64,000 nucleotides of DNA from Tagaea sp. Lineage in GTDB: Bacteria; Pseudomonadota; Alphaproteobacteria; CACIAM-22H2. The stretch lies in contig CBDIIB010000002.1 of the NCBI GenBank assembly GCA_965279525.1, forward strand, positions 192,001 through 256,000, read 5' to 3'. The notes beneath the pieces are model-generated. The model was not told the DNA's origin, ran no database searches, and worked only from the letters and a program-made list of their open reading frames with translations. Within the stretch, counting starts at the first letter, position 1. The number at the start of each line of letters is the position of its first letter. The position numbers and the translations under genes are program-made. Positions 1 through 64,000 of this stretch are shown here, piece by piece.

Positions 1-1021
1 GGCTCGCCGGCCGGCGCTGCGGATAGCCGGTCCCGTCGAGCTTCTCGTGGTGGGCGCGCGCCCAGTCGGCGATCCGCGACATGCCCGGGATGCGCTCGAG
101 GAGCGTGCCGGTGTGGTAGGCGTGGCTGCGCACGCTGCCGAATTCGGCGGCCGTCAGGCCGGCCGGCTTTTCGATGATTTCGCTGGGCACGGCCAGCTTG
201 CCGATGTCGTGCAGCTGGGCCGCGACTTCGATCTGCATGGCTTCGGCCGTGTCGAACCCGGTCATGGTCGCGAGGATCGAGGCGACGGAAGCGACACCCC
301 ACGAGTGGGTCGCGGTGAACGGCGAGCGGGCGTCGACGATAACCGAGTAGAGGCGTCCGAAATCCTGGAGGCCGTCGATGTCCGCGATCGCCCCCGATTC
401 GCCGGCGAGGCGCGCACGGATGCGCGCGTCGAGGTCGATGCTGGAGGCGTCGAGCCAGAAGGAGTCGGCTTCGCTGGCGCGAAGGAACGCGTCGGCAAGG
501 GACGGGTCGAGATGGGCGTGCGCGTGGGCGGCCGCGTCGGCGCGCCTTGCGGCGACCTGGGAGAGGATGAAGGCGGCCGGATCGACGCTGTCGTCGATGA
601 AGTTCGCGAGATTGAGGACCTGGGAAAGCAGTGCGTCGGGGGCGCGCAGCGTGCCGTAGTCGCGCAGGCGCGCCAGCGGCTCGCGATAGCAGGCGACGAG
701 CGGTGCTAGCCGGCGGGTCAGCGGCGAGATCTCGAGGAATCGCGCCCCCGTCTCGGACCGGTTCTTCCAGTTTTCGCGACTGAGCGCGCCGACGCTGTGC
801 AGGAGCCCGGCCTGCATCACGCGGGCGATCTCGCCGTCGGCAAGGCCGAGTTCCTTGGCAAGATTGGCGGCGATGATCGCCACCCGTTTCTGGTGGGCGC
901 CGAGGACGGGGTCGAGCAAGTCGATCGCCGCCCCGAGCGCGAAGATCAGTTCGATCCGCGGGACTTCGAGTGTCCGGGCCTGCGGAACGAGAAACCGGTG
1001 AGCGGGGGACATCACGTTCAT
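1..1021 (-). CDS. Tandem HD / HD-GYP domain cyclic dinucleotide phosphodiesterase (3' end outside window)
   Basis: Not in the ORF track; manual minus-strand translation from ATG 1021: MNVMSPAHRF...AHQKRVA...LLHSVG...THSWGVA...QLHDIGKLAVPSEIIEKPAGL...HHEKLDGTGYP. Confidence 0.9.
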   Translation of the reverse strand, partial: MNVMSPAHRFLVPQARTLEVPRIELIFALGAAIDLLDPVLGAHQKRVAIIAANLAKELGLADGEIARVMQAGLLHSVGALSRENWKNRSETGARFLEISPLTRRLAPLVACYREPLARLRDYGTLRAPDALLSQVLNLANFIDDSVDPAAFILSQVAARRADAAAHAHAHLDPSLADAFLRASEADSFWLDASSIDLDARIRARLAGESGAIADIDGLQDFGRLYSVIVDARSPFTATHSWGVASVASILATMTGFDTAEAMQIEVAAQLHDIGKLAVPSEIIEKPAGLTAAEFGSVRSHAYHTGTLLERIPGMSRIADWARAHHEKLDGTGYPQRRPAS

Positions 1022-1228
1022 GTGCCGGGGGCCTGTCGGGTTGATGCAAACCGATTGACGATGTTGCACCCACGCTATCAGCGGCCCGTGCGGCTAATCC
1101 TGCGGTAGATCAATTGTAGTCAGAAACAATTCAATGATTTCAATTACGACGCGAGATTTTGAGGAGATTGTTTGGTTAATTTTTAAGTAAGTATTTCAAC
1201 GACAGGTTCACCCGCCGATCGGGATCCG

Positions 1229-1834
1229 TCACGCGCCCGGCGGTGTCTGTCCGCTTTGCGCCTGGACGCGCGCGGCATGCTTCTTGGCCTTGCGGTGCAT
1301 GAAAACCGAAAGGCAGATCACCGTCGTGAACAGGCACAGCATGCCGAGCTTGAAGGCAAGCGCCACGTCCTTGATCAGGTGCTGGAAGGCGGCACCGAAG
1401 AGGTAGCCGGCACCCGCGAACGTGCAGGCCCATACGCCGGCCGCGATGAAATTCAGGATCATGAAGCGCGGCCAGTAGATGCCGCTCATGCCGCAGGCGA
1501 ACGAACTGAAGTTCCGCACGACATAGATGAAGCGGAAACTGAGGATGAACCAGGTGTCGAACCGCCGCAGCCAGGTGAGGGCGAGGTCGGTGCCGGCCCG
1601 CATCTTCGGGAAGCGCGTGACCAGCCGCTCGCCATAGCGCCGGCCGAGGAAGAAATAGAGATTGTCGCCGCAGAAGCTGCCGATCCATGCGCAGGCGATC
1701 AGGTAATCGAGCCGCAGGATGCCGAGCTGGGCCGCGAATCCGGCGAAGATCACGAACGTTTCGCCTTCGAGGAACGTCCAGAAGAACGTGATCACGTAGA
1801 ACCACGTTCCGTGGCTTTCGATCCATTCGATCAT
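1229..1834 (-). CDS. DedA/VTT family membrane protein
   Basis: FLEGETFVIFAG, GDNLYFFLGR and RFIYVVR motifs; likely start MIEWIESHG at 1834. Confidence 0.88.
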   Translation of the reverse strand: MIEWIESHGTWFYVITFFWTFLEGETFVIFAGFAAQLGILRLDYLIACAWIGSFCGDNLYFFLGRRYGERLVTRFPKMRAGTDLALTWLRRFDTWFILSFRFIYVVRNFSSFACGMSGIYWPRFMILNFIAAGVWACTFAGAGYLFGAAFQHLIKDVALAFKLGMLCLFTTVICLSVFMHRKAKKHAARVQAQSGQTPPGA

Positions 1835-1991
1835 CGGCGGATTCGCATGCGGGGGTCGGGACAGCCGGAAACGAGGTTGGCGGAACAAGGCAGGGGGCGC
1901 ATCCTATGCAGCGTGTCCCCCGCCTGTCCACCACGCCGGAAAACTGCCGGATTGGACTAAATAACTGTCCGGGCATGCGGTTTCGGACGGG

Positions 1992-2020
1992 TTGACAGGG
2001 GGGCGGTGCGCCCGTATGGT
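1992..2020 (+). promoter_or_regulatory. sigma70-type promoter of rpmJ
   Basis: TTGACA-N17-TATGGT upstream of rpmJ. Confidence 0.7.
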
Positions 2021-2085
2021 CGCGCCTCTTTTCGGCCGGGGTGTCCCGGGCGGAGCCAATTTCAGCCACCGGGACCCGTCGTATC

Positions 2086-2211
2086 ATGAAGGTCGTGAAT
2101 TCCCTCAAGTCGGCCAAGAAGCGCGACAAGGACTGCAAGATCGTCCGTCGCAAGGGTCGCGTCTACGTCATCAACAAGAAGAACCCCCGTTTCAAGGCCC
2201 GCCAGGGCTGA
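2086..2211 (+). CDS. rpmJ: 50S ribosomal protein L36, type B (non-zinc)
   Basis: Manual translation [41 protein letters not shown] (41 aa, below ORF-track cutoff). Confidence 0.97.
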
Positions 2212-2238
2212 TCAGGCTTCTTCTTCGCCGTGGATCTG

Positions 2239-2272
2239 AAACCGCGCCGGCCCTGCCGGCGCGGTTTTTCTT
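2239..2272 (+). terminator. Intrinsic terminator after rpmJ
   Basis: AAACCGCGCCGG-CCCTG-CCGGCGCGGTTT hairpin followed by a T-rich tract. Confidence 0.85.
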
Positions 2273-2332
2273 TGTGGCATGCGTGTGCGGCGGCACCCTA
2301 AAGTCGGGGCGGTTTTCCCGGGAGCGAACCCC

Positions 2333-3823
2333 ATGCTGACCATGCCGGCTCCGGATCGCGCCGTGCTCGACCGGCGCGCGCAGATCGTCGCCGACCTGCG
2401 CGAAATCGTGCCCGGCGAGGGTGTCATCGACGCGCTCGAGGAACGCCGCGCCTTCGAAAGCGACGGGCTCAGCATCTATCGCGCCATTCCCATGGTCGTG
2501 GTCCTGCCGTCGACCGTGGCGCAGGTTTGCGCGATCCTGAAGTACTGCCAGGCCGGCAACATCCGCGTCGTTCCGCGCGGGGCGGGAACCGGGCTTTCGG
2601 GCGGCGCCCTGCCGCTGGAAGACGGCGTGCTTCTCGGCATGGCCAAGTTCAACAAGGTGCTCGACATCGACTTCGCCAACCGCTGTGCCCGCGTGCAGCC
2701 GGGGGTGACCAATCTCGGCATCACGCAGGCAGTACAACATGCGGGCTTCTATTACGCGCCCGATCCGTCCTCGCAGATCGCCTGCACGATCGGCGGCAAT
2801 GTCGCGGAGAATTCGGGTGGCGTGCACTGCCTCAAATACGGCCTCACCACCAACAACGTGCTCGGCGTGGAACTCGTCACGATGGCGGGCGACGTGGTGC
2901 GCCTCGGCGGCAAGCATCTGGATGCCGGCGGTTACGACCTGCTCGGCGTGATCGTGGGTTCCGAAGGGCTGCTGGGCGTCGTCACCGAAGTGACCGTGCG
3001 CCTGCTGCGCAAGCCCGAGACCGCGCGCGCCGTGCTCGTGGGCTTCCCCACGCTGGAAGACGGCGGCAACTGCGTTGCCCAGATCATCGCCGAAGGCATC
3101 GTGCCGGGCGGGATCGAGATGATGGACAAGCCGGCCATCCACGCGGCCGAGGCGTTCGTCAACGCGGGCTACCCGCTCGACGTCGAGAGCCTGCTGATCG
3201 TCGAACTGGACGGGCCGAAGGCCGAAGTGGACGAACTCATCGCCGCGGTCGACCGCATCGCGCGCGAGAACAACGCCGTGTCGAGCCGCATTTCGGAGTC
3301 CGACGAGGAGCGCATGCGTTTCTGGGCCGGCCGCAAGGCGGCCTTCCCGGCGGTCGGGCGCATCAGCCCGGACTATATGTGCATGGACGGCACGATCCCG
3401 CGAAAGCGGCTGGCCGAAGTGCTGCGCGGCATTTCCGACATCGCGAAGCGCCACGGCGTGGGTGTTGCCAACGTCTTTCATGCCGGCGACGGCAACCTGC
3501 ATCCGCTGATCCTGTTCGACGCCAACAAGGACGGCGAGCTGATGGCGGCCGAAGCGTGCGGTGCCGACATCCTGCGCCTGTGCGTGGAAGTGGGCGGCGT
3601 GCTCACCGGCGAGCATGGCGTGGGCATCGAGAAACGCGACCTGATGCCCACGATGTTCGACGAGGACGACCTCGCCACGCAGATGCGCCTCAAATGCGCG
3701 TTCGACCCGGCGGCACTCCTCAACCCCGGCAAGGTCTTCCCGCAGCTCCATCGCTGTGCGGAGATGGGGAAGATGCGCGTGCACAAGGGTCAGGTTCCGT
3801 TCCCGAACCTGCCGCGGTTCTGA
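2333..3823 (+). CDS. glcD: Glycolate oxidase FAD-linked subunit
   Basis: PRGAGTGLSGG, PDPSSQIACTIGGN, HAGDGNLHP and GEHGVG motifs; start MLTMPAPD. Confidence 0.93.
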   Translation: MLTMPAPDRAVLDRRAQIVADLREIVPGEGVIDALEERRAFESDGLSIYRAIPMVVVLPSTVAQVCAILKYCQAGNIRVVPRGAGTGLSGGALPLEDGVLLGMAKFNKVLDIDFANRCARVQPGVTNLGITQAVQHAGFYYAPDPSSQIACTIGGNVAENSGGVHCLKYGLTTNNVLGVELVTMAGDVVRLGGKHLDAGGYDLLGVIVGSEGLLGVVTEVTVRLLRKPETARAVLVGFPTLEDGGNCVAQIIAEGIVPGGIEMMDKPAIHAAEAFVNAGYPLDVESLLIVELDGPKAEVDELIAAVDRIARENNAVSSRISESDEERMRFWAGRKAAFPAVGRISPDYMCMDGTIPRKRLAEVLRGISDIAKRHGVGVANVFHAGDGNLHPLILFDANKDGELMAAEACGADILRLCVEVGGVLTGEHGVGIEKRDLMPTMFDEDDLATQMRLKCAFDPAALLNPGKVFPQLHRCAEMGKMRVHKGQVPFPNLPRF

Positions 3824-3828
3824 ACGCG

Positions 3829-5031
3829 ATGGTCCTGAAGCCGACGAACGCCACCGAGCTATGCGATGCCGTCGCCTGGGCCGCTGCCGAGGGCGAGGCG
3901 CTCGAGATCGTCGGGACCGGCTCGAAGGCCGGCCTAGGCCGGCCGGTGCGACCGGCGCGCAGGCTCGACGTGTCGGCGCTTTCGGGTAGCATCGAGTACG
4001 AGCCCGAAGAACTCGTCCTCACCTGCGGGGCGGCCACGCCGATGCGCGAGATCCTGCTGCTGCTCGAACAGCGCGCGCAGATGCTCGCCTTCGAGCCGCC
4101 GGATTTCGGCGCACTCTACGGGCTTGCACCCGAGGGCGGGACGATCGGCGGGGCGCTCGCCGCCAATCTCGCCGGCCCGCGCCGGATCAAGATGGGTTCG
4201 GCGCGCGACCATTTCCTCGGCTTCTCGGGCGTGTCTGGACGCGGCGAGGAGTTCAAGGCCGGCGGGCGCGTGGTCAAGAACGTCACCGGCTACGACCTGC
4301 CCAAGCTGATTGCCGGCTCGATGGGCACGCTTGCCGTGCTCGACCGCGTGACGGTCAAGGTGATGCCGGCGGCCCCCAAGACACGCACGGTGCTGGTCTT
4401 CGGCCTCGATCCGGCAAAAGCCGTCGTCGCGATGTCAGATGCGCTCAACAGCCCGTGGGAAGTGTCGGGTGCCGCCTATCTGCCGGCACAAGTCGCGAAG
4501 CGCTCGGGCGTCGATCACGTGTCGGGTGCCGCTGCCAGCGTCACCGCGATCCGCGTCGAGGGCACGGCCGTGTCGGTCGCGGCACGCTGCGAAGCGCTGC
4601 GCGTCAGCCTCGGCGCGTTCGGCCCGGTCGAGGAGCTGCACTCGCTGCGCACCGTCAGGCTCTGGCGCGAGATCCGCGACGTGGCCCCGCTGCTGCCCGA
4701 TGCCGCGCGCGCGATGTGGCGCGTATCGGTTGCCCCCACGCAAGGCCCCGCCGCCGCCGCCAGCGTGCCGGATGCCGACTGGTTCCTCGACTGGGGCGGC
4801 GGCCTCGTGTGGCTCGCCGTGCCTGCGACCGGCGACGCCGGTGGCGCGAAGCTGCGCGCGGCTTACGCCGAAGGCCACGCGACCCTGATGCGCGCATCCG
4901 ACGAACTGCGCGCCCGCGTGCCTGTGTTCCAGCCCGCGGCACCGGGTGTCGCCGCACTCAACAAGGGTGTGAAGGCGCAGTTCGATCCGCGCGGCATCCT
5001 CAATCCCGGCCGCATGTTCGAGGGGTTCTGA
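3829..5031 (+). CDS. glcE: Glycolate oxidase subunit GlcE
   Basis: YEPEELVLT, GGRVVKNVTGYDL, DWGGGLVW, FDPRGILNPGR; lies between glcD and glcF. Confidence 0.92.
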   Translation: MVLKPTNATELCDAVAWAAAEGEALEIVGTGSKAGLGRPVRPARRLDVSALSGSIEYEPEELVLTCGAATPMREILLLLEQRAQMLAFEPPDFGALYGLAPEGGTIGGALAANLAGPRRIKMGSARDHFLGFSGVSGRGEEFKAGGRVVKNVTGYDLPKLIAGSMGTLAVLDRVTVKVMPAAPKTRTVLVFGLDPAKAVVAMSDALNSPWEVSGAAYLPAQVAKRSGVDHVSGAAASVTAIRVEGTAVSVAARCEALRVSLGAFGPVEELHSLRTVRLWREIRDVAPLLPDAARAMWRVSVAPTQGPAAAASVPDADWFLDWGGGLVWLAVPATGDAGGAKLRAAYAEGHATLMRASDELRARVPVFQPAAPGVAALNKGVKAQFDPRGILNPGRMFEGF

Positions 5032-5038
5032 GCGCGCG

Positions 5039-6337
5039 ATGCAGACCAGCTTCACCCTTGCCCAGCTTGCCGACGCGGACACGCGCGAGTCCGAGACGAT
5101 CCTGCGCAAGTGCGTGCATTGCGGCTTCTGCACGGCGACGTGCCCGACCTATGTGCTGCTGGGCGACGAGCTCGATAGCCCGCGCGGGCGCATCTACCTG
5201 ATCAAGGACATGCTCGAGAAGGGGCGTGCCGCGGACGCGCGCACGGTCAAGCATGTCGACCGGTGCCTGTCGTGCCTGTCGTGCATGACGACGTGCCCGT
5301 CGGGCGTCAACTACATGCATCTCGTCGATCACGCGCGTGCGCACATCGAAGAGACCTTCGTGCGCCCGTGGCACGAGCGGCTGCTGCGAAACGTGCTCGC
5401 TTACGTGCTGCCGAGCCCGGCCCGGTTCCGCGTGGCGCTGGTGGGCGCCATGCTCGCGCGCCCGTTCGCGTTCCTGCTGCCGAAGACCGGGCCGTTCGTG
5501 CGGCTGCGCGCCATGCTGGCGATGGCGCCGGCGAACATCCCGTCGCCTTCGAACGTGGACCTGCCGCAGGTCTTTCCGGCGCAAGGGCCGTTGCGCAAGC
5601 GTGTGGCGATCCTGCAGGGCTGCGCGCAGCAGGTGCTCGCTCCGCAGATCAACGAGGCGACGATCCGGCTGCTGACGCGGCTGGGCTGCGAGGTTTCGGT
5701 CGCACAGGGGTCGGGCTGCTGCGGGGCGCTGACGCACCACATGGGCAAGCTCGACGCGAGCCACGCCTCGGCGGCCGCCAATATCCGCGCATGGATGAAG
5801 CTCGGCGACGGGCAGGGGCCGGATGCCGTCGTCGTCAACGCGTCGGGCTGCGGCACGACGGTCAAGGATTACGGCTTCATGTTCCGCGAGGATGCGGAAC
5901 TCAAAGGCCCGGCCGCCGAGATCTCGAAGCGCACGCGCGACGTCAGCGAACTGCTGGCCGAACTGGGCGTCGTGGCGCAGGCGCCCGAGAAGCTCGCGGT
6001 CGCCTACCATTCGGCCTGCTCGCTCCAGCACGGGCAGAAGCTGGGGGCGGTCCCGCGCAAGCTGCTCGTCGATGCGGGTTTCGACGTGCGCGATCCGGCC
6101 GAGGGGCATCTGTGCTGCGGCTCGGCCGGCACCTACAACCTGATGCAGCCCGAACTTGCCGGCCAGTTGCAGGCGCGCAAGGTGGCGAACCTGAAGGCGA
6201 CGGGGGCCACGCTCGTCGCGGCCGGCAACATCGGCTGCATGGCACAGATCGCGGCAGCCGCCGACATGCCCGTCGTGCACACGGTCGAACTCATCGACTG
6301 GACCACCGGCGGACCGAAGCCGGCGGCACTCGCCTAA
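5039..6337 (+). CDS. glcF: Glycolate oxidase iron-sulfur subunit
   Basis: CVHCGFCTATCP and CLSCLSCMTTCP ferredoxin motifs plus two CCG domains. Confidence 0.95.
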   Translation: MQTSFTLAQLADADTRESETILRKCVHCGFCTATCPTYVLLGDELDSPRGRIYLIKDMLEKGRAADARTVKHVDRCLSCLSCMTTCPSGVNYMHLVDHARAHIEETFVRPWHERLLRNVLAYVLPSPARFRVALVGAMLARPFAFLLPKTGPFVRLRAMLAMAPANIPSPSNVDLPQVFPAQGPLRKRVAILQGCAQQVLAPQINEATIRLLTRLGCEVSVAQGSGCCGALTHHMGKLDASHASAAANIRAWMKLGDGQGPDAVVVNASGCGTTVKDYGFMFREDAELKGPAAEISKRTRDVSELLAELGVVAQAPEKLAVAYHSACSLQHGQKLGAVPRKLLVDAGFDVRDPAEGHLCCGSAGTYNLMQPELAGQLQARKVANLKATGATLVAAGNIGCMAQIAAAADMPVVHTVELIDWTTGGPKPAALA

Positions 6338-6891
6338 CCCAGCAGCCGCGCCTCGACGCGCGCCAAAGCACCTGCGAACACGCGCGGATCGTCGGCCGCG
6401 CGCGCCAGCACCATGGCCCCCTGGATGGACGCGATCGCGTCGACCGCCTCGGTCCGAGCGGCGGCGGGGCCGCGACCGGCGACGACCAGCACGCGCGCCA
6501 GTGCTTCGATCCAGACTTGGAAATGTTTGCGTAAGGTCGGCGCGAACCGGTCGCGCGTGTCGTCGAGCGCGAAGAGCGCGAATGCGCACACGCGCTTGCC
6601 GGATTTCTGGTGCGCCTCGACGGCCCGGCACATCTCGCGGATCGAGCGGCGCGGATCGCCGGGATGGTTGAGCGGCCCCAGCACCTCGACCGCGAACCAC
6701 GCGTCGATTTCGGCGAGCACGGCCTCGGCCATCTCCGCCTTGCCGCGCGGGAAGAAGTGATAAAGCGAGCCCTTGCCAAGCCCGGTCGCGCGCCCGATGG
6801 CGCCGAGACTTGCCCCGGCATAGCCATGCGTGCGGAACACCTCGGCGAGCCTGGGCAGCAGGTCGGCGCGTTCGGCGATCTGGCGGGTCAT
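6334..6891 (-). CDS. TetR/AcrR family transcriptional regulator
   Basis: N-terminal HTH (FRTHGYAGASL...GKGSLYHFFPRGK); likely start MTRQIAE. Confidence 0.9.
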   Translation of the reverse strand: MTRQIAERADLLPRLAEVFRTHGYAGASLGAIGRATGLGKGSLYHFFPRGKAEMAEAVLAEIDAWFAVEVLGPLNHPGDPRRSIREMCRAVEAHQKSGKRVCAFALFALDDTRDRFAPTLRKHFQVWIEALARVLVVAGRGPAAARTEAVDAIASIQGAMVLARAADDPRVFAGALARVEARLLG

Positions 6892-6909
6892 GCGGGTCCT
6901 GTAGCAAAT

Positions 6910-6924
6910 GGTACAGACTGTACC
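6910..6924. promoter_or_regulatory. Palindromic operator, likely TetR autoregulation site
   Basis: Perfect inverted repeat GGTACAG-A-CTGTACC about 19 bp upstream of the TetR start. Confidence 0.65.
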
Positions 6925-7090
6925 GAATGGATAACAAAATGATGACGGATTCGCCATCCGATTCGGCAGCGCCAGTGCATGCGGGATGAATATCCGTTCT
7001 GGAACAGAGTGTTATACGCCCCGAGAGCGGGGTTGACCCGCCGGCACGCGTGCCCCTAGACCCATGCCGGTTTCATCGACGGGGGCTTCC

Positions 7091-8272
7091 ATGACCGCAC
7101 GCAAACGCCCGACACCGAATACCCCGCCTGCGGGTGCCACCGCCGCTCTCGCCCTTTCCGACGGCACCGTCTTCTGGGGTCACGGTATCGGGGCGCCGGC
7201 GAAGAAGACCGGCGAGGTGTGCTTCAACACCTCGATCACCGGCTATCAGGAAATCCTGACCGATCCGTCCTATGCCGGGCAGATCATCACCTTCACCTTC
7301 CCGCATGTCGGCAATGTCGGCACGAACGAGGAAGACATCGAGACAGTGACACCCGCCGCTCTCGGTCTCGTGCTGCGCGCCGACGTGACACAACCCTCGA
7401 ACTTCCGCGCCACGCGCCATCTCGACGCGTGGCTGAAGTCGAACGGCCTGCCCGGCATCACCGGCGTGGATACGCGCGCGTTGACGCGCCACATCCGCGA
7501 CACCGGTGCACCGAGCGGCACGCTGGTGCACGCCCCCGACGGCAAGCTCGACGCGGCTGCACTGGTCGCCGAAGCCAAGGCGTGGCCCGGCCTCGAAGGC
7601 ATGGATCTCGCCAGGGAAGTGACCACGCGCCAGTCCTATTCGTGGGACGAGACGGCGTGGGTTCTGGGCAAAGGCTACGGCAAGCTTTCCAAGCCGCGCT
7701 TCAACGTCGTCGCGGTCGACTATGGCGCCAAGCGCAACATCCTGCGCTGCCTCGCCCAGGCCGGCTGCAAGGTGACGGTCGTGCCCGCGTCCGCAACGGC
7801 CGACGACATCCTGCGCCACAAGCCCGATGGCGTGTTCCTGTCCAACGGCCCCGGCGATCCGGCGGCGACGGGCGTGTACGCCGTTCCCACGATCAAGGCG
7901 CTGCTCGACAAGCGCGTGCCGATCTTCGGCATCTGCCTCGGCCACCAGCTTCTGGCACTGGCTCTCGGTGCCAAGACCACGAAGCTGCATCTCGGGCATC
8001 GCGGCGCCAACCATCCCGTGCAGGACATCGAGACCGGCAAGGTCGAGATCACGTCGCAGAACCATGGCTTCGCGGTGCTGCCCGAAACGCTGCCGAAGAA
8101 TGCGGTCGTCACGCACGTGTCGCTGTTCGACAAGACGAACGAAGGCCTGCGCTGCACCGACCGCCCGGCCTTCTCGGTCCAGTACCACCCCGAAGCAAGC
8201 CCCGGCCCGCAGGACGCGCACTACCTGTTCGAGCGGTTCACCACCCTGATGGCCAACCCGAAGGCAGCCTGA
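7091..8272 (+). CDS. carA: Carbamoyl-phosphate synthase small subunit
   Basis: [45 protein letters not shown]; alternative start 7064. Confidence 0.97.
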
Positions 8273-8276
8273 TCTC

Positions 8277-11528
<3,252 letters not shown>

Positions 11529-11659
11529 CGGCAACCCCCGAGCAACGCGGGTCATGCAGGACGGCCGATCCCAACCGGGTCGCCGAGGCTGGATAGCGTT
11601 GCGAAACGGGCGGCTGGCGTCGGAAGCCGGAGGAGAGACGGAGTTCGAGTACGGGCACG

Positions 11660-12133
11660 ATGGACAAGATTCCGATGACGCGCGAGGGCTACGAGCGCCT
11701 CGAAGCCGAGCTCAAGAACCTCAAGTCGGTCGAGCGGCCGGCCGTGATCCGGGCGATCGCGGAAGCCCGCGACCATGGCGACCTTTCCGAGAACGCCGAG
11801 TATCACGCCGCGCGTGAGCGCCAGTCCTTCATCGAGGGCCGCATCGGCGAGCTCGAGGACAAGGTGAGCCGCGGCGAGATCATCGACGTGGCCTCGCTGA
11901 CCGGCAAGCAGATCAAGTTCGGCGCCAAGGTGACGCTGGCCGACGAGGACACCGACGAGGAGTCGACGTACCAGATCGTCGGCGCCGACGAGGCCGACGT
12001 CGAGAAGGGCCGCATCTCGATCACCTCGCCTCTGTCGCGCGCCCTCATCAACAAGCAGGCGGGCGACAAGGTCGAAGTGACCACGCCGCGCGGCCACAAG
12101 GCCTACGAGATCATCAAGGTCCGCTTCAAGTAG
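11660..12133 (+). CDS. greA: Transcription elongation factor GreA
   Basis: [16 protein letters not shown] and [12 protein letters not shown] motifs. Confidence 0.97.
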
Positions 12134-12152
12134 CGCGCCTGCGAACTCGCGC

Positions 12153-12181
12153 TTGATTTCGCGCGCTGACGCGCGTATACG
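12153..12181 (+). promoter_or_regulatory. Putative sigma70 promoter of the chr operon
   Basis: TTGATT-N17-TATACG about 115 bp upstream of the ATG at 12296. Confidence 0.45.
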
Positions 12182-12295
12182 ATTTTCCGCGCGGGGCCAC
12201 CGGCAGTCGCCCCGCCATTTTCCCAAGACGACCCGCTCGTCCAAGCACTGCCTTTCGGGGGACCCGCACGGGTCCTTGCCGGGAGGTGACGGACG

Positions 12296-13231
12296 ATGAC
12301 GCTTGCCAAATCGACGAACCGCTATTCGATCAAGCCGCTGGGCGCAAAGCCGGAGACCTATCCGGGCTACAGCGAAAAGCTGATCGTCAGCCATTTCGAG
12401 AACAACTATGCGGGTGCCGTGAAGCGGCTCAACGCGATTTCGGCGCGGCTCGAAGCACTCGATCCTGGTGCTGCCGTGTTCGAGTGGAACGGCCTCAAGC
12501 GCGAAGAGGTCGTCGCGTACAACTCGATGCTTCTCCACGAGGTCTATTTCGAGGCGATCGGCGCGCCCGTGCCGCCGCCCGTCGATCTCGCCGCCGCGAT
12601 CGACCGGGATTTCGGTTCGTTCGCGAACTGGCAGCTACGCTTCGCGGCCTGCGCCAAGGCGCTTGCCGGCGGCTCGGGCTGGGTGGTTCTCGTGCGCGAG
12701 AACCGCGACGGCCGCCTTGCCATCCAGTGGAGTGCGGACCACACGATGGGCTTTGCCGGCGCGACGCCGATCCTCGCACTCGACATGTACGAGCACGCCT
12801 ATCACATGGACTACGGTGCCAAGGCGGGCGCTTATGTCGACGCGTATTTCGGCGCGATCGACTGGACGCAGGCTGGCCGCCGCTGGCGCAATGCCGAACC
12901 GGCGAAGAACCCGCATGCGGTGACGCTCGACGACCTCGCGCGGATCGACGGCGTGTTCGTTGATGCGCGGCGCGGCCCCACCTACGCGGCATCGACCGAG
13001 ATCCTGCCCGGCGCGCTCCGCGTCGATCCGGCGGCACCCGACGGGGCCAAGGCGGGCCTGCCGCGCGACCGCGAAATAATCGTCTATTGCGTGCTGGGAT
13101 TCAGCTTCAGCCAGGACACGGCCGCGGCGCTACGCGCGCAAGGCTACCGGGCGCGCTATCTCGACACCGGCATCGCCGGATGGCGCGCGATGGGTAACCC
13201 GCTTGGCTCCAAGAAGGGAGAATCCGCATGA
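12296..13231 (+). CDS. ChrC-like Fe/Mn superoxide dismutase fused to a ChrE-like rhodanese domain
   Basis: SOD ligands IVSHFENNY, LLHEVYF, LDMYEHAY; C-terminal rhodanese DARR...IIVYCVLG...GIAGW; first gene of the chr operon. Confidence 0.85.
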   Translation: MTLAKSTNRYSIKPLGAKPETYPGYSEKLIVSHFENNYAGAVKRLNAISARLEALDPGAAVFEWNGLKREEVVAYNSMLLHEVYFEAIGAPVPPPVDLAAAIDRDFGSFANWQLRFAACAKALAGGSGWVVLVRENRDGRLAIQWSADHTMGFAGATPILALDMYEHAYHMDYGAKAGAYVDAYFGAIDWTQAGRRWRNAEPAKNPHAVTLDDLARIDGVFVDARRGPTYAASTEILPGALRVDPAAPDGAKAGLPRDREIIVYCVLGFSFSQDTAAALRAQGYRARYLDTGIAGWRAMGNPLGSKKGESA

Positions 13232-13683
13232 GGTGGATCACCCGCGAACGCCCGAAGATCGACCGCGTGGCCTGCCCCTGGCTGGTCGCACGTTTCATCG
13301 ACAAGGCGCCCGAGTTCCTGTTCGTGGCGTCGGGCAAGGTCCTGTCGGAGGCCAAGCGGCTCGACGCGATCCCCTACGACGTGCCGGGCGTGGAACTCAC
13401 CCACGACGGCCCGCTGTGCAGCTTCGACGCGTTCCTGAAGAAGTACGGCCTGACGGACCCCGCACTGGCGCACCTCGCGATCATCGTGCGCGGGGCCGAT
13501 ACCGGACGCCCGGAGCTGGCGCCGGAATCGGCCGGGCTGCTGGCGGCCTCGCTCGGCCTGTCGGCGATCCATGCCGCCGACGACCATGCGATGCTTGCGC
13601 AGGGCTTCGTGCTGTACGACGCTCTCCATGCGTGGGCGCGCAAGGCACAAGGCGAAACCCACAACTGGCCGCCCAAGGGATGA
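13228..13683 (+). CDS. Chromate resistance protein, ChrB C-terminal domain only (ChrF-like)
   Basis: MRWITRERPKIDRVACPWLVARFID...THDGPLCSFD...IVRGADT; ATGA overlaps with both neighbours. Confidence 0.88.
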   Translation: MRWITRERPKIDRVACPWLVARFIDKAPEFLFVASGKVLSEAKRLDAIPYDVPGVELTHDGPLCSFDAFLKKYGLTDPALAHLAIIVRGADTGRPELAPESAGLLAASLGLSAIHAADDHAMLAQGFVLYDALHAWARKAQGETHNWPPKG

Positions 13684-15008
13684 ACGAGATGCCCGACGCT
13701 TCCGCACCCGCCTCGTCCGGCCCCGCCGCATCGGCGCGCCCGTCGTTCGGCGAGGCGCTCGCCTACTGGTTCCGGCTCGGCTGCCTGTCCTTCGGCGGCC
13801 CGGCTGGCCAGATCGCGATGATGCAGCACGATCTCGTCGACGGGAAACGCTGGATCGCGCAGCGCGCGTTCCTGCGCGGCCTGTCCTTCGCCACGCTGCT
13901 GCCGGGGCCGGAGGCCACGCAGCTTGCCGTCTATATCGGCTGGCGGCTGCATGGCACGCTCGGCGGCGTCGTCGCGGGATCGCTGTTCGTCATTCCGGGC
14001 GTGCTGTGCATGCTTGCCCTTTCCTACATCGCGGCGGCGCACGGCGAGACCGGCTTCGTGGGCGCGATCTTCGACGGGCTCAAGCCCGTCGTCATCGCGA
14101 TCGTCATCCACGCGGTCTGGCGGATCGGCCGGAAATCGCTCCACACGTGGCAGGCGGTGGCTCTTGCCGCAGCGGCTTTCGTCGCGATCCACTTCGTCTC
14201 GATCGATTTTCCGTGGGTCGTCGCGGCGGCGGCCGTGATCGGCTGGCTGTCCGCGCGCGGGGCGGCACCCTCGCCGTTTGCCGCCGGCGGGCACGGCGCC
14301 GATGCCGACGAAGACGAGCCGTCGGCCGTCCTTCCCGCCAACCCGACGCGGCGCTTCGTGAAGCTCGGGGCGATTTTCGCGGTGCTGTGGGCCGTCCCGG
14401 TCGGCCTCGTGCTGCTGGCGATGGGCACGCGCCCGTTCTTCGACATCGCCGAGCTGTTCACCAAGGCGGCGTTCGTCACGTTCGGCGGCGCCTATGCCGT
14501 GCTGCCCTACGTCGCCGATGCGGCCGTGAATTTCTATGGCTGGCTCACGCCGGCCGACATGCTCAACGGCCTTGCCCTTGCCGAGACGACGCCGGGACCG
14601 CTGATCCTCGTGCTCCAGTTCGTCGGCTTCTTTGCCGGCTGGAACGCCGGCCTCGCGGACCCGCTCGCGGCGGCCGTGGCGGGTGCGCTGCTGGCAAGCT
14701 ACGTCACGTTCCTGCCGAGCTTCCTGTTCATCCTTGCCGGTGCCCCGTATATCGAGGGCCTGCACGAGAACAAGGGTGCGTCCGCTGCCCTTGGCGCCAT
14801 CACGGCGGCGGTCGTCGGCGTGGTGCTGAACCTCGCGGTCTTTCTCGGTCAGGCGGTGTTCGTGCCGGCACCGGGCGTCGTCGACTTCGTGGCATTGGGT
14901 GTCGCGGCGATCGCCTTCGTGGCGCTCGTGCGCTTTGGTGCGGCGATCCACTGGCTGGTGCTCGCCGGGGCCGCATTCGGTCTCGCGCGCTACGCGACGG
15001 GGCTGTGA
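13680..15008 (+). CDS. chrA: Chromate efflux transporter (long, two-domain CHR family)
   Basis: SFGGPAGQIA, LLPGPEA, TFGGAYAVL and ETTPGPLI repeated CHR motifs. Confidence 0.93.
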   Translation: MNEMPDASAPASSGPAASARPSFGEALAYWFRLGCLSFGGPAGQIAMMQHDLVDGKRWIAQRAFLRGLSFATLLPGPEATQLAVYIGWRLHGTLGGVVAGSLFVIPGVLCMLALSYIAAAHGETGFVGAIFDGLKPVVIAIVIHAVWRIGRKSLHTWQAVALAAAAFVAIHFVSIDFPWVVAAAAVIGWLSARGAAPSPFAAGGHGADADEDEPSAVLPANPTRRFVKLGAIFAVLWAVPVGLVLLAMGTRPFFDIAELFTKAAFVTFGGAYAVLPYVADAAVNFYGWLTPADMLNGLALAETTPGPLILVLQFVGFFAGWNAGLADPLAAAVAGALLASYVTFLPSFLFILAGAPYIEGLHENKGASAALGAITAAVVGVVLNLAVFLGQAVFVPAPGVVDFVALGVAAIAFVALVRFGAAIHWLVLAGAAFGLARYATGL

Positions 15009-15337
15009 CGAAACGCTTCCAGCGCCGGATCGAGGATTTCGCCTGCGGCAACTGCGGGCGGACGGTGACCGGCGACGGCTATACGAACCACTGCCCGCAT
15101 TGCCTGTGGTCGCGCCATGTCGACGTCAATCCGGGCGACCGCGCAGCCGAGTGTGGCGGCCTGATGCGGCCGCTGCGCGTGGAAACGCAAGGCGGTGCCT
15201 GGACGCTGGTGCACGAATGCGCGTCCTGCCGCACGGTTCGGCGCTGCAAGACCGCGACGGCGGACGAACGCGACGCGCTGCTCGCGCTTGCGCGCGTCGC
15301 GGCCGCGGAGGCGGCTAGCGGAAAAAGACGAACGTGA
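15005..15337 (+). CDS. RNHCP-domain zinc-ribbon protein
   Basis: GTG start overlaps the chrA stop; FACGNCG...YTNHCPHCLWSRHVD...GDRAAECGGLM...HECASC. Confidence 0.82.
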   Translation: MTKRFQRRIEDFACGNCGRTVTGDGYTNHCPHCLWSRHVDVNPGDRAAECGGLMRPLRVETQGGAWTLVHECASCRTVRRCKTATADERDALLALARVAAAEAASGKRRT

Positions 15338-16742
15338 CGAGCACGAAGCACGGGATCAGGAAAATCCCCGACCACATCATGTAGCCAAGGAACCCCGGCA
15401 TCTTGACGCCGCCGGCTTCCGCGATCGCCTTCACCATGAAGTTGGGCGCGTTGCCGATATAGGTGTTGGCCCCCATGAACACGGCACCGGCCGAGATCGC
15501 CGCCAGCGTCGAGGCCAGCGGCCCCATCAGCTCGACCGCGTCGCCGCTGGCCATGTTGAAGAACACGAGATAGGTCGGCGCGTTGTCGAGGAAGCTCGAC
15601 AGCCCGCCCGCCATCCAGAAATACATCGCGTCGTTCGGTTTGCCGTCCGGACCAGTGACCAGCGCCACCAGTCCCGCGAACGCCCCGTCGGGGCCGGCGC
15701 GCAGCATCGCGATGACGGGCACGATCGTGGCGAAAATGCCGAAGAAGAGCTTGGCGACTTCCAGGATCGGACCCCACGAGAAATCGTTGCCCTCGCGGAT
15801 TTCGGCGGGCGTCGCGGCGAACGACCAGGCGGCGAGCCCGATCAGGATCACGTCGCGCACGAGGCCTTCCAGCGGCACGTGCGTGCCGAGCACGACGAAC
15901 TCGATCCCCGGCTTCCACACGCCCGACAGCAGGACGGCACCCACGACACCGCCGAGCAGTAGCAGGTTGAACGTGCCGTCGAGGCGCACGCGGTTGTCGG
16001 GCGTGGGATCGGGCTTGGGCGGCAGGTGCGTGTCGAACCGGTAGAAATACGTGTCGAGCGCATAGAACGCGACAAGCAGGATCGCCGTCACGAGCAGCAT
16101 CGGCGCGAAAAGATGGACCGTCGGCCAGAAGAAATCGACGCCCTTGAGGAAGCCCAGGAACAGCGGCGGATCGCCCAGCGGCGTCAGGCTGCCGCCCACA
16201 TTGGCGACGAGGAAAATGAAGAAGATCACGACATGCGCGTTGTGCCGCCGATCGTCGTTGGCGCGCAGCACCGGCCGGATCATCAGCATGGCGGCACCCG
16301 TCGTGCCGGTGATGCTCGCGATGCCCGTGCCGATCGCCAGCAGGGTCGTGTTGGTCGCCGCACTGCCGTGGATGTTGCCGCGCACGAGCACGCCGCCGGC
16401 GATGGTGAACAGGGCGCCGATCAGGATCAGGAACGGGACATACTCCGCCAGCATCACATGGGCCATCGTCTCGACGACGGTGCCGAAAGGATGCGTGGCG
16501 AGAAACGGGACGACGAACGCCAGCGCCCAGCCGAGCGCGATCTTGCCGTAGTGGTAATGCCAGATGGCCGGGGCCAGCAGCGGCAATACCGCAATCGACA
16601 GCAGCACGCCGGCGAACGGGACCGCCCACCAGGCCGACAGGGCGGCACCGTCGAGGCCGTCGGCGGCATGGGCCGGAGCGGAAAATGCGAGACCGGCGAG
16701 CACGATCGCCGCAACGAGGTGCGCTTTGGGAAATTTCATCAT
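15315..16742 (-). CDS. Putative sodium:proton antiporter / ion transporter (DUF1646-like, IT superfamily), copy 1
   Basis: GTTGAAML, LTPLGDPPLFLGF, SSFLDNAPTY, YIGNAPNFMVK; many TM helices. Confidence 0.82.
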   Translation of the reverse strand: MMKFPKAHLVAAIVLAGLAFSAPAHAADGLDGAALSAWWAVPFAGVLLSIAVLPLLAPAIWHYHYGKIALGWALAFVVPFLATHPFGTVVETMAHVMLAEYVPFLILIGALFTIAGGVLVRGNIHGSAATNTTLLAIGTGIASITGTTGAAMLMIRPVLRANDDRRHNAHVVIFFIFLVANVGGSLTPLGDPPLFLGFLKGVDFFWPTVHLFAPMLLVTAILLVAFYALDTYFYRFDTHLPPKPDPTPDNRVRLDGTFNLLLLGGVVGAVLLSGVWKPGIEFVVLGTHVPLEGLVRDVILIGLAAWSFAATPAEIREGNDFSWGPILEVAKLFFGIFATIVPVIAMLRAGPDGAFAGLVALVTGPDGKPNDAMYFWMAGGLSSFLDNAPTYLVFFNMASGDAVELMGPLASTLAAISAGAVFMGANTYIGNAPNFMVKAIAEAGGVKMPGFLGYMMWSGIFLIPCFVLVTFVFFR

Positions 16743-16790
16743 GGCGCCGACATTCGCCGCCCGAAACGCGCGCGTCAAGTCGTCCGTTTT

Positions 16791-18209
16791 CTAGAAATAC
16801 AGCACCGTGAGAAGTGCCAGCGGCGGCAGCACGAACGCGCACGACCAGCCCATATAGCCGAAGAACGACGGCATGCGCACGCCCTTCTCCTCGGCGATGG
16901 CCTTGACCATGAAGTTGGGCGCGTTGCCGACATAGCTGAGCGCGCCCATGAAGACCGAGCCGCACGAGATCGCCAGCAGCGTCGTGCCAAGCGGCCCCAT
17001 CAGCGCCTGCGGATCGCCGCCCGCGAGATTGAAGAACAGCAGATAGGTCGGCGCGTTGTCGAGGAAGGCCGACAGGATTCCCGTCACCCAGAAATACGTG
17101 GCGTTCGCCGGTTGCCCGTCGATATTCAGCAGGCCGATCAGGCCGCCCAGCGCGCCGTCCTGGCCGGCACGGATGATCGCGATGGCCGGCACGATCGTCA
17201 CGAAGATCCCGACGAAGAGCTTGGCGACCTCCGCGATCGGCCCCCAGGTGAAGCCGTTGAGCGCCCGGCTCTCGTCGCGCGTGATCTTGAGCGAGACGAT
17301 TGCGAGGACCACGAGGGCGGCCGAGCGCAGCACGCTTTCGCCCGCGACCTTCGTGTGGAAGATCTCGATGTCCCAGCCCGCCTTCCAGATGCCCGACACG
17401 AGCACGGCGGCCACGATGCCGGCGAGCAGCGCGAAGTTGCCCTTGCCCTCGATGCCGAAGGGTTCGCGTTCGGCAAGGTGGCCGGCCGGCGGCGGATCCT
17501 CCTTCGCGTAATAGTAGCTGTCGAGCAGCCAGAATGCGGCGAGCAGCGGCACCGCGAGGACCAGCATCGGCACGAACATCCGCGTCGTCACCCAGAAGAA
17601 GTCCACACCTTCGAGGAAGCCGATGAACAGCGGCGGATCGCCCAGCGGCGTCAACGCGCCGCCGATATTGCCCACGAGGAAGATGAAGAACACGAACACG
17701 TGCGCGTTGTTCCGGCGCCAGGCGTTGGCGCGCAGCATCGGCTGGATCAGCAGCATGCAGGCCCCCGTGGTGCCCATGATGCTGGCGATCGCGGTGCCGC
17801 CCGCGAGCATCGCGGTGTTGACCGCAGGCGTGCCGACCATTGCACCCTTGAGGCGCACGCCGCCCGCGACGACATAGAGGGCGAGCAGCAGCACGATGAA
17901 CGGCACGTATTCGATCAGCATCGTGTGGATGAACTCGTAGAGCGCGGTCTCGATGCCGAACACCGCGGCGCACGGCACGAGGAAGGCGAGGGCGCACGCA
18001 CCGGCGTACTTGCCATAGTGGGCGTGCCAGGCGTGTGCGGCCAGCAGCGGCCCGAGCGCGATGCCCGCCAAGATCGCCACGAAGGGCAGCATCCAGACGA
18101 GGCCGAGCGAACTCCCGTCGAGAGATGGTGCGCCGGCTTCGGCGGAATGCGCGGCCCCGGCGGAAAGAAGCAGGGCGAGAGTCACGACCAGACGGCTGTA
18201 TGTTGTCAT
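16791..18209 (-). CDS. Putative sodium:proton antiporter / ion transporter (DUF1646-like), copy 2
   Basis: Paralog of the adjacent gene: LTPLGDPPLFIGF, SAFLDNAPTY, YVGNAPNFMVK. Confidence 0.82.
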   Translation of the reverse strand: MTTYSRLVVTLALLLSAGAAHSAEAGAPSLDGSSLGLVWMLPFVAILAGIALGPLLAAHAWHAHYGKYAGACALAFLVPCAAVFGIETALYEFIHTMLIEYVPFIVLLLALYVVAGGVRLKGAMVGTPAVNTAMLAGGTAIASIMGTTGACMLLIQPMLRANAWRRNNAHVFVFFIFLVGNIGGALTPLGDPPLFIGFLEGVDFFWVTTRMFVPMLVLAVPLLAAFWLLDSYYYAKEDPPPAGHLAEREPFGIEGKGNFALLAGIVAAVLVSGIWKAGWDIEIFHTKVAGESVLRSAALVVLAIVSLKITRDESRALNGFTWGPIAEVAKLFVGIFVTIVPAIAIIRAGQDGALGGLIGLLNIDGQPANATYFWVTGILSAFLDNAPTYLLFFNLAGGDPQALMGPLGTTLLAISCGSVFMGALSYVGNAPNFMVKAIAEEKGVRMPSFFGYMGWSCAFVLPPLALLTVLYF

Positions 18210-18376
18210 TGCTCGGGGGAATCTCCGGAACTGCGGTGCCCGAGTATGTCGAGTGGATATCGGAGATATCAAGAAAAAATGCGGATTCCACAGCAAGTCA
18301 TCGCAGAATGCTGGTGTTTGTATGAACTACTACAACTGTATGAAATTTCTAACGATTGCAATTTTTACGGTGACCA

Positions 18377-18392
18377 ACTTACCATGGTAAGT
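18377..18392. promoter_or_regulatory. Perfect 16-bp palindrome
   Basis: ACTTACCATGGTAAGT in the AT-rich divergent intergenic region. Confidence 0.5.
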
Positions 18393-18409
18393 GACTCGCT
18401 GGAGCCTGC

Positions 18410-18739
18410 ATGGCCGTCCGATCCACCCGACCGAAGAAGACAAGACCCGGCCGCAAGAAGAGTGCGGTCCAGGTCGATCTCCTGTCGCCGACGGACGATC
18501 TGGCCTTCTACGTCTATATCGCCGCGCGCAACCGGCGCGCGCCTCTCAAGATCGGGGCCACCGGCAATCTTGCCGCACTGGCGCCGCTGCGCCTGCTCTG
18601 GTTCGAGCGGCTCGACGACATTCCCGCGGCAATGGCACTCGCCGAACGAATCGGCCGCTGGCCGCGCGAGTGGCGGCTCAGGATGATCGCGCGCACGAAC
18701 CCCGAGTGGCGCGATCTCGTGGCCGACATGAAGGTCTAG
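18410..18739 (+). CDS. Degenerate small GIY-YIG family protein
   Basis: FYVYI...LKIGATGNL...LLWFE...[20 protein letters not shown] resembles stand-alone GIY-YIG proteins. Confidence 0.65.
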
Positions 18740-20706
18740 GCGGCGAGATCGGCCTTTCCGGTCGCGACGATCGTTTTGACGAGGCGATGGATCGTGTCGT
18801 TCTGGCTGAGCGAGATGCCGACGAAGCCGCGCTCGCGCCGGGCAAGGCGACCGGTAAGCGTCTCGGTCTGGCCGGACACGGACACGCGCAGCGGGGCACC
18901 GGGAAGCGCGTCGATCTCGCCGGCGAACCGGCAGCCGGCACCCGAGATGTCGACAAGCCGGCCCTCGTAGGACCTGCCGCCGACCTCGATGCGCGCCGCG
19001 ACGTCGCAGGCATGGCGCTCGAACGTGCGCCGCTCGCCGGCGGTGCGCATCGACTCGACGAACGCCTCGACCTCGCCGCGCAGTTCGTTGGTCTGCCGGG
19101 CGAGATCGCCGGACGCCTCGAGTACCTCGTTGGCGGCCGAGCCGGTCTCGACGGCGGCCTGCGTCACCTGTGCGATGGCTTGCGTCACGGTCTTCGTCGA
19201 GTTGCTGGCGTCCTGGACGTTGCGCACGATCTCCTGCGTGGCCGCCCCCTGCTGCTCGACGGCGGCCGCGATGGACGACGAGATCTGGCTCACGCGCGCG
19301 ATGATCTCCGAGACCTTGCCGAGAGAACCCGTGGCCTCGCCGGTCGCACCCTGGACCGCCTTGATCTTGGCGGCGATCTCTTCGGTCGCCCGACTGGTCT
19401 GGTTGGCGAGGCTCTTGACCTCGCTTGCCACCACCGCGAAGCCCTTGCCGGCATCGCCCGCGCGCGCCGCCTCGATCGTGGCGTTGAGGGCGAGCAGGTT
19501 GGTCTGCCCGGCGATGTCGTTGATGAGCTTGACCACGTCGCCGATCTGGTTCGCCGCTTCGACCAGGCTCGCCACGATCTTGTCGGTGCGGCCGGTTTCC
19601 TCGACGGCGTCGCTGGCGATGCGGGTCGCCTGTTCGACCTGCTGGCCGATCTCGCGCACGGTCGCGAGCATCTCTTCGGTGGCGCCGGCCACCGTCGAAA
19701 GGTTCGCCGAGCTCTGCGTGGCCGACTGCGTGACCTGCTCGGCCTGCTTGCGCGTCGTCTCGGCGGTGTCGGTCATCGTCTTCGAGGTCGCCTGCATCTC
19801 CTCGGCGGCGGCCGACAGGGTCTGCAGCACGCCGGAAACGGCGGCGTTGAACTCGCCCGTCAGGTCCTCGACCGTCTGGGTACGACGTTCCTTGTTCGCG
19901 CGTTCGGCGGCGGCGGCGGCCTCGAGGCGGCGCTGTTCGCGCCCGGTCTCGAGGAAGATCGCAAGGGCCGCGGCGAGCAGGCCGATCTCGTCCTTGCGCG
20001 CCGTGTCGGGCACCGTCACGTCAAGATTGCCCTTTGCGACCTCGTCCACGAGGCCGACCATCTTGCCCAGCGGGCCCGAAACCGAGCGCGCCAGCGCATA
20101 GCTGACCGCGAAGATGATGCCGCCGAGCACCAGCACGATCGCGCCGAACTCGAGGGCGTTGCGCAGCAGCGCCGCATTCACGTCGTCGATATAGACGCCC
20201 GAGCCGAGGATCCAGCCCCACGGCTCGAAGCCGCGCACGAACGAGATCTTCTCGACCGGCTTGTCGTGGCCGGGCTTGGGCCACAGATAGGGCACGAAGC
20301 CCGAGCCGCTCTTGCGGACAGTCTCGACGAAGTTGCGGAACAGGAAATTGCCGTTGGGGTCCTTCACCTCGCCGACGTTCTTGCCTTCGAGGTCGGGGCG
20401 GAACGGATGCATGATGACGTTGGGTGCCGCATCCTGGACCCAGACATAGTCGTCGTCGCCATAGCGGATCGCCTTGATCGCCGCGAGGGCGGTAGCCTTC
20501 GCCGCGTCGACGCCAATCGTGCCGGCGCGCGCGTCGGCCTCGTATTTGGCCGCGATCTTGGTCGCCGCGTCGACGATGGCGGCACTGCGCCGCCCGGCAT
20601 CGTCGCGCATCTGGCCCTGGCTCATCAGCAGCGCCACGACGGCAAGAAGCGCCAGTCCGACCACCGAGATGGCCGGAATGATCGAAAGCTTTGTCGAGAT
20701 TTTCAT
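18736..20706 (-). CDS. Methyl-accepting chemotaxis protein (single Cache, HAMP, MA signalling domain, C-terminal PilZ)
   Basis: [10 protein letters not shown]...MHP...YLWPKPG Cache domain; [31 protein letters not shown]; C-terminal ERRTFER and DISGAG. Confidence 0.93.
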
Positions 20707-20805
20707 GTCGTCCCCCGGATGTCTTGGGCGGGAGACTAATCGAATACACATTAAATGTTGATGAATCTGGGCCGCCGCCGGCGCGGCATCCCGCCGCAGG
20801 CCGGT

Positions 20806-21588
20806 TCAGGCCAACTCGTTGGTAGGCAATATGAATATGCCGCCTTCCGGCAACTGCAGGTGTCGCATCGCGACGCCGAATGCGCGGTAAAGCAGGTCTG
20901 CGGCGAGCGCCTGCTCGGGCAGGCCGTCGGCGAGCACCCGCCCGGCGGCCATCAGCACCACGCGGTCGCAGAACCGGGCCGCGAGATTGAGGTCGTGCAG
21001 CACGGCGACGACTGCATGGCCCGCACCGGCCAAGGCCCGCGCGCGGTGCAGGATCGACTGCTGGTGCGCGATGTCGAGGCTGGCGGTCGGCTCGTCGAGC
21101 AGCAGGGCGCGCGGGCCGGTGGGGCCGTCGCGCGCGTCGAGCTGGGCGAGTGCGCGGGCGAACTGCACGCGCTGCTGCTCGCCGCCCGACAAGGTCGAGT
21201 AACTGCGCTGTGCCAGAAGTTCGCCGCCGCAGGCACCCAGCGCATCGCTGGCCACACGCCGCGGATCGGTGCCGCCGGGATGTGCGAGCCGGCCCAGCGC
21301 CGCGACATCCAGTGCCGGAAGCTCGAAGGCCAGTGCGGCATGCTGCGGCAGCACGGCCCGCCGACGGGCGAGATCGCGCGGGTCCATCCGCGCGAGGTCG
21401 ATGCCGTCGAACGTAACCGTGCCGCTGTCGGGCGCCATCTCGCCGGCCAGCACGCGCACGAGGGTCGATTTGCCCGCACCGTTGGCCCCGACGATGCCGA
21501 CGAGTGCGCCCGTCGCGGCCGTGAAATCCACGCGGTCGAGCAAGCGGCGATTGCCGCGCGCCACCACGATGCCGCTTGCCGCGATCAT
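20806..21588 (-). CDS. hmuV: Heme ABC transporter ATP-binding protein
   Basis: GANGAGKST, LSGGEQQRVQFARALAQL, LLLDEPTASLD, LHDLNLAA. Confidence 0.9.
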   Translation of the reverse strand: MIAASGIVVARGNRRLLDRVDFTAATGALVGIVGANGAGKSTLVRVLAGEMAPDSGTVTFDGIDLARMDPRDLARRRAVLPQHAALAFELPALDVAALGRLAHPGGTDPRRVASDALGACGGELLAQRSYSTLSGGEQQRVQFARALAQLDARDGPTGPRALLLDEPTASLDIAHQQSILHRARALAGAGHAVVAVLHDLNLAARFCDRVVLMAAGRVLADGLPEQALAADLLYRAFGVAMRHLQLPEGGIFILPTNELA

Positions 21589-22589
21589 GCCGCCAGCCGC
21601 CGGCGTTCGCGCCAGATCATGGCGGCGAAGAAGGGAGCGCCGATCGCCGCGGTGACGAGGCCGACCGGCATCTCGGCCGGTGCGAGTGCCACGCGCGCCA
21701 GCGTGTCGGCCGCGATCAGAAGTGCTGCCCCGCCGGCCGCCGACAGTGGCAGCACGAAGCGGTGCAGCGGGCCCGCGACCAGGCGCACCAGATGCGGCAC
21801 GACGAGGCCGACGAAGCCGATGGGCCCGGCGACCGACACGGCCGCTCCCACGCTTGCCGCGACGCCGACCACGGCCAGCCGCTTCATCCGTTCGACGCCG
21901 ATGCCCAGATGTCCGGCCTCGCGTTCGCCGAGGATCAGCGCGTCGAGCCCGCGTGCCAGCAGCGGCGACAGGCACAGCACGGCCAGGGCGGCCGGGGCAA
22001 CGAGGGCAAGCCGCTCCCACGTGGCGCCGCCGAGGCTGCCGAGGATCCAGAACGTGATGTCGCGCAGCTGCCGGTCGTCGCTCGAATAGATGATGATGCC
22101 CGTGGCCGCACCCGCCAGCGCGTTGGCGGCGATGCCGGCAAGGATGAGTGTCGCGACCGGCGTGCGACCGCCGGTGGACGCGAGCCGCTCCACCCCGAAC
22201 GCCGCGACGAGCGCGCACACGAACGCGGCGAGTGGCAGCATGGCGCCGCCCGCATGCCCGAGGAAGATCGCGAGGGCCGCCCCGAACGCGGCCCCGTTGG
22301 AAACGCCCAGCACGCCCGGATCGGCGAGCGGGTTGCGGAACAGCCCCTGCATGATCGCACCGGCAAGGCCGAGGACCGCGCCCACGGTCCCGGCAAGCAG
22401 CACGCGCGGCAGGCGCAGCACCGCGACGACGGCGACGGCCTGCGCGTCGACATCCCGCCAGCCGAGAACCCAGCCCGCGAGTGCGCGCGCGACTTCGCCC
22501 GGCGGCAGGTAGAGCGGCCCCGTTCCCAGTGCGAACGTGGCGATGCTGCCCAGTGCCAGGATCGCGAGGAGATTGATCCGCCAGCTCAC
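21585..22589 (-). CDS. hmuU: Heme ABC transporter permease (FecCD family)
   Basis: LRLPR, QGLFRNPLADPG, IGFVGLVVPH; GTG start overlaps the hmuT stop. Confidence 0.9.
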   Translation of the reverse strand: MSWRINLLAILALGSIATFALGTGPLYLPPGEVARALAGWVLGWRDVDAQAVAVVAVLRLPRVLLAGTVGAVLGLAGAIMQGLFRNPLADPGVLGVSNGAAFGAALAIFLGHAGGAMLPLAAFVCALVAAFGVERLASTGGRTPVATLILAGIAANALAGAATGIIIYSSDDRQLRDITFWILGSLGGATWERLALVAPAALAVLCLSPLLARGLDALILGEREAGHLGIGVERMKRLAVVGVAASVGAAVSVAGPIGFVGLVVPHLVRLVAGPLHRFVLPLSAAGGAALLIAADTLARVALAPAEMPVGLVTAAIGAPFFAAMIWRERRRLAA

Positions 22590-23458
22590 GGCCGGTCGGC
22601 GAGCCAGGCGCGTGGCGGCAGCGGGGCGAGGTCGGCCTGCGGATGAAGTGCACGCGCCAGCGCATGTGCCGCATGCGCGGTGCGCGGGCCGAAGCCCAGC
22701 AGATAGACCGCATCGAGCGTGACCACTTGCGTGCCGCGAAGCGTTGCGAACTGCGCCAGTGCCTGGAACGCGGCAAGGCCGCCCAATGCCGCGATCGTCT
22801 GGTCGGTCGCCAGGATCGCGTCGGGGCGGGCGGCCAATAGGGCTTCGGGCGACAGCGGCTTGTAGCCGCGATAGGCATCGACCGCGTTGGTGGCGCCGGC
22901 AAGTTCGATGATGCTCGCCGCCGCCGTCTCGCGGCCTGCGGCCATCGGCGCACCGCCGCCTGCCGACAGCACGAACAGCACGCGCTTGCGCTTGAGGCCC
23001 GCCACGTCGCGCGCGAGGCTTGCGAAATCCGCTTCGACAGCACCGGCCAGTGCCGCCGCCTGTGTTTCCAGCTCCAGCGCCTTGCCGATCGCGAGGATGC
23101 GTGCGCCGACCGACGCGGCATCGTAGCCGTCCCCCGCGCGCACGACCCGCACGCCGGCTGCCGTCAGCTGCGCCATCGTCGCCGGCGGGCCGGCTTCTTC
23201 GGCCGCGAGCAGCACGTCCGGCCGCACCGAGGCGATCCCTTCGGCACCAAGTGCCCGCAAGTATCCCAGTTGCGGCAGGCGGCGCGCGGCGGCGGGGAAC
23301 TGGCTGGTCGTGTCGACCGCGACAAGCCGGTCCGCCGCCCCCAGCGCGTAGACGATCTCGGTGAGACCGCTGCCCGCGACGGCCACGCGCCGGGGCGGTT
23401 CGGCCGCGACGGGGGCAGCGGCAAGGGCGCACGCGACGAGGGCGAGGACCGCGCGCAT
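22586..23458 (-). CDS. hmuT: Heme ABC transporter periplasmic binding protein
   Basis: Signal peptide; TEIVYALGA, VDTTS, GYLRALGAEG (heme Tyr), LLGFGPR. Confidence 0.88.
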   Translation of the reverse strand: MRAVLALVACALAAAPVAAEPPRRVAVAGSGLTEIVYALGAADRLVAVDTTSQFPAAARRLPQLGYLRALGAEGIASVRPDVLLAAEEAGPPATMAQLTAAGVRVVRAGDGYDAASVGARILAIGKALELETQAAALAGAVEADFASLARDVAGLKRKRVLFVLSAGGGAPMAAGRETAAASIIELAGATNAVDAYRGYKPLSPEALLAARPDAILATDQTIAALGGLAAFQALAQFATLRGTQVVTLDAVYLLGFGPRTAHAAHALARALHPQADLAPLPPRAWLADRP

Positions 23459-23460
23459 CG

Positions 23461-24510
23461 TCAGTTCGCCTCCGCGACGGCGACTTCGTCGACCAGGGCC
23501 CGCCAGCGCAGGTCTTCGGGGATGCCGGGCTTGCGCTTGCCGAAGAACGTCGCGATCTGGGTACCGGCCGCGTCGTAGACCTCGAGCGACGTGACGATGC
23601 CGTCGTCGGTGGGCTTGCGCACGAGCCAGACGCTGTCGATGTCGGATTCCTTCAGGTGCAGGTTGAACGACGGGTCGAGCACGTTGAACCAGTCGCCCAT
23701 CTGCTTGAGCCGGTCGACCGGGCCGCTGTGGATCTGGATGCACCCTTCGTTGCCCACGAACACCATGATCGGCACCTTCGATGCCGACGCCGCTTCGAGT
23801 GCCCGGCGTGCGGCACCTGTGCCCAGCGGCCGGGCGAGGTCGGTGCCGGCCAGGCGCAGCGCCTGCAGCCGGCCGACGCGCAGCTTGCGCAGCATGCCGT
23901 AGAAATCGTGCGTGTCGCGAAGCGCGTTCCAGCTCGTGCGCAGGGCCGTGACGTCGATCTCGGAATCGGCGCGGTCTGGTGCTGCGGGAGCGACTGCGAC
24001 GAACGAGGGCGCAGCGACGTCGGCGGGTGCCGCGAACCGGCGCACGAACGCGTCGTAGGCGGCCATGTCGGTTTCTTCGGTGCAATGTATCTTGTGGACC
24101 GCGCGCCCGGCGGCGTCGAAGAACTGCAGGCTCGGGCGGCGCTTGGAACCCGCCTCGGGGCGCACCGCGAAGGCGTAGACCCAGTTGCGCAGGAACAGGC
24201 GCAGGTCGATATCCTCGCCCAGGGCCAGGCCCATCGGCCCGTTCGCCTCGACCTTCAGATAAGGGCCATGGCGCTCGTGCACGCAGCTTGCGTTGCGCGT
24301 CAGCGCCATCACGCGGCCCAGCGTGCCGACGGCCGGCAGCAATGTCGCCCAGTCGGACACCAGCCGCGTCACCTCGCTGCCCGCTTCGATCTGCAGTAGC
24401 GCCGCCTCGGGTTCGCCAAGCAGGCGGGCGGCATCGTAGATGCGCAACGACGGACGCTCGGCGGCAAGTGCCTGCCAGCGGGACGCGAGATCGGATGAAG
24501 TCGACAGCAT
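23461..24510 (-). CDS. hmuS: Hemin-degrading/trafficking factor
   Basis: MALTRN...VHERHG, IDLRLF, DTHDF, IMVFVGNEGCIQIHSG, FNLHL, KPTDDG (HemS/ChuS duplicated domain). Confidence 0.93.
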   Translation of the reverse strand: MLSTSSDLASRWQALAAERPSLRIYDAARLLGEPEAALLQIEAGSEVTRLVSDWATLLPAVGTLGRVMALTRNASCVHERHGPYLKVEANGPMGLALGEDIDLRLFLRNWVYAFAVRPEAGSKRRPSLQFFDAAGRAVHKIHCTEETDMAAYDAFVRRFAAPADVAAPSFVAVAPAAPDRADSEIDVTALRTSWNALRDTHDFYGMLRKLRVGRLQALRLAGTDLARPLGTGAARRALEAASASKVPIMVFVGNEGCIQIHSGPVDRLKQMGDWFNVLDPSFNLHLKESDIDSVWLVRKPTDDGIVTSLEVYDAAGTQIATFFGKRKPGIPEDLRWRALVDEVAVAEAN

Positions 24511-24521
24511 GGGATACTCCT

Positions 24522-25331
24522 TCAGTTGAGTTCGAAACGCACCGGTATCTCGACCCAGGCGACGATCGTGTCGCCGTCGCGTTTGGCGGGTTCGAAACGC
24601 CAGAGGCGCACGGCACCCAGCGCTGCGGCATCGAGAACCTCGATGCCCGACGAGCGCCAGACGACGATTTCGGATGACGAGCCGTCGGGCTGGACCAGGA
24701 CGCGCAGCACGGCCGTGCCGCGCTGGCCCAGTTCGACCGCGCGGCGCGGATAGACCGGCGGCTGCGGACGCTCGCGGAAGCGCGCGTCGGTGACGACGGG
24801 AACGGCGGCGGGTGCCGCGGGTGCCGGGGCCGTCGCGGCGGGAAGCGAAGCGGTGAACGCGACCGGGGCCGGTGTTTCGGCCGGAACTTCGGCGATCGCG
24901 GATGTTTCGGCCTGTGCGGCTTCGACGGCGGGCGGTGCCTCGGCGACCGCCGGTGCCGCAGCCGGCTTGGGCGGACGCGGCACACGCGGGCGCGCCGGCT
25001 TTGCGGGAAGGGGCGGCTTCGCAGGAACGGGGGCCGGTGCCATCTCGGCGACCGTCGTTTCGATGACGGGCAGCGGCTCGGGCTCGATCTCGACCGGCGG
25101 CTCGGGTTCGGCAACGGCCGCTTCAGGTGCCGGTGCCGGTGCGGCGGCTTGTGCCGGCGGTGCGGGCATCTCGAAGAGGACGGCGTAGGTCGGTGCCGGT
25201 TCGGGCGGAGCCGGTGCGACGACGAAAGCCGCCGCCACGCCGAACGCCAGCCCGTGACCGACAAGGGACAAGAAGGCCGCCCGCGGGTGGAACCCGCTGC
25301 CGTCCGAGGCGAGGGCGGCCGACTGTCGCAT
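24522..25331 (-). CDS. tonB: TonB family energy transducer
   Basis: TM helix with His (SLVGHG), Pro/Glu-rich linker, PVYPRRA...SSG..LDAAAL...VRF C-terminal domain. Confidence 0.88.
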   Translation of the reverse strand: MRQSAALASDGSGFHPRAAFLSLVGHGLAFGVAAAFVVAPAPPEPAPTYAVLFEMPAPPAQAAAPAPAPEAAVAEPEPPVEIEPEPLPVIETTVAEMAPAPVPAKPPLPAKPARPRVPRPPKPAAAPAVAEAPPAVEAAQAETSAIAEVPAETPAPVAFTASLPAATAPAPAAPAAVPVVTDARFRERPQPPVYPRRAVELGQRGTAVLRVLVQPDGSSSEIVVWRSSGIEVLDAAALGAVRLWRFEPAKRDGDTIVAWVEIPVRFELN

Positions 25332-25333
25332 GT

Positions 25334-27358
25334 CTAGAAGCGCAAGCTCACGGCGAGCTTGGCATTGCGCCCGATTTCGTAGAACGGGGCCGGCGTCGCC
25401 GAGTTCCAGTTCGAGCGGCGGTAGACCTTGTCGAACACGTTGTCGACCGAGAAATCGACGCGCAGGTCCTTGAGCGCTTCGTCGGTCGGCTGCCAGCTCG
25501 CGAACGTGTCCCACACCGCGTAGCCGCCGGTCGTCGGCGTTCCGGACGGCACGCGCTTCTGGGCGGCGGTGGCGACCGTGCGCCCGCCGATCGTGATGCC
25601 GCTGCCGAGGAAGCGGTAGCCCAGCGAGAGCGATGCCTTGTCGGCCGGCGTGTCGGAAAGCGGCTGGTTCGTGACGAGGTTGTCGCCGCGCAGTGCCGTC
25701 GCACCCACCGAGCCGAACCAGGTGCGCGCGTCGTAGCGCACTTCGGCTTCCGCACCCTTGATGCGCGCCGACGCGACGTTGGTGATGGTCGACGTCGTCG
25801 CGGTCACGACCTCCGAGATGTAATCCGTGAGGTCGTTGACGAAATAGGCGCCGCGCGCGCGCAGCCGGTCGCCGGGCAGCAGCACGTCGGAGAAGCGAAG
25901 GTTGACGCCGCCTTCCTTGTTCTCGGACGTCTCGGGGCGCACGTTTGGGTTCACGACCCAGTTGTTGCCCGGGAAGTGCTGGCCGCTGATATAGACCTCG
26001 GTCAACGAGGGAACGCGGAACGCTTCGGCATAGGAGATGTAAGGCGACATCCACGGCGTCACGTGCACGGCGATCGAGGCCTTGGGCGAGAAATGGTCGA
26101 CGTCCTTGCGGATCGCGTTGCCGCTCGATTCCTGGGTGAACTTGTCGTAGCGCATGCCCGGCGTGAACGTGGCCCACTTGCCGAAGTCGATCTCGTCCTG
26201 GACGAACAGGCCGTAGATCCGCTGCTCTGATTCCGGATAGTCGGCGCGCGGCGCCCCGTTGCGGCGGCTTTCCTGCGCGTCGACATAGCCGTCGACGCCG
26301 TAGGTCAGCGCATGCCTGTCGATGCTGCCGATCTCGAAGCGCGACGTGTTCTGGATGTCGAAGCCGTTGGTCACGAGGTTGGTGTCGTCGCGCCGGTTGA
26401 TCGTGCTTGCGGCACCGCCGACACCCTTCTCGAAGATGTCGATCATGTTGCGGTAGGCGACAACCTTGAGGTCGACGATCCGGTTGGAAGGTGCGGCATA
26501 GGCCCAGTTGACCGCGTAGCTGTGCTGGCGCGTGTCGCGGTCGGTGATCGTCGAGTTCGCCGTGGAGTTGCCGAGATTGGCGTCGAGCGGGATCGTGTGG
26601 TCGTCGTGGAACTGGATCGTCGAGAAGCCGATGCGGTTGCCCGGGGCGATGTCATAGCCGAGCTTGAACAGGCCGCTGTAGATCTGGTCGTTCGACCACG
26701 GGATGTCGGTGCCCTTGGCGTCGTGGAAGTTGCCGTTCGAGCGGCGCGTCACGTTCGCCAGGATGTCGGCGCCGCCGCTCTTCATCGCGCCGGTGAGGCT
26801 GGCGAGGCGCTGCGAGTTGTTGGTGTGGTAGCCGACCTTGGCGCGCCCGCCGAGCGTGGCGCCGGGCTTCAGGATGTCTTCGGCTTCGATCGTGCGCATG
26901 TTGACCACGCCGCCGACCGCACCGCTGCCGAACAGCAGCGAGCCGGGGCCGCGCACCACGTCGACCTGCTTGAACAGGTCGGGGTCGATGAACAGGCGGC
27001 CGCGGTGGCCGGCCGAGAAGTTGTTGCGCACGCCGTCGACGCGCATCACGACGCGCTCGTCCGACAGGCCGCGGATCGTGATCTGCTTCACCGTGTTGCG
27101 CGGCACGCCGCTGGCGTCGACGCCGGGCATGTCCTTGAGCAGGTCGTCGATGCTCTGCGGCTGGCGGCGCTCGATCTCTTCCTGGTCGACGACCGATACC
27201 GACGTGGCGGCATCGCCCGCGATGGTCTGGGTGCGTGTGGCGCTCGTCACGACGGCGTCGAGCGGCGTGACGGCGTTCTGGGCGCCTGCCGCGAACGGCA
27301 GCAGGGCGAGGGCGGCGGTAGAAAGCAACGTGCGGCGCAGGCTGGCCATGGGCTTCAA
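25334..27358 (-). CDS. TonB-dependent heme/hemoglobin receptor (HmuR/ShmR-like)
   Basis: TonB box DAVVTSAT, plug IRGL...AGHRG, FRVP-H-NPNV variant of the FRAP/NPNL heme-receptor motif, C-terminal Phe. Confidence 0.92.
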   Translation of the reverse strand: MKPMASLRRTLLSTAALALLPFAAGAQNAVTPLDAVVTSATRTQTIAGDAATSVSVVDQEEIERRQPQSIDDLLKDMPGVDASGVPRNTVKQITIRGLSDERVVMRVDGVRNNFSAGHRGRLFIDPDLFKQVDVVRGPGSLLFGSGAVGGVVNMRTIEAEDILKPGATLGGRAKVGYHTNNSQRLASLTGAMKSGGADILANVTRRSNGNFHDAKGTDIPWSNDQIYSGLFKLGYDIAPGNRIGFSTIQFHDDHTIPLDANLGNSTANSTITDRDTRQHSYAVNWAYAAPSNRIVDLKVVAYRNMIDIFEKGVGGAASTINRRDDTNLVTNGFDIQNTSRFEIGSIDRHALTYGVDGYVDAQESRRNGAPRADYPESEQRIYGLFVQDEIDFGKWATFTPGMRYDKFTQESSGNAIRKDVDHFSPKASIAVHVTPWMSPYISYAEAFRVPSLTEVYISGQHFPGNNWVVNPNVRPETSENKEGGVNLRFSDVLLPGDRLRARGAYFVNDLTDYISEVVTATTSTITNVASARIKGAEAEVRYDARTWFGSVGATALRGDNLVTNQPLSDTPADKASLSLGYRFLGSGITIGGRTVATAAQKRVPSGTPTTGGYAVWDTFASWQPTDEALKDLRVDFSVDNVFDKVYRRSNWNSATPAPFYEIGRNAKLAVSLRF

Positions 27359-27382
27359 TCCTCGATCTCGTGTGAGGACCTG

Positions 27383-27426
27383 GGCTGGCTGGCTTCCCGA
27401 CGTTGGATGTCGGCTGGCTGGCTGGC
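27383..27426 (-). promoter_or_regulatory. (GCCA)n repeats flanking a hairpin in the receptor 5' UTR; candidate HmuP-responsive element
   Basis: On the minus strand GCCAGCCAGCCAGCC-GACATCCAACGTCGG-GAAGCCAGCCAGCC lies between hemP and the receptor. Confidence 0.6.
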
Positions 27427-27443
27427 GGACGGTCGTGGGGGTG

Positions 27444-27620
27444 TTACTTCGTCAGCAGGAGCTTGCCGTTCTTCGTGACGCGCAGCAGATAGGCCTCGCC
27501 GCCATGCAGGATGCTCAGCTCCTGGCGCCCGGCCAGAAGCACCTTGCTGTCGACCGCGCGCAGGTCGGCCGGGGCAGGTGCGGGTTGCTGGACAGGCGGC
27601 GACGTCGTCTGGGTTGTCAT
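27444..27620 (-). CDS. hemP: Hemin uptake regulator HemP/HmuP
   Basis: DSKVLLAGRQELSILHGGEAYLLRVTKNGKLLLTK signature. Confidence 0.93.
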   Translation of the reverse strand: MTTQTTSPPVQQPAPAPADLRAVDSKVLLAGRQELSILHGGEAYLLRVTKNGKLLLTK

Positions 27621-27652
27621 CGCGGCACAAGTAACATGTGGAAAATTATAAT

Positions 27653-27671
27653 GCAAATGATTCTCATTATC
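27653..27671 (-). promoter_or_regulatory. Fur box
   Basis: Minus strand GATAATGAGAATCATTTGC versus consensus GATAATGATAATCATTATC, directly upstream of the heme-uptake operon. Confidence 0.88.
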
Positions 27672-27719
27672 ATAATATGACTTTATATATCATGACTTTA
27701 AGGGAGAAAATGGGCCCGA

Positions 27720-28751
27720 TTATCGCGCATCGAGGAACGCGCGCAGCGTCGGCGCCCATTTCCCGGCATCGGCACCCGATGCCTGGTGGCCGAACTCGCT
27801 GTCGATCTCGAAATACGCGGCTGCCACCCCGGCGGCGGCCAGCTTCGCCATCACCGGCTCGCGCAGCGCCGGCGGGAACAGCCGGTCGGTGCGCGACAGG
27901 ATGTAGAGGACGCGTGCGCGGATCTTCGCCAGTTCGGGCTCCGCGTCGTAGGCCTGCGAGGCGCGCATCAGCGCCACCAGCGAATTGGCGTCGAACTCCT
28001 TGGCCCACTGCGCCGCACGCCGGTCGATCTCCGCGCGCCGCGCGGCGGGATCGGGAAACGCTGCGGCGAGTTCTTCCATGGCGCCGTATTTGAGAAGCGT
28101 TTCGACGCGCAGCTCCGCCATCGCGGAATCGATGCCGCCATTGGCGTAATAGTGGCCGCCGTTCCAGTTCGGGTGCTGTGCGAAGCGCGCGACGAGGCGC
28201 TCGTCGGCACCGGCATCGCGCGGCGCGCGCAGGTCGGTGATGACGGGCACGATCGCGTCGACGAAATCGGGATGGCGCACGCCCCACGTGAACGCCTGGA
28301 AGCCGCCATAGGACGGACCGACGACGGCGGCGAGACGCTTCACACCCAGCGCTTCGAGCATCGCGCGCTGGGCCGCGACCATGTCGGGCAGCGAGAAGCG
28401 CGGGAAATCTGGGCCGTAGGCGCGCCCGGTGCGCGGATCGATGTCGCGCGGGCAGCTCGAGCCATAGGACGAGCCCAGCATGTTCGAGCTGACGACGAAG
28501 TACCGGTCGGTGTCGATCGCCTTGCCCGGCCCCACCAGCGGACCCCACGAACCTTCGCCCGACGGCCCGTGCGTGTCGGTGAAGCGGTGGCTCGACGTGA
28601 AGCCGTGCGTGACGAGCACCGCGTTGCGTCCGTCGGGGGCGAGCGTTCCATACGAGACGAACGCGATCTTCGCCTCCGGAAGGATCGCGCCCGATTCGAG
28701 GCGGAAATCGCGGATCGTGTGGGCGCGGTCGGGGGCGAAATTCTGGGTCAT
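27720..28751 (-). CDS. Alpha/beta hydrolase, homoserine O-acetyltransferase (MetX)-like
   Basis: YGTL...NAVLVTHG, GPGKAIDTDRYFVV, GPSYGG nucleophile elbow, DRLFP, FGH. Confidence 0.85.
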   Translation of the reverse strand: MTQNFAPDRAHTIRDFRLESGAILPEAKIAFVSYGTLAPDGRNAVLVTHGFTSSHRFTDTHGPSGEGSWGPLVGPGKAIDTDRYFVVSSNMLGSSYGSSCPRDIDPRTGRAYGPDFPRFSLPDMVAAQRAMLEALGVKRLAAVVGPSYGGFQAFTWGVRHPDFVDAIVPVITDLRAPRDAGADERLVARFAQHPNWNGGHYYANGGIDSAMAELRVETLLKYGAMEELAAAFPDPAARRAEIDRRAAQWAKEFDANSLVALMRASQAYDAEPELAKIRARVLYILSRTDRLFPPALREPVMAKLAAAGVAAAYFEIDSEFGHQASGADAGKWAPTLRAFLDAR

Positions 28752-28808
28752 GCGGGCGACCGTAGGATGTCGGCCGCTCCCCTGTCCATTTTCCGGAAAA
28801 ATACAAAT

Positions 28809-28837
28809 TTGACTCTTTTTGCACTCCAGCATATGAA
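28809..28837 (+). promoter_or_regulatory. Putative sigma70 promoter of the tauD-like operon
   Basis: TTGACT-N17-TATGAA; palindrome TTTTCCGGAAAA just upstream (28789-28800). Confidence 0.5.
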
Positions 28838-28884
28838 TTCGTCACCTCCCGATTCCAGATCCCGTTGCCCGAGGTGCCGCGCCC

Positions 28885-29793
28885 GTGACCCTGCTGGACA
28901 TCCAATCGGCCAAGATTTCCGTCAATCCGGTGTCGGCAGCACTTGGCGCCGACATTTCCGGCGTCGACCTCGATGCCCTTGGTGACGATCAATTTGACCT
29001 GATCCGCGCAGCACTCGACACGCATCTGGTGCTGCGGTTCCGCGGCACGAAGCTCAGTGACCAGGCCTTCACGCGCTTTGCCGCGCGCTTCGGCGACATC
29101 CTGCCGTCGCCCAGTTACACGCGCTCGCGCCCGGTCTACATCCCCGACGCACCCTTGGTGACGGTGATCTCGAACGTCACCGAGGACGGCAAGCCGGTCG
29201 GCGAGCATGGTGACGGCGAGCTGCACTGGCACACCGATCTCGCCTTCACCGAAACGCCGTCGGCGCTGACGATGCTGCTGGCGCGCGAGGTGCCGCCCGC
29301 CGGCGGCAACACGAGCTTCACCAACATGTACCGCGCCTACGAGATGCTGCCCGAAGAGCTGCGCAAACGCCTCGCGATGCTGAAGCTGAAGCACCAGGCG
29401 AGCCACAACGCGCAGGGCGGCAAGCGGCCGGGCTACCGCCATCTCAACATCGACGATCCGCGCGAGATGCCGGGCCCGCTCCACCCGATGGTGCGCGTGC
29501 ATCCCACCAGCGGACGCGCCGCGCTCTATCTCGGACGGCGCTTCGGCGCCTATGTCCCGGGCCTGACATTGGCCGAAAGCGAAGCGCTGCTGGACGAAGT
29601 GTGGCGCAACGCGATCTCGCCGGCGAATGTCTGGTCGCAGACCTGGCAGGTCGACGATCTGGTCGTATGGGACAACCGCGCCACGATGCACCGGCGCGAG
29701 GCTTTCACCGGCCAGGGCCGCCGGCGCATGCACCGGCTGACGACGCGCGGCGAAAAGCCGGTCGGCCTCGTCGCCGATCCGGTCGAGTTCTGA
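28885..29793 (+). CDS. TauD/TfdA family 2-oxoglutarate/Fe(II) dioxygenase
   Basis: WHTD, GGNTSF, HPMVRVHP, WDNRATMHRR motifs. Confidence 0.92.
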   Translation: MTLLDIQSAKISVNPVSAALGADISGVDLDALGDDQFDLIRAALDTHLVLRFRGTKLSDQAFTRFAARFGDILPSPSYTRSRPVYIPDAPLVTVISNVTEDGKPVGEHGDGELHWHTDLAFTETPSALTMLLAREVPPAGGNTSFTNMYRAYEMLPEELRKRLAMLKLKHQASHNAQGGKRPGYRHLNIDDPREMPGPLHPMVRVHPTSGRAALYLGRRFGAYVPGLTLAESEALLDEVWRNAISPANVWSQTWQVDDLVVWDNRATMHRREAFTGQGRRRMHRLTTRGEKPVGLVADPVEF

Positions 29794-29795
29794 GC

Positions 29796-30554
29796 TTGGC
29801 GAACCTGCGCGCCCTGCCTTCCGTCCCGCCGGCCGAGGAAGAGCCGGTCGAGGGCGCGCGCCGCACGCTGGCCAGCCGCGTGTTCGACCAGCTGCGCCGG
29901 CTCATCGACCGCGGCGAGTTTCCGCGCGATTTCAAGCTGCCGACCGAGGCGGAGCTCGGCACGCGCTTCGGCGTGTCGCGCGTCGTGGTGCGCGGCGCGC
30001 TCCAGCGGCTGCGCGAGGCGGGTTATATCCGCTCGCTGCAGGGCTCGGGCAGCGTGGTGGTGCGCGGGCCCGAGTTCGGCGCACTCGTCTATCCCGCCGT
30101 ACAGACGATCGGCGATCTCGAACGGCTCTACGAATTCCGCATCACCGTCGAAGCGCAGTCGGCCGAGCTTGCCGCGCGCATGCACACGCAAGCGACGCTC
30201 GACGGGATCGAGGAAGCGCTGCGCGAGGCCGACCGCATGCTGGTGCTCGGCACGCCCGAGCTTGCCGCCGATCTCAATTTCAGATTCCACCGCGCCGTGG
30301 CGCTCGCCACCGGCAATCCCTATTTCATCGTCACGCTCGAACGCATCCCCAACCTGATCGGGTTCGGACGCGTGCAGGTGCGCAATTTCGGCCTCGAAGA
30401 CCCGATCGCGCGGCTGCGCGGCATCGGCGCCGACCACTGGTCGATCTTCGAGGCGATCCGCAGCCGCGATGCCCAGCGCGCGCGCGCCGAGATGGAAAGC
30501 CATATCGGTGCCGCGCGGAAGCACATCTTCGAACGCCAGCCGATCTCGGAATGA
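29796..30554 (+). CDS. GntR/FadR family transcriptional regulator
   Basis: KLPTEAELGTRFGVSRVVVRGAL wHTH and FCD domain (FHRAVA...GNP); TTG start inferred. Confidence 0.88.
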   Translation: MANLRALPSVPPAEEEPVEGARRTLASRVFDQLRRLIDRGEFPRDFKLPTEAELGTRFGVSRVVVRGALQRLREAGYIRSLQGSGSVVVRGPEFGALVYPAVQTIGDLERLYEFRITVEAQSAELAARMHTQATLDGIEEALREADRMLVLGTPELAADLNFRFHRAVALATGNPYFIVTLERIPNLIGFGRVQVRNFGLEDPIARLRGIGADHWSIFEAIRSRDAQRARAEMESHIGAARKHIFERQPISE

Positions 30555-30579
30555 AAAAAGAAAACCGGAGGACCCCCAC

Positions 30580-31866
30580 ATGACGCTCGACCGCCGCAAT
30601 TTCCTGGCCGGATCCGCGGGTGCGCTGGCACTCGCATCCGGCGCCATGCCCGTGCACGCCCAGGCCCGCAAGTTCGTGGTGATGTGCCACGCGGTCCACC
30701 AGCGCGCGATCAGCGACGCCAAGGGCGGCGATTCGACCGCCGCGTGGCGCCAGCAGACGGGCATGGAGGTCGAATGGCTGACCTTCGGCGTCGAGGCGGT
30801 GCACGAGCGCGTCTACCGCGAGGCCTCGCTGTCGCAGGGCGGCGTGGACGTGGCGCTGATCCTCGAGCGCTTCGGCGGCCCGCACATCGCCCCGCTGTTC
30901 GAGGATCTGGGCCCCTGGCAGGCGAAGGATCCGATCGAGGACATCGCCGAGATCGGCGCCGGCATGCGCGCCGCACACACCTATGGCGGACGCACGATCG
31001 GCATCCCCTATCGCCACGCCACGCACGGGCTGTTCTACAACGAGGAGATCTTCAAGGAGCGCGGCATCACCCGCGCCCCCGAGACGTTCGAGGACGTGAT
31101 CGAGTTCGCCGAGAAGTGCTCTTTCGTGCGGCCGGACGGCACGCGCGTCAACGGCTTCGCGACGTCGATGGACGATCCGTCGGGCATCGGCGACGTGATC
31201 CGCGCCTTCGGCGGAAATTTCATCTCGAACGACTACAAGTTCCGCGCCGACGAGCCCGAGGCGGTGCGCGCCATCACGCTGCTGCGCGACTGGTATCGCA
31301 AGCAGGTGATCCCGCGCAACATGATGACCTTCAAGACCGAGGAAGTGATCACCGCGATCCAGCAGGGCCGTGCGGCGATCACCAACCAGCCCTTCGGCCG
31401 CTTCCTCAACTACAACGATCCCAAGCAGAGCAAGTATCCCGGTGCCATCAAGGTGGGCAACATCCCGCTGCTGAAGTCGCTCGGCAAGCCCGGCCTGTCG
31501 CCGGCCAAGACGTCGGTCTGGGCGCTGGCGATCCCGAAGAACGCGCGCGACAAGGCCGCGTCGTGGAGCTTCATCAAGGAAGTCTCAAGCAAGGCGAGCA
31601 CGATCCGCGCGGCCGTCAACGGCAACGGGCCGGTGCGCTTCTCGGCCTACGACGATCCCAAGGTGCGCGAGCTCGCCCCGTTCTCGGATTTCGAGCGCAA
31701 GGCGCTGCCCACGGCCGTGCTGGTGCTGCCCGGCTTCGAGCAGGCCGCGCGCGCGATGGACATCTTCATGGAAGAGGTCCAGCGCGTGATGCTCGGCCAG
31801 GCCGAGCCGCTCGACGGCATGAAGTCGGCCCGCGCGCGCATCGAGCCCCTTCTGCCCAAGGCGTGA
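30580..31866 (+). CDS. Carbohydrate-type (CUT1) ABC transporter substrate-binding protein with Tat signal
   Basis: DRRNFL twin-arginine motif; GIPY...LFYNEEIF; GGAGG RBS. Confidence 0.88.
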   Translation: MTLDRRNFLAGSAGALALASGAMPVHAQARKFVVMCHAVHQRAISDAKGGDSTAAWRQQTGMEVEWLTFGVEAVHERVYREASLSQGGVDVALILERFGGPHIAPLFEDLGPWQAKDPIEDIAEIGAGMRAAHTYGGRTIGIPYRHATHGLFYNEEIFKERGITRAPETFEDVIEFAEKCSFVRPDGTRVNGFATSMDDPSGIGDVIRAFGGNFISNDYKFRADEPEAVRAITLLRDWYRKQVIPRNMMTFKTEEVITAIQQGRAAITNQPFGRFLNYNDPKQSKYPGAIKVGNIPLLKSLGKPGLSPAKTSVWALAIPKNARDKAASWSFIKEVSSKASTIRAAVNGNGPVRFSAYDDPKVRELAPFSDFERKALPTAVLVLPGFEQAARAMDIFMEEVQRVMLGQAEPLDGMKSARARIEPLLPKA

Positions 31867-31908
31867 GGCGGTTTCGTCCGACGAGCGGCACACGTTAGTA
31901 TCGACGGC

Positions 31909-32786
31909 ATGACGCGCCTGCGGCCCATCCACTACCTGATGCTCACGCCGGCGCAGCTGCTGCTCGTCGCCTTCGTGCTGCTGCCGTCGGTCTATGTCGG
32001 GTGGATGAGCCTGAACCAGTGGTCGATGACGGCGGAGCCCACCTTCGTGGGGCTTTGCCAACTACGCGAAGATCTTCGCCGACCGGACCTTCTGGCGCGC
32101 CTCGTGGAACACGTTTCGTCGTCGTCAACATCGTCGTCTATGGCGAGATGGCGCTGGGCCTCGGGCTCGCGTTCCTGCTCGCGGGCTGGATGCCGGGCAA
32201 GCGCGTGCTGATCGCGTTGCTGATCGCCCCCTATGCGGTGACGGAAGTCAGCGCCGTCGTGATGTGGCGCTACGTGTTCGAACCCGACATCGGCATGGCG
32301 AACTGGGCCTTGCAGCAGATCGGCCTCGACCAGCTCGACTGGACGGGCAGCCCGTTCGACGCGCTGGTGCTCGTGTCGGTGCTCAGCATCTGGATCCACA
32401 CGCCGTTCACGTTCCTGCTGCTCTACGCGGCCGTCACGACGATCCCGGGCGAGCAGGTGGAAGCAGCCCATATCGACGGGGCGAGCGCCTGGCAGACCTT
32501 CTGCTATGTGAAACTTCCCGCGATCATGCCGGCCCTGCTGATCGCCCTCATGTTCCGCTACATCACCGCGATGCGCGTGTTCGGCGAGGTGTGGTTGCTG
32601 ACCGAGGGTGGCCCCGCACGCCTCACCGAAGTGCTCGCGGTCTATCTCTACCGCGAGGCGTTCCGCTACCACTCGTTCGGCGTGGGGGCGGCGACGGGCA
32701 TCGCGATGCTGGCGATCTCGCTGGTGATCGCGTTGCCGTACCTGCACCAGATGTACAAGCGGATGTTCGGCCATGCGCGCACCTAG
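31909..32786 (+). pseudogene. CUT1 ABC permease with two +1 frameshifts (pseudogene or sequencing error)
   Basis: Removing one T at 32054-32056 and one at 32114-32116 restores FVGLANYAKIFADRTFWRASWNTFVVVN... through EAAHIDGAS. Confidence 0.8.
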
Positions 32787-33606
32787 GCCCGCCGCCAAGG
32801 CCGTGCGCCTGTCGCTCGCCGCGATCGCGGTTGCGTGGTCGATCGCACCCATCGCGTTGATCGTGCTGGCGTCGTTCAAGCCGCCGCTCGAGATTTTCGC
32901 GATCCCGCCCAAATTCGTCTTCACGCCGACGCTCGAGAACTACCAGCGCCTGTGGGTGGCGTGGCCCGCCTTCCTGCCCAACATGCTCAACAGCCTGATC
33001 GTCACGGCCGGCGCCACGCTCGTGACCGTCAGTGCGGCCCTGCTGGCGGGCTACGTCTATGCGCGCTTCTCCAGCCGCTTCCTCACCGCGTCGGCGTTCT
33101 TCATGATCGTCGTGCGCATGATGCCGCCGATCATCGTCACGCTGCCGTTGTTCCCGGTCATCAACTGGCTCAGGCTCAACGACACGCATCTGGTGCTGAT
33201 GCTGTTCTATTCGGCGTTCTTCGTGTCGATCTCGACCTGGATCCTGCGCGCCTTCATCGACCAGATCCCGCGCGAACTGGAAGAGGCGGCCTTCGTCGAC
33301 GGGGCCAACCTGCGCCAGATCCTGCTGCGCGTCGTGCTGCCGCTGGTCACCAACGGGCTGGTCGCGGCGTCCATCTTCGTCATCGTGTTCGCGTGGAACG
33401 AATATTTCTTCGCGCTCATCTTCACGACGCGCGAGGCGCGCACCACGCCGCTGGTGATCGCCGAGATCCTGAGCACGGTCGAAGGCGTGGACTGGGGCAT
33501 CCTGTTCGCGGCGGCCAGCGCCCAGCTCGCCCCGATCCTCGTCTTCGTCATCGCCGTGCAGCGCTACGTGATCGCCGGGCTGACGGCGAGTGCGGTGAAG
33601 GGGTAG
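32773..33606 (+). CDS. CUT1 ABC transporter permease
   Basis: PTLENY, IPRELEEAAFVDGA EAA loop, FAWNEYFFA, GLTASAVKG. Confidence 0.92.
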   Translation: MRAPRPAAKAVRLSLAAIAVAWSIAPIALIVLASFKPPLEIFAIPPKFVFTPTLENYQRLWVAWPAFLPNMLNSLIVTAGATLVTVSAALLAGYVYARFSSRFLTASAFFMIVVRMMPPIIVTLPLFPVINWLRLNDTHLVLMLFYSAFFVSISTWILRAFIDQIPRELEEAAFVDGANLRQILLRVVLPLVTNGLVAASIFVIVFAWNEYFFALIFTTREARTTPLVIAEILSTVEGVDWGILFAAASAQLAPILVFVIAVQRYVIAGLTASAVKG

Positions 33607-33694
33607 CCGTTCGGCAAAAGGTCCATTTTGAATTCATATGTAGGATCGGCTTTAGCAATCCGTAAACGGTGTTGATGTATTCGATGGGGATAGC

Positions 33695-35092
33695 GTGACC
33701 GTCCCCTCCGGCACCCGAAGCAGCATCATGCCGTCCGTCGACGATTCGATCCTTGGTACGGTGACGACCGCAACACGGCTTCGCGCCGCGCGGACATTCG
33801 GACTCGTGCTCGGTGCCGCCGCACTGGCAAGCGTGCCTTGGGCGAGCACGCCGCTCTTCGGCACGCCGGCTTTCCTGCCGTCGTTCGGTGCAGCCGTCAG
33901 CCTGATCGAGCTTGCCACCGCCTACCTGCTGTTCGGCCAGTTCTTCGCGACCGGGCGGCTTCCCGCGGCGTTCCTCGCAAGCGCCTACCTCTTTTCCGCC
34001 GCGATCGTCGTCCCGCACATGCTCGTCTTTCCCGGCGTGGTCACGCCGGGCGGCATGCTCGGGGCCGGCACGCAGAGCGCCGTGTGGCTGTGGATCGCCT
34101 GGCACGGCGGGTTCCCCGCACTCGTGGCCCTCTATGCCGCGGTCGAAGGTGCGGCACCTTCCCCCGTCCGGCGGGAGCGGATCGTGCCGGTGGCGCTCGC
34201 GGCGTTCGCCGGCGTGCTGGGGCTCGTCGCGGCAGCGACGTTGCTCGCGACGGCGGGCGAGCATCTGCTGCCGACCGTGATCGTCGGCGGCCGCGGCGAC
34301 CTGATCGGCAACGGCATCGGGCCGGCGATCGTCGCGATCAACGTCGTGGCGTTGGGCTGGATCGTGCTGGGCTTGCGCTGCCGCACGTTCGTCCAGCTCT
34401 GGCTTGCGGTGGCGTTGCTCGCCTCGCTGCTCGACGTGTCGCTCACGCTCTATGCCCAGGCGCGCTTCACGCTCGGCTGGTACATGGCGCGGCTCAACAG
34501 CCTGCTTTCCGCCGGCGTCGTGTTCGCCGCGATGCTGCACGAGATGACGGTGATCTACGGGCGACTGCTGCATCTGCGCGACGAGTTGCAGCAGATGTCG
34601 GTGACCGACGCGCTGACCGGCCTGCCCAACCGGCGGCGGTTCGACGAGATGCTGGCGGCGGAATGGCGCCGGGCCGAGCGTGCGGCGACGCCGATGGCGC
34701 TGCTGATGATCGACGTGGACCACTTCAAGAACTACAACGACGCGCTCGGCCATCCGGCCGGCGATGCGTGCCTGCGCGCGATCGCGGGCGCCATCGCGCG
34801 GGCCGGCCGGCGTGCGGGCGACCTCGCCGCGCGTTTTGGCGGCGAGGAATTCGCCGTCGTGCTGCCGGGCGCCGACGGTGCGGGTGCAAGCGCCTATGCC
34901 GAACGCACGCTCGACGCGGTGCGCGCCCTCGGCCTGCCGCATCCGCGCGGCGAAGGCTGCAAGGTTACGGTCAGCATCGGTATCGCCGCGATGGTACCCG
35001 GCCCCGGCACCGATGCCGCCGGCCTGCTCGCCGCCGCAGATGCCGCCCTTTACCGCGCCAAGCAGGCTGGCCGCGACCGCGCGGCAGGATAG
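33695..35092 (+). CDS. Membrane-sensor (MASE4-like) diguanylate cyclase
   Basis: Multi-TM N-terminus (WLWIAWHGGFP); DALTGLPNRR, DVDHFK.YND, RAGD I-site, GGEEF; start uncertain (33695 or 33728). Confidence 0.9.
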   Translation: MTVPSGTRSSIMPSVDDSILGTVTTATRLRAARTFGLVLGAAALASVPWASTPLFGTPAFLPSFGAAVSLIELATAYLLFGQFFATGRLPAAFLASAYLFSAAIVVPHMLVFPGVVTPGGMLGAGTQSAVWLWIAWHGGFPALVALYAAVEGAAPSPVRRERIVPVALAAFAGVLGLVAAATLLATAGEHLLPTVIVGGRGDLIGNGIGPAIVAINVVALGWIVLGLRCRTFVQLWLAVALLASLLDVSLTLYAQARFTLGWYMARLNSLLSAGVVFAAMLHEMTVIYGRLLHLRDELQQMSVTDALTGLPNRRRFDEMLAAEWRRAERAATPMALLMIDVDHFKNYNDALGHPAGDACLRAIAGAIARAGRRAGDLAARFGGEEFAVVLPGADGAGASAYAERTLDAVRALGLPHPRGEGCKVTVSIGIAAMVPGPGTDAAGLLAAADAALYRAKQAGRDRAAG

Positions 35093-35102
35093 CGCAGCGG
35101 AT

Positions 35103-36026
35103 TCACTCTTTCAGGAACGCCGCCACCGGTGCCAGCGTGCGCGCCGGCGCTTCCTCGTGCGGCACATGGCCCAGATCGGGGAACGTGACGAGCCGTGCGT
35201 TTCCCAGCAGTCGCAGATAATCCTGCGCGTTCGCGACCGGGATCATCGCGTCCTTTTCTCCCCACACCAGCAGGACAGGGGCCGCGATGCGCGGCAATAG
35301 CGGGGCGGGGTCGGCGAGCACGGTCTGGCGCAGGCGCGCGATCATCGCGGCGCGCGCACCGGGTGCGCGCATCAGGTCGTGATAGCGCTTGGCAAGTTCG
35401 TCGGTCATCGCGGCGGGATCGCCATAAGCGGGGGCGAGGCTCATGCGCAGCAGGAAGGCGGGCAGGGCGAAGCGCATCGCCTCGATCGCGACGGGAACCG
35501 CGTGCGGCTTGCCGTACGCGAAGCCGGGGCTGGCGAACCCGTCGGGCGAGACGAGCACGAGCTTGGTCACGCGCGCCGGGTATGCGGCGGCAAAGCGCCA
35601 CGCGATGCGGCCCCCGATGGAATTTCCGACAAGTGCGGCGGACCGCAGGCCGAGCCGGTCGAGCAGGGCGGCGAGCAGTTCGAGGTTGCGCGCCTCGGTA
35701 TAGAGACCCGTCGGATCGGGCCCGCTCAGGCCCGAGCCCGGCAGATCGAAGCGCACGACGCGGTGCGTGGCTTCAAGCGCATTCGCCCACGGCTCCCACG
35801 TGTGCAGGCTTGCCCCGAAGCCGTGCAGCAGCACGATCGCGGGTGCTTCGCGTGGGCCGGTGTCGCGCACATGCAGGTGCGTGCCCGCGACCTCGACCAT
35901 GTCCGTGGGCTTCGCCAGATACCGCTTTTCCAGCAAGGCGCGCGGCAGATCGGGCGTCCACGCCCAGAAGGCGAGGCCGGCGACGAGCGTGGCGGCGGCA
36001 ATTCCGACTATCGACCAGATGTTCAT
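35103..36026 (-). CDS. Alpha/beta fold hydrolase with N-terminal membrane anchor
   Basis: LLHGFGASL, FDLPGSGLS, GNSIGG, WGEKD, GHVPHEE. Confidence 0.9.
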   Translation of the reverse strand: MNIWSIVGIAAATLVAGLAFWAWTPDLPRALLEKRYLAKPTDMVEVAGTHLHVRDTGPREAPAIVLLHGFGASLHTWEPWANALEATHRVVRFDLPGSGLSGPDPTGLYTEARNLELLAALLDRLGLRSAALVGNSIGGRIAWRFAAAYPARVTKLVLVSPDGFASPGFAYGKPHAVPVAIEAMRFALPAFLLRMSLAPAYGDPAAMTDELAKRYHDLMRAPGARAAMIARLRQTVLADPAPLLPRIAAPVLLVWGEKDAMIPVANAQDYLRLLGNARLVTFPDLGHVPHEEAPARTLAPVAAFLKE

Positions 36027-36101
36027 GCCGGCAACGACATAGGGTGCCCCCGCCCGCATGTCCATTCCGCGCTCACGCGAAACGCGCTATTGAAGCTGCC
36101 G

Positions 36102-36656
36102 ATGTCGCACGGAACTTCCATCCTCGACGGCGACGAGATCCTTGCCCGCTGCGATCCGACGCTCGCCCGGCTGCACGCTCTGTGGGAATCCAAGCGTGTG
36201 ATGGAGGCGCTGCCGGCCCGTGCCGCGTTCGACCCGTCCGAATTCCGGCCGTGGCTGGGCAGGCTGGGCCTGCTCGACGTGCTGCCCGCTTCGCTGCCCG
36301 ACGGGGCGGATTTCCGCTACCGGCTGATCGGCACGGGCATGGTCGCGCAGTTCGGACGCGATCTCACGGGCGATCTCGTCTCGAACCAGTCGCTGACGGC
36401 CGACATCCCGGCCGCCCTTGCCAATCTGCGCGCCGTCTGCGCCAACCGCGTGCCGCGCTGGCGCACCGATCTTGTCCCGTGCATCGAGGGCACGCGCATG
36501 GCGGGCGAGCGGATCTATCTGCCGCTCGCGGCCGATGGCGAGACGGTCGACATGATCCTGTTCTGCACGCTGCATGCGCGCGATGCCGACGGCGAACCCG
36601 CCGTGCTGCCGCACGACACGCTCTGGAACGACCCGCCGGGGAGTCGCTCGACCTAA
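36102..36656 (+). CDS. Stand-alone PAS-like domain protein (PAS_5/DUF1457-like)
   Basis: W..KR....LPARAAFDP, FRYRLIGT, GRDLTG, YLPLA.DG..VDMIL. Confidence 0.8.
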   Translation: MSHGTSILDGDEILARCDPTLARLHALWESKRVMEALPARAAFDPSEFRPWLGRLGLLDVLPASLPDGADFRYRLIGTGMVAQFGRDLTGDLVSNQSLTADIPAALANLRAVCANRVPRWRTDLVPCIEGTRMAGERIYLPLAADGETVDMILFCTLHARDADGEPAVLPHDTLWNDPPGSRST

Positions 36657-37006
36657 CGCGCGGGCTGCCGGTTCAGGAACGGGCTGGGGGCGGAGCGCCC
36701 GCGCGGCGGGAAGGCGGCCGCGAGATAGTCGAGCGTCTCGTCGAGCGCTTCGCCTTCCAGCGGCGGCATGTTGTGGCGCTGGACCATGATGTCCAGCACC
36801 TCGGCCCAGCGCTGGCGGCTGTGGCCTTGCGCCTTGACCAGCGCCGAGCCGTGGCACGCGGTGCAATAATAGAACACGTCGTCGCGGTGCTTGCCGTCGG
36901 GGAACACGGTCGGTTCCTCGGGCTCGCGGTCCTCGGCGCGCGCGGAGTATCCGGCCGTGCCGCCGATCAGCAGCACGGCCAGGGAGAGCATCGCAAGTCG
37001 CATCAT
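36653..37006 (-). CDS. Small c-type cytochrome (SorB/SorU-like partner of sulfite dehydrogenase)
   Basis: Signal peptide, CTACH heme motif, Met ligand region MVQRHNMP; overlaps the stop of the sorA-like gene. Confidence 0.85.
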   Translation of the reverse strand: MMRLAMLSLAVLLIGGTAGYSARAEDREPEEPTVFPDGKHRDDVFYYCTACHGSALVKAQGHSRQRWAEVLDIMVQRHNMPPLEGEALDETLDYLAAAFPPRGRSAPSPFLNRQPAR

Positions 37007-38319
37007 GCCGGGATGAGCACCGCCACGCGGTGCATGACGTTGCCGCCATAGCCCTGCGGGTTCCAGTTCGCCGCCGCATGGCTCTGGCTGCGGCCGGTGC
37101 TGTCAGTGGCGCGCACCCAGAACTCGTAGTAGCCGGCGGTCGGCAGTGTCAGTTCCGTCGACCAAGTTTGCCACGAATACTTGTTCACGGGCCCCGCGAC
37201 GCGCGCGGCCCGCCAGTTCTGCCCGTAGCTGGCCGAGACATGGACCTCCGCCACCGAATGGTCGCCGGCCCACGCATGGCCGCGCAGGCGGATGCGCCGC
37301 GTGCCCGGCTTAAGCTCGGTGCCGTTGGCGATGTTGGTGATGATCGAGCGCACCGGCATCGATTCGAGGATGCGGAAGTTCTTCGGGTCCGGCTTGTCGC
37401 CGGGCACCATCGGCACGATGGGCACGCGATAGCTGGTACCGGTCATGCCCTGGCCGTCATGCTCCTTGTCGCGGATCTGGATGCGGTTCAGCCATTTCTG
37501 CGAAGCGGAGCCCGGCCAGCCCGGCACGATCAGGCGCAGGGGCGCCCCGTTGACCTGCGGGATCGCGCCGCCGTTGACCGCGTAGGCGATGATCGTGTGT
37601 TCCTCCATCGCCTTGGAAATCGGCACGCCGCGGCTGATCGCCTGGCGCGTCGGGTCGCCCTGCAGGTTCAAGTCGCGCCCGAAATGCGCGGTGTATTTCG
37701 CGGTGGACTTCAGGCCGGCGGCCTCCAGCACGTCCTTGAGGCGCACGCCGGTCCAGCGCGCGTTGGCGATGGCGCCGTTGCCCCACTGGTTGCCGCTCGC
37801 CTTGGGCTCGAACGCCGAACGCCCGTTGCCGCCGCATTCCATTTGCAGGGCGAGCGTGACGGGCCGGAAGCGGCTGCGCAGGTCGCCGAGCGTGAGTTTC
37901 AGCGGGCGCTCGACCTCGCCGTCGACGACCAGCTCCCACGAATTGACGTCGCCGGCGAACGGGTCGGGCGGCGTGCCGTTGTTGCGGATGAAGATCTTGT
38001 CGTTGGGCGTGATGTCGTCGTCGAGCATGTGCTCGGGCGTCTCGCACACCAGCGGCCGGTCGCCGAGGATCACGAGTTCGGCCTTGCCGTCCATCTTCAG
38101 GATCTTCGGGGCCGCCGCCGCACCTTGTGCAAGCGCCGCCGGGATCAGGCCGCCGGGCATCGCTCCGCCGAACGGGATCGTGCCGCCGAGCATCGCCCCC
38201 ATCGTCGCGAGACCGGCGCCACGCAGCACGCCACGCCGCCCGAACACGAGCGCGTCGGCGCGCTCGGGATCGTCGCGATAGAGCTCAAGCAGTCCGCGTT
38301 CTTTCCAGTTGGTCGCCAT
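37003..38319 (-). CDS. Periplasmic sulfite oxidase-family molybdoenzyme (SorA/SorT-like)
   Basis: Tat motif GRRGVL; FIRNNG, ECGGNGR (Mo Cys), WTGVRL, GAPLRLIVPGWPGSASQKW; dimerisation domain. Confidence 0.9.
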   Translation of the reverse strand: MATNWKERGLLELYRDDPERADALVFGRRGVLRGAGLATMGAMLGGTIPFGGAMPGGLIPAALAQGAAAAPKILKMDGKAELVILGDRPLVCETPEHMLDDDITPNDKIFIRNNGTPPDPFAGDVNSWELVVDGEVERPLKLTLGDLRSRFRPVTLALQMECGGNGRSAFEPKASGNQWGNGAIANARWTGVRLKDVLEAAGLKSTAKYTAHFGRDLNLQGDPTRQAISRGVPISKAMEEHTIIAYAVNGGAIPQVNGAPLRLIVPGWPGSASQKWLNRIQIRDKEHDGQGMTGTSYRVPIVPMVPGDKPDPKNFRILESMPVRSIITNIANGTELKPGTRRIRLRGHAWAGDHSVAEVHVSASYGQNWRAARVAGPVNKYSWQTWSTELTLPTAGYYEFWVRATDSTGRSQSHAAANWNPQGYGGNVMHRVAVLIPA

Positions 38320-38491
38320 GGCGTCATCTCCCGTATTTTTTGCGATTCTTTGTATTAGGGGAGTCTAACATGTTCGCGCGGAATGTCGATTCACAGACGC
38401 CGCAAGACGTGCGTTCGACGCACGATGAAAATCCAGTCCTGCATGCACTCGGCTACGAGGGCGCAACACTTGCGGAAGTCGGGGAAGCATC

Positions 38492-38520
38492 TTGACATCA
38501 TGTACCTTATGCGGTACATG
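38492..38520 (+). promoter_or_regulatory. TA promoter with overlapping operator palindrome
   Basis: TTGACA (-35) followed by CATGTACC-N6-GGTACATG inverted repeat (38499-38520). Confidence 0.75.
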
Positions 38521-38533
38521 AACGCGTAGGCCG

Positions 38534-38878
38534 ATGGTCGATGGTCTTAAAAAGTTTCCGGCGAAATTCTATCGGTCGAAAACGGGAAGCGAGCCCGTGC
38601 GGGACTGGCTCAAGGATCTTTCGCTCGAAGACCGAAAGGTTGTCGGGGCGGATATTGCGGCGGCGGAATTCGGATGGCCGATTGGCATGCCTCTTTGCAA
38701 GCCGCTCGGAAGAGGTCTTTGGGAAATTCGAAGCGGCATATCCGACGGCAGGATTTCCCGGGTTATTTTCTGTTCTGCGGACGGCTTCATGGTTCTGCTC
38801 CATGCATTCGTGAAGAAATCGCGGAAGTCACCGAAGCAGGATCTCGATCTGGCGCTGGATCGAAAGAAGGAACTCTGA
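38534..38878 (+). CDS. Type II toxin, RelE/HigB (Gp49-like) family
   Basis: FYRSKTGSEPVRDWL...GWPIGMPL...GLWEIR...LLHAFVKKS.K.P..DL. Confidence 0.9.
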   Translation: MVDGLKKFPAKFYRSKTGSEPVRDWLKDLSLEDRKVVGADIAAAEFGWPIGMPLCKPLGRGLWEIRSGISDGRISRVIFCSADGFMVLLHAFVKKSRKSPKQDLDLALDRKKEL

Positions 38879-38879
38879 C

Positions 38880-39164
38880 GTGAGCAAAAATCCCCGCATT
38901 GGTTCCTCCTTTGAAGACTTCCTGGATAAGGAAGGCATCGCGGACGCCGTCAATGCGCACGCCATCAAGCGCGTGATTGCCTGGCAGGTGCAGAAGGCGA
39001 TGACGGCAGGTCGCATCAGCAAGGTGGACATGGCCAAGCGCATGAAGACCAGCCGCGCGCAGCTTGACCGCCTGCTCGACCCGAAGAATGACCGTGTCCA
39101 GCTCGACACGATCCAGCGGGCCGCGACGGCAGTCGGGCGTCGTTTGCGCTTCGAGTTGGTCTGA
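38880..39164 (+). CDS. Antitoxin, HigA-like XRE HTH protein
   Basis: IGSSFEDFL...MAKRMKTSRAQLDRLLDP; directly follows the toxin. Confidence 0.88.
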   Translation: MSKNPRIGSSFEDFLDKEGIADAVNAHAIKRVIAWQVQKAMTAGRISKVDMAKRMKTSRAQLDRLLDPKNDRVQLDTIQRAATAVGRRLRFELV

Positions 39165-39383
39165 TCCGGTCTTTGTACGATTGTGCAATTTATAGGAGTG
39201 CATAAAAGGGTTGTAATTCATGGAGAGTCGCTTAGAATAATTCCCCAATCGCTCTTTGACATGGTGAATAAGCCCACCATGCCGGCAGGTCGAGGCCGGA
39301 AGAATTCGTGCAGGTTGGACGGACTACATGAGACGTGATTTTTTGCCGTCGCCTCGTCTCATCGGCCTCATATCAACGGGTTA

Positions 39384-39430
39384 GGCAGTTGACGGTCAAC
39401 TGCCGTCAACTGCTGTCAACTCCCGTCAAG
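39384..39430. repeat. 10-bp tandem repeat array with one inverted copy
   Basis: GGCAGTTGAC-G-GTCAACTGCC GTCAACTGCT GTCAACTCCC GTCAAG. Confidence 0.8.
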
Positions 39431-39449
39431 CGAAGTTTGCTGCGAAAAC

Positions 39450-39932
39450 CTACGGCCGCTTCGCGTCGATCGGCACGCCGGGCTGCATCTTGGTCGTGCG
39501 GATCGTCAGCGCGGATTTCACCGTCGCCACGTTGGGCGCGGCCGTCAGCTGGCTCGTCAGGAATTTCTCGTAAGAGTCCCAGTCGTGCGCCACGACCTTC
39601 AGCAGGAAGTCGGTCTCGCCGGTCAGCATGTGGCACTCGCGCACCATCGGCCAGGACTGCAGCAGGTCCTGGAACGCGCGCAGGTCGGCGTCGGCCTGGC
39701 TCTTCAGGCTCACACTCGCGAACACCGTCACGCCGAATCCCAGCGCCAGCGGGTCGATGTCGGCATGGTAGCCGCGCACGATCTTCGCTTCTTCGAGCAC
39801 GCGCACGCGGCGCAGGCAGGGCGGGGCGGACACACCGGCGCGCCGTGCCAGTTCCACGTTGGTCATCCGGCCGTCGTTCTGGAGGTCGTGGAGGATCTGG
39901 CGATCGACGTCGTCGAGCTTGTGGCCGCGCAT
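39450..39932 (-). CDS. lrp: Lrp/AsnC family transcriptional regulator
   Basis: LDDVDRQIL..LQNDGRMTNVELARRAGVSAPPCLRRVR; ECHMLTGETDFLLK. Confidence 0.92.
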   Translation of the reverse strand: MRGHKLDDVDRQILHDLQNDGRMTNVELARRAGVSAPPCLRRVRVLEEAKIVRGYHADIDPLALGFGVTVFASVSLKSQADADLRAFQDLLQSWPMVRECHMLTGETDFLLKVVAHDWDSYEKFLTSQLTAAPNVATVKSALTIRTTKMQPGVPIDAKRP

Positions 39933-40049
39933 TAATGTATGTCCGTCCTGTCGTGATGTTGAAATATTATTAGCAAACGGCATGCCGAAAGCAAAGCGAA
40001 TGGCTAAAGAAATTGCGCGAAACGGGCGGGCGGGCCAAAACACCCCGAT

Positions 40050-41012
40050 ATGAAACCCCGAACAGCGTGGATCATCAGCCCCGGCCAGGTGGGCATGAAG
40101 GCACAGTGCCGCGGCCTCGCCGAAGCACTCGGCCTTGCCTACGAGTTCCGCGACGTGCGCTTCCGCTTTCCGTTCACGTGGCTTCCCGAGCCGGCGCTCG
40201 TCGGCGATCCGTTCGCCAAGCTGCATGCCGCGTCCGCGCGGCTTGATCCGCCGTGGCCGGATGTGGCGATCACGCTGGGTTCGCGCTGCGCGCCCATCGG
40301 TGTCGCGATGAAGCGGGCGAGCGGCGGCAAGGTCACCGCGTTGCACGTGCAGCGGCCGGGCGTGCCGGTGGGCTGGCTCGATGCCGTCGTGGCGCCGTGG
40401 CACGACCAGGTGCAGGGCGACAACGTGATCGAGACAGTGGCGGCCCTCCACCACGTCACGCCAGAGAAGCTCGATGCGGCGCGCACGCAGTGGATGCCTG
40501 CGTTCGCACACCTGAAGCGCCCGCTGGTGGCCTTCCTGCTCGGCGGATCGAACGGCTGGCGGCGCTATCGCATGAGCGACGAGGCGGTGGCGCGCATCGC
40601 CGCCGGCATCGCGCGGCTGGGTGCAGCGGGGATCGGCGTTGCGCTGACGCCGTCGCGCCGCACGGATCCCGCCGCCGCCGCCGCGTTGCGCGCAGCCGTC
40701 GCTTCCGTCGGCGGCTATGCGTGGGACGGGGCGGGCGACAATCCGTATATCGGACTGCTCGCGTGCGCGGATGCCATCGTCGTGACCGAAGACTCGGTCT
40801 CGATGACCAGCGAGGCGCTGTCGACCGGCAAGCCGGTCTTCGTCGCCGCCCTGACCGGCCGGTCGGGCCGCATCGCCGCTTTCCAAGCCGAAATGCAGCG
40901 CAAGGGCCTGACGCGGCCCTTCGACGGAAGCTACGCGACCTGGGCCTACGATCCGCCCGACGACACGGCCCGCGCGGCCCGCCTGCTGCGCGAACGATTT
41001 GGCTGGGGATAA
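40050..41012 (+). CDS. ELM1-like (mitochondrial fission ELM1 family) protein
   Basis: QCRGLAEALG, PWPD, PWHD, LLGG, TPSRRT, DNPY, VTEDSVSMTSEALSTGKPV. Confidence 0.88.
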   Translation: MKPRTAWIISPGQVGMKAQCRGLAEALGLAYEFRDVRFRFPFTWLPEPALVGDPFAKLHAASARLDPPWPDVAITLGSRCAPIGVAMKRASGGKVTALHVQRPGVPVGWLDAVVAPWHDQVQGDNVIETVAALHHVTPEKLDAARTQWMPAFAHLKRPLVAFLLGGSNGWRRYRMSDEAVARIAAGIARLGAAGIGVALTPSRRTDPAAAAALRAAVASVGGYAWDGAGDNPYIGLLACADAIVVTEDSVSMTSEALSTGKPVFVAALTGRSGRIAAFQAEMQRKGLTRPFDGSYATWAYDPPDDTARAARLLRERFGWG

Positions 41013-41083
41013 CGCGCAAGGCGCCTTTCGCAGCTTGGACATGCCTGCTAGGTTTGCGTCAAACGCATAGCAGGACGAGTCCG

Positions 41084-42052
41084 ATGCCCCAGACCCACCG
41101 CACGAAGATGCTGATCGTCGGCTCCGGCCCCGCCGGCTACACCGCAGCGATCTACGCCACGCGCGCCAACCTCGCGCCCATCCTGGTGCGCGGCATGCAG
41201 CCCGGCGGGCAGCTGTCGATCACCACCGACGTCGAGAACTATCCCGGCTTCGACAAGACCATCCAGGGTCCGTGGCTGATGGAGCAGATGTATAAACAGT
41301 GTGAACATATCGGCACGCTGATGCTCGAGGATCTGGTCATGAAGATCGATTTCTCGAAGCGGCCGTTCGTGGCGACCGGCGATTCGGGCGACACCTACAT
41401 CGCCGACACGATCGTGATCTGCACGGGCGCGCAGGCGCGCTGGCTGGGCCTTTCGTCCGAGGAGAAGTATCGCGGGGCCGGCGTGTCGGCCTGCGCCACG
41501 TGCGACGGCTTCTTCTTCCGCGGCAAGAAGGTCGCGGTCGTGGGCGGCGGCAACACGGCGGTCGAGGAAGCGCTCTACCTCACCAACCACGCCACGAAGG
41601 TGACGCTGATCCACCGGCGCGACAGCTTGCGCGCCGAAAAGATGCTGCAGGCACGCCTCTTGAAGCATCCCAAGATCGAAGTCGTGTGGAACTCGGCGGT
41701 CGAGGAAGTGCTGGGCGCGGGCACGCCGCCGGCGGTCACGGGCCTCAAGCTCAAGAACCTCAAGACCGGTGCCTTCTCGCAGCTCGACATCGACGGCCTG
41801 TTCGTCGCCATCGGCCACGTGCCGGCGACCGAAGTGTTCAAGGGCCAGGTCGACATGGACGCCGAAGGCTACATCCTGACCAAGCCCGATTCGACCGCGA
41901 CCAACATCCCGGGCGTCTATGCCGCGGGCGACGTGAAGGACAAGGTGTTCCGCCAGGCCGTCACGGCCGCCGGGATGGGCTGCATGGCCGCCCTCGAGGC
42001 CGAGAAGTTCATCGCGCATGCGGAGGCCGGCCACCAGGCCGCCGCCGAATAA
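41084..42052 (+). CDS. trxB: Thioredoxin reductase
   Basis: GSGPAGYTAA, SACATCDG, GGGNTAVEEA, AAGDV..RQAVTAAG. Confidence 0.97.
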   Translation: MPQTHRTKMLIVGSGPAGYTAAIYATRANLAPILVRGMQPGGQLSITTDVENYPGFDKTIQGPWLMEQMYKQCEHIGTLMLEDLVMKIDFSKRPFVATGDSGDTYIADTIVICTGAQARWLGLSSEEKYRGAGVSACATCDGFFFRGKKVAVVGGGNTAVEEALYLTNHATKVTLIHRRDSLRAEKMLQARLLKHPKIEVVWNSAVEEVLGAGTPPAVTGLKLKNLKTGAFSQLDIDGLFVAIGHVPATEVFKGQVDMDAEGYILTKPDSTATNIPGVYAAGDVKDKVFRQAVTAAGMGCMAALEAEKFIAHAEAGHQAAAE

Positions 42053-42072
42053 CAAGACGAAGGGAAGCCGCA

Positions 42073-42972
42073 ATGTCGGCGATGGACTGGGACAAGCTGC
42101 GCATCTTCCATGCGGTTGCCGCCGCCGGATCTTTCACGCATGCGGGCGAGAAGCTGAACCTCAGCCAGTCGGCCGTCAGCCGGCAGATCTCGGCGCTCGA
42201 GGAATCGGTCCGCGCACCGCTGTTCCACCGCCACGCGCGCGGCCTCATCCTGACCGAGCAGGGCGAACTCCTCTTCAACACCGTGCGCGAGGTTTTCGAC
42301 AAGCTCGCGATGGTCGAAGCCCAGCTCGCCGAGACCAAGGAGCGGCCTTCGGGCCTGCTGCGCGTCACGACGACGGTCGCCTTCGGTTCGGTGTGGCTTG
42401 CCCCGCGCCTGCGCGATTTCTCCGACGCGTACCCCGACGTGCAGATCTCGATGCGCGTCGACGACCGCGAGCTCGATCTGGGCATGCGCGAGGCCGACTG
42501 CGCCATCCGCATGCATCCGCCCCGCCAGGCCGACCTCATCCAGCGCCACCTGCTGTCGGTGCACGTGCACGTGTTCGCGTCGCAGGAATATCTCAAGAAG
42601 TACGGCGCGCCGAAGACCGCGGCCGATCTCGACAAGCACCGGATCATCGTCTACGGCGACGATCCCAACCCGCCGTTCCCGAACGTCAACTGGCTGCTCG
42701 AGGTGGGAACCTCCGGCGGCAAGAAGCGCACGCCGGCCCTGATGGTGAACAACGTTTCCGCCATCCTGCGCGCGGTCGAGAACGGCATCGGCATCGCCGC
42801 TTTCCCGGATTACATCGCCCAGCAGAGCACCAAGATCGTCCAGGTCTTGCCGGAACTCGAAGGGCCGACCTACGAGGCCTATTTCGTCTATCCCGAGGAA
42901 CTCCGCAGCTCGAAGCGGATCGCGGTTTTCCGCGATTACCTCGTCCAAAAGGTCGCAGAATCACAGTTTTAG
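42073..42972 (+). CDS. LysR-family regulator, LsrB/VtlR orthologous group
   Basis: MDWDKLRIFHAVAAAGSFTHAG...LFHRHARGLILTEQGE...YPEELR; conserved position after trxB. Confidence 0.9.
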   Translation: MSAMDWDKLRIFHAVAAAGSFTHAGEKLNLSQSAVSRQISALEESVRAPLFHRHARGLILTEQGELLFNTVREVFDKLAMVEAQLAETKERPSGLLRVTTTVAFGSVWLAPRLRDFSDAYPDVQISMRVDDRELDLGMREADCAIRMHPPRQADLIQRHLLSVHVHVFASQEYLKKYGAPKTAADLDKHRIIVYGDDPNPPFPNVNWLLEVGTSGGKKRTPALMVNNVSAILRAVENGIGIAAFPDYIAQQSTKIVQVLPELEGPTYEAYFVYPEELRSSKRIAVFRDYLVQKVAESQF

Positions 42973-43067
42973 CGGCCAAATCGTAGGTATGCGAACGTTT
43001 CATGCCACGCATGCATTAAATGCCATTTTTTAAGGCATTCTTTAGACTATCTATTTCATATTGGTGT

Positions 43068-43234
43068 TGCGCCGCGAAATCTTTCGTCGCGCGACGCCGG
43101 TCGAGCCGAGGACCATCTTTTCGGCGGGTTCGGGCCTTCGGGTCCGGACGGGGTCCCCTCCGGACCCTGCGTCTCCCAGACGTGAAGCCTCCCTGTTCAA
43201 CTCGCCCGGTGCTTCGGCACCGGGCGTTTTTTTT
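43068..43234 (+). ncRNA. Putative trans-acting sRNA with C/U-rich anti-SD motifs
   Basis: Stem-loops carrying GTCCCCTCC, CTCCCA and CCTCCCT, ending in a strong terminator; downstream of the LsrB/VtlR-like gene; 5' end estimated. Confidence 0.65.
43203..43234 (+). terminator. Intrinsic terminator
   Basis: CGCCCGGTGC-TTCG-GCACCGGGCG followed by T8. Confidence 0.92.
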
Positions 43235-43270
43235 CGTAACGCGCGGGCCTCGCCTTACGAATCAGGAAGT

Positions 43271-43708
43271 ATGGAACGCCGCTCCTTCCTCGCCCTGCTG
43301 CTCGGCCTCGCCGCCGCTCCGGCCGCCGCCGATACCGTCAACGCGCGCGGCGGGCTCGCCATCGGCGGCTACGATCCGGTCGCCTACTTCACGCAAGGCC
43401 GTCCGCGACGCGGCGCCAACATGCACTATCTCGACTGGAACGACGCGCGCTGGCTGTTCGTGACGGCCGCCAACCGCGACGCGTTCGCCGCCGATCCGGA
43501 ACGTTACGCGCCGCGCTATGGCGGCTGGTGCGCCTACGGCATGTCGCAGGGCTACAAGGCGCCGATCGACGCGGAAGCCTGGTCGATCGTCGAAGGGCGC
43601 CTCTATCTCAACTACAGCAACTCGATCCGGCGGACGTGGCTGGGCGACGTGCCGGGCTTCATCGCGAAGGCCGACGCGCACTGGCCGGCCGTTTCCGCGG
43701 CCCCCTAG
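43271..43708 (+). CDS. Exported YHS-domain protein
   Basis: ERRSFL Tat-like signal; AIGGYDPVAYF, PERYAPRYGGWCAYG, GRLYLNY. Confidence 0.85.
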   Translation: MERRSFLALLLGLAAAPAAADTVNARGGLAIGGYDPVAYFTQGRPRRGANMHYLDWNDARWLFVTAANRDAFAADPERYAPRYGGWCAYGMSQGYKAPIDAEAWSIVEGRLYLNYSNSIRRTWLGDVPGFIAKADAHWPAVSAAP

Positions 43709-45072
43709 GCGGGCTTCAGCACCGGCAGGGCAGCGTCGAGACCCTTCTTCAGCATCGCCAGCATCTCGTCGATCTGCGCGTTCGTGATGATCAGCGGCGG
43801 CGTGAAGGCGATGCGGTCGCCGATCGCGCGCACGACCAGGCCGGCCTTCTGGCATTCGTCCTGCACGACGATGCCGGCCTTCATCGCCGCATCGAACGGC
43901 ACGCGCTTGGCCTTGTCGGCCATGATCTCGATGCCCGCGATGAGACCCACACCACGCGCGTTGCCGACCAGCGGATGGCTCTCCAGCGCCTTCAGCCCGT
44001 CCTGCATGGCAGGGCCGACCTTGCGCACATGGCCGACGATATCGCGCTCCTCGTAGATCTTCAGCGTCTCGATCGCCACCGCGCACGCCACCGGATGGCC
44101 CCCGTAGGTGAAGCCGTGGCCGAACGTGCCGAGCTTGCCCGACTGGTCGAGCATCGACTGGTAGATCTTCTCCGAGATCATCAGCGCCGAGATCGGCTGG
44201 TAGGCCGCCGACAGCGCCTTGGCGCAAGAGATCATGTCGGGTTGCAGGTCGTAGGTCTCGCTGCCCCACATGTTGCCCGTCCGCCCGAAGCCGCAGATCA
44301 CTTCGTCGGCAATGAACAGGATGTCGTATTTCTTCAGGATCGGCTGGATCTTCGCGAAATAGCCATTGGGCGGCGTGATGGCCCCGCCGCCGCCTTGCAC
44401 CGGCTCGGCGAAGAACGCCGCCACCGTCTCGGGCCCTTCGGCAAGGATGAGCTTCTCGAGATTGGCCGCCATGCGCGTGGAGAACTGCTCCTCGCTCTCG
44501 CCCGCCTCGTGGAAGCGGTAATAGTGCGGATTGTCGGTGTGACGGAACTGCGCCAGGGGCGCGTCGAACCCGTTCTGCATGTGCGGCTGGCCCGACACGC
44601 TGACGGTGGCGACGGTGTTGCCGTGATAGCCGCGCACGCGCCCGATGATCTTCTTCTTCTGCGGCCGCCCGAGCGCGTTGTTGTAATACCAGACGAGCTT
44701 GATCGCCGCGTCGTTGGCTTCCGAGCCCGAACACTGGAACAGCACCTTCGACATGCCCTTGGGAGCGATCGACAGCAGCCGGTCGGCAAGCTCGACGCTC
44801 GGCACGTGGCTCTTGGCAAAGAACGTGTGGTAATAGGGCAGCTCCAGCAACTGCCGGTACGCCGCGTCCGCCAGACGCTTTTCCGAAAAGCCGAGCGAGG
44901 CGCACCACAGGCCCGCCATCGCCTCGAGATAGCGGTTGCCCGCTTCGTCGAACACGTAGATGCCGTCGCCGCGCTTCATGATCGTGCCGCCATTGTCGCG
45001 ATAGGCGGCAAGGTCGGTCTGCTGGTGGATGAGGCTGGCGCGGTCGAGCAGGTCGTGGGAATTGAGGGTCAT
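43705..45072 (-). CDS. Class III PLP aminotransferase (putrescine/omega-amino acid type)
   Basis: AMAGLWC, SGSEAND, EPVQGGGG, DEVICGFGRTG, AKALS, HGFTYGGHP. Confidence 0.92.
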   Translation of the reverse strand: MTLNSHDLLDRASLIHQQTDLAAYRDNGGTIMKRGDGIYVFDEAGNRYLEAMAGLWCASLGFSEKRLADAAYRQLLELPYYHTFFAKSHVPSVELADRLLSIAPKGMSKVLFQCSGSEANDAAIKLVWYYNNALGRPQKKKIIGRVRGYHGNTVATVSVSGQPHMQNGFDAPLAQFRHTDNPHYYRFHEAGESEEQFSTRMAANLEKLILAEGPETVAAFFAEPVQGGGGAITPPNGYFAKIQPILKKYDILFIADEVICGFGRTGNMWGSETYDLQPDMISCAKALSAAYQPISALMISEKIYQSMLDQSGKLGTFGHGFTYGGHPVACAVAIETLKIYEERDIVGHVRKVGPAMQDGLKALESHPLVGNARGVGLIAGIEIMADKAKRVPFDAAMKAGIVVQDECQKAGLVVRAIGDRIAFTPPLIITNAQIDEMLAMLKKGLDAALPVLKPA

Positions 45073-45100
45073 GGCGCTTTCCTGAATGCGGGGCGGATCT

Positions 45101-45982
45101 TCACGCGCGGGCGGGCATTGCCGAGGTTTCGGCGGCTTCGCTGCGCGCGGCGGCGGCTGCCCGGCGCGCGGCGACATTCTGTTCCCGGCGCTTGACGAGT
45201 TCGAACAGGATGGCGCCCGCGACGGTGACGGCCACGATCGAGACGGCGAGCGCGCTCAAGGCGGGGGTTGTGCCCACGCGGATGCGCCCGGCGAGCACGG
45301 TCGTCAGCGTCTTGTCGGCAAGGATCGCGAAGGTCGTCGTGTTGTAGTTCTCGAACGACGACAGGAACGCGATGACGATGGCCGAACCGATGGCCGGTGC
45401 CATGAACGGGATCAGCACGTGGAAAAACACCTGCGTGCGCGAGGCACCGAGGTCGAGTGCGGCCTCCTCGAGCGTGCGGTCGAACCGCGCGAGGCGGGCA
45501 AGGAAGATCAGCATCGTGTAGGCGGCGATGAAACTCGATTGCGCCAGCACTGTCAGCACGGTGCCGTCATAGATGAATTTGAGACCGGTCGTGTCGGTGA
45601 AATGGCGCCAGAAAACGACCGTCGAGATGCCGATGATGACGCCCGGCGTGAGCACCGGCGACACGACGACGAGATAGTAGAAGGACTGCGCGCGCGAATA
45701 GACCTGCGTGAGCAGGATGGCGCCGGCCAGCCCGACCGGGACCGAAACGCAGACGACGAGAAAGCCGATCCACACGCTGTTCTTGAGGCCGTAGACGATG
45801 TCCCGGTCGCGGGCGAGGTTGGCGAACCAGTCCAGCGTGAACCCTTCGATCGGATAGAAGGTCGGATAGGCGGGCGTGTTGAAGGCCGTGACGCCCATCA
45901 CGACCAGCGGCCCGAACAGGTAGGCGAAGAAGACGACGATGTAGAAGGCCAGCATCGCCTTCTGGATCGCGCGCGAGGTCAT
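45101..45982 (-). CDS. Polyamine ABC transporter permease (PotC-like)
   Basis: GFTLDWF, LEEAALDLGAS, FLSSFENY. Confidence 0.88.
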   Translation of the reverse strand: MTSRAIQKAMLAFYIVVFFAYLFGPLVVMGVTAFNTPAYPTFYPIEGFTLDWFANLARDRDIVYGLKNSVWIGFLVVCVSVPVGLAGAILLTQVYSRAQSFYYLVVVSPVLTPGVIIGISTVVFWRHFTDTTGLKFIYDGTVLTVLAQSSFIAAYTMLIFLARLARFDRTLEEAALDLGASRTQVFFHVLIPFMAPAIGSAIVIAFLSSFENYNTTTFAILADKTLTTVLAGRIRVGTTPALSALAVSIVAVTVAGAILFELVKRREQNVAARRAAAAARSEAAETSAMPARA

Positions 45983-46998
45983 TTCGCGATCTCCCCGAGG
46001 CGCAGCTTGAAGACCTTGAGGACGAGCAGCACGAACACGACGCACGCGACGAGCAGGATCAGCGCGTAGGCCGCCCCCTGCTGCCAGTTGAACGCCTGGT
46101 AGAAGCGGTCATAGACGATGGGCGTGAACCACAACGTGCGTGGTCCGCCGAGCACGAGCGGGGCGGCGAGTGCCCCCGCCGTCAGCATGAAAACCAGCGT
46201 GGCGCCCGACGCGATGCCGGGCTTGGCGTGCGGCAGCACGATGAACAAGTGGATGTGCCACCAGGGAGCGCCCAGATCGCGGGCGGCTTCCAGCTGGTTT
46301 TTGTCCAAAGTCTCGATCGCGTTGTAGAGCGCGAACATCATCATCAGCAGGTAGGCATAGGCGAGGCCCGAATAGAGGGCGACGTCCGCCGCGATGAAAT
46401 CGATGGGCCCGTCGGTGATGCCGGCCCCCATCAGCGCCTTGTTGATGACGCCCTGGCTCGCGAACAGCAGCCGGAAGGCGAAGGCGCGCAGGATCTCGTT
46501 GACCCAGTAGGGGGCGATCAGCATCAGCATGAAGAGCCGCAGGCGGGCCGGCTTGGCGACCTGGGCCATGTAGAAGGCAACCGGGTAACAGACGACGAAA
46601 TCGAGGATCGTGATCAGGATCGACACCCAGATCGTCAATCCGAACGCCTTCAAGTGCGTCGTGTTCCACGACGCGGTCGATGTCGTCGAGCCGAACAGGA
46701 AATAGCGGTAGTTCTCGAGCGTGTAGATGTCGCGCGGACTGCCCCACTGCGGTGGCGGCAGTCTCGGGCGGAAAGACAGGTCGATCATCGACAGGAGCGG
46801 CAGCACGATCATGAAGACCGTCCACAGCCCGACCGAGACGACGAGGAACGTCGCGACCGGCCAGCCGTTCATCGCGACGAAGCCTGGGCCGACGGCAGGG
46901 CCGGCGCGCCGGCGGTCATAAACGGCCAGCAGCGCGAACGCCGCGATGACCACCACCGGCAGCGCATAGATGACGATCTGGCCGACCGAGCTATGCAT
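45979..46998 (-). CDS. Polyamine ABC transporter permease (PotB-like)
   Basis: YPVAFY, PYWVNEILR, EAARDLGA, LGG. Confidence 0.88.
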   Translation of the reverse strand: MHSSVGQIVIYALPVVVIAAFALLAVYDRRRAGPAVGPGFVAMNGWPVATFLVVSVGLWTVFMIVLPLLSMIDLSFRPRLPPPQWGSPRDIYTLENYRYFLFGSTTSTASWNTTHLKAFGLTIWVSILITILDFVVCYPVAFYMAQVAKPARLRLFMLMLIAPYWVNEILRAFAFRLLFASQGVINKALMGAGITDGPIDFIAADVALYSGLAYAYLLMMMFALYNAIETLDKNQLEAARDLGAPWWHIHLFIVLPHAKPGIASGATLVFMLTAGALAAPLVLGGPRTLWFTPIVYDRFYQAFNWQQGAAYALILLVACVVFVLLVLKVFKLRLGEIAK

Positions 46999-48064
46999 CG
47001 CCTGGCGCGTCCGGCGGCAGGATCAGCGCGTCCTCGGCCTTGTAGGCGATATGGATCCCGGTGCCCTTGGGCGGGATGTCGCGCGCGGCCGCACCCGACA
47101 GCAGGACCGTGAGTGCCCGCCCGCCCGCCGCTTCCAGCGACAGCAGCGTGCCGGTCCCCTCGAAGGCCGCGTCGGTGACGCGGGCGGCAATCCCGTCAGT
47201 CGAGGGAACGAGCAGCTCCGGGCGCAGGAACAGCATCGCGGGCGAGCCCGCCCGCAGGTTGCGGATGTTGCGGCCGGGCAGCACGCCGATCTCGGTCTCG
47301 ACGCGCGCGAGCGTGCCGTCGGTATCCGCGATCCGGCCGGGCAGGATGTTGCTTTCGCCCACGAACGACGCGACGAACGCGGTCTCGGGGTGGTTGTAGA
47401 GCGTGCGCCCGTCGGACACCTGTTCGATGACGCCGCGGTTCATGACCGCGATGCGGTCCGACATCGCGAGCGCTTCGCCCTGGTCGTGCGTGATGTAGAC
47501 GAACGTGATGCCCACGCGGCGCTGGATCGCGCGCAGCTCGTTGCGCATGTGCTGGCGCAGCTTGAGATCGAGGGCGGACAACGGCTCGTCGAGCAGCAGC
47601 ACCTGCGGTTCGACGGCTAGGGCGCGTGCGATCGCCACGCGCTGCTTCTGGCCGCCCGACAGCTCGTCGATGCGCTTGTTGCCCTGGTCGGAAAGCGCGA
47701 TCAGGTCGAGCAGGCGTTCGACCGTCTCCTGCCGTTTGCGCCGCGTCACGCCGCGCACGCGCATGCCGTAGGCGATGTTGTCGGTGACCGACATGTTCGG
47801 GAAGAGGGCGAGGTTCTGGAAGATGAGCGCGGTCGGCCGCACGTTGGGGCCGATGCCGCGCATGTCCTTGCCGGCGATCAGCACGCGGCCGGCGGAAGGC
47901 TCGATGAATCCGGAGATGGTGCGCAGAAGCGTCGTCTTGCCGCAGCCTGAGGGGCCGAGGAACGAGAAGAACTCGCCCGGTGCGATGGCGAGCTTGGCGT
48001 CGTCGACGGCGGTGAAATCGCCGAAGCGCACGCTGACGCGGTCGAGCTGGACGGCGGCTGTCAT
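46991..48064 (-). CDS. Polyamine ABC transporter ATP-binding protein (PotA-like)
   Basis: GPSGCGKTT, LSGGQKQR, LLDEPLSALD, THDQGEA, C-terminal TOBE domain. Confidence 0.92.
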   Translation of the reverse strand: MTAAVQLDRVSVRFGDFTAVDDAKLAIAPGEFFSFLGPSGCGKTTLLRTISGFIEPSAGRVLIAGKDMRGIGPNVRPTALIFQNLALFPNMSVTDNIAYGMRVRGVTRRKRQETVERLLDLIALSDQGNKRIDELSGGQKQRVAIARALAVEPQVLLLDEPLSALDLKLRQHMRNELRAIQRRVGITFVYITHDQGEALAMSDRIAVMNRGVIEQVSDGRTLYNHPETAFVASFVGESNILPGRIADTDGTLARVETEIGVLPGRNIRNLRAGSPAMLFLRPELLVPSTDGIAARVTDAAFEGTGTLLSLEAAGGRALTVLLSGAAARDIPPKGTGIHIAYKAEDALILPPDAPGDA

Positions 48065-48086
48065 GACTGCCTGTTCGAATCGGAAA

Positions 48087-48118
48087 GCCGCCGGCCGGGA
48101 CGTGCCCCGGCCGGCGGC
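48087..48118 (-). terminator. 13-bp GC hairpin after the binding-protein gene (attenuator or mRNA stabiliser)
   Basis: GCCGCCGGCCGGG / CCCGGCCGGCGGC stem followed by TTT on the minus strand. Confidence 0.6.
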
Positions 48119-48128
48119 AACCGGTGTA

Positions 48129-49310
48129 TCAGGCCGCCTTGAACTTTTCGGCGTACTGGGTGCGCAGTTCGGCGAACCACGACGGCTCGGGCGGACGATG
48201 CCAGAGCTTCGAGGTCGCGTCGTCCGGATAGGCTTCCGCGAAGTTCTTCTTCGCCTCGGCCGAGAGCAGCGCGTCCGCACCCTTGGCGACCGCGTTGTAG
48301 CCCGAACCGTCGGCGACCTTCGCGGACACTTCGGGCGAATGGCAGTAGTTGAGCCATTCGTAGGCCTGCGCGATGTTCTTGGCACCCTTGGTGAGCGACC
48401 AGCCGTCGAGCCACGTGATGGCGCCTTCCTGCGGCGCCATATACGAGACCGGGCGACCCTGCTTCTTGAGCGACAGGACCGGACCGTCCCAGGTCTGGCC
48501 GATGACGCAGCCGTTCTCGAGAAAGCCCGACTTGGTGTTGTCGGCCGAATCCCAGAATTGCTTGATCCAAGGCTTCTTCGAGATCGCGAACTTCAGCACC
48601 TCGTCGTAGATCTTCTTCATCGTCGCCTCGTCCTTGAAGGCGTCGAGGCCGCGGTTGGAAGGCAGCTTGCCGGTCCGGTCCCACCACAGGACGATGCTCT
48701 GCAGCAGCGAGTGCGGGCGGCCCTGCACCTTGCCGCGGTACTCGTCGTCCCACAACGTGCCGAAGCTCAGGGTCTTGTAGTCGAGTTTCGTGAGGTCGGT
48801 GCGCCACGCGATGGCTTCCGAGCCCCAGCAATGCGGGACGTGGTAGAGCTTGCCGTCCCACGTCCACACGCTCGTCGAGCCTTCGAGCATCGACGGGAGC
48901 AGGACGTCGAGTTTCAGCTTGTTCGTGTCGAACGGCTGGAGGATCGCAAGATCCTTGAACTGCGGCGAGCGGTCGCGCGTCGGCTGGCACAGGTCGAAGC
49001 CGGAACCGCCGGTCGCCTGGAGCTTGTTGATCTGCTCTTCGTTCTGCGAGAACGGAACCTTGTTGATCTTGATGCCGGTCTTCTTCTCGAAATCCGGAAT
49101 GACCGGATCGGGGAGTTCGTCGTCCCAGTGCAGTAGCGTCAGCTCGCCCGACGACGATTGCGCGTTGGCGACGATCGCCGGCCCGACGGCCGCGAATGCG
49201 CCTGCCGCGGCGGCGGCCTTGAACATCGAGCGGCGATTGAACGTGCGCGCGGCCAGCAGCGTTTCGATCGTGGAGTTTGTGGATTTCTCGCGGTTTTTCA
49301 TGGTTGTCAC
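48129..49310 (-). CDS. Polyamine ABC transporter substrate-binding protein (PotD/PotF-like) with Tat signal
   Basis: NRRSMFK; FEKKTGIK, PHCWGS, WDG, PQEGAITWLDG; GAGGAGG RBS. Confidence 0.88.
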   Translation of the reverse strand: MTTMKNREKSTNSTIETLLAARTFNRRSMFKAAAAAGAFAAVGPAIVANAQSSSGELTLLHWDDELPDPVIPDFEKKTGIKINKVPFSQNEEQINKLQATGGSGFDLCQPTRDRSPQFKDLAILQPFDTNKLKLDVLLPSMLEGSTSVWTWDGKLYHVPHCWGSEAIAWRTDLTKLDYKTLSFGTLWDDEYRGKVQGRPHSLLQSIVLWWDRTGKLPSNRGLDAFKDEATMKKIYDEVLKFAISKKPWIKQFWDSADNTKSGFLENGCVIGQTWDGPVLSLKKQGRPVSYMAPQEGAITWLDGWSLTKGAKNIAQAYEWLNYCHSPEVSAKVADGSGYNAVAKGADALLSAEAKKNFAEAYPDDATSKLWHRPPEPSWFAELRTQYAEKFKAA

Positions 49311-49529
49311 CCCTGTGTCGCCTCCTCGTTAAGCGTGCAAAATGCTGCAGGAACCGGGCCACCCTGTCAATGCGGCGGGGTGGACGATCGGAGCGGATTC
49401 CGGTCCGTGTCATGCATTCTTCTTTGGCAACCGCTTGGGTGAACGCCTGAATCATGGGCGAGCCGTGCTACACGACGGACCAACGGCATTGATGGTCGCG
49501 ACACCGCCCGATACCCCGCCGCCGGTGGA

Positions 49530-50465
49530 TCACCTGAGGTCGAGCGACCAGGACTGGCCGACGAGGTCCTTGCCGAAGCTGCGATGCGCTTCGCTCTCGA
49601 CCAGCGTGAAGCCGGCCTTTTCGTAGAGGCGTCGGGCCGCGACGAGACAGTCGTTCGTCCACAGCACGATCTTCGCGTAGCCCGCACGGCGTGCGAAGGC
49701 GATGCATTCGCCAAGCATGCGTGTGCCCATGCCGCTGCCGCGCGCCCATGGCTCCAGATAGAATAGCCGCAGCTTGGCGACCTTGTCCGACTCCTTGACC
49801 AGGAAGATCGAGCCGGCGATTTCGCCGTCGCGTTCGGCGACCCAGCAGCGCTCGCGCGCGGGATCGAATTCGCGCACGAACTTCGCGACGATCTCGGCGA
49901 CCAGTGCCTCGAACTCGCCGTTCCAGCCATATTCGCGCGCATAGAGCCGGGCCTGCCCCGCGACGATCGCGCCCATGTCGCCGATCTCGTGGTCGCGCAA
50001 CGTGAATTCACCGGGTGCCGGTGCATCGGCGTCGAGCAGGCGCTCGGCTGTGGCAAGGGACGTGACCAGACGTGCGCGCGCGCCGGCATCGAGCGGTGCC
50101 AGAAGGCCGGCGACTTCTTCCTGCGAGGCCTTGTCGAGACGTGCAAAGGCGGTGCGGCCGCGCGCGGTGAGTTCGAGGCTGAGGCGCCGCGCGTCGCTGG
50201 CGGCGGGTCTCTTGCGCACGAGGCCGCGGCGGGACAGGGCCTGCACGATGCGGCTCAGATGGCCGGGGTCGAGACCCAGATCGCGGGCGATCTCGCCCGA
50301 GCTGGTGCCGGCATTGTGTGCGATCTCGTAGAGGACTCGCGCCTCGACCAGCGAGAAGGGGCTTGCATAAAGGCCCTTGCGCAGCACGCCGATGCGGCGC
50401 GTGAAGGACCGGGTGAACCGGCGGACCGCGGCGATCGCCGGGTCGTTCGTGTCGGGGCGGGGCAT
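49530..50465 (-). CDS. MarR-type HTH regulator fused to a GNAT acetyltransferase
   Basis: EARVLYEI...LDPGHLSRI...DARR..LT..G, then GD.G...YAREYGW...LRLFYLEP.ARGSG.G...LYEKAGF. Confidence 0.9.
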   Translation of the reverse strand: MPRPDTNDPAIAAVRRFTRSFTRRIGVLRKGLYASPFSLVEARVLYEIAHNAGTSSGEIARDLGLDPGHLSRIVQALSRRGLVRKRPAASDARRLSLELTARGRTAFARLDKASQEEVAGLLAPLDAGARARLVTSLATAERLLDADAPAPGEFTLRDHEIGDMGAIVAGQARLYAREYGWNGEFEALVAEIVAKFVREFDPARERCWVAERDGEIAGSIFLVKESDKVAKLRLFYLEPWARGSGMGTRMLGECIAFARRAGYAKIVLWTNDCLVAARRLYEKAGFTLVESEAHRSFGKDLVGQSWSLDLR

Positions 50466-50490
50466 GGCCGAGACAGGTTCCGGTGATTGA

Positions 50491-50503
50491 TTGACAAAGT
50501 CAA
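50491..50503. promoter_or_regulatory. Inverted repeat, probable MarR operator
   Basis: TTGAC-AAA-GTCAA about 25 bp upstream of the MarR-GNAT start. Confidence 0.55.
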
Positions 50504-50566
50504 GTAACTGCCGAAAACGGTTTGGGCGATTGATCCGGATCAATTCCCGCAGGCTCCCGCCGTGGC

Positions 50567-51256
50567 ATGCAGGCGGTCCCCCTCGAATCGAACCTGCCGG
50601 TGCCCCGCATGACACGTCTCGATATTTCCGACCTCACCGCGCGCGCGAAGTTCGCGGCGGCTCCCTATCGCCACTGGCTGCTGGAGGACGCGTTGCCGCC
50701 CGCGATGGCCCGGGGGCTGGCCGGCCTGCCCGTCCCGGTCGCCGCGGCCGGCGACACGCTGGGCCGGCGCGAGACCAACAATTCGACGCGCGTGTTCCTC
50801 TCGCCGGATTTCCAGCGCCGGCACGCGGCCGCAGCCGAGTTCGCCGCCTCGTTCCAGGACGCCGCCAGTGTCGCGACCCTCGCGAAGCTGACGGGCGCCC
50901 CGCTCGCCGGCGGCTACCTGCGCATCGAATTCTGCCAGGATACCGACGGCTTCTGGCTCGAGCCGCACACCGACATCGGCGCCAAGCTCTATACGATGCT
51001 GTTCTATCTTTCGGACGTGCCGCAGGCCGAAGGCTGGGGAACGGACATCTACGAGACGCCGGAAAGGCATCTCGGGGCCGCGTCGGGCGCCTTCAATCGC
51101 GGGCTGATCTTCGTGCCCGGCAGCGACACGTGGCACGGCTTCAGGCGCCGCCCGATCGCGGGCGTGCGCAAATCCATCATCGTCAACTACGTCAAGGACG
51201 AGTGGCGCGCGCGCGGCGAACTGGCTTTTCCGGACCGGCCCGTCGCGCTCGCCTAG
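50567..51256 (+). CDS. 2OG-Fe(II) oxygenase superfamily protein
   Basis: HTD...WHG...RKS facial-triad and 2OG-binding pattern; start may be 50609. Confidence 0.85.
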   Translation: MQAVPLESNLPVPRMTRLDISDLTARAKFAAAPYRHWLLEDALPPAMARGLAGLPVPVAAAGDTLGRRETNNSTRVFLSPDFQRRHAAAAEFAASFQDAASVATLAKLTGAPLAGGYLRIEFCQDTDGFWLEPHTDIGAKLYTMLFYLSDVPQAEGWGTDIYETPERHLGAASGAFNRGLIFVPGSDTWHGFRRRPIAGVRKSIIVNYVKDEWRARGELAFPDRPVALA

Positions 51257-53181
51257 AACCCGAACATGTGGTCGAGGCTGAAGCGGCCGTCGGATGCCGC
51301 CAGCCCGTGATAGCCGAACAGCCGGCACGTGCGGTCGCGGATCAGCACGTAGCCGCCGTTGCCGGCGCGTGCAAGATCGGCGGCGGAGAACGTCTCGCCC
51401 GTGCGCCACAGCTTCGAGCCCGAGCACGGGATCGCGAGCTTCGATTCGGCGATCTTCGTGCCGGCCGCGTCGTGCAGTTCGAGCGACGTGTCCGACGTCG
51501 CGTGCCACGGCGTCGACGCCGGATAGATCAGATGGCAGAGCGCGTCGTGGCCATCGGTGCCCAGGCGCAGGAACAGCCGCGTCGTCAGGCCCGGCGGGCG
51601 GCCGATATAGGATTGCGGCTCGTTCTTGAAGACGAGGGCCGTGTTGAAGATGTGGCTGCCGAAGCTGGTGTCGGCCCCATGCGCGGGCGCGTTCTTGCGC
51701 GCGTAGCGAAACAGCGCGTGGATCCAGCCGTCACCGGCCCCGCCGTCGCGGAAATCGTAGCTGAGTTCGATATGGCCATAGCCCGACGCCAGCTTCAGCC
51801 CGTCGGTCTCGACGGCGCAGGCATGATCGCGCGCGAGATTGCCGAGGAACTTCTCGCCGGCCGAAGCACCCGACGCGTCATAGAAGCGCGCCACCAGCGG
51901 CAGGCTTGCCTGGCCGCGGGCCATCGGCGTGGGCAGCGCCACGCTCGTGAACTCGCCCTGCGGCAGGATCGGGGCCGGCAGGATGAAACCCTTGCCGAAA
52001 TCCGTGCCGAGCGTCGCGATCTGCGGATCGGGCTTGAGGTCGCTGCGTTCCACGTTGGCGTGCGCGACGTGGCGCTTGCCGGCCCGCTCCACCTCATAGC
52101 GCGGCCGCACGACGAACTTGCCGGCATCCATCTCGATCTGGCGCGGCCAGGCAAGCCCGGGCAGCAACGCGCCCACGTCGACCGCCCGCATGCCGAAAGC
52201 CGGGATCGGCGCGGGCATGGGGACCCACGCGTCGGTACCCATCGCCGAGAACTTCACGCCGTCGGCCGGGATCGCGCAGGAATGGCAGTTCTGTACCCAA
52301 ACGCGCACGCGCTCGCCCGCGGCGGGGGCGGGGATGCCGGCGTAGTAGTCCGACGGCCACGGATTGGCGTCGTGCGTGCAGGTGAGTTCGCTGTCCGACC
52401 AGAAATCGAGCGCGTATTTGAGGACATCGTGGCCGGTCACGTCGATCATGTGGATGAAGAGCTGGCCCTCGAATGAACCGAGGCCGAAGCGTTTGGCCAC
52501 GTCGCGGCTGTCGACGACGAACGCGGCCACACCTTCGTGCAGCTTCTCTTCCCATGTCGCCAGCACCGTGCCGTCGGCGGCGAACAGGCGCAGCCAGGCG
52601 CGTACGTTCTTGGCACCATACCCGGCCCAGTAGTTGGCGCTGACCATGCGCGTGTGGCGCCCGGGCCCTTCGCAGAACAGCACAAGGTTGGTGACGAAAT
52701 TATAGGTCGAGAGATAACGCTTCTTGTCGGTGAGGAATTCGGCCGGGATGCGCATCGCGTCGAGCGTGACGACGCTGGCACCCTTCGGCAGCCACTGTGC
52801 CACCTGCGCCACGAGCGGGTCGGCGTCGAACGCCGCGACGAGCACGCAGGCGGCACCGCTTTTCGCGATCGCGGAAACCGGTGCGACCGTGAAGGCGCCG
52901 ACCTTGCGACCAAGATGCTGGTGGTCGCGCCCGTAGAGGCCGACGAACGACACGCCGGCGAAATCCTGCAGGGCTGTCAGCGTGGCGAACGCGCCGAACG
53001 GGTCGTAGACCGCGACCTTGCCGGCCGCCTTCAGCTTCGCGACGAGGGCGTTTGCCGGTTCGACCGCCAGCGGATGGCCGACCGCGCGGAACAGCGCGTC
53101 GCCACCGGTGCGGTTGTCGAACGTGTCGATGGGCAGGGCGCGGCGCGTCGCGGACGTGCCGGCGGGAAGCGAGTCGGGCAT
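51253..53181 (-). CDS. Hypothetical ~642-aa protein rich in His/Cys motifs
   Basis: Long ORF with host-like codon usage filling the gap between msrP and the oxygenase; no family recognised. Confidence 0.8.
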   Translation of the reverse strand: MPDSLPAGTSATRRALPIDTFDNRTGGDALFRAVGHPLAVEPANALVAKLKAAGKVAVYDPFGAFATLTALQDFAGVSFVGLYGRDHQHLGRKVGAFTVAPVSAIAKSGAACVLVAAFDADPLVAQVAQWLPKGASVVTLDAMRIPAEFLTDKKRYLSTYNFVTNLVLFCEGPGRHTRMVSANYWAGYGAKNVRAWLRLFAADGTVLATWEEKLHEGVAAFVVDSRDVAKRFGLGSFEGQLFIHMIDVTGHDVLKYALDFWSDSELTCTHDANPWPSDYYAGIPAPAAGERVRVWVQNCHSCAIPADGVKFSAMGTDAWVPMPAPIPAFGMRAVDVGALLPGLAWPRQIEMDAGKFVVRPRYEVERAGKRHVAHANVERSDLKPDPQIATLGTDFGKGFILPAPILPQGEFTSVALPTPMARGQASLPLVARFYDASGASAGEKFLGNLARDHACAVETDGLKLASGYGHIELSYDFRDGGAGDGWIHALFRYARKNAPAHGADTSFGSHIFNTALVFKNEPQSYIGRPPGLTTRLFLRLGTDGHDALCHLIYPASTPWHATSDTSLELHDAAGTKIAESKLAIPCSGSKLWRTGETFSAADLARAGNGGYVLIRDRTCRLFGYHGLAASDGRFSLDHMFGF

Positions 53182-53222
53182 GCCCGTCTTGTACGCAGGT
53201 CCGGGCCGCGCGGGAAGCCCGT

Positions 53223-54185
53223 TCAGGCCCAGAGCCGCTCGTTCTGCCGGTCGGCGTAAAGGGGGGCGACGAAATCGCCGTAGCCGTTGAAAAGCTGGGT
53301 CGGCACGCGCTGGCCGCCCTTGCCGATCAGCTCCTCGGTCGCCTGGCTCCAGCGCGGATGGGGGACCTTCGGATTGACGTTCGCCCAGAACCCGTACTCC
53401 TTCTCGGCAAGCGACTCCCAGAAGGTCTTGGGCTGCTTGTCGGTGAACACGAAACGCACGAGCGACTTGACCGACTTGAAGCCGTATTTCCACGGCGTGA
53501 TCAGGCGCAAGGGTGCGCCGTGCTGGCGCGGGATCGGCTTGCCGTAGATGCCGGTGGCGATGAAGGCGAGTTCATTGGTCGCCTCGTCGATCGTCAGGCC
53601 CTCGGTGTAGGGCCACGGATACCAGGTGGCGCGCTGGCCAGGGGCGACGGCCGGGTTGTTGAACGTTTCCATCTGCACGTATTTCGCCGCCGACAGCGGC
53701 TTGCACCATTCGACGAACGAGGCGAGCGAGAAGCCGCTCCACGGCACGGTCATCGCCCAGGCTTCCACGCAGCGGAAGCGGTAGACGCGCTCCTCGAGCT
53801 TCATCGCCTTGAAGATGTCGTCGACGTCGACCGTGCGCGGATTCTCGACCAGTCCCTCGATCTTCACCTGCCAGGGGCGGATCGGCAGCTTCTGGGCGGC
53901 CTGCCAGATCGTCTTGGACGTGCCGAATTCGTAGAAGTTGTTGTAGGTCGTCGCGATGCGTTCCTCGGTCAACTCGCGTTCCACGCGATAACGCATGTTG
54001 CGCATCGCGGGATAGAGGCTCGATGTCGGATCGTCGCCGGCAGGGGCCTGGGCATGGGCGGAGGACGCGATGGCGCCGGCGGCAAGGCCCGCACCGGCGG
54101 CCAGCACGTGGCGGCGGGTATAGACGCTCTCGGGGGTGGCATCGCGCTCCGGGATTTCCCAGCCGCGGGTCCGCTTGATCAGCAT
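53223..54185 (-). CDS. msrP: Periplasmic methionine sulfoxide reductase catalytic subunit
   Basis: TRRHVL Tat motif; YNNFYEFG, YRFRCVEAW, WPYTEGL, PWKYGFKSVKS, EYGFWANVNP, HPRWSQA. Confidence 0.95.
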   Translation of the reverse strand: MLIKRTRGWEIPERDATPESVYTRRHVLAAGAGLAAGAIASSAHAQAPAGDDPTSSLYPAMRNMRYRVERELTEERIATTYNNFYEFGTSKTIWQAAQKLPIRPWQVKIEGLVENPRTVDVDDIFKAMKLEERVYRFRCVEAWAMTVPWSGFSLASFVEWCKPLSAAKYVQMETFNNPAVAPGQRATWYPWPYTEGLTIDEATNELAFIATGIYGKPIPRQHGAPLRLITPWKYGFKSVKSLVRFVFTDKQPKTFWESLAEKEYGFWANVNPKVPHPRWSQATEELIGKGGQRVPTQLFNGYGDFVAPLYADRQNERLWA

Positions 54186-54196
54186 TGCGTGTACTC

Positions 54197-54802
54197 CTAA
54201 ATCGCGCCGTCGCGCCGCTTCTTGCGCAGCACGTCGGCCTGGGCGCGGATCTGCGCCATGTGCGGGTTGAAGACAAGGGCGCGCTCGAACGCGTCGAGCG
54301 CGGCATCGTCGTCGTTTTTTGCGGCGGCAATGAGACCGAGGCCCGACAGCGCCCCGAAATGGCGCGGCTCCAGCGCCACGGTCCGCTCGGCGTCCTTGCG
54401 CGAATCCTCGTAGCGGCCGAGCAAGTAGAGCACGGTGGCGCGCCGGTTCCAGCCTTCGGCATAGTCCGGGCGCAGGTTGACGATGGCGTCGTAGAGCGCG
54501 AAGGCGCCGAACAGGTCGCCGCGCTGCTGGGCGTCGAGGGCCAGCTTCATCAGTGAACCTGCCGCGGGGTCGCCGGGTTCGAGCCAGATCTGCCAGATTG
54601 CCGCTTCGGTGCGGCGGGCTTCGCCGGCGTCCTGCGTGTTCTGGAGGCGGTCGAACAGGCTGTCGAGCCGTCCGTCGGCTTTTTCCGAAGCCGGCTTTTC
54701 CGCAGGCTGGGCGCGCGCGCCGGCCGCGATTCCGGCCGCGAGGCCGAACGCGACGGCGAGGGCCATGAAGGTTCGAAAAGCGCGTTCCATGCGGTCAAGC
54801 AT
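54197..54802 (-). CDS. Exported tetratricopeptide-repeat protein
   Basis: Signal peptide; PDYAEGWNRRAT, LEPRHFGALSGLG. Confidence 0.85.
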   Translation of the reverse strand: MLDRMERAFRTFMALAVAFGLAAGIAAGARAQPAEKPASEKADGRLDSLFDRLQNTQDAGEARRTEAAIWQIWLEPGDPAAGSLMKLALDAQQRGDLFGAFALYDAIVNLRPDYAEGWNRRATVLYLLGRYEDSRKDAERTVALEPRHFGALSGLGLIAAAKNDDDAALDAFERALVFNPHMAQIRAQADVLRKKRRDGAI

Positions 54803-54915
54803 GCGGGCATTCGGATTTCCTGTAAAGGCGTCGCCGGGTCCGGCGCTTTACAATTCGCGCCCGCCGGGGTCAAAGTTACGCCCCGTTTCAAGGCCCCCGA
54901 CGTGCCGGAATCGAC

Positions 54916-56001
54916 ATGAGCGTCAACGAGTTCTTCGATCGCGACTATCTGGGCGCCCGAGAGCGGTTTCTGGCCGCCGCGCGCGGCCATTCGGAGCGTT
55001 TCCGGTCGTTCCAGAACCCGCTGCGCGGCCCCCGCGGCGAGCAGCTTTATTGCGACGCGCTGTGGTTTGGCCCGACCGACGCCGAGCGCGTGCTGGTGAC
55101 GATCTCGGCCACGCACGGCATCGAGGGGTTCTGCGGCTCGGGCTGCCAGACCGGCTGGTTTTCCTCCGGCGCCTACCGCGAACTGCCGCCGGGGATTGCC
55201 CAGCTGCACCTGCATGCGGTCAACCCGCATGGGTTCGCGTGGCTGCGGCGCGTCAACGAAGACAATGTCGACCTCAACCGCAACTTCGTCACGCATATCG
55301 GCCCCTACCCCGAGAATCCGGGGTACGAGAAACTTGCTGCGTCGATCGCACCTGCCGAATGGACCGCGGCGTCGCAGGCGGCCTCCAAGGCCGTGTTCGC
55401 GGACTATTCGAAGCGTTTCGGGCCGGCGGCCCTGCAGGCGGCGATCTCGGGCGGGCAGTATTCGCATCCCGAGGGCGTGTTCTTCGGCGGGCATGCACCC
55501 ACCTGGTCGCACCGCGTCATCGCGGCGGTGTTCCGCGACTGGCTCCAGCGCGCCAAGCACGTCGCCATCGTCGATTTCCACACCGGCCTTGGGCCGCGCG
55601 GCTATGGCGAGCTGATCTTCGCACTGCCCGAGCCGCATGCGGGTTTCGCGCGCGCCCTCGACTGGTACGGCTCGGACCTGACCTCGACCGGGATGGGCAC
55701 GTCGACATCGGCGCAGCTATTCGGCACCAACGGCGAAGGCTTCGTGCGGTTCCTCCCCCACGCGCAACTCACCGCGATCGCGCTTGAATACGGCACGCTG
55801 CCGCTCGACGACGTGCTCGATGCCGTGCGCGCCGACAACTGGCTGCATCTATATGCCGACCTCGCTGGCGAGGATTCGCGCCGCATCAAGACGCAGATGC
55901 GCGACGCCTTTGCCCCCAACGACGCGAGCTGGCGCCAGGCGGTGTGGGCGCGCGCCGAAGAGATCCTGCGCAAGACCGCTTTCGGTCTGGCGCGTTCCTG
56001 A
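54916..56001 (+). CDS. M14-like zinc metallopeptidase (DUF2817-like)
   Basis: SATHGIEGFCGS, RRVNEDNVDLNRNF, DFHTGLG, EYGT. Confidence 0.85.
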   Translation: MSVNEFFDRDYLGARERFLAAARGHSERFRSFQNPLRGPRGEQLYCDALWFGPTDAERVLVTISATHGIEGFCGSGCQTGWFSSGAYRELPPGIAQLHLHAVNPHGFAWLRRVNEDNVDLNRNFVTHIGPYPENPGYEKLAASIAPAEWTAASQAASKAVFADYSKRFGPAALQAAISGGQYSHPEGVFFGGHAPTWSHRVIAAVFRDWLQRAKHVAIVDFHTGLGPRGYGELIFALPEPHAGFARALDWYGSDLTSTGMGTSTSAQLFGTNGEGFVRFLPHAQLTAIALEYGTLPLDDVLDAVRADNWLHLYADLAGEDSRRIKTQMRDAFAPNDASWRQAVWARAEEILRKTAFGLARS

Positions 56002-56020
56002 ACCGACGAAGGAAATTCCC

Positions 56021-56482
56021 ATGGCATTGCGCGAACGATTTACCGAGACCCTGAAAGAAGCGATGAAGGCCAAGGACACGCTGCGCCTCGAAGCCGTGCG
56101 CATGGCCATCTCCGAGATGAAGAAGCGCGACATCGAGGCGCGCGCCACCGGCAACATGGACGGCATTCCCGACGGCGAGATCCAGTCGATGCTGCAGAAG
56201 ATGATCGTCTCGCGCCGCGACTCGATCGCCCTCTACGAGAAGGGCAACCGGCCGGAGCTCGCCGCCAAGGAAGCCGCCGAGATCGCGATCCTCGAAGGCT
56301 TCCTGCCCAAGCAGATGTCGGCGGCCGAGACCGAGGAAGCCGCGAAGGCCGCCATCGCCGAGGCGGGGGCCACGACGATCCGCGACATGGGCAAGGTCAT
56401 GGCCGCGATGAAGGCCAAGTTCACCGGCCAGATGGATCTGGGCGCGGCATCGGCGGCGGTGAAGAAGCTGCTCGGCGGCTAG
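56021..56482 (+). CDS. GatB/YqeY domain protein
   Basis: LKEAMKAKD...RRDSI..YEKGNR.ELA.KE..EI..L..FLPKQM...DMGKVM. Confidence 0.93.
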   Translation: MALRERFTETLKEAMKAKDTLRLEAVRMAISEMKKRDIEARATGNMDGIPDGEIQSMLQKMIVSRRDSIALYEKGNRPELAAKEAAEIAILEGFLPKQMSAAETEEAAKAAIAEAGATTIRDMGKVMAAMKAKFTGQMDLGAASAAVKKLLGG

Positions 56483-56483
56483 C

Positions 56484-57110
56484 ATGCTCACGCTCTTTTT
56501 CACGCCGCAGACATGCGCGCTTGCCACGCACATCGCACTCGAAGATGCGGGCGCCGAATTCGCGCTGAAGAAGATCGATTTCTCCAGGGCCGAGCAGCGC
56601 TCGCCGGCGTATCTCGCGGTCAATCCCAAAGGCCGCGTGCCCGCACTCGTCACGCCGCAGGGCGTCCTCACCGAAACGCCGGCGATGCTGGTCTATGTGG
56701 CACAGCTTTTCCCGAGGGCGGGGCTCGCACCGATCGACGATCCGTTCGCCTTCGCGCAAGTCCAGTCGATCAACAGCTATCTGTGTTCCTCGCTCCACGT
56801 GGCGCACGCGCACCGCATGCGCGGCTACCGCTGGGTCGACGCCGGCGACGCGGCGGCGATCGCGGCCATGCAGCGCAAGGTGCCCCAGTCGGTGGGCGAC
56901 TGCTGGGCGCTGGTCGAGGACCACCTGTTCAAGGGGCCATGGGCGACGGGCGAACGCTACTCGATCAGCGACCCCTATCTCTTCACGCTCGCCCAGTGGA
57001 TCGAGGCCGACGGCGTGGACATCGCGCGATTCCCGAAGATTGCGGCCCACCGCGCGCGGATGGCCGCGCGCGCGAGCGTGCAAAAGGCGCTGGCGGCCGA
57101 GGCTGCTTGA
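56484..57110 (+). CDS. Glutathione S-transferase
   Basis: CALATHIALE, NPKGRVPAL, LTETPA, SISDPYLF. Confidence 0.92.
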   Translation: MLTLFFTPQTCALATHIALEDAGAEFALKKIDFSRAEQRSPAYLAVNPKGRVPALVTPQGVLTETPAMLVYVAQLFPRAGLAPIDDPFAFAQVQSINSYLCSSLHVAHAHRMRGYRWVDAGDAAAIAAMQRKVPQSVGDCWALVEDHLFKGPWATGERYSISDPYLFTLAQWIEADGVDIARFPKIAAHRARMAARASVQKALAAEAA

Positions 57111-57219
57111 CCGCTCCCGAGTCGCGGCCTACTTTCCCGCTCCCGCCGAAGCCCGTCGAACTGTCTGTTGATTGCGGGGATAAGTCTTTGGCTCTCAAAC
57201 GGGATTTGGCACGCCCGGC

Positions 57220-59067
57220 ATGGCCTTTCCGCCCTCCTTCCTCGAAGAGCTGCGCGCCCGGCTGACGCTGTCGTCCGTCGTCGGACGGCGCGTGAAGCTC
57301 GCGCGCGCGGGGCGCGAATTCAAGGCGTGCTGCCCGTTCCACAACGAGAAGAGTCCGAGTTTCTACGTCAACGACGACAAGAACTTCTTCCACTGCTTCG
57401 GCTGCGGCGCCCATGGCGACGTGATCGGCTTCACGATGAAGATCGACCATCTCGGCTTTCTCGAGGCGGTCGAGAAACTCGCGACCGAGGCCGGGCTCGA
57501 CGTGCCGCGCATCTCGCCCCAACAGCGTCAGGAGGCCGAGCGCGCCAAGACGCTGGGCGATGCGGTCGAGGCCGCGTGCAAATGGTTCGAAGAGAAGCTG
57601 CGCGCTCCGGAAGGTCGTGGGGCACTTGCGTATCTGCATGAGCGCGGCCTGTCGGACGAGACGATCGACCGCTTCCGTCTGGGATTCGCGCCCGAGGGGC
57701 GGGCACACCTGCAGACGGCGCTGAAGGCGCAAGGTCTCGAGACCGGCCTGCTGCTGGAAGCGGGCCTGATCGGCAAGCCCGACGACGGGCGCGATCCGTT
57801 CGACTTCTTCCGCAACCGGGTGATGTTCCCGATCACCGACCGGCGCGGGCGCGTCATCGCCTTCGGCGGCCGCGTGATGGACGACGGCAAGCCCAAATAT
57901 CTCAACAGCCGCGACACGCCGCTGTTCCACAAGCGCGACAATCTCTACGCGCTCGACAAGGCGCGCGTGGCGGTGGGCGAGCGCAAGGCCAAGGCCCTCG
58001 TCGCGGAAGGCTACATGGACGTGATCGCACTCCATCAGGCGGGCTTCGGCGGGGCGGTCGCGCCGCTGGGCACGGCGCTGACCGACGGGCAGATCCAGGC
58101 CCTGTGGAAGATCCATCCCGAGCCGGTCGTCTGTCTCGACGGCGATGCGGCGGGCCAGCGCGCGGCGCTGAAGGCTGCCGAAGTGGCGCTGCCGCTGCTG
58201 AAGCCCGGCTTCGCGCTGCGCTTTGCCACCCTGCCGCCCGGCGAGGACCCCGACAGCCTGATCAAGCGCGACGGGGCGGCGGCGATGGACAATGTGCTGG
58301 CGCAGGCCAAGGGGCTTGCCGACGTGGTCTGGGCGGCCGAGACCGCCGGCAAGGCGATCGACAGCCCGGACAGGCGCGCGGCCCTCGAAGGCCAGCTGCG
58401 CGAGCGGCTCGTGCGCATTGTCGATCCGACCGTCCGGCGCGCCTACGAAAGCGACTGGATCTACACCAAGCTTCGCGCGCTGGGCCGGCCGGTCTTCGTG
58501 CCGCGTCAGGCCGGGGGCAAGCCCTGGGTCCGGCCGGGATCGGGACCGGTCATGGGCACGCTCCGTTCGGCGGGGGACGTGGGCCTCTTGCGCCTGCGCC
58601 AGGAACAGGTCCTGCTGGCGACCGCGATCAACCATCCGGGCCTGCTGATGGCGGAGGCGGAAGCCGTTGCTTTGGTTGACCTAACCGACCGCCGGCTGGA
58701 GCGTGTGCGCCAGGCATTGGTGGATTGCGCCCACGAGGCGGCCGGGGGCGAGACTCCGCTTGACACGGCCACGCTGATTGCCCACTTATCCCGCGTGGGA
58801 TTGTCCGAGGATGCCCTCCAGCTGACTCGGCCAACCCTTTACGAACACGGGGCTTTTGCCGATCCGACCGCTTCCCCCGAAGCGGCGCGGGCCGGTTTTG
58901 GCCACCTTTTGGCGCTTCTGTCCCGCCGCCGGATGGAAGGCGAGCTGCGCGAAAGCGAGCTCGTACTCGGTCAGGACATGACGGTGGAGAACCTGGCCCG
59001 GGTCGAAGGGCAGGCGGCCCACCTCCGGGCTCAGGTCGCCCAACTGGCGCCCGAGGACGACGGGTAG
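57220..59067 (+). CDS. dnaG: DNA primase
   Basis: CPFHNEKSPSF...HCFGCG zinc finger, KYLNS, EGYMDVI, DGDAAG, DPD. Confidence 0.97.
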   Translation: MAFPPSFLEELRARLTLSSVVGRRVKLARAGREFKACCPFHNEKSPSFYVNDDKNFFHCFGCGAHGDVIGFTMKIDHLGFLEAVEKLATEAGLDVPRISPQQRQEAERAKTLGDAVEAACKWFEEKLRAPEGRGALAYLHERGLSDETIDRFRLGFAPEGRAHLQTALKAQGLETGLLLEAGLIGKPDDGRDPFDFFRNRVMFPITDRRGRVIAFGGRVMDDGKPKYLNSRDTPLFHKRDNLYALDKARVAVGERKAKALVAEGYMDVIALHQAGFGGAVAPLGTALTDGQIQALWKIHPEPVVCLDGDAAGQRAALKAAEVALPLLKPGFALRFATLPPGEDPDSLIKRDGAAAMDNVLAQAKGLADVVWAAETAGKAIDSPDRRAALEGQLRERLVRIVDPTVRRAYESDWIYTKLRALGRPVFVPRQAGGKPWVRPGSGPVMGTLRSAGDVGLLRLRQEQVLLATAINHPGLLMAEAEAVALVDLTDRRLERVRQALVDCAHEAAGGETPLDTATLIAHLSRVGLSEDALQLTRPTLYEHGAFADPTASPEAARAGFGHLLALLSRRRMEGELRESELVLGQDMTVENLARVEGQAAHLRAQVAQLAPEDDG

Positions 59068-59184
59068 GCGCCATAGGGTAGGGGAAGAGTTTCAATTGGG
59101 CAGGGACGCGCGCCCGCGACGAGCGCGTCACGCCGACCGGTCACCGACGTTTTTCCAGTACGTTCCCGCGCGAGGCCATCAAAG

Positions 59185-61227
<2,043 letters not shown>

Positions 61228-61253
61228 GCGGCCCTACGTGAGCGGGACGGGTG

Positions 61254-62147
61254 TCAGCTCGTCCGCGCCACGTCCATCGTCACGCCACCGCTGAGGATGT
61301 CGCCCGGGTCGAGGCTGCGCGTGCCCGTGTTCGCGATCCCGCGTGCGGCGAGGTTGAAGCCGTCGGCGACGTGGCTGACCGGTTCGACGCAGATATAGTC
61401 GATGCCGGCCGGCCGGTGCAGCACCAGGTGCGACAGCACCGGATCGGCACTCAGGCGCACCGAGACGCCCGTCCCGGTCTCGAACGCGCAGCTGCCGTTC
61501 CATTCGCCGAAATAGAGCGTGGTGCCGGTCGGATCGAGATCGACCGGTGAGTCCGCGGGGGACCGTCGGTCGACCTTGCCAGTTGCGACGTTGTCGACAC
61601 TCTGGTCCCAGCAAGTACCGGCCTTGAAGGTGATGCGCGGGCTGCCCTTGATCGGGAAATAGGGATGCCAGCCGAATCCGGCCGGGGCGGGCCGCGCGTC
61701 GCGGTTGGCGAACGCGAACGCGACGGTCAGCCGCGTGCCCGAAAGCTGGATGCGCTGTTCGACCATGAAGCGCCACGGCCATTCGCCCGTGCCGTCATGC
61801 TCGTAGACGAGCGTGGCGCGGTCGGCGCCCTGCTCTGCCACCTGCCACGGCGTCCGGTGGGCATGGCCGTGCACGGTATGCGGCAGCGCATCCGGGTGCG
61901 GCGGCAGGTCGTGCGTCTGGCCGCGGAAGGCGAGGCGCGCGTCGGCGATGCGGTTGGAATAGGGGGCAAGCGGGTAAGCACCCGCCTTTGGCCAGCGCGG
62001 CGGCAGCACGGGGGGGCCGACCAGCGGGACAAGTACGTCGAGCGGCCGGGCGGGGTCGTCGACGAGGCGCAAGGCGACGATGCGCCCGCCCAGTTCCGGC
62101 ATCAGCTCGGCAACGAGCGGGCCGGACGCGATTCGGAAGCTTTCCAT
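61254..62147 (-). CDS. Aldose 1-epimerase family protein
   Basis: YPLAPYSNRI, HG, GWHPYF, CVEPVSH. Confidence 0.88.
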   Translation of the reverse strand: MESFRIASGPLVAELMPELGGRIVALRLVDDPARPLDVLVPLVGPPVLPPRWPKAGAYPLAPYSNRIADARLAFRGQTHDLPPHPDALPHTVHGHAHRTPWQVAEQGADRATLVYEHDGTGEWPWRFMVEQRIQLSGTRLTVAFAFANRDARPAPAGFGWHPYFPIKGSPRITFKAGTCWDQSVDNVATGKVDRRSPADSPVDLDPTGTTLYFGEWNGSCAFETGTGVSVRLSADPVLSHLVLHRPAGIDYICVEPVSHVADGFNLAARGIANTGTRSLDPGDILSGGVTMDVARTS

Positions 62148-62248
62148 TCCCCCATCCTGCCGCGCCGGACGGGGAAAGTGGCGGATTTTTCATACCCTTG
62201 GCGGGGAGCCGCCCCTCGGCTAGAACGGGCTGTACCGCATCCCGGAAG

Positions 62249-62321
62249 GGGCCCGTAGTTCAGCGGTCAGAACGCGCCGCTCATAACGGTGTTGTCGCAG
62301 GTTCGAATCCTGCCGGGCCCA
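62249..62321 (+). tRNA. tRNA with CAT anticodon, most likely tRNA-Ile2 (lysidine-modified)
   Basis: Cloverleaf GGGCCCG/CGGGCCC acceptor, CTCATAA anticodon loop, GTTCGAATC T-arm; G1-C72 paired so not initiator; near rpoD; 3' CCA incomplete (ACCG). Confidence 0.92.
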
Positions 62322-62430
62322 CCGGCGCATGTCCCGATCGCCCGCCATGAATGGCAGTTTCACCGGCTGGCGGTGCTTGCGCGCTTCGCCGATCCTCGCG
62401 GTCCTTCAACCCGACCAAGCGAGGACTGCG

Positions 62431-62703
62431 ATGAAACGTTACCTGATCGAGCGTGATATCCCCGGCGTCAACAAGCTGGAGGGGACGGGCCTGAAGCAGG
62501 CGGCGGCAACGTCGAACGACGCGCTCGCCAAACTCGTCGGCAAGGCGCAGTGGGTCGAATCCTTCGTCGTCGACGACAAGACGTTCTGCATCTACATCGC
62601 CGAAAACGAGGCGGCCATTCGCGAGCACGCCAAGCTCAGCGGCTTCCCGGCCACGAAGATCAGCGAAGTACACAGAGTCATCGGCCCCGTGACGGCGGCC
62701 TGA
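62431..62703 (+). CDS. DUF4242 / SCO4226-like small protein
   Basis: YLIERDIPG...WVESFV..DKTFCIY.A.NE..IREHA..SGFPA; GAGG RBS. Confidence 0.85.
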   Translation: MKRYLIERDIPGVNKLEGTGLKQAAATSNDALAKLVGKAQWVESFVVDDKTFCIYIAENEAAIREHAKLSGFPATKISEVHRVIGPVTAA

Positions 62704-62769
62704 CGGGATCGGCGGCCGGTGCTGCCCCGCTTGGCTGCACCGGTCGCGCCCCCCGGCTGTTTCCCGGCG

Positions 62770-63168
62770 ATGGAACCCGGAACCTTCGTCTGGCAGGACC
62801 TGGCGAGCGACGATGTCGAACGCGCAGCCGCTTTCTATGCGGCGATGTTCGGATGGCAAAGTCGGACCGCACGGGCGAACGGCGGCGTCTTCCATCGCCT
62901 GTCGCTGGGGGGACGCGATATCGCCTCGCTTTACCGGATCGGCGAGGCGGCACGCATGCGCGGAATGCGCCCGCATTGGACGTCCTACATATGCGTTCCG
63001 TCCGTCGACGAAGCGGCCGCGCGTGCCGCGGCGAACGGCGGGGCAGTCCTGGTGCGGCCGCTCGACATCGGGGCGCCCGGCGTGCATCGCCACGCCCGCA
63101 TCGCGTTGATCGGCGACCCGGACAGGGCCGTGCTCGGACTTTGGGAGGGTCCTTCGCCGGCATCTTGA
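62770..63168 (+). CDS. VOC (glyoxalase/bleomycin resistance) family protein
   Basis: PGTFVWQDL...AAAFY..MFGW, HWTSYI.V, GG.V...P.DI, DP..A.LGLW. Confidence 0.85.
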   Translation: MEPGTFVWQDLASDDVERAAAFYAAMFGWQSRTARANGGVFHRLSLGGRDIASLYRIGEAARMRGMRPHWTSYICVPSVDEAAARAAANGGAVLVRPLDIGAPGVHRHARIALIGDPDRAVLGLWEGPSPAS

Positions 63169-63183
63169 CGCGTCATCGAGGAA

Positions 63184-63210
63184 TGTCATTATCACCTCTC
63201 TACAATGACA
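63184..63210. promoter_or_regulatory. Inverted repeat upstream of the GlxA-like regulator
   Basis: TGTCATT-N13-AATGACA in an AT-rich stretch. Confidence 0.45.
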
Positions 63211-63333
63211 ATAATGCATCTGGCTGACGGAACTCGGGATCGCGAATGTCCCGTGACCGAACCCTGACCGAGCCCCGCAATGTCCGCCGACCGAAGCCTT
63301 GCCAGCGCGCTGCAATTCGCCCAGCCCGATCAC

Positions 63334-64000
63334 ATGTCGGACGACATCATCGATGTCGCCGTCCTGCTGCTCGATGGCGGCTTCGCGTCGACCGGCATCG
63401 CGCCGATCGAGATATTCTCGTCGGCCGGCGTGATCTGGAACTGGCTGAGCGGTCTCGACCAGCGCCCGCGATTCCGCGTCAAGGTCACCTCGCTCGACGG
63501 GAAAATCGTGCGCGGCATGTGCGGCATGTCCATGGCGGCCGAGTGCGCGATCGGCGACGTGGCGAAGGCGGATATCGTCGTCATTTCGGCATCGAGCTGG
63601 AACATTCAGGATGACGTGCTGCGCGACGGGCGGCTGATGGACTGGATCCGCGGCTGGCACGCGAAGGGGACCTATATCGTGGGGATCTGCTCGGCGGTCG
63701 CCTTCGTGGCCGAAAGCGGCTTGCTCGACGGACGCATCGCGACGACGCATTGGGGCGTCGCCGAGAATTTCCGGCAGCGCTATCCGGCGGTGCGGTGGCA
63801 CCCCGACCGTTTCGTGACCGAGGACGAGCGCGTGCTGTGCAGTGGCGGCGTTTACGGTGCCGCCGACGTCAGTCTCTATCTCGTCGAAAAATTCTGCGGG
63901 CGCGAAGTGGCGTTGCAGACCGCGAAATCCCTTTGTCTGAGCATGCCGCGCAGCTGTCAGTCCGGCTACGCGGCGCTGCCGCAAGCCCGCCCGCATTCCG
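63334..64000 (+). CDS. GlxA-family AraC regulator (DJ-1/PfpI N-terminal domain), 3' end outside window
   Basis: Not in the ORF track; manual translation MSDDIIDVAVL...GICSAVAFVAESGLLDGRIATTHW...LCSGG; alternative start 63280. Confidence 0.88.
   Translation, partial: MSDDIIDVAVLLLDGGFASTGIAPIEIFSSAGVIWNWLSGLDQRPRFRVKVTSLDGKIVRGMCGMSMAAECAIGDVAKADIVVISASSWNIQDDVLRDGRLMDWIRGWHAKGTYIVGICSAVAFVAESGLLDGRIATTHWGVAENFRQRYPAVRWHPDRFVTEDERVLCSGGVYGAADVSLYLVEKFCGREVALQTAKSLCLSMPRSCQSGYAALPQARPHS

Follow-up and report, generated by a model that had tools for sequence, protein, structure and literature searches.

A chrB-b RNA leader with a covarying pseudoknot and a Shine-Dalgarno hairpin, a candidate riboswitch of a chromate-resistance operon in Tagaea sp.

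What regulates a chromate-resistance operon whose only ChrB-like product is the C-terminal part of that regulator? The question is raised by a locus of Tagaea sp. that lies in a window of 64,000 nucleotides (the whole stretch of DNA analyzed here) and carries the following genes:

12296..13231, + strand: ChrC-like gene, 311 aa, a fusion of an Fe/Mn superoxide dismutase C-terminal domain with a rhodanese (Sod_Fe_C 2.1e-24, Rhodanese 6.9e-08)
13228..13683, + strand: ChrB C-terminal-domain protein, 151 aa (ChrB_C 3e-46, without ChrB_N)
13689..15008, + strand: chromate transporter gene chrA (Chromate_transp 9.1e-70; start ATG 13689)
15005..15337, + strand: RNHCP-domain protein (RNHCP 1.8e-27), whose GTG start overlaps the chrA stop (GTGA)

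A preliminary description of this DNA had held that the operon contains a ChrB_C protein only and no full-length ChrB, and the domain search agrees: ChrB_C has a single match in the window's genome and ChrB_N none anywhere in it, with 16 of 401 genomes of the class matched by the same ChrB_N model as a positive control. In the part of the report cited here (PMC3817168), ChrB of Ochrobactrum tritici TnOtChr is a protein regulator of the chr operon. It governs chrA/chrC-type chromate-resistance genes, as would a regulator of the present operon, but it acts on transcription as a protein and has the N-terminal domain that the window's genome lacks. Two RNA motifs have also been associated with such genes. 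In the portion of Weinberg et al. (2017, NAR, PMC5737381) drawn on here, chrB-a and chrB-b are called related motifs of alpha-Proteobacteria, located in presumed 5' UTRs of genes linked to chromate resistance, with like gene associations and the same orphan status. Both are suspected chromate sensors, and that portion reports no evidence from in vitro experiments that chromate or related chemicals bind them. Our search of a literature library for a chrB ligand found no later paper naming one.

The intergenic stretch between greA (11660-12133) and the ChrC-like gene (start 12296) carries such a motif. The preliminary description had supposed a chrB-associated RNA here, and an Rfam scan identified it: 12192-12251 on the + strand scores 50.7 bits with RF03086 (chrB-b RNA), whose gathering score is 36.5, and the match (E 1.6e-7 in a search of both strands of the 64 kb with 4227 families) covers the full length of the model (positions 1-49 of 49). 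Besides chrB-b, one tRNA is the sole Rfam match in the window that reaches its gathering score. A permissive scan of 12100-12350 (E up to 10) returned chrB-b alone, and within this interval and limit the covariance model of chrB-a found no match. Leader and RF03086 have in common P1 with its GCAG loop, P2 and the tail (CCAAG-N-N-CUGC), to which the score, the pseudoknot and the 5' UTR position are added; nothing essential differs from the model consensus, and the leader's P1-P2 linker is 9 nt longer. The motif stands 44 nt before the ChrC-like/ChrB_C/ChrA operon, in its presumed 5' UTR and in an alphaproteobacterial host. The match therefore makes the leader real and non-random, but a known orphan riboswitch candidate and not a new RNA class, as Rfam already holds chrB-b. 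Judged from sequence and model, it is a well-formed, genuine member of that orphan family. Its folding energy alone is unremarkable (129-nt leader, -54.2 kcal/mol, z -1.36; 20 of 200 shuffles fold as well), so that homology and covariation, not energy, lift it above chance.

The motif is built from the following elements:

12192..12251, + strand: chrB-b RNA motif RF03086, the covariance-model match of 50.7 bits
12192..12214, + strand: P1 hairpin, CGGGGC 12192-97 with GCCCCG 12209-14 (Rfam alignment); its 11-nt loop, 12198-12208, holds GGCAGU
12202..12207, + strand: pseudoknot 5' strand GGCAGU, inside the P1 loop
12227..12241, + strand: P2 hairpin, GACGA 12227-31 with UCGUC 12237-41 (Rfam alignment)
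12241..12252, + strand: 3' tail, CCAAG 12241-45 followed by the pseudoknot 3' strand ACUGCC 12247-52

Most of the strings named in the preliminary description are present where it placed them (GGCAGT 12202-07, ACTGCC 12247-52, GACGA 12227-31, TCGTC 12237-41, CCGGCA 12200-05 and GGGAGG 12281-86), whereas TGCCGG, which it put at 12278-83, is at 12277-82. Its list of helices was incomplete, missing the strongest one, P1 (12192-97/12209-14), and this changes the architecture. It had drawn GGCAGT/ACTGCC as a helix enclosing GACGA/TCGTC. The latter pairing holds as P2, but once P1 is formed the former becomes a pseudoknot between loop and tail instead of an outer nested helix.

Comparison with relatives shows how well this arrangement is kept. 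The window's family is identical with its order, which comprises 50 genomes. The motif matched in 34 of these (33 over the cut-off), and 51 instances were collected from them, counts that overstate independence because the genomes are related. The match L029, which scores 30 bits (below the cut-off) and has no ORF behind it, was left out of all alignments and counts. A plain MAFFT alignment shifted P1 in roughly half the rows and was set aside. Instances were instead aligned with a covariance model holding P1 and P2 only, and the pseudoknot was added by hand for counting, so the alignment is not biased towards it; the GCAG of one instance (L131) falls in an insert and was scored as a gap. P1 (helix 1) is paired in 99.3% of cells, with both-side changes at 2/6 pairs (GC/CG at position 2, CG/AU/GC/UA at position 6), and P2 (helix 3) in 99.2%, with both-side changes at 3/5 pairs. 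For the pseudoknot (helix 2) the figures are 94.9% and 4/6 pairs, including AU/UA/UG/GU at the sixth pair, AU to GC in two rows and GC to AU in one row. Taken together, 97.7% of 839 cells are paired and 9/17 pairs show both-side changes. Shuffles reach 86.0% pairing and none of 500 came as high, a comparison that overstates significance because the instances are kin. Sliding the partner by 1-3 columns, a control that retains this relatedness, lowers pairing to 35-45%. The CCAAG of the tail is invariant (51/51). The claim of a structured cis-acting RNA at the 5' end of the chr operon, for which the preliminary description had proposed a covariation check on homologous loci, thus stands on conserved, covarying helices over 51 instances: covariation shows that the first ~60 nt form a compact sensor-like domain of P1, P2 and a pseudoknot next to the invariant CCAAG. 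CaCoFold likewise added a covariation-supported pseudoknot to the published 'chrB RNA' structure (Rivas 2020, PMC7657543), in a passage that leaves chrB-a or chrB-b and the strands unspecified; the pseudoknot counted here joins the P1 loop to the 3' tail.

The domain directly follows a promoter-like site:

12153..12181, + strand: promoter-like site, -35 TTGATT 12153-58, 17-nt spacer, -10 TATACG 12176-81

This putative promoter, already pointed out in the preliminary description, is spaced likewise in most relatives. TTG-N16-18-TA whose -10 hexamer ends 6-10 nt upstream of the motif was found in 40/51 instances and in 4/1816 control 60-mers from the same loci; it is absent in L023, L027 and L028, all three of which lie directly after the greA stop. 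A generic promoter scan returned 0 promoters, because its -10 rule demands T at position 6 and so excludes TATACG. Transcription most likely starts at a predicted site around 12187-12190/12191, a few nt before P1, and since the promoter is conserved, the motif probably begins within a few nt of the mRNA 5' end. Among 22 RNA-library runs listed, at most 0.24 of words were found as RNA in any. Four runs yielded contigs from relatives only (90-95% identity), two of which, X8 (12213-12581) and X2 (12241-12531), run from within the leader into the coding sequence; such contigs prove neither a start nor transcription. The generic scan found no terminator-like site in 11600-12700, which points to control on translation.

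A conserved site directly after a promoter could also be a DNA operator for a transcription factor, with no role for RNA. We regard this as practically negligible: compensatory changes preserve pairing and not sequence, the register of the pseudoknot is senseless for a DNA palindrome, and the U-G pairs found at P1 pair 1 in 18 rows would be A-C mismatches on the other strand. Such wobbles fit an RNA of the + strand only.

How might a sensor at the 5' end act on translation? The sequence between its tail and the start codon offers a candidate expression platform:

12250..12287, + strand: Shine-Dalgarno-hiding hairpin, lower stem 12250-58 (GCCUUUCGG) with 12279-87 (CCGGGAGGU), upper stem 12259-65 with 12270-76
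12281..12286, + strand: Shine-Dalgarno sequence GGGAGG, 9 nt before the ATG
12291..12298, + strand: GGACGA 12291-96, complementary to UCGUCC 12237-42 (the P2 3' strand plus C) and overlapping the ATG 12296-98

The lower stem pairs GGGAGG with CCUUUC, and the hairpin (-26.4 kcal/mol, z -2.80) leaves none of the 5 nt of the Shine-Dalgarno core unpaired. Its tip is the third helix of the preliminary description, GGACCCG/CGGGTCC, which as written there leaves a loop of 2 nt; the feasible form is the upper stem, 12259-65 with 12270-76 around a loop at 12266-69, and with this shift GGACCC/GGGUCC is retained. When the segment bounded by the CUGC tail and the start codon was folded, each of 50 distinct leaders formed a hairpin (mean z -2.9; 43/50 below -2), whose pairing takes in three or more nucleotides of the Shine-Dalgarno core in 47/50 and the whole core in 33/50. 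In all 50 the 5' strand of the hairpin starts inside the CUGC tail of the pseudoknot, so that one (10 leaders), two (15) or three (25) of the CUGC nucleotides are paired in the hairpin. These 5' strands are diverse (GCCUUU, GCCUUC, GCACAA, GCGCAA, GCUCCA and others), and they fit the start regions of their own leaders. On average, the 10 nt from the tail GC onwards form a duplex of -12.4 kcal/mol with their own start region and of -7.8 kcal/mol with those of unrelated leaders, and the own duplex beats at least 90% of cross pairs in 36/45.

It is therefore this 3' tail, through no more than its last 1-3 nt, that sensor and hairpin have in common, and not a strand of the P1 loop. The preliminary description had proposed the latter: CCGGCA (12200-05) in the P1 loop would pair either with the tail or with UGCCGG (12277-82), exposing or hiding the ribosome-binding site in two mutually exclusive folds. 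The duplex has an energy of -12.9 kcal/mol and reaches 6 bp in the window, L018, L020, L113 and L115, with a 5-bp form in L012. As a switch, however, it is kept in only these 5 (6 with the 5-bp form) of 49 distinct leaders, which belong to one genus and one operon type. Counting any pairing between the P1-loop strand and the Shine-Dalgarno flank, at least 5 contiguous pairs occur in 8/49 and are absent in 41/49, the parsing of the P1 loop being approximate for L003, L027, L028, L116 and L125. Among the leaders without it are L009, L010, L013 and L024, which are of the ChrC type, belong to the same genus and retain both motif and hairpin, and UGCCGG is already accounted for within the 3' strand of the hairpin. 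We consider this alternative very improbable, and the CCGGCA/UGCCGG pairing is most plausibly a side effect of that 3' strand.

A second strand may take part in the competition between sensor fold and hairpin. When the window's leader is folded without constraints, P2 does not form, and UCGUCC (12237-42) pairs with GGACGA (12291-96) at the start codon. In 18 of the 50 leaders the region around the start codon (-10 to +14) matches, over at least 5 nt, the reverse complement of the six nucleotides that contain the P2 3' strand, compared with 5.9% of random coding windows; 10 of the 18 are ChrC-type leaders of one genus, and the remainder amounts to 8/38. As a predicted pairing, this contest between the P2 3' strand and the start codon is suggestive, not firm.

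We modelled the sensor fold with nearest-neighbour parameters by imposing P1 and P2 and keeping the pseudoknot strands out of other pairings. In these models the start codon would be freed, its unpaired probability rising from 0.37 to 0.72 on average, and the Shine-Dalgarno core would stay mostly paired (more than 0.5 unpaired in only 2/49 leaders), so the direction of the switch and the size of its effect are ones that we infer. Forcing the sensor fold costs about +11.7 kcal/mol before any pseudoknot bonus; with loop-tail duplexes averaging about -9 kcal/mol, the two folds would be roughly balanced, as a switch needs. A hairpin that is stable in both modelled states, behind a motif of orphan status, is also what one would see if nothing switched, that is, if the leader were a constitutive 5' structure serving mRNA stability or processing, with a hairpin that damps translation or acts as a temperature-sensitive element. 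This reading has little probability in our view: it sits poorly with strong conservation (CCAAG and GCAG/CUGC invariant or nearly so), a covarying pseudoknot, the tail/hairpin overlap in 50/50 leaders, and the occurrence of the motif before many unrelated gene families tied to one stress.

The motif is not confined to this locus or order. A second copy lies in the window's own genome, 8.2 kb past the window end. In a 61-genome sample the motif was present in 28 genomes, including 27/36 of the window's family, and in none of the 24 genomes sampled from the class outside that family. Six loci outside the order, reached via ChrC homologues and detected first with our covariance model and then with that of Rfam, nevertheless score over the Rfam gathering score, two of them in Variovorax isolates, so the 24-genome sample says little about the range of the motif. 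The same tail/anti-Shine-Dalgarno hairpin recurs in 5 of 7 out-of-order instances (L105, L085, L088, L097 and L051, the last below the gathering score), whereas the two Variovorax leaders are built differently from this design.

The genes behind the motif bear on what it may respond to. Besides ChrC-type operons, it precedes rhodanese-ChrB_C fusions, ChrB_C with DUF1127, ChrA, MFS_1, MatE and OCD/mu-crystallin genes and, after short ORFs, AcrB-type genes, a variety as expected for a regulon. Its distribution relative to the two ChrB domains is uneven. Order-wide, ChrB_N occurs in 9/50 genomes and ChrB_C in 34/50. Within 3 kb upstream, an RNA match was found for 30/46 ChrB_C genes without ChrB_N compared with 0/7 full-length ChrB genes, and none of the 9 ChrB_N contigs of the order carries an RNA match. 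This genomic pattern fits an RNA that would regulate where the DNA-binding half of ChrB is missing.

The same pattern, as if the RNA replaced the DNA-binding N-domain, would suit a different role for the conserved fold, namely as the binding site of a protein (a ChrB_C-domain protein encoded downstream or another trans-acting factor) that senses chromate and opens or closes the ribosome-binding site. We know of nothing in support of RNA binding by ChrB_C. The lack of chromate binding reported in vitro (PMC5737381, in the portion cited above) would be understandable if a protein were the sensor, and ChrB_C is encoded within 3 kb downstream of 28/51 RNA matches. The other 23/51 have no ChrB_C within that distance, and 8/34 RNA-bearing genomes have no ChrB_C match at all, among them G006, G008 and G012, which are 94%, 96% and 98% complete. 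These 8 genomes weaken the case for ChrB_C as an obligatory partner, and overall we judge a protein-binding site to be unlikely.

Taking these lines together, we consider it probable that the leader is a chrB-b riboswitch candidate in which the sensor fold competes with the Shine-Dalgarno hairpin and controls translation of the operon. Transcription would start a few nt before P1. With no signal, the extended hairpin would block the translation start of the chrC-like/chrB_C/chrA/RNHCP operon. Binding of a signal connected with chromate stress, which is probably a small molecule or an ion, would stabilize the fold of P2 plus pseudoknot, and this fold would withdraw the common strands from the hairpin and turn translation ON, a direction suggested by the tail/hairpin overlap together with the logic of the genes. 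Given the in vitro results on chromate in the cited portion of PMC5737381, the small-molecule ligand of chrB-b is only putative.

The set of instances provides a design that can be put to the test: a sensor close to the promoter, a pseudoknot with covariation, and a hairpin over the ribosome-binding site that has nucleotides in common with the sensor. The fluoride riboswitch is a small pseudoknotted sensor in the leaders of toxic-ion exporters, which it turns on. We would expect chrB-b to work similarly, as a compact pseudoknot sensor in a resistance or efflux leader set against an inhibitory hairpin, but the fluoride riboswitch has no sequence or model match to the leader, and chrB-b is an orphan.

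More tentatively, we hypothesize that chrB-b may switch translation ON through two strands that each face a competitor: the tail of the pseudoknot would have its rival partner at the Shine-Dalgarno sequence, and the 3' strand of P2 at the start codon. Throughout the order it would replace the missing DNA-binding half of ChrB and would possibly control a regulon that extends beyond chromate efflux (OCD/mu-crystallin, MatE, MFS, RND and rhodanese fusions). Ligands and reporters could be chosen with the help of the gene list and of the way in which RNA and full-length ChrB complement each other at the locus level. If this wider proposal is true, the breadth of the regulon and the lack of chromate binding in vitro would suggest that the ligand is not free chromate but, for example, a chromium-thiol or sulfur-linked product of chromate stress.

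The RF03086 motif (chrB-b) recurs in the Tagaea sp. genome (G000), where another copy lies 8.2 kb past the window end, upstream of an OCD/mu-crystallin gene:
L002 (a collected locus) 1501-1546, equal to G000:C2:264205-264250, minus strand: second chrB-b copy, 45 bits.
The P2 hairpin of this copy is altered to GGC/GCC, and its start region, AUGGGCA, complements the altered P2 3' strand. In two other genomes, copies are multiple or clustered. One genome (G022) carries six, and three copies on its contig C234 (L030, L130 and L112) fall inside 5 kb; the genes that they precede are ChrA, AcrB and an SGL-like gene with ChrB_C downstream of it. Contig G031:C44 holds a pair spaced by 1.2 kb (L025); at L025 1501-1585, P2 contains a 30-nt insertion, a repeat of the CCCAAGAC stretch, despite which this instance scores 39.6 bits.

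The 2017 description of chrB-b names, at least in part of its text, alpha-Proteobacteria alone (PMC5737381). Matches above the Rfam gathering score were found beyond the window's order, two Variovorax isolates among them, with chrA and then a chrC-like gene downstream:
L059 1029-1084: chrB-b
L047 1027-1082: chrB-b
L105 1193-1247: chrB-b
L085 1684-1736: chrB-b
L088 1212-1264: chrB-b
L097 1207-1257: chrB-b
L059 785-955, minus strand: manganese riboswitch (RF00080), 52.2 bits.
The manganese riboswitch adjoins the chrB-b/chrA unit of this Variovorax record in divergent orientation.

Two further features were located in the window, the first predicted to be translationally coupled to chrA through a GTGA overlap:
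15005-15337, plus strand: RNHCP-domain gene, part of the chromate operon
62249-62321: tRNA gene (RF00005), 70 bits.

In one subgroup (L128, L016, L121, L015, L131 and the second copy of L025), the first start past the Shine-Dalgarno-covering hairpin is TTG. The ORF opened by the TTG of L128 has 71 codons, lies upstream of ChrB_C and has a predicted product that recalls DUF1127 proteins; a ChrB_C-DUF1127 fusion occurs in L016 and, weakly, in L005.

At many loci (e.g. L005, L006, L022, L030, L112, L124 and L130), unrelated proteins downstream of chrB-b frequently share a Met-Asp N-terminus (AUG GAC). Because the GGAC of these starts is the complement of the invariant GUCC in the P2 3' strand, the first codons after chrB-b may be shaped by an RNA-level constraint.
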